Source: Eledone cirrhosa
Taxonomy: Eukaryota
Direction: 5' to 3'
NCBI GenBank assembly: GCA_964016885.1
Contig: OZ024740.1
Location: 283,402,001-283,466,000, forward strand
Length of the DNA: 64,000 nucleotides
Shown: in pieces, positions 1-64,000 of the stretch
Layout of the letters: every line of letters starts with the position of its first letter
Position numbering within the stretch: the first letter of the stretch is position 1
The notes under the pieces: model-generated
What the model was told of the DNA's origin: nothing
The model's input: the letters and a program-made list of their open reading frames with translations, nothing else
Databases searched by the model: none
Position numbers and translations under genes: made by a program

Positions 1-104
1 AATACTGTGTTCAATCCCATGGCAGGGCACTCGGATAGTGCAATGCTTTGAAAGTGGAATTGGGTGGACGGAAGCTGCAGGAGGCCATTATTTGTATATA
101 TAGG

Positions 105-290
105 GACGGTGGATTGTCAGTATCGGTAGAAGGTCGGACACCATGCTTTCCAGCATAGAGTTACGGCCCTTGCTATTCTGAGTTCAAATCCCGCCGAGGT
201 TACTTTGCCTTTCATCCTTACGGGGTCGATAAAGTACCAGTAATCTACTGGTTAATTGCTGGCCTTGTGCCAAAAGTAGAAACAATTATT
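105..290 (+). mobile_element. tRNA-derived SINE, dominant family of the window
   Basis: A-box-like GGTGGATTG..AGTATCGGTAG, B-box GAGTTCAAATCCC, conserved core CTTTGCCTTTCATCCTTACGGGGTCGATAAA..GTACCAGT, tail TGGCCTTGTGCCAAAAGTAGAAACAATTATT; many near-identical copies in the window. Confidence 0.9.
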
Positions 291-324
<34 letters not shown>

Positions 325-439
325 CGTGGAAGATGGACGTTAAACGATGATGATGATGATGATGATGATGATGATATATATATATATACATAAATATATA
401 TATGTATATGTGTATGTATATATATATATATATATATAT

Positions 440-740
440 GAATGTATGTATAGTATATTTGGCAATATACCATATGTTTAATTTAAAATATTTAGAAGAC
501 CATACGCTATCAGTTTTAAAGTAGTGACTATGTGACTTACTTACTTCCGGCGAAAGAAGGAAGAGATGCTGACAGTCTGTTTCACGCTGGTTGGAGTTCA
601 TCAGAACCACGCACTCCCCTGCTTCCGTCTAAAATTATAGAAGTTGGATTCTTATAGAATACCAGGAGCTGATTACACAGAGCGATTGCCGGTCCAGCAA
701 GAATTAGGTGTTAGGATTGGTGCTCTGAAATAGTGATGTA
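440..740 (-). mobile_element. TA-embedded HHR element, family J (monomer)
   Basis: About 300 bp unique island between (TA)n tracts, homologous to 24331-24775, with an HHR motif at 565-610. Confidence 0.75.
565..610 (-). ncRNA. Type I hammerhead ribozyme motif (family J)
   Basis: Minus strand: gtggtt CTGATGA actccaaccagcgt GAAA cagactg TC agcatc; stems I and II are imperfect. Confidence 0.65.
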
Positions 741-807
741 TATTATATATACATATATATATACTTGGGGTAGTAGAGTGTGATAAATATGGAGGGGTCT
801 CGATTCC

Positions 808-861
<54 letters not shown>

Positions 862-1207
862 TATAATTGCATAACTATCTATTCATCAAATACATCGTAA
901 ATTAGAATAATATTAATTAAGTTATAGTTGCACGTATCATTTATCTATCGAATTAGTAAACGTTCTTCAGCATATCTACATCCAGTTCTTCAAGAATGGA
1001 CAATCATTTTCAGATCAATATAGCAGATCAATATCCTTTCAAGTCGATCTGACCTAAGTCAATATAAAAACTGAAACAGTTCTATTGTGCTGTTTATATA
1101 TTATAACCCTTTTATATAACCCCCATATTACATACCAGTCACTCTTCTTCTAACAGACACCAACATGAATATATACATACATATATATGTATATGTGTAT
1201 AAACACC

Positions 1208-1258
<51 letters not shown>

Positions 1259-1443
1259 GCAGTATATAAATGTATATATGCATACACACACACACACAAA
1301 CACACATATATATATACGTATATATATATATATATATACATATATATATCTTACGTTAACTATTTTTCCCATTTTGACGCTATAGTCACTTATATATTAT
1401 TGAATACTGTTGGCTTTTTGCTACAATATTTTCTATACCTTTC

Positions 1444-1488
<45 letters not shown>

Positions 1489-1493
1489 CATAT

Positions 1494-1622
1494 CTAAAGT
1501 CTAAAGTCTTTCTTGAGCCAGAATGGTCATTTGGCCGGTGCTTATCCCGGTTTCATGGCGTGAAGCGACTGAGAGTACAAGACTCCCCCCTGGACAGGAC
1601 GCTAGTCCATCGCAGGGTTGAA
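1494..1622 (-). mobile_element. 3' part of a V-domain-like SINE
   Basis: Minus strand CCCTGCGATGGACTAGCGTCCTGTCCAGGGG...GAAACCGGGATAAGC..., ending in a (GACTTTA)2 tail; resembles the V-SINE domain from memory. Confidence 0.6.
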
Positions 1623-1627
1623 CCTCC

Positions 1628-1655
<28 letters not shown>

Positions 1656-1659
<4 letters not shown>

Positions 1660-1941
1660 AAATGTGTGTAATCCTTGGTACAGTTAGGTATATTAAGATA
1701 GGGGGGAAGAAAAAATGGCTTCACTTGTGCGTTCAACAAATTTATTTTCTTCACAAAATCCCAAAAGAATTTTTTTCCGGATTAGAAAAAAAAAATTTTT
1801 CTTAAAAAAAATTATTTTATAAAATAATTTTTTTAAGAAAAAATTTTTTTTTCTAATCCGGAAAAAAATTCTTTTTGCATTTTGTGAAGAAAATAAATTT
1901 GTTGAAAGCACAAGTGAAGCCATTTTTTCTTCCCCCCTGTC

Positions 1942-1944
<3 letters not shown>
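1656..1944. mobile_element. TA-embedded asymmetric fold-back element, family E
   Basis: About 125-bp inverted arms centred near 1819 plus a 35-bp unique left extension; the short arm ends at internal TATATTAAGA; only a degenerate HHR-like string (GTGAAGA..GAAA). Confidence 0.65.
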
Positions 1945-2015
<71 letters not shown>

Positions 2016-2955
2016 ACGTATACACATATGATATATATATATATATATAGAGAGATATATATATAGATATATATATATATATAACTGGACACCTTTCCAT
2101 TATATTTTGTCCAATCTGTAAATCGACACAATAGAATGTTCACCTCTATTTATAAACATTCCTACATATTGAGTGAGTGGGCGAAATAGGGATATATAGA
2201 TAGATAGAGAGAGGGGGACGAAGAGTGAGCAATTCAGTTAGTGAGGGAAAGAATATATGAATGAGTGAGGATATATTTGAACTAAATCATATTACTACTT
2301 TATGTTCGTAGCCTTTAGTATTATACTTCTTTCCATTTTGTCCAAATATAGCTTACTGTTCAGCTAGATCTTTCATCAGAAGTGTCCCCTCCTGCAATCC
2401 TCTCAACTTCGACCTTTGCCTTTGAGTTTTTATATAGAGATATCGTTCCTTTCTATCTTATGCTAGTGCTCACCAGTAAATTATAAAAATACTGGGCAAC
2501 ACGTGATCTGCCACTGTGCTCGAAGTGGTTTTTGGTCACCGGAAGTTCCCCGAGACGCTTCGGTCGGCGTTCTGTTAATTTCCTGCGCATCGAGTGACTA
2601 ATATCTTGTTCATTACATTTTAAGCAATAGACAGCAGATATGGTAGAATTAAAATCCACGAATACTCATGAACACTCACACATACAAACATAAATATGTT
2701 CGTTTATATACATACGCATGTATATTTAGTATGTATGCATACATATATATATATATGCAACAAAGTAACGGAGAGAATATATATGTATTTGATACGTGTA
2801 GTTGAATGGATATACACGTATGAATATAACCACACACATACATATGCAATATTGACGCCCAGATACTCACATACCCCCACACACACATATATATATATGT
2901 AAATATGTATAGATATAAATAGGCACACACACACACACACACGCACACACACATG

Positions 2956-2990
<35 letters not shown>

Positions 2991-3106
2991 GTATACGATG
3001 CACACATACAAATATAGATATAGCAATAAATATCTCCTTTTATTCTTTTACATGTTACAGTCATTAGAGGGCGGTTATACGTACATACGTACATACATAC
3101 GCACAC

Positions 3107-3186
<80 letters not shown>

Positions 3187-4132
3187 CGTATTGGCGCATG
3201 ATTTCTGTCCATCAAATGTTACTAGGTTATAATCAGTCCTTGGCCAACGTGCCGCTCGTTGGTTTCGACGTCGAAACCTTTTTGCTGCGAAAGAACGTTT
3301 TAACTGTACAGCTATGAATGCCAATAGTCTTTAGCTGTTTCTCTACATTCTGTGTTCGAATTTGACCTTGTTCGATTTTGCCTTTCATCCATCGACTTTG
3401 TCGGTAAAATAATCCGATTTCGTAACCCGTTTACAAGGAAAAGAATATATGTTTTAAACCACGCAGTTACATATATCAATACCTAGCGGTATTTAGCTAC
3501 ATATCTTCACAGTCTAAGATCAACTTTTATCAAGATTAACTCTGCCTCTCATCTATTGATGGTGTAGATCAAATAACTGCTACTTATGTACACCTCACTA
3601 GTGTGTGTGTACCTCATTAGATCGCCATTCTTGCATTAGTTTTATTTATGAGTTCAAATCCCAATGAATTCATCTTTGTCTTTCGTTGCTATAATAAAGT
3701 ATCTGTCAATTGTTGAAAGCAATATAATCGATTACCATCTTTCCAAGGGTTATTCTTATGCCTCCTTAAGAAATCATTATTAGTCATTGTTTTATAAAGA
3801 ATTCCCAAACATTTAGCTTCAATAAGGATCTTCTTTATTCTATCTTTCATTATGATTATTGTTGTTTATTCCTAAATCAACTCTGATAAAGCAGACCTAT
3901 TATTCAGATATTCTAATCATAAATATCTTATTTTCATTTTTTTATTTACTATGTACATATAACGTGTCTTGTTTTTTGTTGGTTTTTTTTTTTGGAAGAT
4001 TTTTTTTTTCGATGTTTTGCTTTTTGTAAGACATTAGGTTATGATATGAGGGTAATTTGCAGTGATTTCTAATTCTCTACAGCGTGTGGGACCACGTGGA
4101 GTGTTCCTCATTGGCTTATTATTGTTGCAGAT

Positions 4133-4403
4133 CAGGCATGGGCCTCCTTTTTTTGAGAAGCGGGCCACATGAGATATGGCTCATCATCAGGCGGGCCGCA
4201 AGCGCTAATTTACATCCGGTCTCACATTAAAAAAAATGTTGTTACTCAGGTTGTTTGGATTTGTTTCTTCAGAATTCGTACATGTTGTTTTCCTCGATCG
4301 TAAAAATGATAGAAAGATAAATTACGACTGAAATGTTGGGGTAAAAAATCAGAAAGATTTCACATAGGTGACTTAGGCAAGCCATTCAGGTTGCCCATGA
4401 CTG
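4133..4403. mobile_element. hAT-type MITE
   Basis: Imperfect TIRs CAGGCATGGGC / GCCCATGACTG, subterminal GCGGGCC motifs, 8-bp imperfect TSD TTGCAGAT / GTGTAGAT. Confidence 0.75.
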
Positions 4404-4948
4404 GTGTAGATATTGGCTATGCTTCTTTTTGATATTCATCCTAAATGTTCCTGCTTATTCTGTAACCAACTGTCAGATTTGCTGAAATAGACATATACTA
4501 CCCATGTAGTGGTGATTCGATTCGAACAATCAGGTGAAATCTCCAGAGTTCCTTCGTGTAGCTGAATGTCATACAACTAGCTTTCACATCCACTGGTATA
4601 TAAACTGCAATAGAGTGTTGAAATCTTGAAATGTAATATCTTCTACTCCAATCAGTATGATGTAGTCAGTGGCAATACGTTAACATATTATGTTCGCTTC
4701 AGACGAGATCCTAGTAGAAATGCTTGCAACTCTGTGAACTCAGTTGATAACATTTAAGGATTAGAAAGTAGTGATATTTTCGTGGTTATCAGAAATATTC
4801 AGACATAAAGAAGCTGATAAAGATAGAGTGAAGATGTGACTCACGAAGAGATATAGAGGGAGAGCGAGAGAGAGGCGGATTGTGAGAGATAAGGTGAGAC
4901 CGAGAGAGGGGGAAGGACAGAGGAAGAGAAAGAACGAAAGAAACATGA

Positions 4949-5000
<52 letters not shown>

Positions 5001-5307
5001 AACTAACAAACAAACAAACACAAACAAACAAACATGAAAACGAAAATAATTCAGTTATCCCGGACCCGAATAACAAACATACTCTCTAAATTCGACACAA
5101 TACCATAAAGCTCAGGATGAAATGTGAGGTATGAATCGATCCCAAGTATTTGATGGTATTTTATTTGATTGACCTTGGATCAATGAAAGGTAAAGTTGAC
5201 CGCAGTGGGACTTGAACTCAAAATGTCAAGAGGCGTAACGAAGCATCACAAATCATTTGATGCGACATTCTATCGAATCTGCTATCCCTTACTGCATATA
5301 ATGTTTA

Positions 5308-5339
5308 AACTACTACTACTACTACTACTACTACTGCTG

Positions 5340-5382
<43 letters not shown>

Positions 5383-5406
5383 AACTACTAATACTACTAC
5401 TACTAT

Positions 5407-5463
<57 letters not shown>

Positions 5464-5510
5464 CACTACTACTACTATTGCTGCTACTACTGATGCTGCT
5501 GCTACTGATG

Positions 5511-5571
<61 letters not shown>

Positions 5572-5750
5572 CACTACTGCTACTACTGCTGCTACTACTG
5601 ATGCTGCTGCTACTGATGCTACTACTACTACTACTACTGTTGCTGCTACTGATGCTACTACTACTACTACTACTACTGTCGCTGCTACTGATGCTACTAC
5701 TACTACTACTACTACTACTGCTACTACTACTACTACTACTACCTCTACTT
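5308..5750. repeat. (CTA)n/(CTG)n trinucleotide array
   Basis: Direct reading; source of the poly-L and poly-V ORFs. Confidence 0.95.
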
Positions 5751-7046
5751 ATACTTGCCGTTTCTTGTTATTGTCAGTGATGTAGGCTGCAGGGGTAGGG
5801 ATCATTTATATAAATATAACCAAAACAATATTTTACATGGATGACTCACACGTGAGGCTAATTGTGGAGAATATTGTTGGTGTTATTGTTCTGACTATTG
5901 TTGTTGTGTTTGTTGCTCTTGCTTAGATCTTGACTAATAATTATGTTGTTGATGGCGGTGGTTGTTGCTCTCGTTGTTGTTGTTGCGCTTACTTTTATTA
6001 TTGTAGTGTTGTTGTTTCGGTTTTGACTAATAATCATATTGATGCTGTAGCTGTTGTTTTTGTTGTTGTCTATGCTGGGATCTTGACTCATAATGATGTT
6101 GATGCTGATGCTTTTGTTGTTTCGATTGTTGCTTTATTTGCCTTTGTTATTGATAATCAATGCAAGAGGACCCGGAAGTGATAAACATTGAACCGACATG
6201 TTCTTAACTTCACTGGAGCCAATGAGGGAACAGCATCACAAATTACAAGCGAGCTAGAAATAGTAGCCAAAATCCCTTCATATCACGCATTCCGTCGCTT
6301 AAAAAAAAAAGACATTTTGGATAAAATTTCCCTAAGTCATATAACATTTTCAATAAATGTTGCTACAAAAACACCTTATCTTTGGAATCCCCGATACATT
6401 CTTTTTTTTAAACTTCGGGTTTCAGAACTCAATTTTAGAAAGACTGCTCTTGATGTACACAAGACAGGAATGTTACAAGTGTAACGCCTTTGTTGACAGT
6501 ACTAATTTAGAGCTAAAGAACAAAAACTGAAGAAAGCGAATTGAAAAGGAACCTCTACATAATATGCTAGAATCGCAACCCAGATCTCCTTCTAATTATC
6601 TCTTACAAAAATGTTACATTGGATAATCTATTCGTAGACATACTGCGTTGAATATGTGTGGCTGCCTATAAATTCTTTTATTTCGAACAAGATATTTATT
6701 GGGCTAAATATATAGAAAAATGCCACTGAATAAATATGAATGGTATTTTAGAAATATATTGCTACTGATTGTAGTATACTAGAGATATATATTTCAATGT
6801 GACGTACTAGATATAAACACGTCTGAATGTAACGAACAAGATGTACCACCTCTGAATATGATGCACTAGATTGATTACCTGAAAAAATAAACAGGTAGTG
6901 ACATAAAATTTGGGTATTTGACTTTGATCAGATCTGACACATAGCTAAACAAAATCAGTTGATGAAAGCAAAGCAATAAAAGACACACTAGCACACACAA
7001 ACACACACAAACACAGACACAGTCACACATATGCACACAAACATTT

Positions 7047-7135
<89 letters not shown>

Positions 7136-7216
7136 GTATGTATGTATATATATACATACTACTGTATGTCTGTATACATATATGTATGTACGTATACATA
7201 CATACATACTTACAAT

Positions 7217-7264
<48 letters not shown>

Positions 7265-7270
7265 CATATC

Positions 7271-7306
<36 letters not shown>

Positions 7307-7351
7307 CATATATAATATATAAGATCAAAAGATTGTTAAAAGAGTTCCATG

Positions 7352-7422
7352 TATTTTATTATGCGCATTTCAAAAACAAATATCATCATGCAATGACATT
7401 TGTGTTTTCATCAGATAAAATA
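7352..7422 (-). ncRNA. Type I hammerhead ribozyme (family B, inverted arm)
   Basis: tattttat CTGATGA aaacacaaat..atttgttttt GAAA tgcgca TA ataaaata: 8-bp perfect stem I, long stem II, palindromic stem III. Confidence 0.85.
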
Positions 7423-7529
7423 GGAAGACATGATATGAAGGTTAAAAACACTTGTGGATAGTGCAGTTTTAAATCAACATATCAACTGCACTATCCACAA
7501 GTGTTTTTAACCTTCATATCATGTCTTCC

Positions 7530-7600
7530 TATTTTATCTGATGAAAACACAAATGTTATTGCATGATGATATTTGTTTTTGAAATGCACATAATAAAATA
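7530..7600 (+). ncRNA. Type I hammerhead ribozyme (family B, long arm)
   Basis: tattttat CTGATGA(7538-7544) stem II GAAA(7581-7584) tgcaca TA ataaaata. Confidence 0.8.
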
Positions 7601-7727
7601 CATGGAACGCTTTTAACCATCTGTTGATCTTATATATTATGTATACTCCCGTCCTACAAACTGTAGAGAGAGTGCTTCTTATCCGGTATCTGCATTGCTT
7701 TATTTTACTACAATAAAACTCACCTCC

Positions 7728-7986
<259 letters not shown>

Positions 7987-7997
7987 GTATATATATA

Positions 7998-8393
7998 AAT
8001 GTAAGTATGTATGTATGTATACGTACATACATATATGTATACAGACGTACAGTAGTATGTATATATATACATACATGCACACATATATATATATACACGT
8101 ATCGGTTTACCGAACATTTATTATAATGCTCGGTTTGTTTGTTTGTAAACAAACAAAGAGCCCGAATTACGTCACCTTTTTGTTCAACACTGACACGGGA
8201 ACGATGTACTAGTTTCAAGCTTATTAGCTATCGTCAGCATCGTATACCTTCCTGCCAGATGGTTGAACGTCTGAAAGTATATACTTTCCTTATACATATT
8301 AACGGGTGAGCAGCCTCTGTATATATATAGATACTACTGTACGTCTGTATACATATATGTATGTACGTATACATACATTACATACTTACATTT
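7998..8393 (-). mobile_element. TA-embedded HHR element, family I, with inverted copy of its 3' end
   Basis: 8331-8393 is the reverse complement of about 7998-8060; a third copy of this end lies at about 7155-7217; HHR at 8201-8243. Confidence 0.75.
8201..8243 (-). ncRNA. Minimal type I hammerhead ribozyme (family I)
   Basis: acgatg CTGACGA t-agct-aata-agct-t GAAA ctag TA catcgt: 6-bp perfect stem I, 4-bp stem II, palindromic stem III, GUA site. Confidence 0.9.
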
Positions 8394-8466
8394 AAGTAAG
8401 TGCCGTACTAAGAGTGAGAAATGAAATTTCGTTTCATTCTATTCCATTTATATATATATATATATC

Positions 8467-8513
<47 letters not shown>

Positions 8514-9553
8514 GTGAGAGAAAGAGAGAGAGAGAGAACTCTCAGATTGCACTTCCATATTCTATATATAGAACTAAATACGCAATGTCTGTTTGTTTTT
8601 CTTCATTTATTTTCGGAATCTGTGGTGTCAATAAATGATTAATTAATCTCACTTCCTGAAATATTTTGTAAAATGTTTGCAACATTCTCGTGATTCTCAA
8701 GAGTATTCTGAACGAAATGACTCCATCAGGAAATGAGAGCAGTAAACAAGTACATCAATTCACCAATTTACCCAGTTCTCGATAAATTATAAATGTCTAT
8801 ATGACCAAGATAAGAAGCTGACTATTTTCTGTTTTCGTTTTTTTGTTTTTTTTTCATAAAAAAAACATTTTTTCAGGTTAATCAAAATGTTTTACATATA
8901 TCGATAGTGGATTTCACAAGACATCAACAAAATAAATGAAGTAGGATTTCTTAAATAATCAATTAAACGATGGCAGGAGGGAGGATTGTTATTAGGTGAT
9001 CTTAAACACTTTCTCGATGTTTTTCTCTGCCAAAATGAAGAAAACGTCATATTGATTGGTTCCTTAACAATCAATATTGGTTGAGAATTCTTTAATCTAA
9101 AACGCTTTAGATTTGGAAAATATGTTTTGGATTTTGGAAAATATGTTTATACTTTGTATACACTATTTATAAAAGCATAGCTTGGGGAAGGAACCCAAAC
9201 CGAAATATGGTATCCATTTATATTTCATAAGGGAAGTTATTCAACAGTTGCCACGTGGTGTGCTACAGATGCACATCATTTAGTAAACTACCCTGTATTT
9301 AGTGGATTTTTCCATTTTGAGCGGCTCACGTTAGCACCAGAAACTATTTCAGGTTTGAGAATTTTGGAATTTCAGGCAAAGCATTTTTAAACTGTAGTAT
9401 TAACAGAAATAAGAAAGGACCAACAACTGGATTTTGAATCTCGTTAGAAAAAAGAAACCAGCAAAAGAATGTGCCCGACCGCCTAGGGAGCAATATCAGC
9501 AGATATCAAGATCAATATAGCATCGGACATAATACCTTGTAATCTAGTTTATT

Positions 9554-10340
9554 TCTTCTTCTTCTTCTTCTTCTTCTTCTTCTTCTTCTTCTTCTTCTTC
9601 TTCTTCTTCTTCTTCTTCTTCTTCTTCTTCTTCTTCCACAGTGTCCTATCAGAAGTAGCCATATCCAATTGATCCGACTGGATCCTCAACAGAGACCAGC
9701 TAAACTCTGCGAGGTAACTTAACCATTATGCCCGTGGTCTACTTCTGGGTCTCTTTTGCCGGTTGCCTACGCCCGTAGGATCCTTCAAGCGATTCTTACC
9801 TTAGACATTCTAGCCACATGTACGTAGTATCGGAGCGGTGTTCTCTCTATTCTGAGAGGTAGTGACTCTACCTGGAAGTAATCCCCTAGAAATGCACCCT
9901 ATAGAGTAACGTTACTCCAAATACCCTTCGGAGGAACTCCATTTCGGCCGCTTATATTCGCGATCGTATTCCTTCGCTCATTACCCTAGATTTATGACCA
10001 TATGTAAGAGTAGACAAGAAAACCTAATTGAAGATAATGAGTTTGGCTTTTACACCAACCATCCTTCTGATAACCGAATGCTGAAGTTGGCAGCAACTCC
10101 TGTCCTTCTTGCATTTAATTCAGCCTCACTCCTGCTTCATCTTCTCCAACTCCTTTAGTGAAACTCCACTCAAATGCAGATTGCGCTGCACAAGCTGTCC
10201 TGAGAAGACGAATGTCTTCTTCTGAGTCAGTACCATGTCGTCAGCATATTCCAGCCAAGGTATCCTACACCCGCCGGTCTTAATACTCCTACCAGCCAGG
10301 CTGCGCATGTCAATTCCATGCGAGAAGTTTATGTTCATAA
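9554..10340 (-). mobile_element. Decayed 5'-truncated LINE (RTE-like) with (GAA)n tail
   Basis: ORF 10126-10338 contains the RT motif WLEYADDMVL; a (TTC)n tract at 9554-9636 sits at the expected 3' end. Confidence 0.7.
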
Positions 10341-10514
10341 ATTTATTTATTTATTAATAACAGTCATAGGTGAACGTGCAGTAACCATGTATTTTTTTTT
10401 CTCCTAGACTGTTTGTAAAAAGCGAGAGAATTATCCTAAGACTAGTGGCCTATGCTTATTTCTCTCTAAACATAGTTCGCTTAATGCCTCCGAACATTTT
10501 CACACTCGTTAAGA

Positions 10515-10925
10515 AATTAGGGAGTTGGTATGGTTGAGGTGTATTGAACGTTAGAGCTTAGTGAGTTGGTGTATTTAAGGAGTATTACCTGTTAAAGTTT
10601 TGGAAGTTGAGTTAATGAGGTAGAGAAGGAGTACTAGCAGTTGTGGTGCGAGAGTTAGTGAGTTTGACAAGTACTGATTGCTAAATGTTATGGCGTTAAT
10701 ACGTTTAAATATGAGTACTGGTAGCTGAAGTTTAGAACAGTTCGCGTTTGAGTATGAATACAGGCTGTTGAAGTTTGGGAAGTTGGTGACATTGAGAAGG
10801 AATACTGGTTAGAGATTATGGAGTTAACGAGTTTGAAATGGAGTACTGATTGTTGGAATTTAGAGAGTTAGAGAGTTTGAGCAAGAACACGAGCTGTTGG
10901 TGTTTAGGGAGTTAGGGAGTATAAG
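10515..10925. repeat. Old degenerate tandem repeat, period about 42 bp
   Basis: Recurring GAGTTAGTGAGTTTGA..GAGTACTG.TTGTTGAAGTTT phrase, roughly 9 times. Confidence 0.6.
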
Positions 10926-11799
10926 GATTATTGACTTCTAGAGGGCATTGTTTCGAATGGGTGGTAGACGTAGTAATGGATAATAGACTTAATACGTCCC
11001 CCCGGAATAATTCTACCACCTGACCTTTGGCTGTATTAAGCAGAGTCGACCCCAGTATTCGTACATCGTTTTTCGTTTGAAGATACCATCCTTCACTCCC
11101 TCGCCAGTCTCGGAGACACTGAAGAGATTAGAAGCGATGTCTTCCTTTAACTGACTAAACAGTAGAAAAAATATGGATAATAATTCACCTGAGCACGTTG
11201 TCTTAATGGAGACATTGCTAAAGAGATTTCATACTACATCCGAAAAATATCTGTTCTAGGAAACTAGATTAAGTGGAGAAGGTGTATATCTGCGTGTATA
11301 TGTGGTGAAGGAACGACAAAGATAGTTGCTGTAGGAAGAAAGGAAACTGAAATTATGAAACAGATCAATGAACCCAAAGGGCGTTTCGGTATAATTCAAA
11401 TGTGACACATTCTAAACATCTTTCGTTCTTTCCCACACGCATATTTTCCTCCTTCAATCACGCACATTTTTTTCATTCATTTTCTCTATATATCTCTACT
11501 CTTGCTACCCCACTTTCTTTCTCTCTCTCTCTTTCTCATGTTCTCTTTCCTGTCTATCTTTCACTTTTTTCTTCTCCGCCTCTCACTCTTTCTCTCCCTT
11601 TTATTCTTTCACTCAACATGACCGATACACATTTTTTTTTTTTTTCTTAATCTAATTTTTATCACTCCTCACCACCACCATTGCCTCACATCATCACGAC
11701 GATTTCCGCTAGTCACATCACCATGCAATTGTTATTGTGTACGTGGTTATATAATTGCATATGTGTGTGGGTGCCTGCCTGCCTGCCTGCGTGTATCGG

Positions 11800-12143
11800 T
11801 GTGTGTTTGCATGTGTGTGTCTATGTGTGTGTTTCTCTATGTATGTGTTCGTGTGAGTCTCTGTGTGTACCTGTGTGTGTTTGAATGTGTGTCTATGTAT
11901 GTGCTTCTCTATGTATGTGCTTCTCTATGTATGTGTTCGTGTGAGTCTCTGTGTGTATCTGTGTGTGTTTGAATGTGTGTCTATGTATGTGCTTCTCTAT
12001 GTATGTGCTTCTCTATGTATGTGCTTCTCTATGTATGTGTTCGTGTGAGTCTGTGTGTGTATCTGTGTGTGTTTGAATGTGTGTCTGTGTATGTGCTTCT
12101 CTATGTATGTGTTCGTGTGAGTCTCTGTGTGTATCTGTGTGTT
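11800..12143. repeat. Compound minisatellite (TG-rich higher-order unit)
   Basis: Repeating GTGAGTCTCTGTGTGTATCTGTGTGTGTTTGAATG plus (GTGCTTCTCTATGTAT)n blocks. Confidence 0.9.
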
Positions 12144-12311
12144 TAATTTTATATTCAAATATCAGACTATTTTATATGTAGAAGTAAATTAATTCATGAG
12201 TGCCTATATTTTACTTCGGATATATATATATAATCAGTGAAACAATTGTCAGACTGTAAATAAATCCCTTCTTTGTACTTTTGACCATGTTATTCTTCAT
12301 TTTTTCAATTT

Positions 12312-12419
<108 letters not shown>

Positions 12420-12474
12420 GGGAAAAAGTATGTATATATATAGATATGTAAATATATATATATATATATATATA

Positions 12475-12673
12475 GGAAAATAGTCAGGATCCCGACGGCT
12501 GAGTTCCGGCCGTTTCGTCAGCTATTTCTGAACTGTTTAGAAATAGCTGTGGAAACGGCCGGAACTCAGCCGTGGGGGTCCTGACTTTTTCCTATTACCC
12601 ACTCTACTATCCATAGTATCGAGTACTCTGGTGTGTTATGGTCCACCTGGTTCCTTACCACACTTCCTTCGTT
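12475..12673 (+). mobile_element. TA-embedded fold-back element, family A copy 1 (HHR 3' half)
   Basis: About 55-bp inverted arms plus a 3' extension TTACCCACTCTACTA...CCTTCGTT; arms read GAAA cggc..gccg TC ggg. Confidence 0.85.
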
Positions 12674-12690
12674 ATATATATATATACATA

Positions 12691-13011
12691 TTAGAAAGTG
12701 AGGTTATTTTTACAAAATGAAAAATAACCGGGGTGTCCTACACGAGTGAAAGTATAAGGAAAAAAGATGAAATCGTAATGCAACTGGAGTCTTATTTAAA
12801 AATATATATATATATTTATTTGGTTCCTTTGCCGGTTGCGCAGTTCTTATTCTTTACCGGTTTCTCAGATGTGAGAAAAACCACAGACCCTCCATCTCAA
12901 CTCTACTTTTGAAAAGCAGAAGAACTGCGAAACCGGTAAAGGAACGAAATAAATATATATATATATTTTTAAATAAGACTCCAGTTGCATTTCAATTGCA
13001 TCTTTTTTCCT
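12691..13011. mobile_element. TA-embedded fold-back HHR element, family C copy 1
   Basis: Left arm is the reverse complement of the 3' part of 53467-53674; the right arm carries the HHR and stops at TTTTTTCC-TTATA. Confidence 0.85.
12906..12941 (+). ncRNA. Minimal hammerhead, U3-A8 core variant (family C)
   Basis: ctt TTGAAAA gcag-aagaa-ctgc GAAA ccgg TA aag; identical at 53503-53538. Confidence 0.7.
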
Positions 13012-13079
<68 letters not shown>

Positions 13080-13182
13080 TGTGTGTGTGTGTATTTTTCT
13101 TTTGAATAAAACAGTTCTAGTCCTGTAGAAGGCATTTCTAAATTGAATATTATATACTGTATTTATATATATATATATATAT

Positions 13183-13565
13183 GAATTCTGAATATATGTT
13201 GGTTGTTTACCGACACCTTAGTATGCAGATTTGAGCACTCGACGAAGTAGGTAGGTTGGTTTGTTTACTCCGGCGTAATGTAAAATAATTATGTCAAATA
13301 TATAAAATTTGGCTTCGTTTATTATAAATTATAGATATACTGCTATATATATTTAGGTGACAGCCATCATTGGCTGTGATCTCTTCGGGCAGTCCGAATT
13401 GGTGTGGGAAAGACACTTCAACAACATGTGTACCTGTCTTTCCCACACCAATTCAGACTGCCTGAAGAAGCCAATGATGGCTGCCACCGAAATATATATA
13501 GCAGTATATCTATAATTTATAATAAATGAAGCAAAATTTTACATATTTGACTTAATTATTTTTTA
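13183..13565. mobile_element. TA-embedded fold-back HHR element, family F
   Basis: About 130-bp inverted arms centred near 13425 plus a 100-bp left extension; HHR motif in both arms. Confidence 0.85.
13457..13505 (+). ncRNA. Type I hammerhead ribozyme (family F)
   Basis: actgc CTGAAGA agcca-atga-tggct gccacc GAAA tatata TA gcagt; the opposite arm keeps the longer stem II but has a mutated core. Confidence 0.8.
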
Positions 13566-13568
13566 TAC

Positions 13569-13669
<101 letters not shown>

Positions 13670-15482
13670 CATGCATGCGTGCGCCGTGCGTGTGAGTATG
13701 TATGTGTGTGAAAATTAAATGTTAAAAGCACAACTAACGACGAAGTTCAATGAAGATATATGTTAGTTTCACGTTTAATATAGTAGAAAGAGACTTAATA
13801 TTTCGGACGCTAGTCCTTCTTCAGAAAATAGAATGAGAAATTAAAGAAGAAATAGAAAGATAAAGGAGAGTGAGCAAGGACAGAAACGAAAAACATTTTT
13901 TCAAGAAAAAGCAAGTCTGTTCCATTCGCCATCTCTTGGAAAACTTTTGTAAGGAGCTTTTCTGGTGTAGTAAATTCAGTTGGGCGTCTTATCATTTTTA
14001 TAGTGGGTGTATATAAGTTTTTCTAAGTGTGTGTATGTGTATGTGTGTATGTGTGTGGGTTCTTTGTTGTTTGTGTGCAAGAACTCGTGAGGATATTTGT
14101 GTATAAATTTAAGAGCGAGAGGGGGAGAAAGAGAGAGAGTAGTTTTGTGTGTGTTTGCATGATCTCTGTTGCTCCGTACAGAGCTGTGAGTGCAAGTGTA
14201 GGGGTTTATTGTCGGTATGTACAAAGCTGTGTGGTGGGAGGGAGTTCTGACCGTAACAAAGACATAGGAAACTTGAGGTCGAATGTTCGCATGTGTTTGT
14301 GTTCATACAAACATACACACATGCAAATGGACACACACATTATACACTCATTAAATTGCTATTTATAGCAGGGCTTATAACCATGTTAGTGCTGATGGGA
14401 ATATCCCATCGAAGCACACCGTACATTTTTTTGTTTTGTTTTTTTGATTGGAAATGTCGTATCTCATTGCATGTGCTTTTTCGGGGTTAATGGTGTAGAG
14501 TTGCACAACTGTTATTGATTGGTCTGCACATATATTTTGCACTCTGAAACGATCATAAACAACGGACTAATTAACTACTGCACCTTGTCTTATTTTTACA
14601 TTGTTCAACGCAGAAAAGAAAAACGTATTCAATCCCGTAACTGGAGTATATATTAACTTAATTCAGCAATCCCAAGCCAGAACCTAATTGGCTGAAACTA
14701 AAATTGTGTACAAACTGCTATGTTTCTCTTATCAGGAATCCATTTTGATTTTAAAAATAAACAAGCTTATTTGCTTGTTTTCAAATTAAATAACATGACA
14801 AATACGAAGCTGATATTCCGTGTCATAGAAGAGGGAGTAAAGTGCATGATATCTGAGATATTACACCTTTAATTCTCTAGGCGTTTATTCTACATGTTAG
14901 AAATAACTGATAGTTTCTATGAAATCCCACCATACCACCTTAAAAGAAAGAAAGGTTTAGAAAATAGCGTAGATGTACAAAACGAGTGGTCCGGCTGCAA
15001 CACTAAAATAAAAGGATGAGAACTATCGTTATCACAATCGTAATCATCAGTGTCGTCGTCTTCTTCATCATCATTACCATCACCATTGATATCGTTATAG
15101 TTATGGCCATCATCATCGATATTACTCGTAGTTGTCATCCATTCTAGTAGCAATATTTTTCGTTATTTTCTTGTTTTGTATTTAGTATTCCAGTTGTTGC
15201 AGTTATTGCGGTTAATGTTTTTATTGATGTTTGGTGATATCATATTTTCTCATCTATTTTTTTACAGTACAGAACGGCTACGTTCTTCGAGCTCCCCATT
15301 GCACAGTACAATCTCCCATCCCACACCAAGTTTTTCCAGAGATAAACTTAGTGAAGCTAGACCCATAAAATATAAAATGAAAAATACAAAAAATAAAAAG
15401 AACAAAAAAAAAAATCAAACATTAAATTTGTATTTTGAATAATGTTTTCAATCACGACAAATCTATTGGAGAAACAAAACAT

Positions 15483-15592
15483 TATCATCAACAACAATAT
15501 CATCAACAACAATATCATCAACAACAATATCATCAACAACAATATCATCAACAATAATATCATCAACAACAATATCATCAGCAACAATATCA
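15483..15592. repeat. 15-bp minisatellite (ATCATCAACAACAAT)n
   Basis: About 7 tandem copies read directly. Confidence 0.9.
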
Positions 15593-17014
15593 AGAACAGT
15601 AAAGGATAATAAGAACAGCGGGTATAAAATAAAACAATAACAAACAAATTCCCAAGATCAATATTATATAGACAGAAAATCAATGGTAGAATTGAATTCC
15701 CAAGGATGAACCAATGAAAACAATATATTTGTAATGTTTAACGAAGCGTATCTATGATGAGATCTCCGAACACCAAGTAGAATGTAACAAAAACAACAAC
15801 AAGCAAAATAAAAAGAAATGAAGACACATAAAAATAAGAGACGGGAAGAGAAGGGAAGGAAGATGAAGAAGCAAAGGGGAAAGGAGAAGGAAGGAAACCA
15901 ATAAATAAAAGAATGAATTAGATAAACAGAAGTGTTGGTGGTAGAGGAGCAGAAGGGTATTGGATGCCGAGTTTCCAGTCGCAGATTTTAGTAATGTCAG
16001 TCTGACCAGAGAGCAGGCCGACCGTGACATCATAAGGATTTGAAGAAGCAAATTGTTGAGGGAAATCCGCCATTTTGTTCGCTATATTTTTGCATCATGT
16101 ATCGGGCATGTCTAGATTACATTCATTGTTTAAACTACACTTCTCTTTCTTTCTATTTCTCCTTCATGTTTTCGTCTTTTACGATAAGTTTAGGCTACAT
16201 TCATTGTTTAATCTATTCCACTCCTTCTCTCTATTCTCTTTCGGTTTTCATTGTTTTACTTGGTCTTAATCTTTTTATTACTAAGCATTTTTTCCAGTCA
16301 TTTTTTCTTTCCTTTTATTTCTTTGTGTTTTTCTTAATCCTGTCGTGATTTCTGATTCACTTTGATGTTGTTTACATCATCTCTTGTATGTACCGAATTC
16401 CTAACCATATCGTTATACCTTTATCAACAAATCTTCATATCTCTGTCCCCTTCTTTTTCTCAGTCTCACAGAGTTAGTTCTTCCCTGCCCATATTCCTTC
16501 TATATATGCAAAAACATCCATGTTTCCATATAACAAACCTTTTTTCATATTCACCCACAGAAAATGTATGAAGAATATGTATACTAATGTTGCCCTCGAA
16601 ATGGGTTTTTATGTCAGTCTGTCTATGCTGAACTACACGGATTGCACCTGACAATGTCTTTCCTCTATACATGATATATCTATGAGTTCTTCAAAATCCA
16701 CCCCTTTCTTCCAGATCTTTACTGAAATATCATTTCTTGAACATGTCCATCTCAGCAAATTCTAAAGTATGATACTCGATATGATGGACTGTTGGTCAGG
16801 TATCAGATGTCAGGCTAAACAAGTTAGAGAGAGGAGGAGAAAGAGAACGAGAGAGGGAGAAAGAGAACAAGAAAAAGAGGGAGAAAAAGCCTTGAGAGAG
16901 AGAGAGAGTGATGAAGGGTGCAGCAGGGTGGGGGTATTATGTACTAATCGATGAGGCAGTTGACGAGTGATTGATAGCAAGCCACAGAACGAACGTTGGA
17001 GAGAGCGCGCTCAA

Positions 17015-18050
17015 ACATACACATACTCACACAGATACACATGCTCACACACATACACATACTCACACACATACACATGCTCACACACATACACACGCTC
17101 ACACACATACACACGCTCACACACATACACATACTCACACAGATACACATGCTTACATACATATACATGCTCACACACATACACACGCTCACACACATAC
17201 ACACGCTCACACACATACACACGCTCACACACATACACATACTCACACAGATACACATGCTTACACACATATAGATGCTCACACACATACACATGTTTAC
17301 ACACATACACATACTCACACAGATACACATGCTTACACACATATACATGCTCACACACATACACATGTTTACACACATACACATACTCACACAGATACAC
17401 ATGCTTACACACATATACATGCTCACACACATACACATGCTTACACACATACACATACTCACACAGATACACATGCTTACACACATACACACGCTCACAC
17501 ACATACACACGCTCACACACATACACATACTCACACAGATACACATGCTTACACACATATACATGCTCACACACATACACACGCTCACACACATACACAT
17601 ACTCACACAGATACACATGCTCACACACATACACACGCTCACACACATACACACGCTCACACACATACACATACTCACACAGATACACATGCTCACACAC
17701 ATACACACGCTCACACACATACACACGCTCAAACACACACACATACTCACACCAGATACACATGCTTACACACATATACATGCTCACAAACATACACACG
17801 CTCACACACATACACACGCTCACACACATACACATACTCACACAGATACACATGCTTACACACATATACATGCTCACAAACACACACGCTCACACACATA
17901 CACACGCTCACCCACATACACATACTCACACAGATACACATGCTTACACACATATACATGCTCACACACATACACATGCTTATGCACTCGTTCACACGCA
18001 TACACATGTATATACACACGCTCATACACATACATCCACACACACACACA
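17015..18050. repeat. 18-bp CA-derived minisatellite (CACACATACACACGCTCA variants)
   Basis: More than 50 tandem variant units; explains the 363-aa HT-repeat ORFs. Confidence 0.95.
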
Positions 18051-19023
18051 AGTTATAAGTGAATACTCGTTACGTTTACACAGTACTGTTTTCTTTCTCC
18101 GAACTCTTCGTTGTTTGGGGGCGAATGGAAGATACATCGATGAAAATATTATTATATTTGTCTGAAATTGCTTCTTTATTTGATATTATATTTGTAGTGC
18201 TTTAGCAAAATACTGGCGTAGAGAATATATTTATTCTCTTATTTGTTTATTAATCTTTTTTATATATATCTACTTTTACCCACATTGGAAAATACATATG
18301 ACGGGTATTACTCTAGGTTATATAATAAATGTCATTGAATTGTATCATTCGGGAACCTGAAGTTATTGATACATGCCTGTAGCTTTCATAACAGAAATAC
18401 GCCTTCTTGTACAAGGTACCTTGAGAAGATATCGTTTCAGTATTTTCTCTGTGTGTTTACCATTTAAATACCAGGTATTATCGGAGTGTTCTAGAGAAAG
18501 AAACTTCTGTATCTATTCGAAAATACCCTGATTGCTGTAGAAACGTCTTCGTTATCACCAGGATTCCTGTTATCGGGACATTTTACCCGTGTCAAAATAT
18601 CTCTACGATTTCTTCCTAACACCTACCACAGCGTCATTAGAACTCATCTGTATATTCACTGATCGATATACAACATCTTTTACTTGTATATATCTAATAT
18701 AAATAGATACTAAATGTCACCATCGCTGGTGATCATATCACATCTCACACATTCACAGCTAAGGTGTAATCAACTGGAAAGTGTTTATCTGATGCACGCC
18801 CGTATTTGCGGTAAACTAGTCCTCAGTGAACTTTTGTCATGTGTTAATGTTAAATAAATATTCAATGCTATTAGAAACCAGATTCCTAATAACAGATAAA
18901 GAGATACTCATATGTATAATTGTACATTTTTAATTGGTTATTCTCTTAATGGATATTATTTCCATTCTTCACTTGAAAGTCCGCTTCACAGTTTATTAGT
19001 TTAACACACCCACGCGCGCGCAC

Positions 19024-19056
<33 letters not shown>

Positions 19057-19072
19057 TCCACACACACATACC

Positions 19073-19118
<46 letters not shown>

Positions 19119-19173
19119 TGCGAACACACTATCTTGAAGAAGGCATGTGTTGCATTCATATATATATATATAT

Positions 19174-19363
19174 GGGAAAAGTATGACCCCGACGGGAGAG
19201 CTCAAGCCGTTTCGACGGCTATTTCTGGACGAGAAATAGCCGTCAAAACGGCTTGAGCCCTGCCGTCAGGGTCATACTTTTTCCTATTACCCACTCTACT
19301 ACACTAAGTATTGAGTACTCTGGTGCGTTATGGTCAATCTGGTTCCTTACCACAATTCCTTCG

Positions 19364-19365
<2 letters not shown>
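19174..19365 (+). mobile_element. TA-embedded fold-back element, family A copy 2
   Basis: Same ends as 12475-12673; central hairpin GACGGCTATTTCT-GGACG-AGAAATAGCCGTC. Confidence 0.85.
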
Positions 19366-19420
<55 letters not shown>

Positions 19421-19791
19421 TCTATATGTATATTTCTACAGTACATGTGTAGGGAAGGCATCTCGTTTGAAATGCCTGAGGCGATGTGTGTTATGACGGT
19501 GCCCCTACGATTCCATCAAGTGTTAAAGTCTCAGGGTTTTGGAAATAGCAATGGAAACTACAAATTGTCTTGTTTTCTGATTTTAAATTAAATATGAGGT
19601 TAATCGATGAAAGATCCCACCAGCTATTTTATATATACATTCGTTATAGAATACTGTGTATTTATTCAGTATCTGTTATATCTCAGGATGCGAAAGCTAA
19701 GGCACATTTTGTAAGCCCTGATATTAGATCCAAATTTGACACCATTATTATTAGTTTAATGTTAAATAAATATTCAATGCTATTAGAAACC

Positions 19792-20185
19792 AGATTGGCA
19801 GTATCAGTAGAGGGTCGGGCGCCATGCCTTGCAGCAAAGAGTTACGGCCCTTTATGGTCTGGGTTCAAATCCCGCCGAGGTTAACTTTGCCTTTCATCCT
19901 TACGAGGTCGATAAAATAAAGTACCAGTAATGCACTACGTAATTACTGGCCTTGTGCCAAAAGTTAGAAACAATTATTATTAGTTTAAGGGGTGGTGGAT
20001 TTGCAGTATCGGTAGAGGGTCGGACGCCATGCTTTGACGCATAGAGTTACGGCCCTTGCCATTCTGAGTTCAAATCCCGCCGAGGTTAACTTTGCCTTTC
20101 TTCCTTATGGGTCGATAAAATAAAGTACCAGTAATGCACTGGGTATTTGCTGGCCTTGTGCCAAAAGTAGAAACAATTATTATTA
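19792..20185 (+). mobile_element. Two tandem copies of the tRNA-derived SINE
   Basis: Head-to-tail copies at about 19792-19985 and 19990-20185. Confidence 0.9.
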
Positions 20186-20875
20186 GTTTAACAGTTTTTT
20201 AAGATCAGAAGATCAATGATGATTGAATGGTAGTAGCACATATCTATTACCATGACAGAAATTGAAGGTACGATTTCTCTATGAGTTCTTAAAAATATTT
20301 CCGTCCACGACCTGAATGATCCCTGTTTAGAACATTCATCTTTGCCACATACGACGGTAGTTCAGTATGGTTGAAGTGGATGTTGATCCTTGCTACGTAG
20401 ATTTGATACATCTAGACATCCTTCGTGTTTTGTTTTCATTTAAATGGGCATTTTATATAGGGTATCTGAACCTTTTAGAAATAACACTCAAATCACACTC
20501 TATTTTTCTTAAAGAGATACTGAAGAATATAATTCCTTGACAGGCTTAAAAAGACAGTAGTCATAGCGGAAATGACTGATCAAAGACACTCCAATTATGC
20601 AAATGCAAGGTTAAAGTGGATCAACGTCTTTAGATGAGCATATGGGGTGAATGAGGTATCAAAACCTGAAGCAATATCTAGTACGTATAGTATATCAACA
20701 TTGAATATCTCTTGTGGAAACAAATATATATTACTAGTTACATTCAATAGAGCGTGACCACGCCGCAGTAAAACATTTCAGAGTGAAGTATAACGATTCC
20801 ACTAACTAAGTAATCGACGTGTATTTATTTAATCTATATTTTTGTTAATGTTATTATTATTTTCAGTAGATTTAG

Positions 20876-21095
20876 GGAGTTGGATTGGCAGTATCGGTAG
20901 AGCGTTGGACAAGATGCTTTGCAGCATATAGTTACGTCCCTTTACAATCTGAGTTCAAATGACACCGAGATTAGCTTTACCCTTCATCCTTATACGGTCG
21001 ATAAAATAAGGTACCAGTAATGCACTTGGATCTATTTTATCAACGTTCACGCCGCTCCAAATTGTTGGCCTTGCACCCAAATCAGAAACCCTTAT
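20876..21095 (+). mobile_element. tRNA-derived SINE, diverged long form
   Basis: Head, B-box, core and tail recognisable. Confidence 0.85.
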
Positions 21096-22193
21096 TTTTA
21101 GTAGATTGTTAAAAGAGGAAGAGCAGTGCCCATGAGCTTGTCAGGGGTATCTTAGGCGGGTGAACGGAAGAGGTCGAGAGATGACACCAATACTTGAGGC
21201 AGAGTGGACTCCACTGATAGCAGCGGCGGACCAGGTTGATAAGATATAAAGAGTATCTGTGTAGTCATTTTACGCCCAGAAACCTTACCAAACAGTGCAA
21301 CGTATATTGTCTGATCTCTGACCTGCACCGATTGCTTCATCATGAAAGGACTTCAATTTGAAATATACAGAGGAAATTTGAGCAAATAGTGAAATCAAGT
21401 GCAGACTAATTAACAAAATGTTGTTACATTGTTAATGTAAAGTCAAGCATGACAATTCAATACGAACGGATTACGCTGACATTGGCATAGGAAATACATA
21501 GAGACCATTTCCTGATGACGATAATAATGATGATTGTGATAATTATGATGGTGGTGAAGTTAAGACGACAATTAAGATGATTATTATGCTGATGATGAAA
21601 ATGAAAACTATAATGATAATCATAATGGTGGTGCTAAAAAGATGGCGGCAACAAGGGTAATGATTACGATGACGATGACGATGATGTTTATGGTAATGAT
21701 GGTGAACAGAAAGAGTAGGATGTCTATGATGATGCGGTCAATGAAAGCATAGAAGTTAATTTCATTTATATTGCACACGTTGATGAACAAACCTTATTGA
21801 GTATTTGATCGAGATTATAATGGCAGAGGAAAATAATTATTGTTGTTAATATTATTACATTATTAATAATGGCAATAAAAATAATAATATTAATGATAAT
21901 AACAATAACATAGCTACAATAATAATTATTATAATTTTACTAATATTATTATTATTATTACTGGTATAGTTCAATATGTCATTGAAGAGGGCTCTCTCCC
22001 AAGAGAGGCCAAGATAATGTGTGGTTCAGATGTCACTGTCATGTCCACTGTTCTGTACAGGGCTAATCGAATTAACTGTCTGTTTGGCTTCATTTAAACA
22101 TTACGATAATTGGTTTAGTTACCAAAAACGATAACACTCGACTTGTGACTTGTTATATAGAATTCGAGTAGTGTAAGGTGAATAATAAATGTT

Positions 22194-22271
<78 letters not shown>

Positions 22272-22596
22272 GTGTATGTGTGTATGTGAGTGTATGTATG
22301 CATCTCTCTCTCTCTATATATATATACATATATATGCAAATATATATATATATACATATATATTTAATACAATAACAGAGATAGTTTAAAGCTAAACTCT
22401 GACTGGCAACCATCTCACTCAACAAACATTAGGTTATATTAAAATATAAACCCAATTTAAGTGTTTGGGGTGCTAACAATATGTTTAATGTGGAAAAACC
22501 AGTTGTATTATTTTATGAGATATAATTAAAGTTAAAGTATATCTCTCTTTCCAAACAATTGTTCATTATAAGTTTTCTACAAGTTTGGGAGAATGT

Positions 22597-22707
<111 letters not shown>

Positions 22708-22719
22708 TTATATAGATAT

Positions 22720-22919
22720 ATTAAAATAACAGATTATAGTTTAAGCAAAGAATCGCTGCTTTCACCCTTAGCGGGATCTTCGGTGAAAGCAGCGATTCTT
22801 TGCTTAAACTTTAATCTGTTATTTTAATAAATATTTGCTCTACGGTTCTTATATATTTGATATATATTTATCCTTATCGAGCCCTCTTTGGATTTTAGTC
22901 TTCAAATTTATTATTATTA

Positions 22920-22921
<2 letters not shown>
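22720..22921 (+). mobile_element. TA-embedded fold-back element, family D copy 1 (HHR 3' half)
   Basis: About 48-bp arms plus a 3' extension that is the reverse complement of 53221-53310; GAAA gcag-cgattct-ttgc TT aaact. Confidence 0.8.
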
Positions 22922-22963
<42 letters not shown>

Positions 22964-23391
22964 ATGGTCATTTGCTTATATGAAATGTCTACGACCTGTC
23001 AAACATTAATAATTTTTCTCTTTCTCGCACACCCCTTTTCACTCTTGTTTTATATCTATATGTAGATATATGTCTGTGTATACATATATATGTATACACA
23101 AACACACACACACACATACCCACACACACGCACGTTCGCACGCACGCACACACATACACACTTACATACAATATAAATCTGTATATATACAATACTGAGG
23201 TAAATGAGAATTTACACATTGAGCATATAAACACAGATTTTACGTATTTCCCTGTAAATAAAAACTGATAGTATAATACACGAGATAAAAATGACAATAT
23301 TTAAGCCCCTTCTGTAGAAATGGCTTCTACGGGACTAGAACTATTTATTTCGAAATATATATTTATATGTATGTATATATGTATAAATGTA

Positions 23392-23440
<49 letters not shown>

Positions 23441-23443
<3 letters not shown>

Positions 23444-23527
23444 CCTACAGAAACTGCACGTCACACTCCATATATATATATATATATATATATATATGGA
23501 GTGTGACGTGCAGTTTCTGTAGGTTAT
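23441..23527. repeat. Perfect inverted repeat of about 30 bp enclosing a (TA)n tract
   Basis: TAACCTACAGAAACTGCACGTCACACTCCA-(TA)n-TGGAGTGTGACGTGCAGTTTCTGTAGGTTA. Confidence 0.9.
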
Positions 23528-23646
23528 ATGTATATATATATATATATAAAATTAAATTAAGGGTGTCATGTCCGAGTGACATGTGCCATATCCACTGTAG
23601 AATAAGCTCAAAGATTCCAATAAATAGATCCGATTGAATCCGGGAT

Positions 23647-23765
<119 letters not shown>

Positions 23766-23999
23766 CATGAGAAGAAAGAAGAATACTGCGTGGTTTGCAC
23801 ATGGGTTACATATGATAAAAATAGTCCTTCGTCAGTGATTTTCCAACCATCATTGGTATTTCATCGCATTAAAAATCAGACACCTCAGGTTGGTGCGAGC
23901 AATAACTAAAAAAAGTTATTGGGACCAGTAATTCGCGTAAAGCGAGGGGGACAAGTAAACAACATAGAAGGTTAAAAACAAACCGAAGATAGGAAAATA

Positions 24000-24047
<48 letters not shown>

Positions 24048-24050
<3 letters not shown>

Positions 24051-24317
24051 AAATTAAAAGATGGTTTAAAAAGTTCCATAAATTTTATTATGCGCATTTC
24101 AAAAACAAATATCATCCTGGGACGATATTTTCTCTGATGAGAACGCAACTATCGTCCCAGGATGATATTTGTTTTTGAAATGCGCATAATAAAATTTATG
24201 GAACTTTGTTATCCATCTTTTAATTTTTTCTATATATACTCCAGTTCTATATACTGTTGAGTGCTACTTATCTGATATATGCATAGTTTTATTGTTCTAC
24301 AATAAAACTCACCTCCT
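24048..24317 (+). mobile_element. TA-embedded fold-back HHR element, family B copy 2
   Basis: Same two outer ends as 7321-7727 but a shorter fold-back; HHR at 24127-24195. Confidence 0.9.
24127..24195 (+). ncRNA. Type I hammerhead ribozyme (family B copy 2)
   Basis: attttct CTGATGA gaacgcaactatcgtc-ccag-gatgatatttgttttt GAAA tgcgca TA ataaaat. Confidence 0.8.
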
Positions 24318-24330
24318 ACATATATATATA

Positions 24331-24719
24331 AAATTAGGATTGGTGCTCTGAAATAGCGATGTATACATGAATGAATGTATATGTATAGTATATTTGGCAA
24401 TAGTCTGTCTGTCTGTCTGCTTCTCTCTCTCTCTTACTCTGTTTCTCTCAATATACTGTATGTTTAATTAAAAACATTTTGAAGACCTTGCGCTATTATT
24501 TTAAAGTGGTGACTATGTCACTTCTTTTTTCACCAACAGTGTGAAATAGATCTGTCAGCTTATCTCCCTTCTTTTGCTGAAAAAAGAAGTAAGTGACATA
24601 GTCGTTACTTTAAAATAATAGCGCAAGGTCTTCAAAATGTTTTTAATTAAACATACAGTATATTGAGAGAAACAGAGTAAGAGAGAGAGAGAGAGAAACA
24701 GACAGACAGACAGACAACC

Positions 24720-24766
<47 letters not shown>

Positions 24767-24775
24767 GAGAGAGAC
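24331..24775. mobile_element. Family J junction fragment plus fold-back copy ending in (GA)n(CAGA)n
   Basis: 24403-24530 is inverted to 24580-24720; GAAA tagatctg TC agc at about 24543-24559; homologous to 440-740. Confidence 0.8.
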
Positions 24776-25199
24776 GGAGAAAGTCTGCAGACAAGTTACA
24801 GTGGGATAACTATAGAGAATGAAGGTGTAGGAAAGAAAGAGAGTAAGGAATAAGATGTATGAATGGGTGGAAAGTAATAACAATGATTTGTTGGTTAGAC
24901 AAAAAATATATATTCTTAGATATCAACATACATATGTGCACAGACACAAGCACCCCCCCCCCTCACCCACCACCCACACACACACACAGAGATGCGTAAA
25001 CATGCAAACTCACACATGCAAACACACACACACACACACACACGTGCACGTTCTGTGTCTGCGTTTGTATGTAAGTGTGTGTCATTCTTGTTTCTACGTT
25101 TCTTTATTTATTTGCCGATATGTGGGGTGTATATACTACGTACATACATGTATGTATATATATGCCTGTATATATGTATATATATATATATATATATAT

Positions 25200-25388
25200 A
25201 CAAAGAAAGTGTGGTAAAGAACCAGGTGGACAATAACGCACCAAAGTACTCAATACTTAGGGTAGTAGAGTGGGTAATATGAAAAGAGTCAGGACCCCGA
25301 CGGCTGAGCTCCGGCCGTTTCGACAGTTAGATCCGAACTAAACCAGTAGTATACTGGAGTTCAGCCGACGGGGTCCTGACTCTTTTCC
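25200..25388 (-). mobile_element. TA-embedded fold-back element, family A copy 3
   Basis: Reverse orientation of the 12475-12673 structure with a different centre. Confidence 0.85.
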
Positions 25389-25490
<102 letters not shown>

Positions 25491-25500
25491 TGTGTGTGTG

Positions 25501-25645
25501 TATCCCGGGTTCAATCGGGAGTAACCACAGTAAGTAAGGTACTCAATACATAGCAGAGTATAAATAGTTAATATAGAAAGGACTAGAACTATTTCATGAT
25601 GATTTCCTTCGAATGAAACGGTTCTAGTCCTGTAGAAGCCATTTA
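25501..25645. mobile_element. Microsatellite-embedded element(s), family K (HHR-like)
   Basis: Small fold-back with ATGATGA tttc-cttc-gaat GAAA cggttctag TC ctgtagaag; the same motif recurs at about 13105-13140 (+) and 23315-23345 (-). Confidence 0.55.
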
Positions 25646-25813
25646 TATATATATATAATTGCATACTATAGCATAATACAGTATAGAATAACATAGTATA
25701 ATGTGGTATATTTAGGAATATAAATAGCAACAATGTCTTATTTAGTTCAGGCTTATTCGTGCGTGTGTGCGCGCGTGTGTATGTGTGTACGTGTGTGTGC
25801 GTGTGCGTGTGTG

Positions 25814-25906
<93 letters not shown>

Positions 25907-27734
25907 TGGATTGGGAGTGAGAGAATGGATGACTGAAAAAATCACACACGTGGTCATACACATACAAATACTTATGCACACACACGAACGCGAACAAATG
26001 TGTGTGCCTGTGTAAGTGTGTTTGCGTGTCCATACGTATTTGTGCTTTGGTGTGTGTATGTGCGTTTCTGATTTCTGAGTTTTTTCCACATCCACCCGTC
26101 TGCATGTGTGTGTGTGTGTAGTTTTCTGTTTGTGTTAGTGTGTGTGTGTGTGTGTTTATTTGGGTGTATACGATTGAAAGAAAATGGGGGAAAGAATGGT
26201 AGTAAAGATGAGAGAGCAGTAAAGAGAGAGTGGGCGAGGAGAGAGCGGAAGGTGGAGAGAGAATGGTGGTGAAGACACATGCACACAGTATTTGGTTGCA
26301 AATGTCTACTGCGTGATTTCATTACAATTCTACACACTAGTGTATTCTAAATGTATGTATATATAATTCTAAGCACATATAGCAACCTCTAACATTATAA
26401 TCATCTACACACCATTTCCTCCCTTCATACACACCCACCCTTACAGAGAAAGATATTCCTTTCCATGCTAGAAATGAAAAGAACTACAACTTAAAACGAA
26501 GTACTCAATATTTGATACCGAACGAAACAGAGACAGTCCGACAATTGGGTTAACAACAGCGACAGAGCGAATATGCTGGAGAATAGCAGGTTAGAGTTTC
26601 TAGGGAAAGTGAATGCTGCAAGTCTGTCGTGGTAAGAAAAAAGACTCGTGGGAGTAGCCTGGGATGTTTTATTTGACCAGAATGGTAAATATTTTTTCAC
26701 CACCGAAACATCCAACCGGTGGTGAAGATATTAGTGCAGACAGATCCTGGGAGGCAAATATCCATGATGCACTTGACAGGGAATATAGAAGTTAAAATAT
26801 GTGAAATCAACGATTGTGAGTCATATTTTCTTTTAGATGTCAGGTAATTAACTTGGGTTGACTTTCTGCTTAGGAGTCTAGGACAAGCCACAAATGAAAC
26901 AAGGGTCCTTTCGAGTAAACTATCAAAGACTGCTGAGAAGGTGGGTCATTATATCTAGCACAAGAGAGAGGACGAGTGGTGCATCTAATGCAGTAAAAAG
27001 TATGCAACTATCAAAATAAACTGTTGAAGTTGATGGCAACGTATGTCCCGGGTTGACAACATCAGACTCACCTAATTTCTTGATGTTGTGCAGGTGTTCC
27101 TTCACTTACATCGCTGTTTCGCTCATGATTGGTGAAGTGTTACAGTGGAAGGGGCCAACATACCTGTAGATTTGCTTCTACTCCTGATGACATTTCACGA
27201 CAGAGTACAGAGCACCCTCAACACACACAGTTCTATTCAAAATTATATATACGAAAACACTATTTTTGTCCGATCCGTTGTCTTTAGATTGGATTGCTTC
27301 GGGATGTAACCTTATTACATAAGATGTTGTCTAATGATATCTCGTGACGGATTATATAATTGAACAATCAAGTAACCACAGTTGCATTGAAATATATATC
27401 ACAGCTTTATTAATAAAGGAGATTTTACCATCGACACCAAACTTCGTATTTTTCTTATATATAAATAAATATATATAAGAAAAATACATATATATATATA
27501 TATGAAAACTTACATAAAGTTGTTACACATATATGCATAGAGCCACTGAATCCAACATTGCTTCATTCAGGTTCATACATACCTACAGTCTGTTTCTCTT
27601 CCGACTGAAGCATACGCTTGGGCCCATGTTAACCCACTTGCACTCAGTTGGCAATATGCTTACACATAATCTTTAAATCTAACGCGTACCACCATCCAAG
27701 TTCACCCACGGAATCTCTCTCCCTCATGTACCCA

Positions 27735-27808
<74 letters not shown>

Positions 27809-27900
27809 ATATATATATCTTACTCTCTCTCTCTCTCAAGAGCGTGAAACTAATAAACCTTTGTTCGTACTGCCTCTCTGTTTTGTTCCCGTTCCATTTT

Positions 27901-28001
<101 letters not shown>

Positions 28002-28145
28002 TCCCTGTCTTGTTGCTATTTATTTCTTATTTGTCTCTTCCATATTGAAACAAATAGAATAACGTATTTTTTCGATTCAAATGTCAGTCATTTATACACT
28101 CACTTCACCCTAAACACTCTGCAATATACATACCTACGCATGTTA

Positions 28146-28212
<67 letters not shown>

Positions 28213-31200
28213 ATGTATACATATATATACATATCTTTCTAGAATACCGTTTGTCTATTCAAAGAATACGAATAAATCTATTTATGCAATAGTTCCTTCT
28301 TGCTTGTGGTCGTCTACGATTGGAACATACACATATGCACGCGCACAAACATACATGCTATATATATGAACAATCATACACACACATGTATTTATACATT
28401 AGTTAACTCCTTTGACAACAATTGCAGACTTATTCCAATGGCTCTGTTGCTATTTTAGATCACTTCAAAACAGAATCACTTTTGCGCCATTCCAACACTT
28501 ATACGTATTTGGTTCCTAACATTAGTATCTCTCTCTCTCTCCTCTCTTTTACCCTCACCACAGCTCTCTCTCCCTGCCCCCATCTCTCTCTCTCTCTCTC
28601 TCTTCATGCACACACACACACACCCACACACTCACACACAGACACAATAATATGCACAAACACACGCCCACTCACACATAAACACAGGCACACACACACG
28701 TACATTCTCACTTAGTCCTATAGTTATTAAGACTATTTATTAGTTTATATTTCACTTGTAGTTGACGATGAACGTGGTCAGGCAGGTGAGCTTTACAGCT
28801 GAAAATTACTTAGATATTCATATAATAAATATATAATTGTTTCTACTTTTAGCACAAGGCCAGCAAATACCCAGTGCATTACTGGTACTTTGTTTTATAT
28901 AATGGATTACAGTTAGGTTTTTACCAAATTTAACTTTAATTCTTGTCAAAAACATCTGTTTTGTTACTTGGCTGGTCTGGAGGATAATGCAGTAATCAAC
29001 CCATCACAGGCACTCCGAAACCGGGGAGGGTGATAACCTTGATGTTCTCTTTAAACTGTTCAATGAGCTCTCCATTAAGAAAGATATGATTTAGGACACG
29101 ATTTGGGTGATGAGAAAAGAGACGAGTGAATCGAGGGTAGCGGACCAGAGATAACATGTGGCTAGCAAGCTCAGAGAAGCAGTTACCAATCTAGTAATAT
29201 AGAAAATCAGACGGAGCAAACAACATGACTGCGTTCTGTTATTCCTGACATCTGAATCAGTAGCCTGGTTATAATTTAATTAATTGCCTATTCCACCTCA
29301 AGGGATTTAGTCTTGTTAGAATTCAATTCACTTGTTTAAGCTGTTATTACCTTTGAATTGACGCAGGTATGGTTGCGTGGCTTCTTGGTCAAGTGTCTTT
29401 ACCATATTATTACGTTGGCCCAAACTCTGCGGGTGAAATTGGTTGGACAAAAACTGTGTACAACTCCATAGAATTGATTTCACTTGGACCTCAAAGGCCC
29501 TGTCTTATCACATTATGTCACGCTGATTCTGTTTTGAGAATTACTTTAAGAGCTTACAAATTTCGAGCATACTTCTTCTTCTTTTCGTATTTTCGAAGCA
29601 TGTGGTTATATGACAGTTTCCCATTTCTTTACACAGACCTTTGCATTATTATTAAATTCTGAGAGATCTTTTAAGCTGCACTGGTTGGGTAGTAGAGGGC
29701 AAATAAGGCAGTGCTGCATACTCAACTACTTATACATCCATTCACTAGTTCGACGTTCAGTTGATTGAAGAACTGAGTGTTCATCGTCGAAACTGACGAA
29801 GAATGCATCAAACACCGAATCCTTCCTAAATTTCAACCAACTTTACACTCCCACTAATAAAACATGTACTTCTGAGAAACATATGAGTGTTGCTATTTTC
29901 AGCTTTTTCTAAACACAAAAATAAATTCCTATAATATCGGCGAAAGAAATCAATATTTCCCTTCCATTTTCATGTTTAATACAGAAAAAAGCATGGGAGC
30001 CACAACTTCTTATTTTGAAATAAATAAATAATAAATAGATATCCTGCAATCCACAAACAGTTCTACACAACTAAAACTAAAAAAAAAAACATGAACACTA
30101 ACTTATCTTCTTTTAAAATATTTAGTCCTTGTGTTACATTGAAATAAATCACTAACTTCTCACCGTCCATACCCTTACATACACTTGAGCCAATAATACC
30201 TTGGGTCAAGGCTTGAACACAAAAACGTCTTATTTTTGCAGAATATCTAGTCCTTGCGAAATTAAATATATAATCCTCTTGGCTACACATATTTAAGCCT
30301 CTAATATCTCAGGCAAAAGTATGACGAAGGCCACTTCCAAAATACGAATTAACAGTAGCTAATATAGACTACCACCACCAGTTTCTTTGGCTCCTGTATT
30401 TTACCAAAAAAATATAGGCTTTGTGCCTGCTTAGTCAAAATAAATCGATATTTCATCTTTTTCATCATACCAAATCCAATTCCGATTTTTTCCCCCTTTC
30501 ACATGAAAAATTCCCTTACACAGTGCTGCCTCGTCTGTATGGACTGCCGCCGACACAATAGCAATGCCTTATTACAACCAGCCATCAAGATAAATCTATT
30601 TACGTACTAGAATTTTCTTGACTCACTCCCCTGTCATTTTACCATCCACTGGGTGATTAATGGGCCACGCGACGCCATTAAACACTCTTCTCTCTCTCTC
30701 CCTATTTCATTTTTCTCCCTCTCTTACTCCCTCTTCACTGTCACTCTTTCTTTATCCTCCTTCATTTTCTTAGTTGCTTTCTTTTATTGATCCAATTTTT
30801 GCTAAACTCACACAGCTTTCAGCAATTTTGCTTGAATTTATTATAGTTTGTTTTTTCTTGTACTTTTTTGTTTATATATTTATTTTTCTAAATCCGTATA
30901 GCTAAGCGAGACTAAAAATATTTTCTATTCATCGTCATTCCGTCAATTTTATAATTATATCATATTAATTATCGTTATTAATTATTGTTAAATTAATAAC
31001 GAAAAGCCGTACACGATGCTCTGCTAGCTGTGACCGCGACGAGATTTCAATTTCTAGTCTTAATTTACTCTTATCATTTACGAAAAAGGCATACATCTAA
31101 AAGAAATTCCTTCTCACATTCCTTTAAGGTATAAGAACCTCTGACAATTCAGAACAAACCATATGCTTGGAAAGTATAGAGTTATAATTCGGAAGATTTT

Positions 31201-31339
31201 CTATTCTGGTGACAGGAACAGCACGAGCAGTATGTTCTTGCCATATTTTCGCTAAGTAAAAGTGTTAAATGCATCTCCGTCGGATTCGATGATGAAGATT
31301 CAGTTTCTCGATCAATTTAACTACTTGCATTATTGTATT

Positions 31340-31725
31340 AGCGGTGGATTGGCAGTATCGGTAGAGGGTCGGAAACCATGCTTTGCAACAAAGAGTTACG
31401 TCTCTTTATGGTTTGAGTTCAAATCCTGCCGAGGTTAACTTTGCCTTTCATCCTTACGGGGTCGATAAAATAAAGTACCAGTAATACACTGGTTAATTGC
31501 TGGCCTTGTGCCAAATGTATAACAATTATTGTATTAGCGCTCAAGGTCCTTTACGGTCTGATTACAGTTCTTTACGGCCTGAGTTCAAATCCCGCCGAGG
31601 TTAACTTTGCCTTTCATCCTTACGGGGTCGATAATAAAGTACCAGTCATGCACTGGGGTCTATTTAATCGACTTTCCCCTCCCCAAAATTGCTGGCCTTG
31701 TGCCTATATAAGAAACCATTATTGT
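31340..31725 (+). mobile_element. tRNA-derived SINE followed by a 5'-truncated second copy
   Basis: Copies at about 31340-31530 and 31565-31725. Confidence 0.9.
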
Positions 31726-32181
31726 ATTAGCGTGTAAGAGGCTACATTTACGCTCTACAAAATTTCTGGAAAACTTTGATGCTGGATAAGACACAAGATA
31801 AAATCACACGTAAAAATGGTGTGTGTGGGTATATATATATGTGTGTGTGTATGTGTGTATGTATTGTGTGTCTGTGTGTATGTGTGTGAATGGGTGGATG
31901 CAGATGTGGTCATGTCATTATTTTACAAAAATATACTTTATCCACACTAGTATTTGCAAATATATTTCATACATTTTTCTGTAAGTAACATATTCGACCA
32001 TGCTTGTGATATTGGTACAAGCTTTGCTGAACCCATGCCAAACTTTCTTCGTTAAAGTTTATGCCGGTCATTCTAAATGTTCTTCGTTAAAATCTTATCT
32101 ATACAAGGATACAACGAATATATAAAGCTCCGGTCAGCCGTGCTAACATTTTTCTCTATCCTCCCTCTCTCTCTTACACAC

Positions 32182-32326
<145 letters not shown>

Positions 32327-32969
32327 ATTTGCGTTGGTATATGTGTGTGTGCTCAATAACTATTATATAATGATACAGAACAGAATGCTCCCTTGTTATC
32401 AAATATGTTTAAATTTAATATATGTGTTTCCCACCTGCATAACCCTCTCAATAAATACTATTATGGTTTCAGTTATTTGTTGTTTTGTTTTGTTTTGTTT
32501 CTTTACATCTATGCTGCTCTGATCGACAAATTAACTTGAATAAGACATAAATTAGGCCATCTATGAAAGAGTTTGTTTTTGGCATAGTCAGAGATGGAGA
32601 TGCAACGCTGTATTCCTCTTAAACCTCCGTAACTGACAGAAGGTGAGGATGTTAACTTCAGCCCTGAAACCTAGTTTTAATGTTTACCACAATGGACTCT
32701 GCAAAGGCCCAGCTAGTTGTGTTAAACCAGAGGACAACTTAGATATATTACATGATAAAAGATTAGTGCCTGTGATTATTATATTTATTAGTTATAAAGG
32801 TATAAAGTGTGTGTGTGTGGGGTGAGGGGGCAACAGGGTATGTAATGTTAACATAATTTGAGGGAACAATAGTGAAATCAATTAAGTGGAAAGTTTACAA
32901 ACAAAAGGCATAGATAAATAGATAAACTCAGTTGTTTATTTGGAACTTATGGCTACTTTGCGCTTCCCT

Positions 32970-33330
32970 TTACCATGCTTTCCAGCATAGTTACGTCCCT
33001 TTACGATCTGAGTTCAAATCCCGTCGAGGTTAACTTTGCCTTTCATCCTTACGGGGTCGATAAAATAAAGTACCAGTAATGCACTGGGTAATTGCTGGCC
33101 TTGTGCCAAACGTAGAAACAATTATATTGTATAAGGTGGATTGGCAGTGTCGGTAGAGAGTTGGACACCATGCTTTGCAGCATAGAGTTACGGTCGTTTA
33201 CGGTCTGAGTTCAAATCTACTCGAGGTTAACTTTGCCTTTCATCCTTACGGGGTCGATAAAATAAAGTACCAGTAATACACTGGGATAATTGCTGGCCTT
33301 GTGCCAAAAGTAGAAACAATTATATTGTAT
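32970..33330 (+). mobile_element. Two tandem SINE copies
   Basis: Both end in AGAAACAATTATATTGTATAAGGTG. Confidence 0.9.
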
Positions 33331-34302
33331 AAGGTGACGAAATGTCTTGAGGTTCTTATTCCAGCTATTTTTAGTGTCAAATTTATCTTACACTCTTTCA
33401 TGGTCGATTGATAAAGTACCAATTCAAGATGGTAGAATGGCAGAATCATTAGAGTGCTGGACAAGATGACTTGCGATATTCATTTTGAGGTTAAATCTCA
33501 CAGTAGCCTACCAGCCATTATGGAAGGGATTGTAGCCCTACATCGTACACACGCGTAGTTAACCAATGATAAACTTAGAGCCTATAGATTCATACATTTT
33601 CGTATAAAAAAGTAAAAAATAGACTAACTGTTCATACATGCCTCACTAGGTAGATAATAAACAGAACCACAATGATATGGTCCGAACGTGGAAAATCTGA
33701 ACTCCCACTGTCAACGCCTCAATCTCTCTCGCCCTCCCCATCTTGTCCATTATATTCAACCTTCTGAGAGCAGATAATACCTGCTGATGATGATGATCAA
33801 TAGCTCAAATCAATTTTTAGGAGATTGTTTTTTTTCTTTTTCAGATTTAAACTTCGCTTACGACTTTATTAAAGATCCCACCCCCGATTATTTGTTTTCC
33901 ATATTTTATACTTTTCCGTTTTAAATCAAATTTTCTGGACATTCCACTTGTGAAAAGTTTGCATTGTTGTCTGATGAAAATGTGATTAAATGAATTAATG
34001 AGTTAATGAAAATTTATTAGTCAAATTGCTGGTATTCTGAATCATTATTTTGATAATTGGTAAAATATGGAGTACAATTTATTGTCTGTATTAATCAAGA
34101 CAGCTGAAAAGTATTTCCTGTGTCATTATTCTCTTTAAAGCTAAGAAATTTTTCCTCAATTTAATGAAATGTCAACATCTCTTTGATAATAACATGTCTT
34201 TATGAGTTATCAATATTTTTCGTGTTATTTTCATAATTATCAACACAATTTTCGTTGTAACATCTCGTAACAAATCTTCTGTTAGTATTATTTAATATTT
34301 CT

Positions 34303-34490
34303 AGGGCGGTGGATTGGCAGTGTCGGTAGAGGGTCGGACGCCATGCTTTGCAGCAAAGAGTCACGGCCTTTTGTGGTCTTAGTTCAAATCCCTCCGAGGT
34401 TAAAGTACCAGTAATACACTGGGGTCGATTTAATCGACTTTCCCCTCCCCCAAAATTGCTGGCCTTGTGCCTGTTTAAGAAATCATTATT
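34303..34490 (+). mobile_element. SINE copy lacking the central core
   Basis: CCGAGGTTAA joins directly to AGTACCAG. Confidence 0.85.
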
Positions 34491-35154
34491 TAATATTTCT
34501 CTCAACGAGCTGTATTGTTATAGTCAACCCTTCTGATATCAACCCGCCTGCAACCGTCCCTGGTATAAAGCCATTTGTGATACAGTGTTCCATCAATGAT
34601 ATATAAGTATGTTATTACGTTATGTTCCAAACACCAGCTTCATAAATCACTGAAATGTTTAAATCATCCTCAAAATTAATTATATTTTATTAGAAATATG
34701 GTGGAGAAAAGCTTAATACAAATGTTCACTATTTTGTTACAACCATTTAGATTTCACCAGCAACCAATACGAAGATTTTAATAGATATCATATTACATAC
34801 TATATGATATTATATCAAATTACATTATCAAATAATAAAGAAATCATTATATTAAATTATATTATATTAGAAATTAAATATTCAAAAATTAAAATATATT
34901 TAATGTTTTATTTTTTATTAGAAACCATTATATTATATTATATTATATTTTATTATATTATATTATATTATGCATCATAAAAACACCAATCTGGAACGGA
35001 AAAGAGCAAGGAAATTCATAATTCGATTCATAACGCTATTTCTCGTCATAAACATTGAAGGGGGCTAGCACAACCCATAAAGATGGACAATAATCTAACC
35101 TGCTAGTGCCAAATGACTGACACATTTTCTGTGAAGATAAATTACAACTGTAAA

Positions 35155-35940
35155 AATAATTGTTTCTACTTTTGGCACAAGGCCAGCAATTACCCAGTAC
35201 ATTACTGGTACTTTATTTTATCGATCCCGTATGGATGAAAGGCAAAGTTAACCTCGGCGGGATAAAAATAATGGTCTCTGAATTAGGCACAAGGTCAACA
35301 ATTTTGGGAGGAGAAAATCGATTATATCGGCTCCAGTGCATTACTGGTACTTTATTTTATCGACCCCGTAAGGATGAAAGGTAAAGTTAACCTCGGTAGG
35401 GTATGAAATCAGAACTTAATCAACCGTAACTATATGCCGCAAATCATGTTGTTCGACGCCCTACCGATACTGAAAATCCTCCCCACCCCCAGTATTGTGA
35501 AAATAATGGTTTCTTATATAGGCACAAGGCCAGCAATTTGGGAACAGGGGAAAGTCGATTTAAATCGTCCCCAGTGCGTGACTGGTACTTTATTTTATCG
35601 ACCCCGTAAGGATGAAACGCAAATTTAACCTCGGCGGGAGGGATTTGACCGTAACTCTATGCTGCAAAACATCGCGTCGACCCTCTACTGATATTGTCAA
35701 TCCACTGCCCCACTATTGTGAAAATAATTGTTTCTACTTTAGGCACAAGGCCAACAATTTTGGGGCAGGAGAAAGTCGGTTAAATTGACAGCAGTGCATT
35801 ATTGGTACTTTATTTTATCGACCCCGTCAGGAGGAAAGGTAAACCCCGGTGGGATATGAACTCAGAACGTAAAGATCCGTAATTTTATGCCGTAAAGCAT
35901 GTTGTCTTACACTCTACTGATACTTACAAACCACCAATCT
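35155..35940 (-). mobile_element. Tandem cluster of 4 SINE copies
   Basis: Four successive GGCACAAGG...GGTACTTTATTTTATCGA units. Confidence 0.9.
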
Positions 35941-37519
35941 TTGCTACTGAGAAACTATTGAAAACAGATTATGGTATCTAGCATAGATGAAATGGCAGAC
36001 ATTCTGGAGTCATATATGCAGATGGCAGTTACCGGGTCTGAGTCCCATTATTGACTTTCATGCTTTTTTTAATTTCAAATTAATACTTAAATAAATGGCA
36101 ATCGGTTTTGACGACGAGTGTTTCAGCTGTTCGAATTACGGAATGGTTGCCTCTAAATAAACGTGTACGTAGCTGAGTGTTGCAAATACACTTGTACTCA
36201 CTAACGAAATTTGGTGAGACTCAATATATGATAAAGTGGGCCTTTTGAATTACAAATACTATCCATCCAAACGGGTTTCTAAACAGTTTCTGTCTAACCA
36301 ATTTCACTCACGGGGTTTGGGGTAATCTGAGGCCTTGACAAAAAATACTTGCTCAGTTGGCCGAACTCGGAATCTCTTGTTTATGAAATAGACCTCTTTA
36401 CAATTCTGCCATACCTATGTAATTTGCAGAAATCTCTCCCATTGTCCATTATCAAAAATATTTAATGCAAGCTGATGTGTTAAACCTGCAAACATTTTTT
36501 CATCTATTTCGGTAATCATATTTCTAACAATCAAGAAACAGAAATACCTCTTCCTATCTTCGACATTTTCAGCATTTTGGTTGTTAGCCTCTCTTTTTGA
36601 GTTTAAAATGGTGGTGTTACATCAAAATGAAATTCATTTGTTAATCTTTACAGACAAGATAAACTCTAACTTGAAAATGGAAAGAAAATGTGCAATGTAG
36701 CAAAGAAAAAAGTTAATAGGTTTAATACACGTCATATTTTCTCCTTTCATAACTATGAACAGAGAAAATGTAAAAATTATGAAATAAAGAAAAGAACTGT
36801 TAATAGAAACCAGGAAGTTACTAATGTTGGGTGATAAAAGACTGGATGATATAATGATAGACAGAATGAGGAGCGGCGAGTTATTATATGTCTGTATCAC
36901 TCTCTCAATCTTTTCCTGTATCTCTGTTTATCTCTTTCTGGAGAACCAAAAAGAGATGACAGAAAGTAGAAGTGATGAGAAAATGAGAATTATGGATAAA
37001 TGGTGAGGGAAAAATTGACGGGGAAAATGAGACACAAACACTTGGAGATGAAACGATAAAGAGAAAAATGAAGAAATAAGAGAGGGTGGATCAATAGAGA
37101 TTAGTGAATATGATAGCAGAGAAATTATGGAGACGTTACAGAAAAACAATGAGGAATGCCAGATAGAGTATGAGAAAGCGGGTAATGAGTGAGTGAAATA
37201 GTGAATAGGAGATTGAGTAAATTTCTATGAGAGTGATCCGTATGAAATTAAATGGGGAAAATTGAGATAGATAGCAAGTTGTTGTTTGCGACTTTGTCAC
37301 TTCATTGAAACAGTGTCGGTGACCAGCTCGTAATAAACGTGGCGAATATTGTGGCACCAATAAACAGGAGAGTAGAGTGTAACGACAAAACACAATACAT
37401 AAATCAGTTGGCTGAATATGAAGATTATAGGGGTTTGCGACAGAGGATAAAAATTGTTGCTAACATAGGCCTGAGCCCAGATGCTAATAATTGTTTGCAA
37501 CATAGATATAGGGAAATTG

Positions 37520-37657
37520 TTTAGTTGATCGACCCCCGGGTGGGTGGAAACCAAAGCTGACCTCGGTAGTATTTGAACTCAGAAGGTAATAAGCCGTAAA
37601 TAAATACGACAACGCGTTTTGACCGACGATCTGACGATTCTACCAAATCCACCGTCC
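37520..37657 (-). mobile_element. Diverged SINE 5' part
   Basis: ATCGACCCC..ACCTCGG..ATTTGAACTCAGAA..TCTACC..TCCACCG. Confidence 0.7.
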
Positions 37658-40649
37658 TATTAGAACAGCTGATAAGAAGTGAAATTGTAATCCCTGTTAC
37701 AATGAGTTGTGAAGTAAAGAAGCTTTCTTTAGCTCAAGTGAATTACCTTTCTTTGACATTACAGAAGTGGAACTGGAATGATTCATCTCAGGACTTTTCC
37801 TATCCTGTGTGAAGACTTCGTAACTGAAGTTTGGTTTTGAAGAAATATAATTAAAAAGATTTATTTTGTCGAATCTGTAGGAGTGACAAACGAAATCTCA
37901 ATAGAATTTCATCTTAATATTATAATAAAATTTGGTTCAAATCAGTTACACCATAGAATAGTCACTTTAGCCATTTAATGATTATGTCGAGAAGCGTATT
38001 AGGAAAATTTTGACACCAAGAAATAATTGATCAATGTAAAAGGATTTTAACAGTATTTCTGTGTTTTCGAATGGCCCAAATGACTCTTCCAATTTAAGAA
38101 TCACTTCCCAATCAAATACATCTCCGATATTGTTTTAAACTAGGCACTAAAGACCCAGTATGTAAGAAGAGAGAGGCAATTGGCTGTTTATATATTTACA
38201 CTCCCCGTTAATGTTTGCTCTGAATCGCTGATTTATATTTTTTAATCATAATTTGGCAAATATATAATGAATTTCTAATATTTACCGATATCGACGATGC
38301 GCATCAAGTTCTATTCACGCTTTTGATACTAAACCGTCAGAAACAGCTCTTGGGTTATTCTAAAGTGTTTATACATTTGAAAATCTACCATCATGATTTT
38401 CTGTAGCGTGATTCATTGGTTAGGATTAGGAATATGGCAATGAAATAGTTAGCGCAAACAATTTATCGCTAAAATGACCTAGTAAACTATATACACGGGT
38501 ATCTGTAATTCAAACCAAATCAGGGTAATTTGTGATAATACTGGGCTTTAGAATTATAGCTGCAGTCTGTCCCACGTGCCTCCACAGTTGCGTCTACCCA
38601 CTTTAACGCGCAAGGACTGAGGTCGACGCGAAGCTATGCTAAACTGACTTTCCCAAGATTCCATGCAGTGGGATCAAATTTTGGACCTCATCTTTGCGTC
38701 GTGAACTTCTGAATCTCTCAGCCATGCTTGCATACGGTATAGAAGTAATGAGATATTTATTATATTCGTGCAGTTTTCAACGATACTATACACGCAAAGG
38801 AAGTAGATACTTCCAGTAAGGAATGGAAAGTAAATCGTGAACTCTACCCACTGAGCAGTAAATTAAACATGTCTTACTTATAACACTCTGCATTAGCTTC
38901 ACCGATTCTACTTGATTTTCTTGAGTGACTAACAGTCAGTGTTCTGTCATATTAATTATTTAAACATCAGCTCCGATTTAAAAAATCATTTCCAATCATC
39001 TCTCCATATTGTCGCTCTTATATTACTTTATTTAATCATGATTTAATATTTGTTTTCTGGTTTGATGCAAGAATATTTGATTAAATCGACTCCCATATAC
39101 AATTCGATCTTACTACATCGTCTCTGGAGAGATGAAAAATAAAGTTAACTGAGATGGATTTGAACCTCGAATGCCAAAGGGCGTATATAAATACTACATA
39201 GTACTTTATCTGGAATCCCCCCCACACACACACACACACACTTTTAAACCGAAGACTTCAATATGTCTCATAGTGCCATAGATCTGCACCTGCAAGTTTC
39301 CACACCTAGATGCAAGTAATATACAAAAGCTTGTTTGTTGGAAGAGGAGCTGTTCTTCATGTATGAAAATCTCCTACTTGGGGAGCTACAAATGATACAT
39401 TGTAAAATATTCTGCCTGATGCTCTTACAATCCCGCCAAATGTACCACTTGACTGGATTTGCAGTTCAGATCACAGACAACAGGAACACATACCGACGTT
39501 AGAATGACTTAGTCAATTCACAATCTTTGGTTTAGTATCATGAAATATATATTTGACAATCTTCATTAACTTTAGCTTGATTTCTTAGTTCTTCTGGTAC
39601 AGCCATTTCTTTCAACGTCTACGTGCTATTTTAACCTGCTAGAAATAGTACATAAATGCCTGAAAAACATAACTTACACGCTTTGAGAAATAGAATGCGT
39701 GTACTTGACAAGTGTGGACTAGATAAGCAACAAAAATGTGATGGGCAGGTGGGAGTACTTTGTGTCATGATTTCTCAATTAAGGCTGATATGGAGATTAA
39801 AATCAAATACAACATGCAAAAAAATGCTCTCGTGCGTTTTTATCATAATTTTTTTTTTACAATCCTTTGTCCTTCAGAAACAAATATAAAAGATGAAATA
39901 AAGCAATTTGGATATCAAATGGTTTCAGACTTTTTAGTTCAGCAAACTATTGTCATTTTGTTCTATTTGTTGTTGTTTAGCCGCATGTCAAGTATTATAC
40001 TCGTATCGGCAGCCAAACCGATGGCTTGACATGGACTGGACTTAATCTTTGCTCTTTGATGGTGATCGAACTTTGTGGAGAGAGTTATCACATGTTAATG
40101 CGCAGTCTGCAACTGGCGGAGTTTAGCGTCACAAGAGATCTACATTCTCGCTAACCTTCTCGAAATAATAGCCAAATTTATTTCAAATCATATCATACTG
40201 TTTTAAAGAGAGAAAAATTATATTTGATATTGTAGCAGCATGGTCAGATGGTAAAAATATTTGTGTAGAAACCGTAAGATCCTGGGATCGATTTCATTCC
40301 AATAAATTGGCATGTGTCATTTTTCTTGATCAAAGTCTCGAGTGAAATTGTGGCGGAGACTATTTCGAAGACCATCTGATGGCTTGGAGATGTAATTCAA
40401 AAGATCAGCCTTCTCACATACTGTACCATAACATAATGAGCTGTAGAAGAGTTTGGCTGCAATTTCTAGTTACTAGCTTGCTTTGTTGTCTCGGGGGAGG
40501 AAGGTGAGAGAGGCTGGTAGGACATTAGAGGTTACTATGGTAACACAGCTTATATGATATAAACTGTTTACTTGTAAATATCGAGAAGGACTACTTAGCA
40601 CAATGGTAAGGTTATTAACGGATAGAGAGGGTTCTTGGAATGGATGATG

Positions 40650-42590
<1,941 letters not shown>

Positions 42591-42604
42591 ATAATAGATT
42601 CTGA

Positions 42605-43053
42605 TTCAGGCACAAAGTCAGGAATTTGAAAGGAAGAGGAAAGTCGGATCAATCGACCCGAGTGCATTACTGGTATTTTATTTTATCGAACCATAAGGAT
42701 GAAAGGCAAAGCTGACCTCGATGAGTTTTGAACTCAGAACGTAAAGGGCCGTAATTCTATATCGCAAACGATGGTGTCCGACGCTCTACTGTTGCTGCCA
42801 ATCCTCCGTTCGAAAGTTGTGATTTGGACTCTAAATATAAAAACCTGTAATTAAATATCATAAGTCTATATACGTTTTTATTATTGTATAGGCTTCTCTA
42901 TATGCTGTTTATAGGCTTGTATATAGGCTTCTCTATATGCTGTTTTCAAATATATAATATAATTGTTTCTACTTTAGGCACAAGGCCAGCAATTACCCAG
43001 TGCATTAGTGGTACTTTATTTTATCGACCCCGTAAGGATGAAAGGCAAAGTCA
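42605..43053 (-). mobile_element. SINE copy (42605-42810) and SINE 3' fragment (42958-43053)
   Basis: Reverse complement of the SINE consensus. Confidence 0.85.
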
Positions 43054-44557
43054 AAATATATAATATAATGTTGACAGACATGTATCGACTTATATTTTTC
43101 AATACATATGTATAAATCCATCAATATAATTTGTGTCATCTCTACATGATAAATGGATCTCCGTCGATGTTGTCACCGAGTATTCTAACGGTTCGATAAA
43201 CTGAATTTCCCCCTCACTGAATTAGCATGAAAGTCGACGAGTATTCCTCACGAATGTTTACCTTAAATTTATCTTTGAGTAAAATGAGTGTCGCACTGTG
43301 TGAGAAAGCTGGACGTTGAATTTGCAGGTAGAGTCCATCCAACGAGCGTCCGTACAGTTTTTGTACAGCAGACATGATAGTTATTCATCTGTAGTAGTAT
43401 TAGATATATGCAGAATTAATACCAAAGCATTGCACATCTTTAGGGGAACTAAGATTACATATAAGCTTCAGTGTTGCTATAGGATTACATACAAAGACTA
43501 CGAAATCTCCAACGAACTAGAATATTGATATTAAATTGCAATGCAATAATATAGCATGCGATACCACGGTTTTCAAGCTGAATGGATATTGGGGGATATA
43601 TAAAAGAAGAGACAAATTTAAGTATAGAGAGATGGGATTAATGTCCTGTTGACAGAAATACTATTATGAACATTATACAGCATAACAAAGAAAACAGTAC
43701 ATCGTCGACTTAAGTATCTTGTTTACTTGAACATATGTTTATGTAATGTGAAGAACTATTCGAAAAAATAGAAAATAAACAGTTTTGATTCGAAAAGAAT
43801 AGATTCGGTAACAGATTTTCTATACAATAGACTAATCTGAAGAGTAAGCGAGACGATAAAGTATACATAGACTAACAGTGATATCAGTCATATTTTAAGG
43901 AGGAAAATGTAAAGATAGAATCATGAATTTTGATGGGATGAATAAGGAAAGGGATGGAAAACACTGAAAGTGAAAAATGTAAGTTAAAAGTAAAAAGAAA
44001 CGATATTCGAAGCCAGTGTAAATATAATAAGAAAAATAAAACAATAATTTTGCTAAGATCAGGAGAATATAGAAATAGTGGTAAAAGAAAATAACACTGT
44101 TTCATTCAAGGACAGTTTGTTGAATGTTATATACACCTACATGGACAAGGAAACGTATATACATACATACAATTATAACACGCACGCGCACAGCCGTTCT
44201 TTTGGTTGCTATTTCTAGCGACATTATAAGCATATCATTTAGCCCTAATATGCTATGGGAGTTTTGATCTCATAACGTTACACGTGTTTTTATTCCAGCA
44301 TGCTGCCTCAGCAAATGAAATATGTATGATTTCTTGGTCAATTTCTCTTAAATTTTGAAGGATTAACCCCTCCTGAAAAGTATGGCGGATCCTTCAATTA
44401 TTGGTGGTTCCAATAAGAATTATTCCCCATATGAAACCATGGTAAGGAAATCTATATATAAGCAAGTTTAGATAGAATATATATATTTTTTGTTTAACTT
44501 CTTTATATTCCTATAAATGGAATTTTTTCTCACATAATTTTAATATATATATAAATA

Positions 44558-44742
44558 TAATTGTTTCTACTTTTGGCACAAGGCCAGCAATTATTCCAGT
44601 GCATAACGGTACTTTATTTTATCGACCCCGTAAGGATGAGAGGCAAAGTTAACCTCGGCGAGATTTGAGATCAGATCATAAAGGGCCGTAACTCTATGCT
44701 GCAAAGCATGGCGTCAGACTTTCTACCGATACTGCCAATCCT
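44558..44742 (-). mobile_element. tRNA-derived SINE
   Basis: Near full-length reverse-complement copy. Confidence 0.9.
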
Positions 44743-47700
44743 ACGAAGCCCTTGTATATGACCGAAAAATCTTCGATCGCCTCCCCACTCATTCGATGTT
44801 TTAATTAAGCTACTATCTTAAAGATACCAACCAAAATAAATGAAATAGTGAGAAGAACGATTTCGTCTGGGTAGAGAATCAGATTCCCTATTCCCAGACT
44901 AATTAATTAATTTCCACAGCTCCACCTACCCGCGACAGTCCATGTGGAGCTGGCGTTCACAGATCATTAGGTAATGCTATTTTGCCTTACGTAATTCCGG
45001 CTAGAGGCAGCTTCATCAGCGAGGAAAATTAGCCTCTTCGGAACAAATTGGTGCCTGCTTGTTCTGGTATAAGATCACCAGTACAGTAGTAGTCCTACCT
45101 CTCTGTGTGTTGTGACAGTGATGCAAGGTTATCAGTCTGCCCCCTGCCTAGAAGATCACGTTGACACATTTTTCAAAATCAACAAAGGAAAAAAGGTGCC
45201 ACTGATATATATGTGTGTGTGTGCTTGTGCTTGTGTGTCTGGATGAGAGTGTGTGCTTGCATGTGTGTACCTGAGTGTGAGCGTGTGCGCGTGCATGTGT
45301 GTTTGTGTGTGTATTTTGGATTTTTGAAATGTTGAATTGCCATAAATATAAGCTGATTATTTTAAATAGTCCCATTATTTTTTTAATAGTTATCACAACG
45401 TTTTTGACATTGTACCATCCTGTCTTCTTCAGGTGCCTATTGTATTCGTTGACCTTTAGAGAATGTCGAACGGAATTCTTTATTCAAATCACGGGATTAG
45501 ATAGTTCTCATTCCGTTGTCCATACCCGAGAATATCCTGGGGTGTAATATTGATCAAACAAACTTCCAACTATACTTAACGATTACAAATAACCTGCATG
45601 ACCTTCATTGTCATAGGTATGTTGAAATAATGATTTCATTTAAAGATTATAGGATTCGCGTTGGGGAAAGATGTGAGAGACGAAAGCTAACATGATACAT
45701 GAATGACATGCGATGTGGCTGTTTCTGTTAGCAAACTCTTATTACAAAAGCTACAAACTGGAAGTATATTCGGACATGCAAGCTCCTCATCAACTTTACT
45801 TGATGCAATATTTCCCTAATAATTAGAACTAAATCTTTCGTTAATGTTAGATATTCAAATACCAGAGACTAGAGAAGATTTTTAAAACATAAGATGATTG
45901 AAGTACAAATCAATACATTTAAAGCGAACTATACCAAACTGTTTGTTAATGTAATATACAATACGAGGTAAAGAATCGTGAAGAACTGGAGGTTGATTAT
46001 ATAGTATAATTTGAAATTTTTGCAAGTTCACTTTAATTGTATGTGGTGAATTGTAACTTGGTCTCCTTGTGGTTAACTCATAACGTAGATTAGTAAACTT
46101 TCAATTGGTTTTTCGTCAACTGATAGTAGATGAAGACCATTACTTTGACTACCTGGTTGATTGAGATTTATGTGTATGTAAGATGGCTGGTGAGTCAGAT
46201 TTTAGCAGGGATACAGCGGCCGCATCTAGGTCAATAGTGTTCCGTGGCTTCTTTAGAAATTCCAATTGTACAGACTTTACTGTGCTCGCATTTGGTTTCC
46301 ACTGTGTTGACGGGCGACTAATACGATGTGTTGCGCCATTATGAATGAGGGTAGGGAGTAGGAACCTGTTTTGATCAGGGTGCTGCTATTCAATGCGTAT
46401 TTAAACATTGAAATAAACCCACACACGCACATACACACTCATACACAGACACACACACGCGTGTGTGCGCGCACAAACACACGCACACACACACAAACAC
46501 ACACAGACACACACATGTGTCATCTTTCTTCATTGAACCCTCAATTTTTTTATTAAATGGTATGGTTGTCGTCTTGATATATGGCGTATGTTTCGAGTAG
46601 GTAAATCTGACTGAGCCTATCCCAGTCGTTCCCAGGGAAAACAAAGAACAATGAACCTTAGTACTAGACGGATATCTTATTTGTCGATCCTGATAGGTTG
46701 AGAAGTAGAGTTGGCTCCAGTATGTTTTGAAATCAAAGAGCAGAGATCCGAAGCAAATAGAACGCAGTGTTCCGCACGACCCTCTAACTACTCTACGAAT
46801 TTAATACATATACGTTTATTTGTTGAAAGGAAAAAACACGCAATCCATTGTATAATGTTTATAGCTATATGTAAACAGGTGACGATGTACGAGTACATAA
46901 CTTTCACACACTTTCATAAAATTTGTGATGTTCCAGGTGTCTTTCATGAATAGAGATCTACCCACGTAGTTAGTAACATCGGTTCTTATTTCTGCGGTGT
47001 CATACCTTAAAAAACTACTGAATGTGGTTTATAGAAGATAGTTCACTCAGTTCTGTATGAAAGCTCACCAGACGGAATGTGTACATGTGATGACAGTTAG
47101 GTAATTCTTTAGAACTTAAGAGATATTGCAAGAGCAATATTCATTATTGTATCTAGAGATTTTCAGATAACCAACGACTACAGTTATGTAAACATGCATT
47201 AGTCCTCTCAACAGTATTCTAAGTTTAAATAGAGAGCTACAGTCCTTGGTTCCTGAGATAAAAGATAAATTTGGTAAACAGAATAAAACTTTCACTGTTC
47301 GTCATTCTGAAGAATCGCAAATGATGATTGTAAGATTCTGCTGAATACTTGGATTTTGAGATTTATGATTGATATACCATTAACACAATGTGAGTGTACG
47401 TACGGTATATATGTATGTTCCTCTAGTTTTATAATTTTGCAAATTTTTGCCAATAGAGAGTCAGTTTCTAACATAGATACAAGACACTCTTATTGGAATT
47501 TACACATTACACAATATCAATTAGCTAGATGTGTATGCATGCCTGCATGCATACATGTGTGTGCAGGTATGGATGTTATTGTATGTGTGGATGTGTATGT
47601 TTTGAGTTTTATGTGTGCATGTACATATGCTTTGTATCTGTTCAAGTGTATATGCAGTTACTAGATGCAGAATTTGGGGAATGTTTTACATATTTTTACT

Positions 47701-48983
47701 GTTCCATTAATGGATTGTATTTGTAATTTCCTAACTAATCGTGTTCCTTCTGTTTCTGTGAAGCCTAGCTTCTTAAGATTTGTATTGTATGTATGTATGT
47801 ATATATGTATGTATGCATGTATGCATATATGTACATATATATATATATACGTACATATATATGTGTCTGATCACTCGCGAAGCTGAAAGGCACAGGTGTG
47901 ATAGGTAAATGAAACAGAATAGTTCAAAGTGAAAACAAGCCCGTCTCGAATATTCGGCTCAGTGATCTGGAAATTATAGAGTTTACCATCTGACTATAAA
48001 TTTTGTCCACACCCTTTGACACAGTTATATTAGGTTATATAACGCTGAATTCGTGTCGAAACTTACAAATTCTGAGGGTTAGGGTGTTCTAAGTAGAAGC
48101 CAATATACCTACGCACAGATTCTGTTTGTTTGTTGTTGTTTTTCAGATATATCTGTAAACTCCTTAACTAAGGGTAGTAGCTCTTTATTAAAACTTAGAA
48201 AAGTTAAGAGAGAAAAGTATGGAAGTTGTTCATAATCATTCGACATGATAGGAATAGCAAGTGAATCTCACAGAAAACAAACCGAACCATCTTTCTGAAA
48301 ATTACAATTTCTATTTTTATGATATGACTGGAATGGGATAATTACGACTAATGCCCCTTTTTTTCATAAGTATTGGGTTTTCATTCGTGGAAAAAAACAA
48401 ATTTCTACAAATGTCATACTTGACAGTCCAATATATTGAATCAGTAGTACTGACAAGAAATTAAGTAACAATTACAACAATCAATCAAAAGTGTTCTAAT
48501 TATGCAATCTAACTTTTGATTACATGAATATCGGTTGACATGTATGTCTTCCCATCATCATAAATGATTGGTACAGTCAAATATTTAATAGGAAATATAA
48601 ACAATACGCGATTATAGTTTTATTCAAATGAATATAGGACACTGAGAGATTAAGAAGTTCGATTCAAATTCTTGAGGTACCAAATGCGATCCCACTACTT
48701 AATTTTTTGGATGAGTATCTTTAAACTTACCTTCTGCTTGACACAAAACGTGGATTGTGTCTGTAATTCAGACTTTCAGCATTGTTACATTGTGTGACAC
48801 CGCTTCTGATTGAGATTTATGTTAAAGGCGCATGTGTTGGAGGAATACTCAGCCATGTTATTCAAATAATAGGTTCAGTCGCGCTACTGAATATATTTAC
48901 TTTGATGAACGAACACCTTGCAGAAATAGCTACATTCAATAAAGTGGGAAATGGAATGGACCTTCATCGCTTTAGAAGTTGAG

Positions 48984-49428
48984 GCCTAGAGCTCATGCGG
49001 GGTTTGATGGTTATAACTTTGTTATTGATTTTGTCAATTGAGAGTCTCAGGACGTAGTCTAGTGCAATGATAAAGAGGAATGGAGCAAGAGTGTCACCCT
49101 GCAGCACTCCTGCTGAGATGTCAAAGAACTCAGTTGGGCCATTAGGGGTGATGATAGTGGCACTTGTGTTGAGATACAAAGCTTTAATTGCTTCCTCAAT
49201 ATTTTCTGACCACTGCCATCGTGCCACCTACGAGGTTGTGTCCAAATTAGTGCTTCGGAAACCACAAGCAGTCACTACTAACAGGGGGCGCAAGCTCTCC
49301 TACCCAGATGTCATCTCCAGAGATTCTGGTATTGAAACCCAGGACTTGGCAACGGCAATAAACGACAGACCCACGTGGAGATCAATTGTTGAGTTCATTT
49401 CGGCTGAGGCCACCGGATGATGATGATG
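48984..49428 (+). mobile_element. RTE-like LINE insertion, 5'-truncated with 5' inversion
   Basis: Minus-strand RT segment LYLNTSA..GVLQGDTLAPFLFIIALDYVLR joined near 49205 to the plus-strand ORF C-terminus (HCHR..RGRKLSYPDVI..DRPTWR) and a (TGA)n tail; 9/10 TSD AGAAGTTGAG / AGTAGTTGAG. Confidence 0.9.
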
Positions 49429-50473
49429 AGTAGTTGAGTGTTCCAGTTGTTTGACCGATGGAACAGCCTGCACATGAAATAAATAAGCAAATGGATGACC
49501 ATTCTAAATATACAGGAACCTATAATGTAATACTAAAGAAGATTCGTTGTATCATATTGTACAGTCAGTCTAAAGAGCTTTTATACGACGCTTGCATTGA
49601 CCCGTGGCGATGGTAAATGATATCCAAGATGCCAGGCAGTAGAATTGATCTAGGAACCTTAAGACATTCAGCCATGTTGTATACAAAAAGCTTGAAAATC
49701 CGAGTTGATTAATCGTCTATAAACACTGTCAGTGTCATCATTGAATAGTCTTAAGTGGTCTTTATTTATTAGCTACTTATATATAACCATGCCATCTGTG
49801 CAAACTTCATAGACATTCGCACTCTGTATACGTTTGTCTTGTTCGTTGCACATAAATACTCTTAATAATTAATTGCTAATCTCATGAACTTCCGGATTTC
49901 TTAATCAGTATAACGCAGACGATATATTTAAAATGTTATATTGAGATTGTAGTAAGAAGTGTAACCACACACACACACACACACACATACATACACACAC
50001 GCACAAACACACACATACATACATACAAACATACATACGTACATACATACACATACACACACTCATCGTATGTATGTATATATACTCACCAGAAGATTAT
50101 TGGTATTGATTTGGCTTGATTTACTGATTGAATTATAACCGAATTTTATGTCTAAACGGATGTTTATGAGACTAGAACAAACTTCCTTCGCTCTCGTACG
50201 TGACAGACGATATGTAGACAGGCATACAAACACATACGCATACACAATCATATTCACCCACACATGAGTGTGTGTGTATTTTTAAGTATGTGGAAGTATT
50301 TGCATTGGCACTTTTAAAATGCTATTTCACTTTTAATTTATTAACGATGAAAATTAAAGTCAAGCATTATCTTATTCAAACCAAATGTAAAGGCTATATC
50401 ATTGAATATAAACTGCCAAATGTATTTATATATACATCTCAGCCACTCTGTCTCTCTCTCTCTCTCGCTCTCG

Positions 50474-50535
<62 letters not shown>

Positions 50536-50538
<3 letters not shown>

Positions 50539-50760
50539 TTCAAAAGATGGTTAAAAGAGTTCCAAGTATTTTATTATGCTCATTTCAAAAACAAATATCA
50601 TCATGGGATGATATCTGCGTTCTCATCAGAAAAAATAAGGAGACATGATATGAAGCTTAAAAAACACTTGTGAGCAGTGAAGTTTTAAACCAACATATGA
50701 AAAATAAATTAAGATGGATGTATGAGATTGGGAAAAAGTGCTACAATAAAACTCACCTCT
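50536..50760 (-). mobile_element. TA-embedded HHR element, family B copy 3
   Basis: About 200-bp arm from the internal TA motif plus about 20 bp of the true 3' end in the opposite orientation; minus-strand HHR at 50567-50637 (CTGATGA gaacgcagatatcatc..GAAA tgagca TA ataaaata). Confidence 0.85.
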
Positions 50761-50789
50761 TACATTATATATATATATATATATATCGA

Positions 50790-50990
50790 TAGTCTATCGA
50801 CTTTCGTCAAATCGGACCGAGGAAACAATGTTTCCGTTGGTCTTTCCAATTGCTAATACTATCTATCGGTCGCAACTCCAGATAGAAGGAGCAACGTGAA
50901 ATAAAGTGTCTTGCTCAAGGACACAACGCATCGTCCGGTCCAGGAATCGAACTCGCAACACCACGATTGTGCAACCATTTCTCTAACTAA
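50790..50990 (-). mobile_element. CORE-SINE-like element
   Basis: Minus-strand B-box GAGTTCGATTCCTG followed by the CORE-like TGTGTCCTTGAGCAAGACACTTTA. Confidence 0.7.
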
Positions 50991-51123
50991 TTCTCTCATT
51001 TTTAAATGATGTTATCTTTTCGATAATGTCACTTTGACGAAGCAAAGAAAGGATAAAAAAAGAAAAACAGGCCCTTAAATATATTTTCCATGCTATTTCC
51101 AACTTCACCTTGTCTCTCTCTCG

Positions 51124-51160
<37 letters not shown>

Positions 51161-51163
<3 letters not shown>

Positions 51164-51789
51164 CCTAAAAATCTACGCAAATAAACAGCTGAAGTCCTAC
51201 TTATGCGAAAAATAAGAACAGCGCTTTAAGTCAAATGCATGGATCAAAAAATAGTTTGCTATTGCACCAAGCAACGCATAACTTATTCGTTATTAATTTG
51301 AATTTTTTCGATTTCATATCTCAGCGACAAATATGAAGCATTGATGTTGAGAATAAGTTTCTACTTCTAATTGGTAAGATCGATTTGATTGGTCAATAGC
51401 ATTTTTACTTTGCAATGAAAGTTCCTTTTTTTGTTCCTCTAATGGACATATTTTAAGCACCAAGACGACACAGAACAAACAAATGAGAACACCAATAAGA
51501 AAACCAATTTGAAGATGTCTATTTTTTCAATAAAGCTTTATTTGATAGAATCGAGTAGAAAATGGTTACTGAGTCCTGAAAAACACTCCCTAATCGTCCA
51601 ATAGGAGAGGCGTGCTCTCAAGTGCATTCACAGGTGCGAGGTGTGATGAGGCATGTTTCGTTTGTGTGACGTGTGCGTGTGCGGAAGAATTTAAATTTTT
51701 CAGGTGGTCCACAGAAAATTTTCTGTGGACCACCTGAATTTTCCTGAGAACAACTTAGTGGTCCACATGGACCAGGTTGACAACCCCTG
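51161..51789. mobile_element. Truncated hAT-like DNA element (one end only)
   Basis: Ends in GGTTGACAACCCCTG (hAT-like TIR) with subterminal GTGGTCCAC motifs and a palindrome of about 48 bp at 51694-51742; left boundary uncertain. Confidence 0.55.
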
Positions 51790-52118
51790 ATATAGTCCCA
51801 ACTGTCAACAGTTTCGCTTATATTTTTGGAAATGTTTAATCGTTGCATTATCCATAAGGCTTCAAGCTTATCAAGAGACTCCCTCAGTTAGGACCGATTT
51901 TTTCCAAATTAATCGCTGCCAGTGACAAATTTGAAATGGGTGAAAATTATCACGTGGCTAACGGTCAACATAGAACATAGAAGTGTTGTGAAGGGTAGAC
52001 TGGTGGCCAGCAAGTTGATTGCTAGAAGAAGCAGCTAGTTAAAGCCTAAATTTACTAGTTAGAAGAGTCAGAAGGAACACATATATTTAAACATAAGCAT
52101 AGACACATATGAGTGTCG

Positions 52119-52198
<80 letters not shown>

Positions 52199-52301
52199 TG
52201 TGTGCATTACATTCATGTGTACACATTCACACGCACATATATATATAGTAAGTGTTTGTCTAATTGCGTATGAAATTTCATTAGATACTGCTAGTATATA
52301 C

Positions 52302-52332
<31 letters not shown>

Positions 52333-53035
52333 ATGATATATGTATGTATGTAATGGTGTATACATGTGTATGTATAAGTTATATAGTTCCAATGATGGTT
52401 ATATATACATTCTTATCTACTCTACACGTTATTTATACCCCACGTCATTTATTTCTATTTTTTCCTCTTATTTTGCTCTGAGCTAAATACTTTATCTATA
52501 ATTACTTTCAGTGTTCATCTCGCTTATATACGCGCGTAGACGTGCCCAGACACACAAGCACATACATACCAATGTGTGTGTATGTATACATATATATATG
52601 TGTGTGTGTATGTGTGTGTCTGTGTATGTGTGTGTATGTGTGTGTGTGTGTGAAGACGTGTGTGTATGCGTGTGTGTGTGCGTGTAATCTCAAAACATTG
52701 AATTAAGAAATCACTACAAATAATATATATTATATTTCCACGACGCAGTAACTTCGTTTCCATTCCGTTCCTATGTTGAATAAAAGAGTCATAGAATTTA
52801 TAGAACAACAGAGTAATTCTTCCTCAGTGAGATAATATAAGGAGGACGAAGTTATGAAATGGGTCATAATACGTGGTAGCTAAATGGTATGAGGGATAGT
52901 TTACTGAAGCTAGTCGTATGAAAGAAAGGAATCACAAAATAAAAGAATAGTATCACTGAAGCAATACGGTGAAATCAACCAAAAAGTATTGTCATTTTGT
53001 AATACATACACATTCGTATAATATATATATGTGTG

Positions 53036-53105
<70 letters not shown>

Positions 53106-53220
53106 TGTGTCTGTGTGTGTGTGTGTGCGCGCGCGTGTATATGTGTGTGTGTATTTTTGTTTGTATATATATGTATATTAGCTTTCTCCGATTATGTATT
53201 TATATATATATATATATAAT

Positions 53221-53405
53221 AGTAATAATAATAAATGTGAAGACTAAAATCTAAAGAGGGATCGATAAGGATAAATATATATGAAGTATATAAGAACCCT
53301 AGAGCAAATATTTATTAAAATAACAGATTAAAGTTTAAGCAAAGAATCGCTGCCGTTAAGCGTGAAAGCAGCGATTCTTTGCTTAAACTTTAATCTGTTA
53401 TTTTA

Positions 53406-53410
<5 letters not shown>
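53221..53410 (-). mobile_element. TA-embedded fold-back element, family D copy 2
   Basis: Reverse orientation of 22720-22921 with perfect arms of about 45 bp. Confidence 0.85.
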
Positions 53411-53466
<56 letters not shown>

Positions 53467-53470
<4 letters not shown>

Positions 53471-53674
53471 AGAAAAACCACAGACCCTCCATCTCAACTC
53501 TACTTTTGAAAAGCAGAAGAACTGCGAAACCGGTAAAGGAACCAAATAAATATATATATTTTTTTTAAATAAGACTCCAGTTGCATTTTCGATTTCATCT
53601 TTTTTTCTTTATACTTTCACTCGTGTAGGACACCTCGGTTATTTTTCATTTTGTAAAAAAAACCTCACTTTCTA
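53467..53674 (+). mobile_element. TA-embedded HHR element, family C monomer (no fold-back)
   Basis: (TA)n-TGTGAGAAAAACC...CCTCACTTTCTAA-(TA)n; HHR variant at 53503-53538. Confidence 0.85.
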
Positions 53675-53733
53675 ATATATATATATATATATATATATGT
53701 GTCTCTGGAACTGCTTTTGTGTGCGTTTTCTGC

Positions 53734-53780
<47 letters not shown>

Positions 53781-53860
53781 AAACAAAGAAGGTATGGTTA
53801 GATACAAGGTGGACCATAACGCACCAGACTACTCAATACTTAGGGTAGTAGAGTGGGTAA
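53781..53860 (-). mobile_element. Family A 3'-end fragment
   Basis: GGTGGACCATAACGCACCAGACTACTCAATACTTAGGGTAGTAGAGTGGGTAA matches the family A extension. Confidence 0.8.
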
Positions 53861-53939
53861 AATGAAACATGGGTAAAATAAAACATGGCATCCTCAGACA
53901 AAATACATAGTAAATGTATAATTTTTTCCTGATATGCTG

Positions 53940-54850
53940 GTAGACAAACGAACTGGACAGATCGGTGACCACCAGGCAGATAACTAGAAAAATCTCAGCA
54001 TATAAGGTGGTTACGTGATTAGAAGACATTATAGTTGGTTTAAACGTTATGAAACATTTAAACCAACTGTACACCAACTGATGGCATGTCAGCAATCTGT
54101 ATAAAGATCCTGCACATGAATAATAACAAACTCACAATAGATAATTTTCTAGTTGTTAGTTGCAAATGGTAAATCGCCCTGTATGCTGAAAGGAGGCATA
54201 CCTTTTCCATAAACGAAGACGAAGAGCAGATGCTAAACATTGTAGATCTATCTGCCTGACCTCATATATAGTCAAAGTTATTGAACAAATTATCAGAAGG
54301 AAACTCATCACGTTCCAAGAAAATCAAATATCCTGCTAACTAACCCACGGCATGGCTTCCGTACGATATGTGTGGCAGTTACACAAGTTTTACAATATTA
54401 CGAACAGTTGCTAAATCGCCCAAACATTGATGTGGTATATCTCGACTTTGCAAAGGTTTTCGAGGAAGTCAATCTGCGAACAATACGCCAGGGTTTAGTC
54501 TCGGTATATTTGGAAAAGCTGGAGAGTGACTGTATGGTTCTATAAGGTTCAGATATTAAACTCTTGTAGATAATGGTGCCTTCTCATTGAAAGCAAAGCA
54601 CCAAATGTGAGTGGAGTCCTTCAAGTATGTGTCAACCCACATTATCAAATTAACTGTGGAACTTGAAGCAATACAGCAACGTGTGACGAAGCAGTTTGCG
54701 TCAATAAAATAAATGAACTACTGAGAGAGGCCGACGCAATTAAGACTCTACTCTATGGAGCGAAGATGGGAAAAATATGAAGTGATATACATTTGGAAGT
54801 TCTTGGAAGGGCTAACACTAATATTTGGCGTTTCGAGATAGACCAACATC
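53940..54850 (+). mobile_element. Highly decayed CR1-like LINE RT fragment
   Basis: Frameshifted peptides DVVYLDFAKVFEEV, SGVLQ, ELEAIQQRVTK, LRLYSMERRWEKYEVIYIWK. Confidence 0.75.
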
Positions 54851-55239
54851 CTAACGTGACGTCAGTGTTTAGTGGTAATATCCAACCTATAACCAGATGA
54901 GCCTACAAGGCAAGAAGCTCAAATATGAGCGGTGGTGTAAGCTACTGCATTCGTCAATGACCAACCAAAGAAGAGTGGCTGTAGAATTAACAATGTCAGT
55001 GACCCAGCATAGCCTTAGCTATATAATCAGACGTTTGAGAACGCCCTACACTCATGTTTCACGATCTTTACCTAACGTCAGAACTAATACCAGAATTATC
55101 CTGAAACAGTTTCCTAGCGTTTTAACATGGACACTGAAATTGGTGTGGCATATATCACAATTTAAAACACACACATTGAGATTTTTGTATGAGTACTATA
55201 TATATAATCAAATTGTATATGCCAACGTATCCGCCGCTA

Positions 55240-55345
<106 letters not shown>

Positions 55346-55350
55346 GATAT

Positions 55351-55397
<47 letters not shown>

Positions 55398-55843
55398 GAT
55401 AGATGTAAGGCTGTATCCCATTTTTCGTTTCAGCCTATTGCTTTAGGAGAAAGAAGTGCCAGTGCCGAGATTGGTATTAAAAAGAAATTATTATAAAACT
55501 CGGTGTATTAAGTATAAAATATGATTGACGAGATATTAAGAGCATGAGAGAATGAAAGATAAAAAGAGTTGAAACCAAAGAGGTTGAGAATAACAATGAA
55601 AGAATTTACCCAGTACTCACTTGGCATGTGAATCCCAGCAGATGAAACGAAATTTCTTTTTGGGTAACAAAATCATAATTTCTGAAAGCAGACAGAAAAG
55701 AAGTCCGTTATATTTTATGGGTACCACATTAGTACACACACACACACACACATTAGTAGACACACACACACATATATATATATGTGTGTGTATGTGTATG
55801 TATATACATATATATTTATACGTATATATTTCTAAGTATATAT

Positions 55844-55898
<55 letters not shown>

Positions 55899-55929
55899 CT
55901 TGTGTATAATGGTAGCTATGGTGCTTCCA

Positions 55930-56212
55930 TAGGCGATATGCCAAAATTAGCACTCAATATTCATACAGAGTAGAGTGTGGATAGTATAAATAAACGAAAA
56001 ATCAGTGATGCATTTGGACTCAGTTTATTGCGTGTTACAAAATGTGAGAAAATTTGCTCCGAAGGAACTATCAGTGTCCGAGGGAACCTGCAGCCGTAGA
56101 ATCAGCCAGATCCATGCAGTGATCATGTCTCGAGCTACCTGCCGGCGAAACAATTGTAACACGCAATAAACTGAGTCCAGATGCATCACTGATTTTTCGT
56201 TTTTTTTATACT
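55930..56212. mobile_element. TA-embedded fold-back element, family L (degenerate HHR, long stem II)
   Basis: 55981-56040 is inverted to 56154-56213; gtgt CCGAGGG [62 nt] GAAA caattg TA acac; left boundary uncertain. Confidence 0.7.
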
Positions 56213-56221
56213 ATATATATA

Positions 56222-56532
<311 letters not shown>

Positions 56533-57084
56533 AGACGTGCCAAATTAAAATTAACAAGACACAAATGCCAGTGCAATCTTTTTAAGTAATCTGTAGCCTG
56601 CCCTAGAAATGACCCCAAACCCTAACTAAGTGTAGGTTTTTATTAATTGCTATGGATGACAGCTTGTTATCTGTGTGCAGTTGTCCGTATAGCCTCTCAT
56701 CTCCATGTCTAAATATCCAGCTAATTGATAGGTGTATATATTTTATAGTAAAGTCATCTACATACTTCCTTCTCGCCAATTAAATCCGATCTGCTAAAAA
56801 AATGTAACACACTAAAACACACAGAGACACACGAATGCATAGGCGCAGGTTCAGATTTACATATATATATACACCCATAAGCAATTACAAGCATCCTCAC
56901 ACAAACACATGTTCATAGTCATATAGATAGACACACATATCGAGAGACCATAAATACAGAACCTTATACCAATTTACATACCATCACACATAGACATTCA
57001 GCTAATCTTTAGTTTTTTAACCTTTGTTTTTCGCATAAATATTATACCATCCAAAGCGGAGACCTCTCCATCTTTACTTAGTTT

Positions 57085-57515
57085 ACTAGAAATAGTAGCA
57101 AAATCTAGATCGAATCAACCCTTACCGCCTAAACATAGAAAACATTGGATCGTCTTCCCTGGATGTCTTGCAGATTGGAAAAGAGTGGGATAGTCACAGC
57201 AGGAATTACTTTGATCGTATGTACCTCGACCATGGTTGACTTGGGGTTAAACAACAACAAAAACAACCAATGTAGTATAATTCATTCGTCTGATTTACAA
57301 ACATGATTACAGTAGATTCATTTTATGACATACATGTACTTGTGGTTTAAGTCAGATCACACCTGATCAAACAGAACTATAGTCAGGGGCTTTCGAGTCG
57401 TAGTCATTCCTTCTTCTTTTCAAGCATAGTATAGTGTTGGACTATACTATTCACTATATTACTTCGTTTTAAGCCGAGAGGGCGCAATTTGACGTAGATT
57501 TGGCTGTTATTTAAC
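57085..57515. repeat. Inverted pair of an old interspersed repeat (GATTTGGCTGCTATTTCTAG family)
   Basis: 57085-57260 and 57340-57515 are diverged reverse complements; related remnants near 3860-4110, 6250, 6560, 40140 and 63540. Confidence 0.55.
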
Positions 57516-58074
57516 ATTCTCATATACAAATTTTTAAATTTGGTTTTATGAGGAACATTGTGATGTGGCTTTTAACGAATGGAAATAATTCAAATAAAAT
57601 GTTAACGGTTCAAGTGAAATTTGTATGTGGTGTAATGAACTAAACTCCGCTTTTCTATGATGCGGTTTATTAGGTTAACTCTCCTCTTACTAATTAGTGA
57701 GTTCTGATAAACCAGGGGAATGGAGTGCATTTTATGAGTGCTTGTTTAGCGCGTACTACATAGTGTTAAGTTGAAGAGGGATTAGTTAGAATGTAATCTG
57801 TCCACTCTGTGGATCGTATTCGTGTCAGGTTAAGAAGTTTACTTCCCAACAACGTGGTTCTCTTTACTATCTAACTGCGAAGCAAATAGAGTCAACCGAA
57901 GTCTGTGCGTGGCATTTGAGTACTCGGAAACTGCATTAGAGACAGGTGGATTGTACTTTTAATTCAAAAGTATAACCTTATCGCATTGTGTTACGCTGAG
58001 ACTGACCGAGACTTGTGTTAAGAGTACATGTGTCCATGCAATAATTAGCCACTAACATGCTAATTTAATATTCA

Positions 58075-58400
58075 TGACGTTTAGGCGAGCGAGGCACTGC
58101 CCCACCGGAGCAGATAAAATGTATGCAGTGTGTAAATGCGTCAACAGATTAAGATGTGGTGTTGGACGGGCAAAAGTCAATCTTACAAAATGGAAATATT
58201 TAAAGGATGAGGACGTTGTGTGTGACTTCAGCATCGAACTACAGATACGCAGCACCCCATGGTATTCCCCCTGCTGGAACAGCCATGCACAGCATTGGAC
58301 TTGGCAGAGTTTAATGAGAAAGGACAGCAATGTGTGCAGCTGTGGCGGAATCACATCTAGAAAAGCTCTGTAACTGACATTCTTGTGGACACGATGAGGA
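58075..58400 (+). mobile_element. Decayed LINE ORF C-terminal fragment
   Basis: VNRLRCGVGRAKVNLTKWKY..VCD resembles the LNRLRTG.GR...KW....CDCG segment preceding the C-terminal zinc knuckle of non-LTR elements. Confidence 0.55.
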
Positions 58401-58980
58401 GACGTTGATCGAGCAGATGATTGATCATCATTGTAACCAACAGACGATCCATTATCCGAATACCAAATAGATATTGTAGAACATTTGTTCAATTGATCTC
58501 ATGCCTAAGCTAATTTTAGTTACCTCTAACTGCTGCCTTGTATCTTTACCATGTGTTATATTATCAACACAAAACCGGGTATCACATACATTGCCTGTCA
58601 TTTTATCTGTATAAAGACATCACAAACCGAAACTTAACTTATTTCATCCACTTGGCGTCTCTACTTCGATGGTATTAATATACATATAGCTTATGTATAT
58701 AATATTTAATATTCTGTGTACTGAATGACTTCACAAGGCAGTCATTAATGCACTGGGTGTTTTTGGTTTGGTTTTGTGTGTTTTACGTCGAGGTCAGCTT
58801 TCCTTTTCATCATTTTCTGGTTGATAAAATAGCACCAGCCCAGTACTGATGCAACTTGTTCTCGTTCAACTCATCACATTCTAGTTGATATACTGGATCA
58901 GGCTTAGGAGGATTGAGAGCTTGTCTTGGTATTGCCAACAACTACATGGGCACCAAGCGGAATAGTGAAATTATCGTATA

Positions 58981-59166
58981 TCTATCTATATAAGTCTGTG
59001 ATTGCTTGCTTGTCTGTAATGTATTACAGCTAAAAGGGCGCATAATGGGAAAATACTTTGAAAGGAAGTTGAACCTGAAATGGGAGTATGAATGGAATAA
59101 AACAAGTTTCGCGTAAATCGGTGCAATTGTTCCCGAGATATGGGAGTTTTCCGGGTACCTTCATAA

Positions 59167-59237
<71 letters not shown>

Positions 59238-59647
59238 GATAGTGGTTGTGAGAGAGTAGATTGAAAGAGAGACATAGAGAGAGGGAGAGGTGACAGAGAA
59301 GGAGAATGGAAGAGAGAGAGAGAGAGTTGGTGTTCTTGGGTATATATATAGATATATGTGTGTGAGTGTATGTGTATATATGTGTGTATATATGTGTGTC
59401 TACGACCAGTGTATATAGATCACAGACACCCACATATATATACACACACACACATATATATATATATGTATACACACACACACACACACACACACACATT
59501 TATATATATGCATACACACACGTATATATATATGGGCCTTTCTATGTCTGTGCATATTTTAATTATTTAAACATTATTTTTAAGTGAACATGATTTTTTT
59601 TAAATATATTGAAGGGAGCATGACCCAGTGGGTCACGGGTGGTCTAG
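58981..59647 (+). mobile_element. Non-autonomous Helitron
   Basis: 5' TCTATCTATATAA after an A, 3' hairpin TGACCC-AGT-GGGTCA then CTAG before a T, no TSD, internal microsatellites. Confidence 0.7.
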
Positions 59648-60144
59648 TATCAAGTAAAACGCGATTACGAATTTCAGCAGTAGTAGTAGGACGTCTTCTG
59701 AAATATTTACTGAAGATATACGTCCTCGTGTCATTCATATAGAAGCGGTCAGCATGTGTTAAATGAGGATTTAATAATAGCCTAATGTTCCATAAACAAC
59801 CTTAAGGCACAAGGTGTTTACTTAGTAGAAATGTTATGTATTCACTTTCTATGATTGCTAGACTAGAATGCTGGATAGTAAAAAGATAAATCTATGTTTT
59901 AGACTTGCTTGAAATTCTGTGCTGTTGTGTCCCCGGGTAAAGCAGGTTTTGCTGTTAATTTGTTTTGTTTTGTGCTTGTTTTTGCTTTGTTTCGTTTTGT
60001 TTTTATTTGCAGCTTACCCATTTGAATATCATTGCAATATCGTTTGTGGAATGTTTTCTACGTGTCTTTAATAGACATTTTGCGAAGATTTCATAAGGAA
60101 AGACCCTTTCCCATCCAGAAACTTGTATGTATGTGTGTGTGTAT

Positions 60145-60178
<34 letters not shown>

Positions 60179-60267
60179 ATGTAAGTACCTCTTTCCACTC
60201 TCTTCGTCATATGTGTACATATGCATAGACACGCACGCACACACACACACACACACACAAACATATA

Positions 60268-60306
<39 letters not shown>

Positions 60307-60320
60307 GTGTGTGTATATAT

Positions 60321-60441
<121 letters not shown>

Positions 60442-61109
60442 AAGTGGGAGGTTAACGTGACATTAACGTTAACTCAAAGCTACATCGAATTGAGTCTAAC
60501 ATAAATGCAGACACATGCCTTAATACAACAACAACATAAAGTATAAATTCAAAACAAGAACAATGCCAAGAACTTAATAAACTAATAAATGCCATCAGGA
60601 ATCTGACAACTTGCCGGGCATGATGATAAGTCCAAATAATTAAGAAGATGACGTAATTTCAGAATTATTTCTGGAAATATCAGGAATGAAGCACGTATGT
60701 TTGGGTTGTTTCTAAAGTAAATACTCACTATTACGTTAAAATCTATGTTGTATCACGGAGGAGGTTTTTTACTCAATTTAGGTATGACTGATATTCAACT
60801 AATTTTGTTTAACTAAAACAAACTAAGTATTTGTTTAGTCTCACTTAATAAATGATATCTCATCAACTAGCATGATTAATGATCCATTAACCACATTTTA
60901 TCTCTCTATGTATCTAACCACGTACCTATCTACACCTATTTATTTATTCAGTTATCTATGGATCCATCGATCTATATCATTCATTTAAATTTATTTATAT
61001 ATAGCCCACTCACTGTGCAACTCTCACTTTCACTCCAAAGTTCTAATTCTCTGTGTGTGTGTATATATATACAGAGAGAGGGGGAGAGCGGGGAAGAATG
61101 TGGGATAGG

Positions 61110-61158
<49 letters not shown>

Positions 61159-61161
<3 letters not shown>

Positions 61162-61269
61162 TAAAATACCGGAACTGCTTGGCGCCTCGGTTGAGATTTT
61201 ACATATAACTATACAAACTTTGCATCTTTCCATGATCAGTGATTTCCACGGCCTCAGCACCGTGGATTT

Positions 61270-61270
<1 letters not shown>
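61159..61270 (-). mobile_element. (GA)/(TC)-embedded element with HHR 3' half
   Basis: Minus strand: cacgg-tgctgagg-ccgtg GAAA tca-c-tga TC atgg; truncated just upstream of stem II. Confidence 0.55.
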
Positions 61271-61320
<50 letters not shown>

Positions 61321-62475
61321 GTATATATATATATGTGTGTGGGGGGGGGGGGGTCTGTGTTTGTGTGTGCTGTGTGTGTGTCCGGTTAATTCTACCGAGT
61401 TTGGGAAGATGGTTGGTCCGCATTTGGTTTGCCGAATTTGGAGGGGTATTACGATTTGGTTTAACGGGAGTCATGAGTTCTTGTTGGCAACCATTATTCA
61501 ACAGCTATGACCTCATCAGACAGATGGAGAGAAAAAACAGAAAAAACATGGTAATGGAATAAAGTTTACCTCCGTTATTTTGATCTTTTGAAATGTCCTG
61601 TCCCGAAGTATGCTGTTATTTCCTCAAAGCAAGCGTTTGTTTTGAAGACAACTAGTGAAGTTTGAAATTTGGTAGAAATAGAAGCTTTCGCCGTACTTAT
61701 CACAAAAAAAAATTTGTCTGATAGTGAGATTTAAAAACTCCTCTAAAATCGAAAAAGGATGAGTATTGACGTACATGGGAGTCGAACCAAGATTTTTGGT
61801 TTTCCAAACCAGTGTCCTATACACCAATACATCTCCCATCCATTTCCATTCAAATTTGAAGCTATATACTTAGCAAGAATAATGACAAAGCTAGCTGTGG
61901 CTACCAGTTCAGGGTGACGTAGTAAACCCATTAGGGTATGTAACACTGGGTGTAATTTTGTAATTTAATAACTGAATCCAATTTATGTCCATTTGCGTTC
62001 GAACGCATTTAAAACTTCAATTCTTCCGTATATTTCTTAAGTCAACTGCTTTCTTTCTATAAGTATATGTTGGCAGCAGTCGAGGGGACGTGCAGGTGTG
62101 TTCATGTGTGCGTATATTTGAAGCTTAAGATATAGTTTCTTTCATAAATATTCAATTTTAGTCTCATTGTAAAAGCAAACGAAATAGCTACATCACAGGA
62201 TTTCTCTCTACGGGAACAGAAAATATGGTTTCATCATAAGAGAAAGAATATCTATTTTCTACTTTGTATACATTGTAAGTAGCCATAAACTACTAATCTA
62301 ACCTCCGACAGAAACCAGTTAAATAGTTTCTTTTCTTTTTTATTTTTGCCAACGGTGCTGCAACCACTTCTTTCTTTCATGTCGTGAATATATTGCATGG
62401 TTATGAAAAAAATAAGGCATAAGTTCTATTTTAAATCATCCCAAAACGTTGTATAATTTCCTTTGGAAAAACAAA

Positions 62476-62585
<110 letters not shown>

Positions 62586-62601
62586 ATATATTATATATAT
62601 A

Positions 62602-62653
<52 letters not shown>

Positions 62654-62979
62654 GGGGGGGTGTTCTATGGTTCATCTCTCCGTTTTATTTAGACATTTGC
62701 TCAGTGGTTTGCTGTGTTCTTCAGGAAGACTGGTTACTGGAATTCATTTCAGAATCCTTTTATATTATAAATGATATTCTAGTCAGCATATGTATATAAT
62801 GTATGTTCGAGATTGATGTATTTCTTTTGTGGTTAAGAACATATTCATAAAGGGTTTCATATAGGAAAATGTAAGAGAGAGAAACAGATTTCCAGAGAGT
62901 AAGATAGATAGATAGATAGAGATAGATAGATAGATAGATAGACAAATAGATAGATACATAGACAGAGAGACAGACAGAC

Positions 62980-63068
<89 letters not shown>

Positions 63069-63946
63069 TTATTGGAGAACGTAATTCAAGTGATTGCACA
63101 CTTCTAAATACCTGTAAAAGGCGTTGATTGAAGAGATTACGGTGGAAGGTAAATAAGGATATAATTTGATCAACTGGAAAATATTATATTGACACACTAA
63201 ACGACAGGAAGTACAGAGAGTGTGTTGCAATGCCTGGGGGAAAAGGAGGTGGAGGAAGAGTGGGATAATATAGAGGGTAGTTAAACGAATGATAATGGAT
63301 ATCAGTTATTGAGCAAATTGGTGGCTAAAGAACTGGCTTTAGGGTATTAGTGATTACGTAATGGTTGTTGGTGTCCTTGTCTTTGTTGTAGACTAGAACG
63401 ATGTTGGTTTTTATTACCATTGTTGCTGTTCTTCTTGCTGCTTTTATCCTACTTGTTGTTGTTGTTGTTGTTGTTATGTGTTTCGTGACGTGTTTCGTGA
63501 CGTGTTAATATTGTTATAGTTGTTGGTTTTGTACAAACCGCAGCCATACTTGTTTGAACCAGCCATTTGCTCAAACACGCCTATGAATCGGTGCTGTATC
63601 TAACTACCATGACCATCCCAATTATGTTGTGGTTCATAAGCTTCACACAATTTTAGGATAGGAAACACATGATCTCTATCTCAAAGATGATGTAGGGTTG
63701 GCGGGAGGGATATTTCTTTGTTCTATTCAAACTTCAGATGTGCTCGCTTTCCAACCTTTTCCCGTTGGGTCGAGCTGAGTACGTGACATTCCATCGACAC
63801 ATGCATACATACATATATACATACATACATGCATGCATACATACATACATACATACATACATACATACATACATACATACATACATACATACATACATGA
63901 TGGCTGCCCCCTCGTTCACGAATATGGACATTGCACGATGTAACAT

Positions 63947-64000
63947 TAGTGGATTGGCAGTATCGGTAGAGGGTCGGACGCCATGCTTTGCAGCAAAGAG
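63947..64000 (+). mobile_element. tRNA-derived SINE head (runs off the window)
   Basis: GTGGATTGGCAGTATCGGTAGAGGGTCGGACGCCATGCTTTGCAGC. Confidence 0.9.

Follow-up and report, generated by a model that had tools for sequence, protein, structure and literature searches.

Layout of the hammerhead motif

The window, by which we mean the entire 64-kb stretch of Eledone cirrhosa DNA analyzed here, has a GC content of about 34%, is dense in microsatellites, and shows no convincing genes, 18 of its 68 long stop-free frames outside tandem repeats having been scanned with Pfam. On its minus strand, positions 8243-8201 hold a complete type I hammerhead sequence motif of 43 nt, with letters and coordinates as first written in a preliminary description of the region, and cleavage is predicted for it as a dimer. 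Helix I consists of six Watson-Crick pairs (8243-8238 with 8206-8201), and the core (8237-8231, 8216-8213 and 8208-8207) contains all of the CUGANGA, GAAA and UH nucleotides around the three-way junction; both points had been made from the letters and were confirmed by a descriptor search. Helix I is open and helices II and III are closed, which is the type I arrangement, and the same search on the minus strand identifies A8207 as H17, placing the predicted cut between 8207 and 8206, in agreement with the site originally proposed for a type I hammerhead.

Helix II (8230-8217, minus strand) begins with a U·U mismatch (8230/8217), as had been noted, followed by four Watson-Crick pairs and a 4-nt loop. 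It can alternatively be read as four positions with a 6-nt loop that has an A at its end. The U·U takes the place of the G10.1-C11.1 pair closing helix II, which is highly conserved across hammerheads (PMC4209133). Treating U8230 instead as the bulged base of the Penelope minimal motif was rejected, as it leaves just two pairs before a C·C mismatch. The third element is a 6-nt palindrome at 8213-8208 (minus strand), which had been described as a palindromic ACUAGU stem III. The palindrome is indeed present, but in a monomer it provides merely one base pair capped by a 4-nt loop, and it is between two ribozymes that it would form a 6-bp helix III. The suggestion that it points to dimer-dependent cleavage is upheld as a reading of the predicted structure.

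The motif had also been called the cleanest in the window, a ranking that holds only under the strict descriptor (helix I of at least 6 and helix II of at least 4), which gave this single match in the window and none in 400 block-wise dinucleotide shuffles of the 64 kb, searched on both strands. In another motif, at 7422-7352 (minus strand), helix I measures 8 bp, helix II is long and the palindrome has 8 nt. With looser stems (helix I of 4, helix II of 3) there are three matches in the window, and 14 of the 400 shuffles contain at least one; the core pattern without stems matches shuffles often (mean 3.67). The folding energy of the 43-mer is not significant (z -1.5; 15 of 200 shuffles equally good), and that of its 121-nt context (8170-8290) has a z of -2.7 (2 of 200 shuffles equally good).

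Searches against Rfam returned no hammerhead family at E ≤ 10 for queries of 81 and 221 bases, and no hammerhead at gathering score anywhere in the 64-kb window, where the only hits were microRNA and snoRNA noise under threshold; one of these, a plus-strand snoJ33 match, was discarded (20.5 bits vs. a threshold of 45). The motif pattern gave no matches in the metagenome contigs and prokaryote genomes scanned, and the full pattern gave none in the viral contigs. A single 17-nt viral match was set aside as chance; no hammerhead core surrounds it.

A high-copy repeat family

The 8243-8201 hammerhead belongs to a large, high-copy repeat family, whose body in the window spans 8090-8316 (minus strand), as delimited by sequencing depth and by the loose ends of alignments. 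We aligned four of 11 listed sequencing runs, from three coded organisms, to 8090-8445 at a likeness of at least 80%, skipping 8343-8445 as repeat; the depth fell on 8090-8317. At this threshold the repeat is matched by 5,014 contigs of organism A (run X1; 3,044 of them at 95% or better), 1,514 contigs of organism B (run X4), and nine of organism C (run X6), as well as by 30,277 of 12.5 million raw reads from a second run of organism A (X9). Summed contig depth was not taken as copy number. Depth on 8090-8317 was binned, with four bins on the hammerhead and 15 elsewhere. Relative to the median of those 15, depth on the hammerhead is about 13-fold in organism B and 1.8-fold in organism A.

The 227-bp repeat body is non-coding, multi-copy and below 50% in GC, as retrozymes are, and it folds as a chain of hairpins. 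Downstream of the ribozyme there is an AT-rich stem-loop (8107-8130) and a (GTTT)n/(AAAC)n palindrome hairpin whose unit number varies (8134-8157). A second depth peak of organism B, at 8102-8137, lies over these short downstream hairpins.

The window copy is cut off at 8316, beyond which other copies continue, as judged from loose ends, and it lacks about 25 nt that other copies have near 8156-8169. It also carries private changes at 8158, 8197, 8294 and 8306, which are not found in 97-100% of the X1 depth; that at 8197 weakens the extended stem described below. The upstream continuation of the family does not occur elsewhere in the window (two weak matches vs. 2.6 expected), and the descriptor search found no second hammerhead copy of the family in the 64 kb. 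Among the 15 of 31 joints listed there is no unit-length head-to-tail joint; the family contigs are short.

Hammerhead motifs of this kind occur by the thousands in animal repeats. Our literature search found no paper on this particular family, although the supplements of PMC7229834 and PMC4209133 (file 1) may list it or its host.

Extended hairpin and sequence variation

The 43 nt had been presented as a minimal hammerhead, which they are not: they form the tip of a conserved 87-nt hairpin (8268-8182, minus strand), delineated by folding and by the variant map, that extends helix I. The 6-bp helix I is followed by a 3x1 internal loop (8246-8244/8200) and then by outer stems at 8248-8247/8199-8198, 8258-8253/8195-8190 and 8268-8262/8188-8182. 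Because it is only the tip of this hairpin, the 43-mer alone is the wrong piece to test; the segment 8150-8300 that had been suggested for transcription includes the hairpin. Judged by its letters and predicted pairing, the hairpin arranges loop 1 and loop 2 as canonical type I motifs do, with a putative contact between the loops. By analogy with the Schistosoma structure, the contact would involve U8200 and, from loop 2, the 3' A. Among the variants listed there is none at U8200, and 8244 and 8223 (in loop 2) do vary. In canonical metazoan type I motifs, helix I has 6 bp, helix II has four positions, and helix III is short and palindromic (PMC4209133). The 8243-8201 sequence has this canonical layout together with what reads as a dimer-type design, and is neither minimal nor decayed.

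The variant data comprise 40 of 50 variants from the four runs, and it is to these that the following counts apply. Within the 43-nt motif, variants are listed at 8204, 8223, 8230 (organism B only), 8233 (N7) and 8240. The 87-nt hairpin has 16 listed variable places, and the core and palindrome, also 16 places, contain none of them (hypergeometric P 0.027, a soft value in that ten variants are missing from the tally and the variants follow subfamilies). Thus the core and the palindrome (8208-8213) are variant-free among those listed in all four runs, and the hairpin variants listed affect N7, loop 2, the internal loops, or pairs for which the alternative can still pair (U·G for C-G, A-U for G·U, and G·U or U·G for A-U).

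The helix I pair 8240/8204 is seen as A-U, G·U or U·G. In raw reads the fractions at its two positions agree (54/49.5% and 5.3/5.4%), which supports the U·G form, these being totals rather than read-by-read linkage. In the X1 contigs, U at 8240 has 62.5% and G at 8204 has 32.6%, and because these fractions are unequal, some copies of the family may carry a broken helix I pair at this point.

The U·U pair had been regarded as a defect to be repaired before an experiment. In organism A, U occupies position 8230 in 99.7% of the X1 contig depth, so the U·U is the state of the family and not a lesion of this copy. In organism B, 25% of the depth at this position has G and 23% has C (C and G, respectively, on the plus strand).

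Monomer and dimer folds

The core is predicted to be locked in the monomer. In each of four lengths tried, the palindrome is paired with C3-U4-G5 (P 0.69-0.88), and the A15.1-U16.1 pair has a probability of 0.0; the locked core is also predicted for a 399-nt transcript that spans both of the flanking arms described in the next section. Two ribozymes are predicted to be able to swap strands into a double hammerhead whose helix III has 6 bp: for the 43-nt sequence this structure is calculated at -20.2 kcal/mol, vs. -17.0 kcal/mol for two monomers. For the 87-mers, the double hammerhead and two monomers are level (-53.4 and -53.2 kcal/mol), and a misfolded dimer is lower (-56.6 kcal/mol), all of these values coming from models that omit magnesium and tertiary contacts.

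Two axolotl ribozymes provide a close comparison. In HHR_Amex1 a palindromic tetraloop caps the single pair of helix III, and 6% was cleaved in 1 h without a partner; for HHR_Amex2, whose helix II starts with a U·U, the figure was 22%. Both cleave far better as dimers (PMC7229834). The window motif has both of these features. Since the window offers no partner, cleavage of the 8201-8243 copy would need another transcript, and a tandem dimer of the kind originally suggested for in vitro work would be artificial for this locus.

It is possible, though in our estimation unlikely, that the ribozyme works as a monomer, the weak helix III being offset by magnesium (or a protein chaperone) together with contacts between loops 1 and 2. 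Such a mode would be compatible with either of the main origins considered below. Newt motifs with looped extensions of helix I can cleave as monomers (PMC6155905), the 22% cleavage of HHR_Amex2 occurred without a partner, an anole Penelope hammerhead cleaved only with protein (PMC11167929), and in the 87-nt context no energetic advantage is predicted for the dimer. The predicted monomer structure argues against it, having a core lock with a probability of up to 0.88 and a helix III with a probability of 0.0, and so does the palindrome, which has no listed variant, as expected under self-pairing.

Fold-back arms and insertion site

The repeat body is flanked by two inverted arms, 97% identical over 70 bp. 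The left arm (7996-8064, minus strand) is the presumed 3' end of the element; it stops inside a small stem-loop and gives way to a (TA)n microsatellite at 7728-7995. The right arm (8325-8394, plus strand) is an inverted, head-to-head copy of this presumed 3' end, located beside the truncated 5' end. Only the right arm has a tail, of about 55 nt (8395-8450, plus strand), which contains two small hairpins and runs into a second (TA)n tract (8449-8510). A third copy of the arm (7122-7218, plus strand; 94% identity) has the same end point as the left arm and likewise runs into (TA)n. Judging from one loose end, and from 270 contigs and 5,268 reads that extend beyond an end of the compared stretch, the arms are presumably part of the hammerhead family.

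The end point of the tail-less arms falls in a stem-loop at 8389-8400, whose plus strand carries a hexamer that fits the splice-donor consensus perfectly. Penelope pLTRs can contain introns.

Insertions of Penelope-like elements are characterized by 5' truncation, a truncated copy in inverse orientation at the 5' end, a one-sided tail of 30-40 nt, and a bias toward (TA)n (bioRxiv 2021.04.23.441226), and the tail has been traced to two reverse transcriptase start sites inside a stem-loop that is AC-rich (PMC11167929). The 8201-8243 locus shows 5' truncation, an adjacent inverted piece that presumably belongs to the family, a one-sided tail (55 rather than 30-40 nt), and a microsatellite target. 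Similar asymmetry is seen elsewhere. Fifteen other fold-back units were observed in the window, and in nine of the 11 that were measured, one arm stops at a microsatellite and the other continues; for the remaining two, as for the hammerhead element itself, the alignment entered repeats and gave no arm measure. Several of the other fold-back units carry other hammerhead motifs.

Putative promoter elements

A perfect 16-nt palindrome with a TATA-like center (8273-8288) lies just upstream of the hairpin. In other copies, loose ends reveal an exact octamer just beyond 8316, and a second octamer, exact or with one change, is found near 8292-8299, upstream of the TATA-like palindrome; both octamers have been lost from the window copy. 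As a lead only, the octamers and the palindrome could together constitute an snRNA-type promoter, like that which drives newt satellite 2 (PMC2220036). The two octamers also form an inverted repeat, possibly no more than the stem of a hairpin, and the octamer sequence is found another four times in the window. Retrozymes in general seem to be without promoters, according to a review (PMC7761336).

Origin of the repeat

The closest known systems are the axolotl and newt retrozyme hammerheads and the hammerheads of Penelope pLTRs, and the window motif represents a further case of a kind already described. Like the retrozymes of the axolotl and of newt satellite 2, it is a type I motif of very high copy number with a looped helix I extension and a dimer-type design; unlike the amphibian examples, it combines the one-pair helix III of HHR_Amex1 and the helix II U·U of HHR_Amex2 in one motif, with fold-back arms and (TA)n flanks around it instead of a tandem array (PMC7229834). 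It shares the type I arrangement and the palindromic helix III with Penelope pLTR hammerheads, whose copies are also mostly solo, truncated and dispersed, with an inverted 5'-truncated copy, a one-sided tail and AT-rich targets (PMC4209133; PMC11167929). It differs from them in its long, looped helix I, in the absence of the minimal-motif traits, and in that no RT/GIY-YIG frame was seen. In the Penelope minimal hammerhead a bulged base follows A9, helix II is long and has the G10.1-C11.1 pair, and helix I is short (PMC4209133). In 8243-8201 there is neither an extra base between 9 and 10.1 nor the G10.1-C11.1 pair, and helix II is not long nor helix I short. Canonical motifs have been reported in the pLTRs of Selaginella (PMC4209133; PMC11167929). 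Schistosoma Sm-alpha and Sj-alpha likewise place a canonical type I motif in a non-coding repeat that is short and very abundant and may have a promoter upstream of the ribozyme, but here there is no Rfam Hammerhead_1 match, helix III is weaker, and the promoter is putative (PMC6765202).

The explanation that we favor, and consider probable, places a complete type I hammerhead (8243-8201) within a high-copy repeat. Its cleavage after A8207 is predicted to require a dimer, and the window copy is probably an inert insertion, truncated at its 5' end, left by a Penelope-type reverse transcriptase. Source elements elsewhere would be transcribed into multimers that form double hammerheads, and cleavage of these would yield unit-length RNAs with 5'-OH and cyclic-phosphate ends. 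A Penelope-like RT/GIY-YIG protein would then copy the unit RNAs into AT-rich targets, giving rise to 5'-truncated insertions with an inverted 3' piece. The family could be either the pLTR of an autonomous Penelope-like element, toward which we lean slightly, or a non-coding, retrozyme-like passenger, which is nearly as plausible. The search near this copy revealed neither a Penelope RT nor a GIY-YIG frame, the Pfam scan covering 18 of the 68 long frames and the upstream part of the family being readable to about 30 nt. A more specific version, in which an abundant, non-coding, retrozyme-like element combines a canonical dimer-gated hammerhead, its own snRNA-type promoter and Penelope insertion scars, is in our view doubtful. 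If true, it would lend direct genomic support to the proposal that Penelope-like elements mobilize retrozymes; the identity of the enzyme that spreads metazoan retrozymes is still at the stage of a proposal (PMC7229834).

The main competitor is a classical tandem non-LTR retrozyme or a hammerhead SINE of the Sm-alpha type, in which units of 150-450 bp give multimers and circular RNAs. The window copy would then be a stray solo unit, and its inverted arms the product of a local microsatellite rearrangement. The layout of the ribozyme, which is canonical as in retrozymes rather than of the minimal Penelope type (PMC4209133; PMC7229834), fits such an origin, as does the non-coding repeat body with its chain of hairpins. 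Nonetheless, no tandem partner exists within the 64 kb, none of the 15 joints listed (of 31) is a unit-length head-to-tail joint, and the internal microsatellites and one-sided tail are foreign to retrozymes. On balance we regard this origin as a minority possibility. A domesticated, locus-specific ribozyme that acts on a host transcript is very improbable: the core of the window copy is intact, but this is expected of a young copy anyway, and the copy is one of thousands, is 5'-truncated, and carries the four private changes. A chance match to a short consensus, despite the lack of an Rfam match, the unremarkable folding energy of the 43-mer and the frequency of the stemless core pattern in shuffles, has a negligible probability given that no shuffle matched once stems were required and that the motif is conserved across a large family, with a depth peak in a second organism.

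Hammerheads in animal repeats are well described, and the motif as such is ordinary. In cephalopods, 235 Rfam hammerhead_1 matches are given for the giant squid (PMC6962438); Penelope-like elements are listed at 6.83% for the repeats of Octopus vulgaris, with the terms "hammerhead" and "ribozyme" absent from text and supplement alike (PMC13282606). The value of the present example lies first in the combination of a 1-bp helix III with a U·U-closed helix II, which are separate in the axolotl families and are here joined and kept through a very large family, making for a neat test of dimer gating. Second, a canonical hammerhead repeat with Penelope-type scars would make the proposal on retrozyme mobilization testable within one genome.

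Other repeats in the window

A second hammerhead family occupies 7322-7727 as a 310-bp palindrome with one motif per arm (7422-7352, minus strand, and 7530-7600, plus strand). In these motifs helix I measures 8 bp, helix II is long and helix III is palindromic; the right arm extends by about 97 nt. Relatives are found at 24051-24316 and 50537-50701, and the three copies end at the same internal point. A motif at 13794-13827 (minus strand) has the Penelope minimal layout, with a bulged A, G10.1-C11.1, a 4-bp helix II and a 3-bp helix I, and there are degenerate hammerhead-like cores at 13462 (plus), 604 (minus) and 45019 (minus).

At least five more fold-back families are situated in (TA)n, each with a family-specific tail on one arm. 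One of them, which has no hammerhead, is represented at 12475-12672, 19174-19364, 25201-25387 and 56322-56501; the others are at 12692-13017, at 22722-22907 and 53235-53405, at 13282-13562, and at 24450-24664.

Decayed fragments of LINE-type reverse transcriptase were observed at 48967-49417 and at 9640-10350, the latter adjoining a (TTC)28 run. One of the 18 frames scanned with Pfam, from 68 long stop-free frames outside tandem repeats, gave a weak RVT_1 (RT) match, at 48967-49227.

A repeat of about 190-230 bp with a tRNA-like head, often in local tandem runs and divided into two subfamilies, is likely a SINE. Its copies include 87-292, 19793-20190, 20849-21104, 31331-31735, 32940-33336, 34280-34495, 35149-35940, 42582-43060 and 44555-44748. 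We considered this many-copy repeat of about 190 bp as a possible hammerhead family and rejected it; it is presumably a tRNA-derived SINE resembling those of octopus. Finally, an 18-bp minisatellite spans 17015-17980, with about 54 copies and 86% matches.
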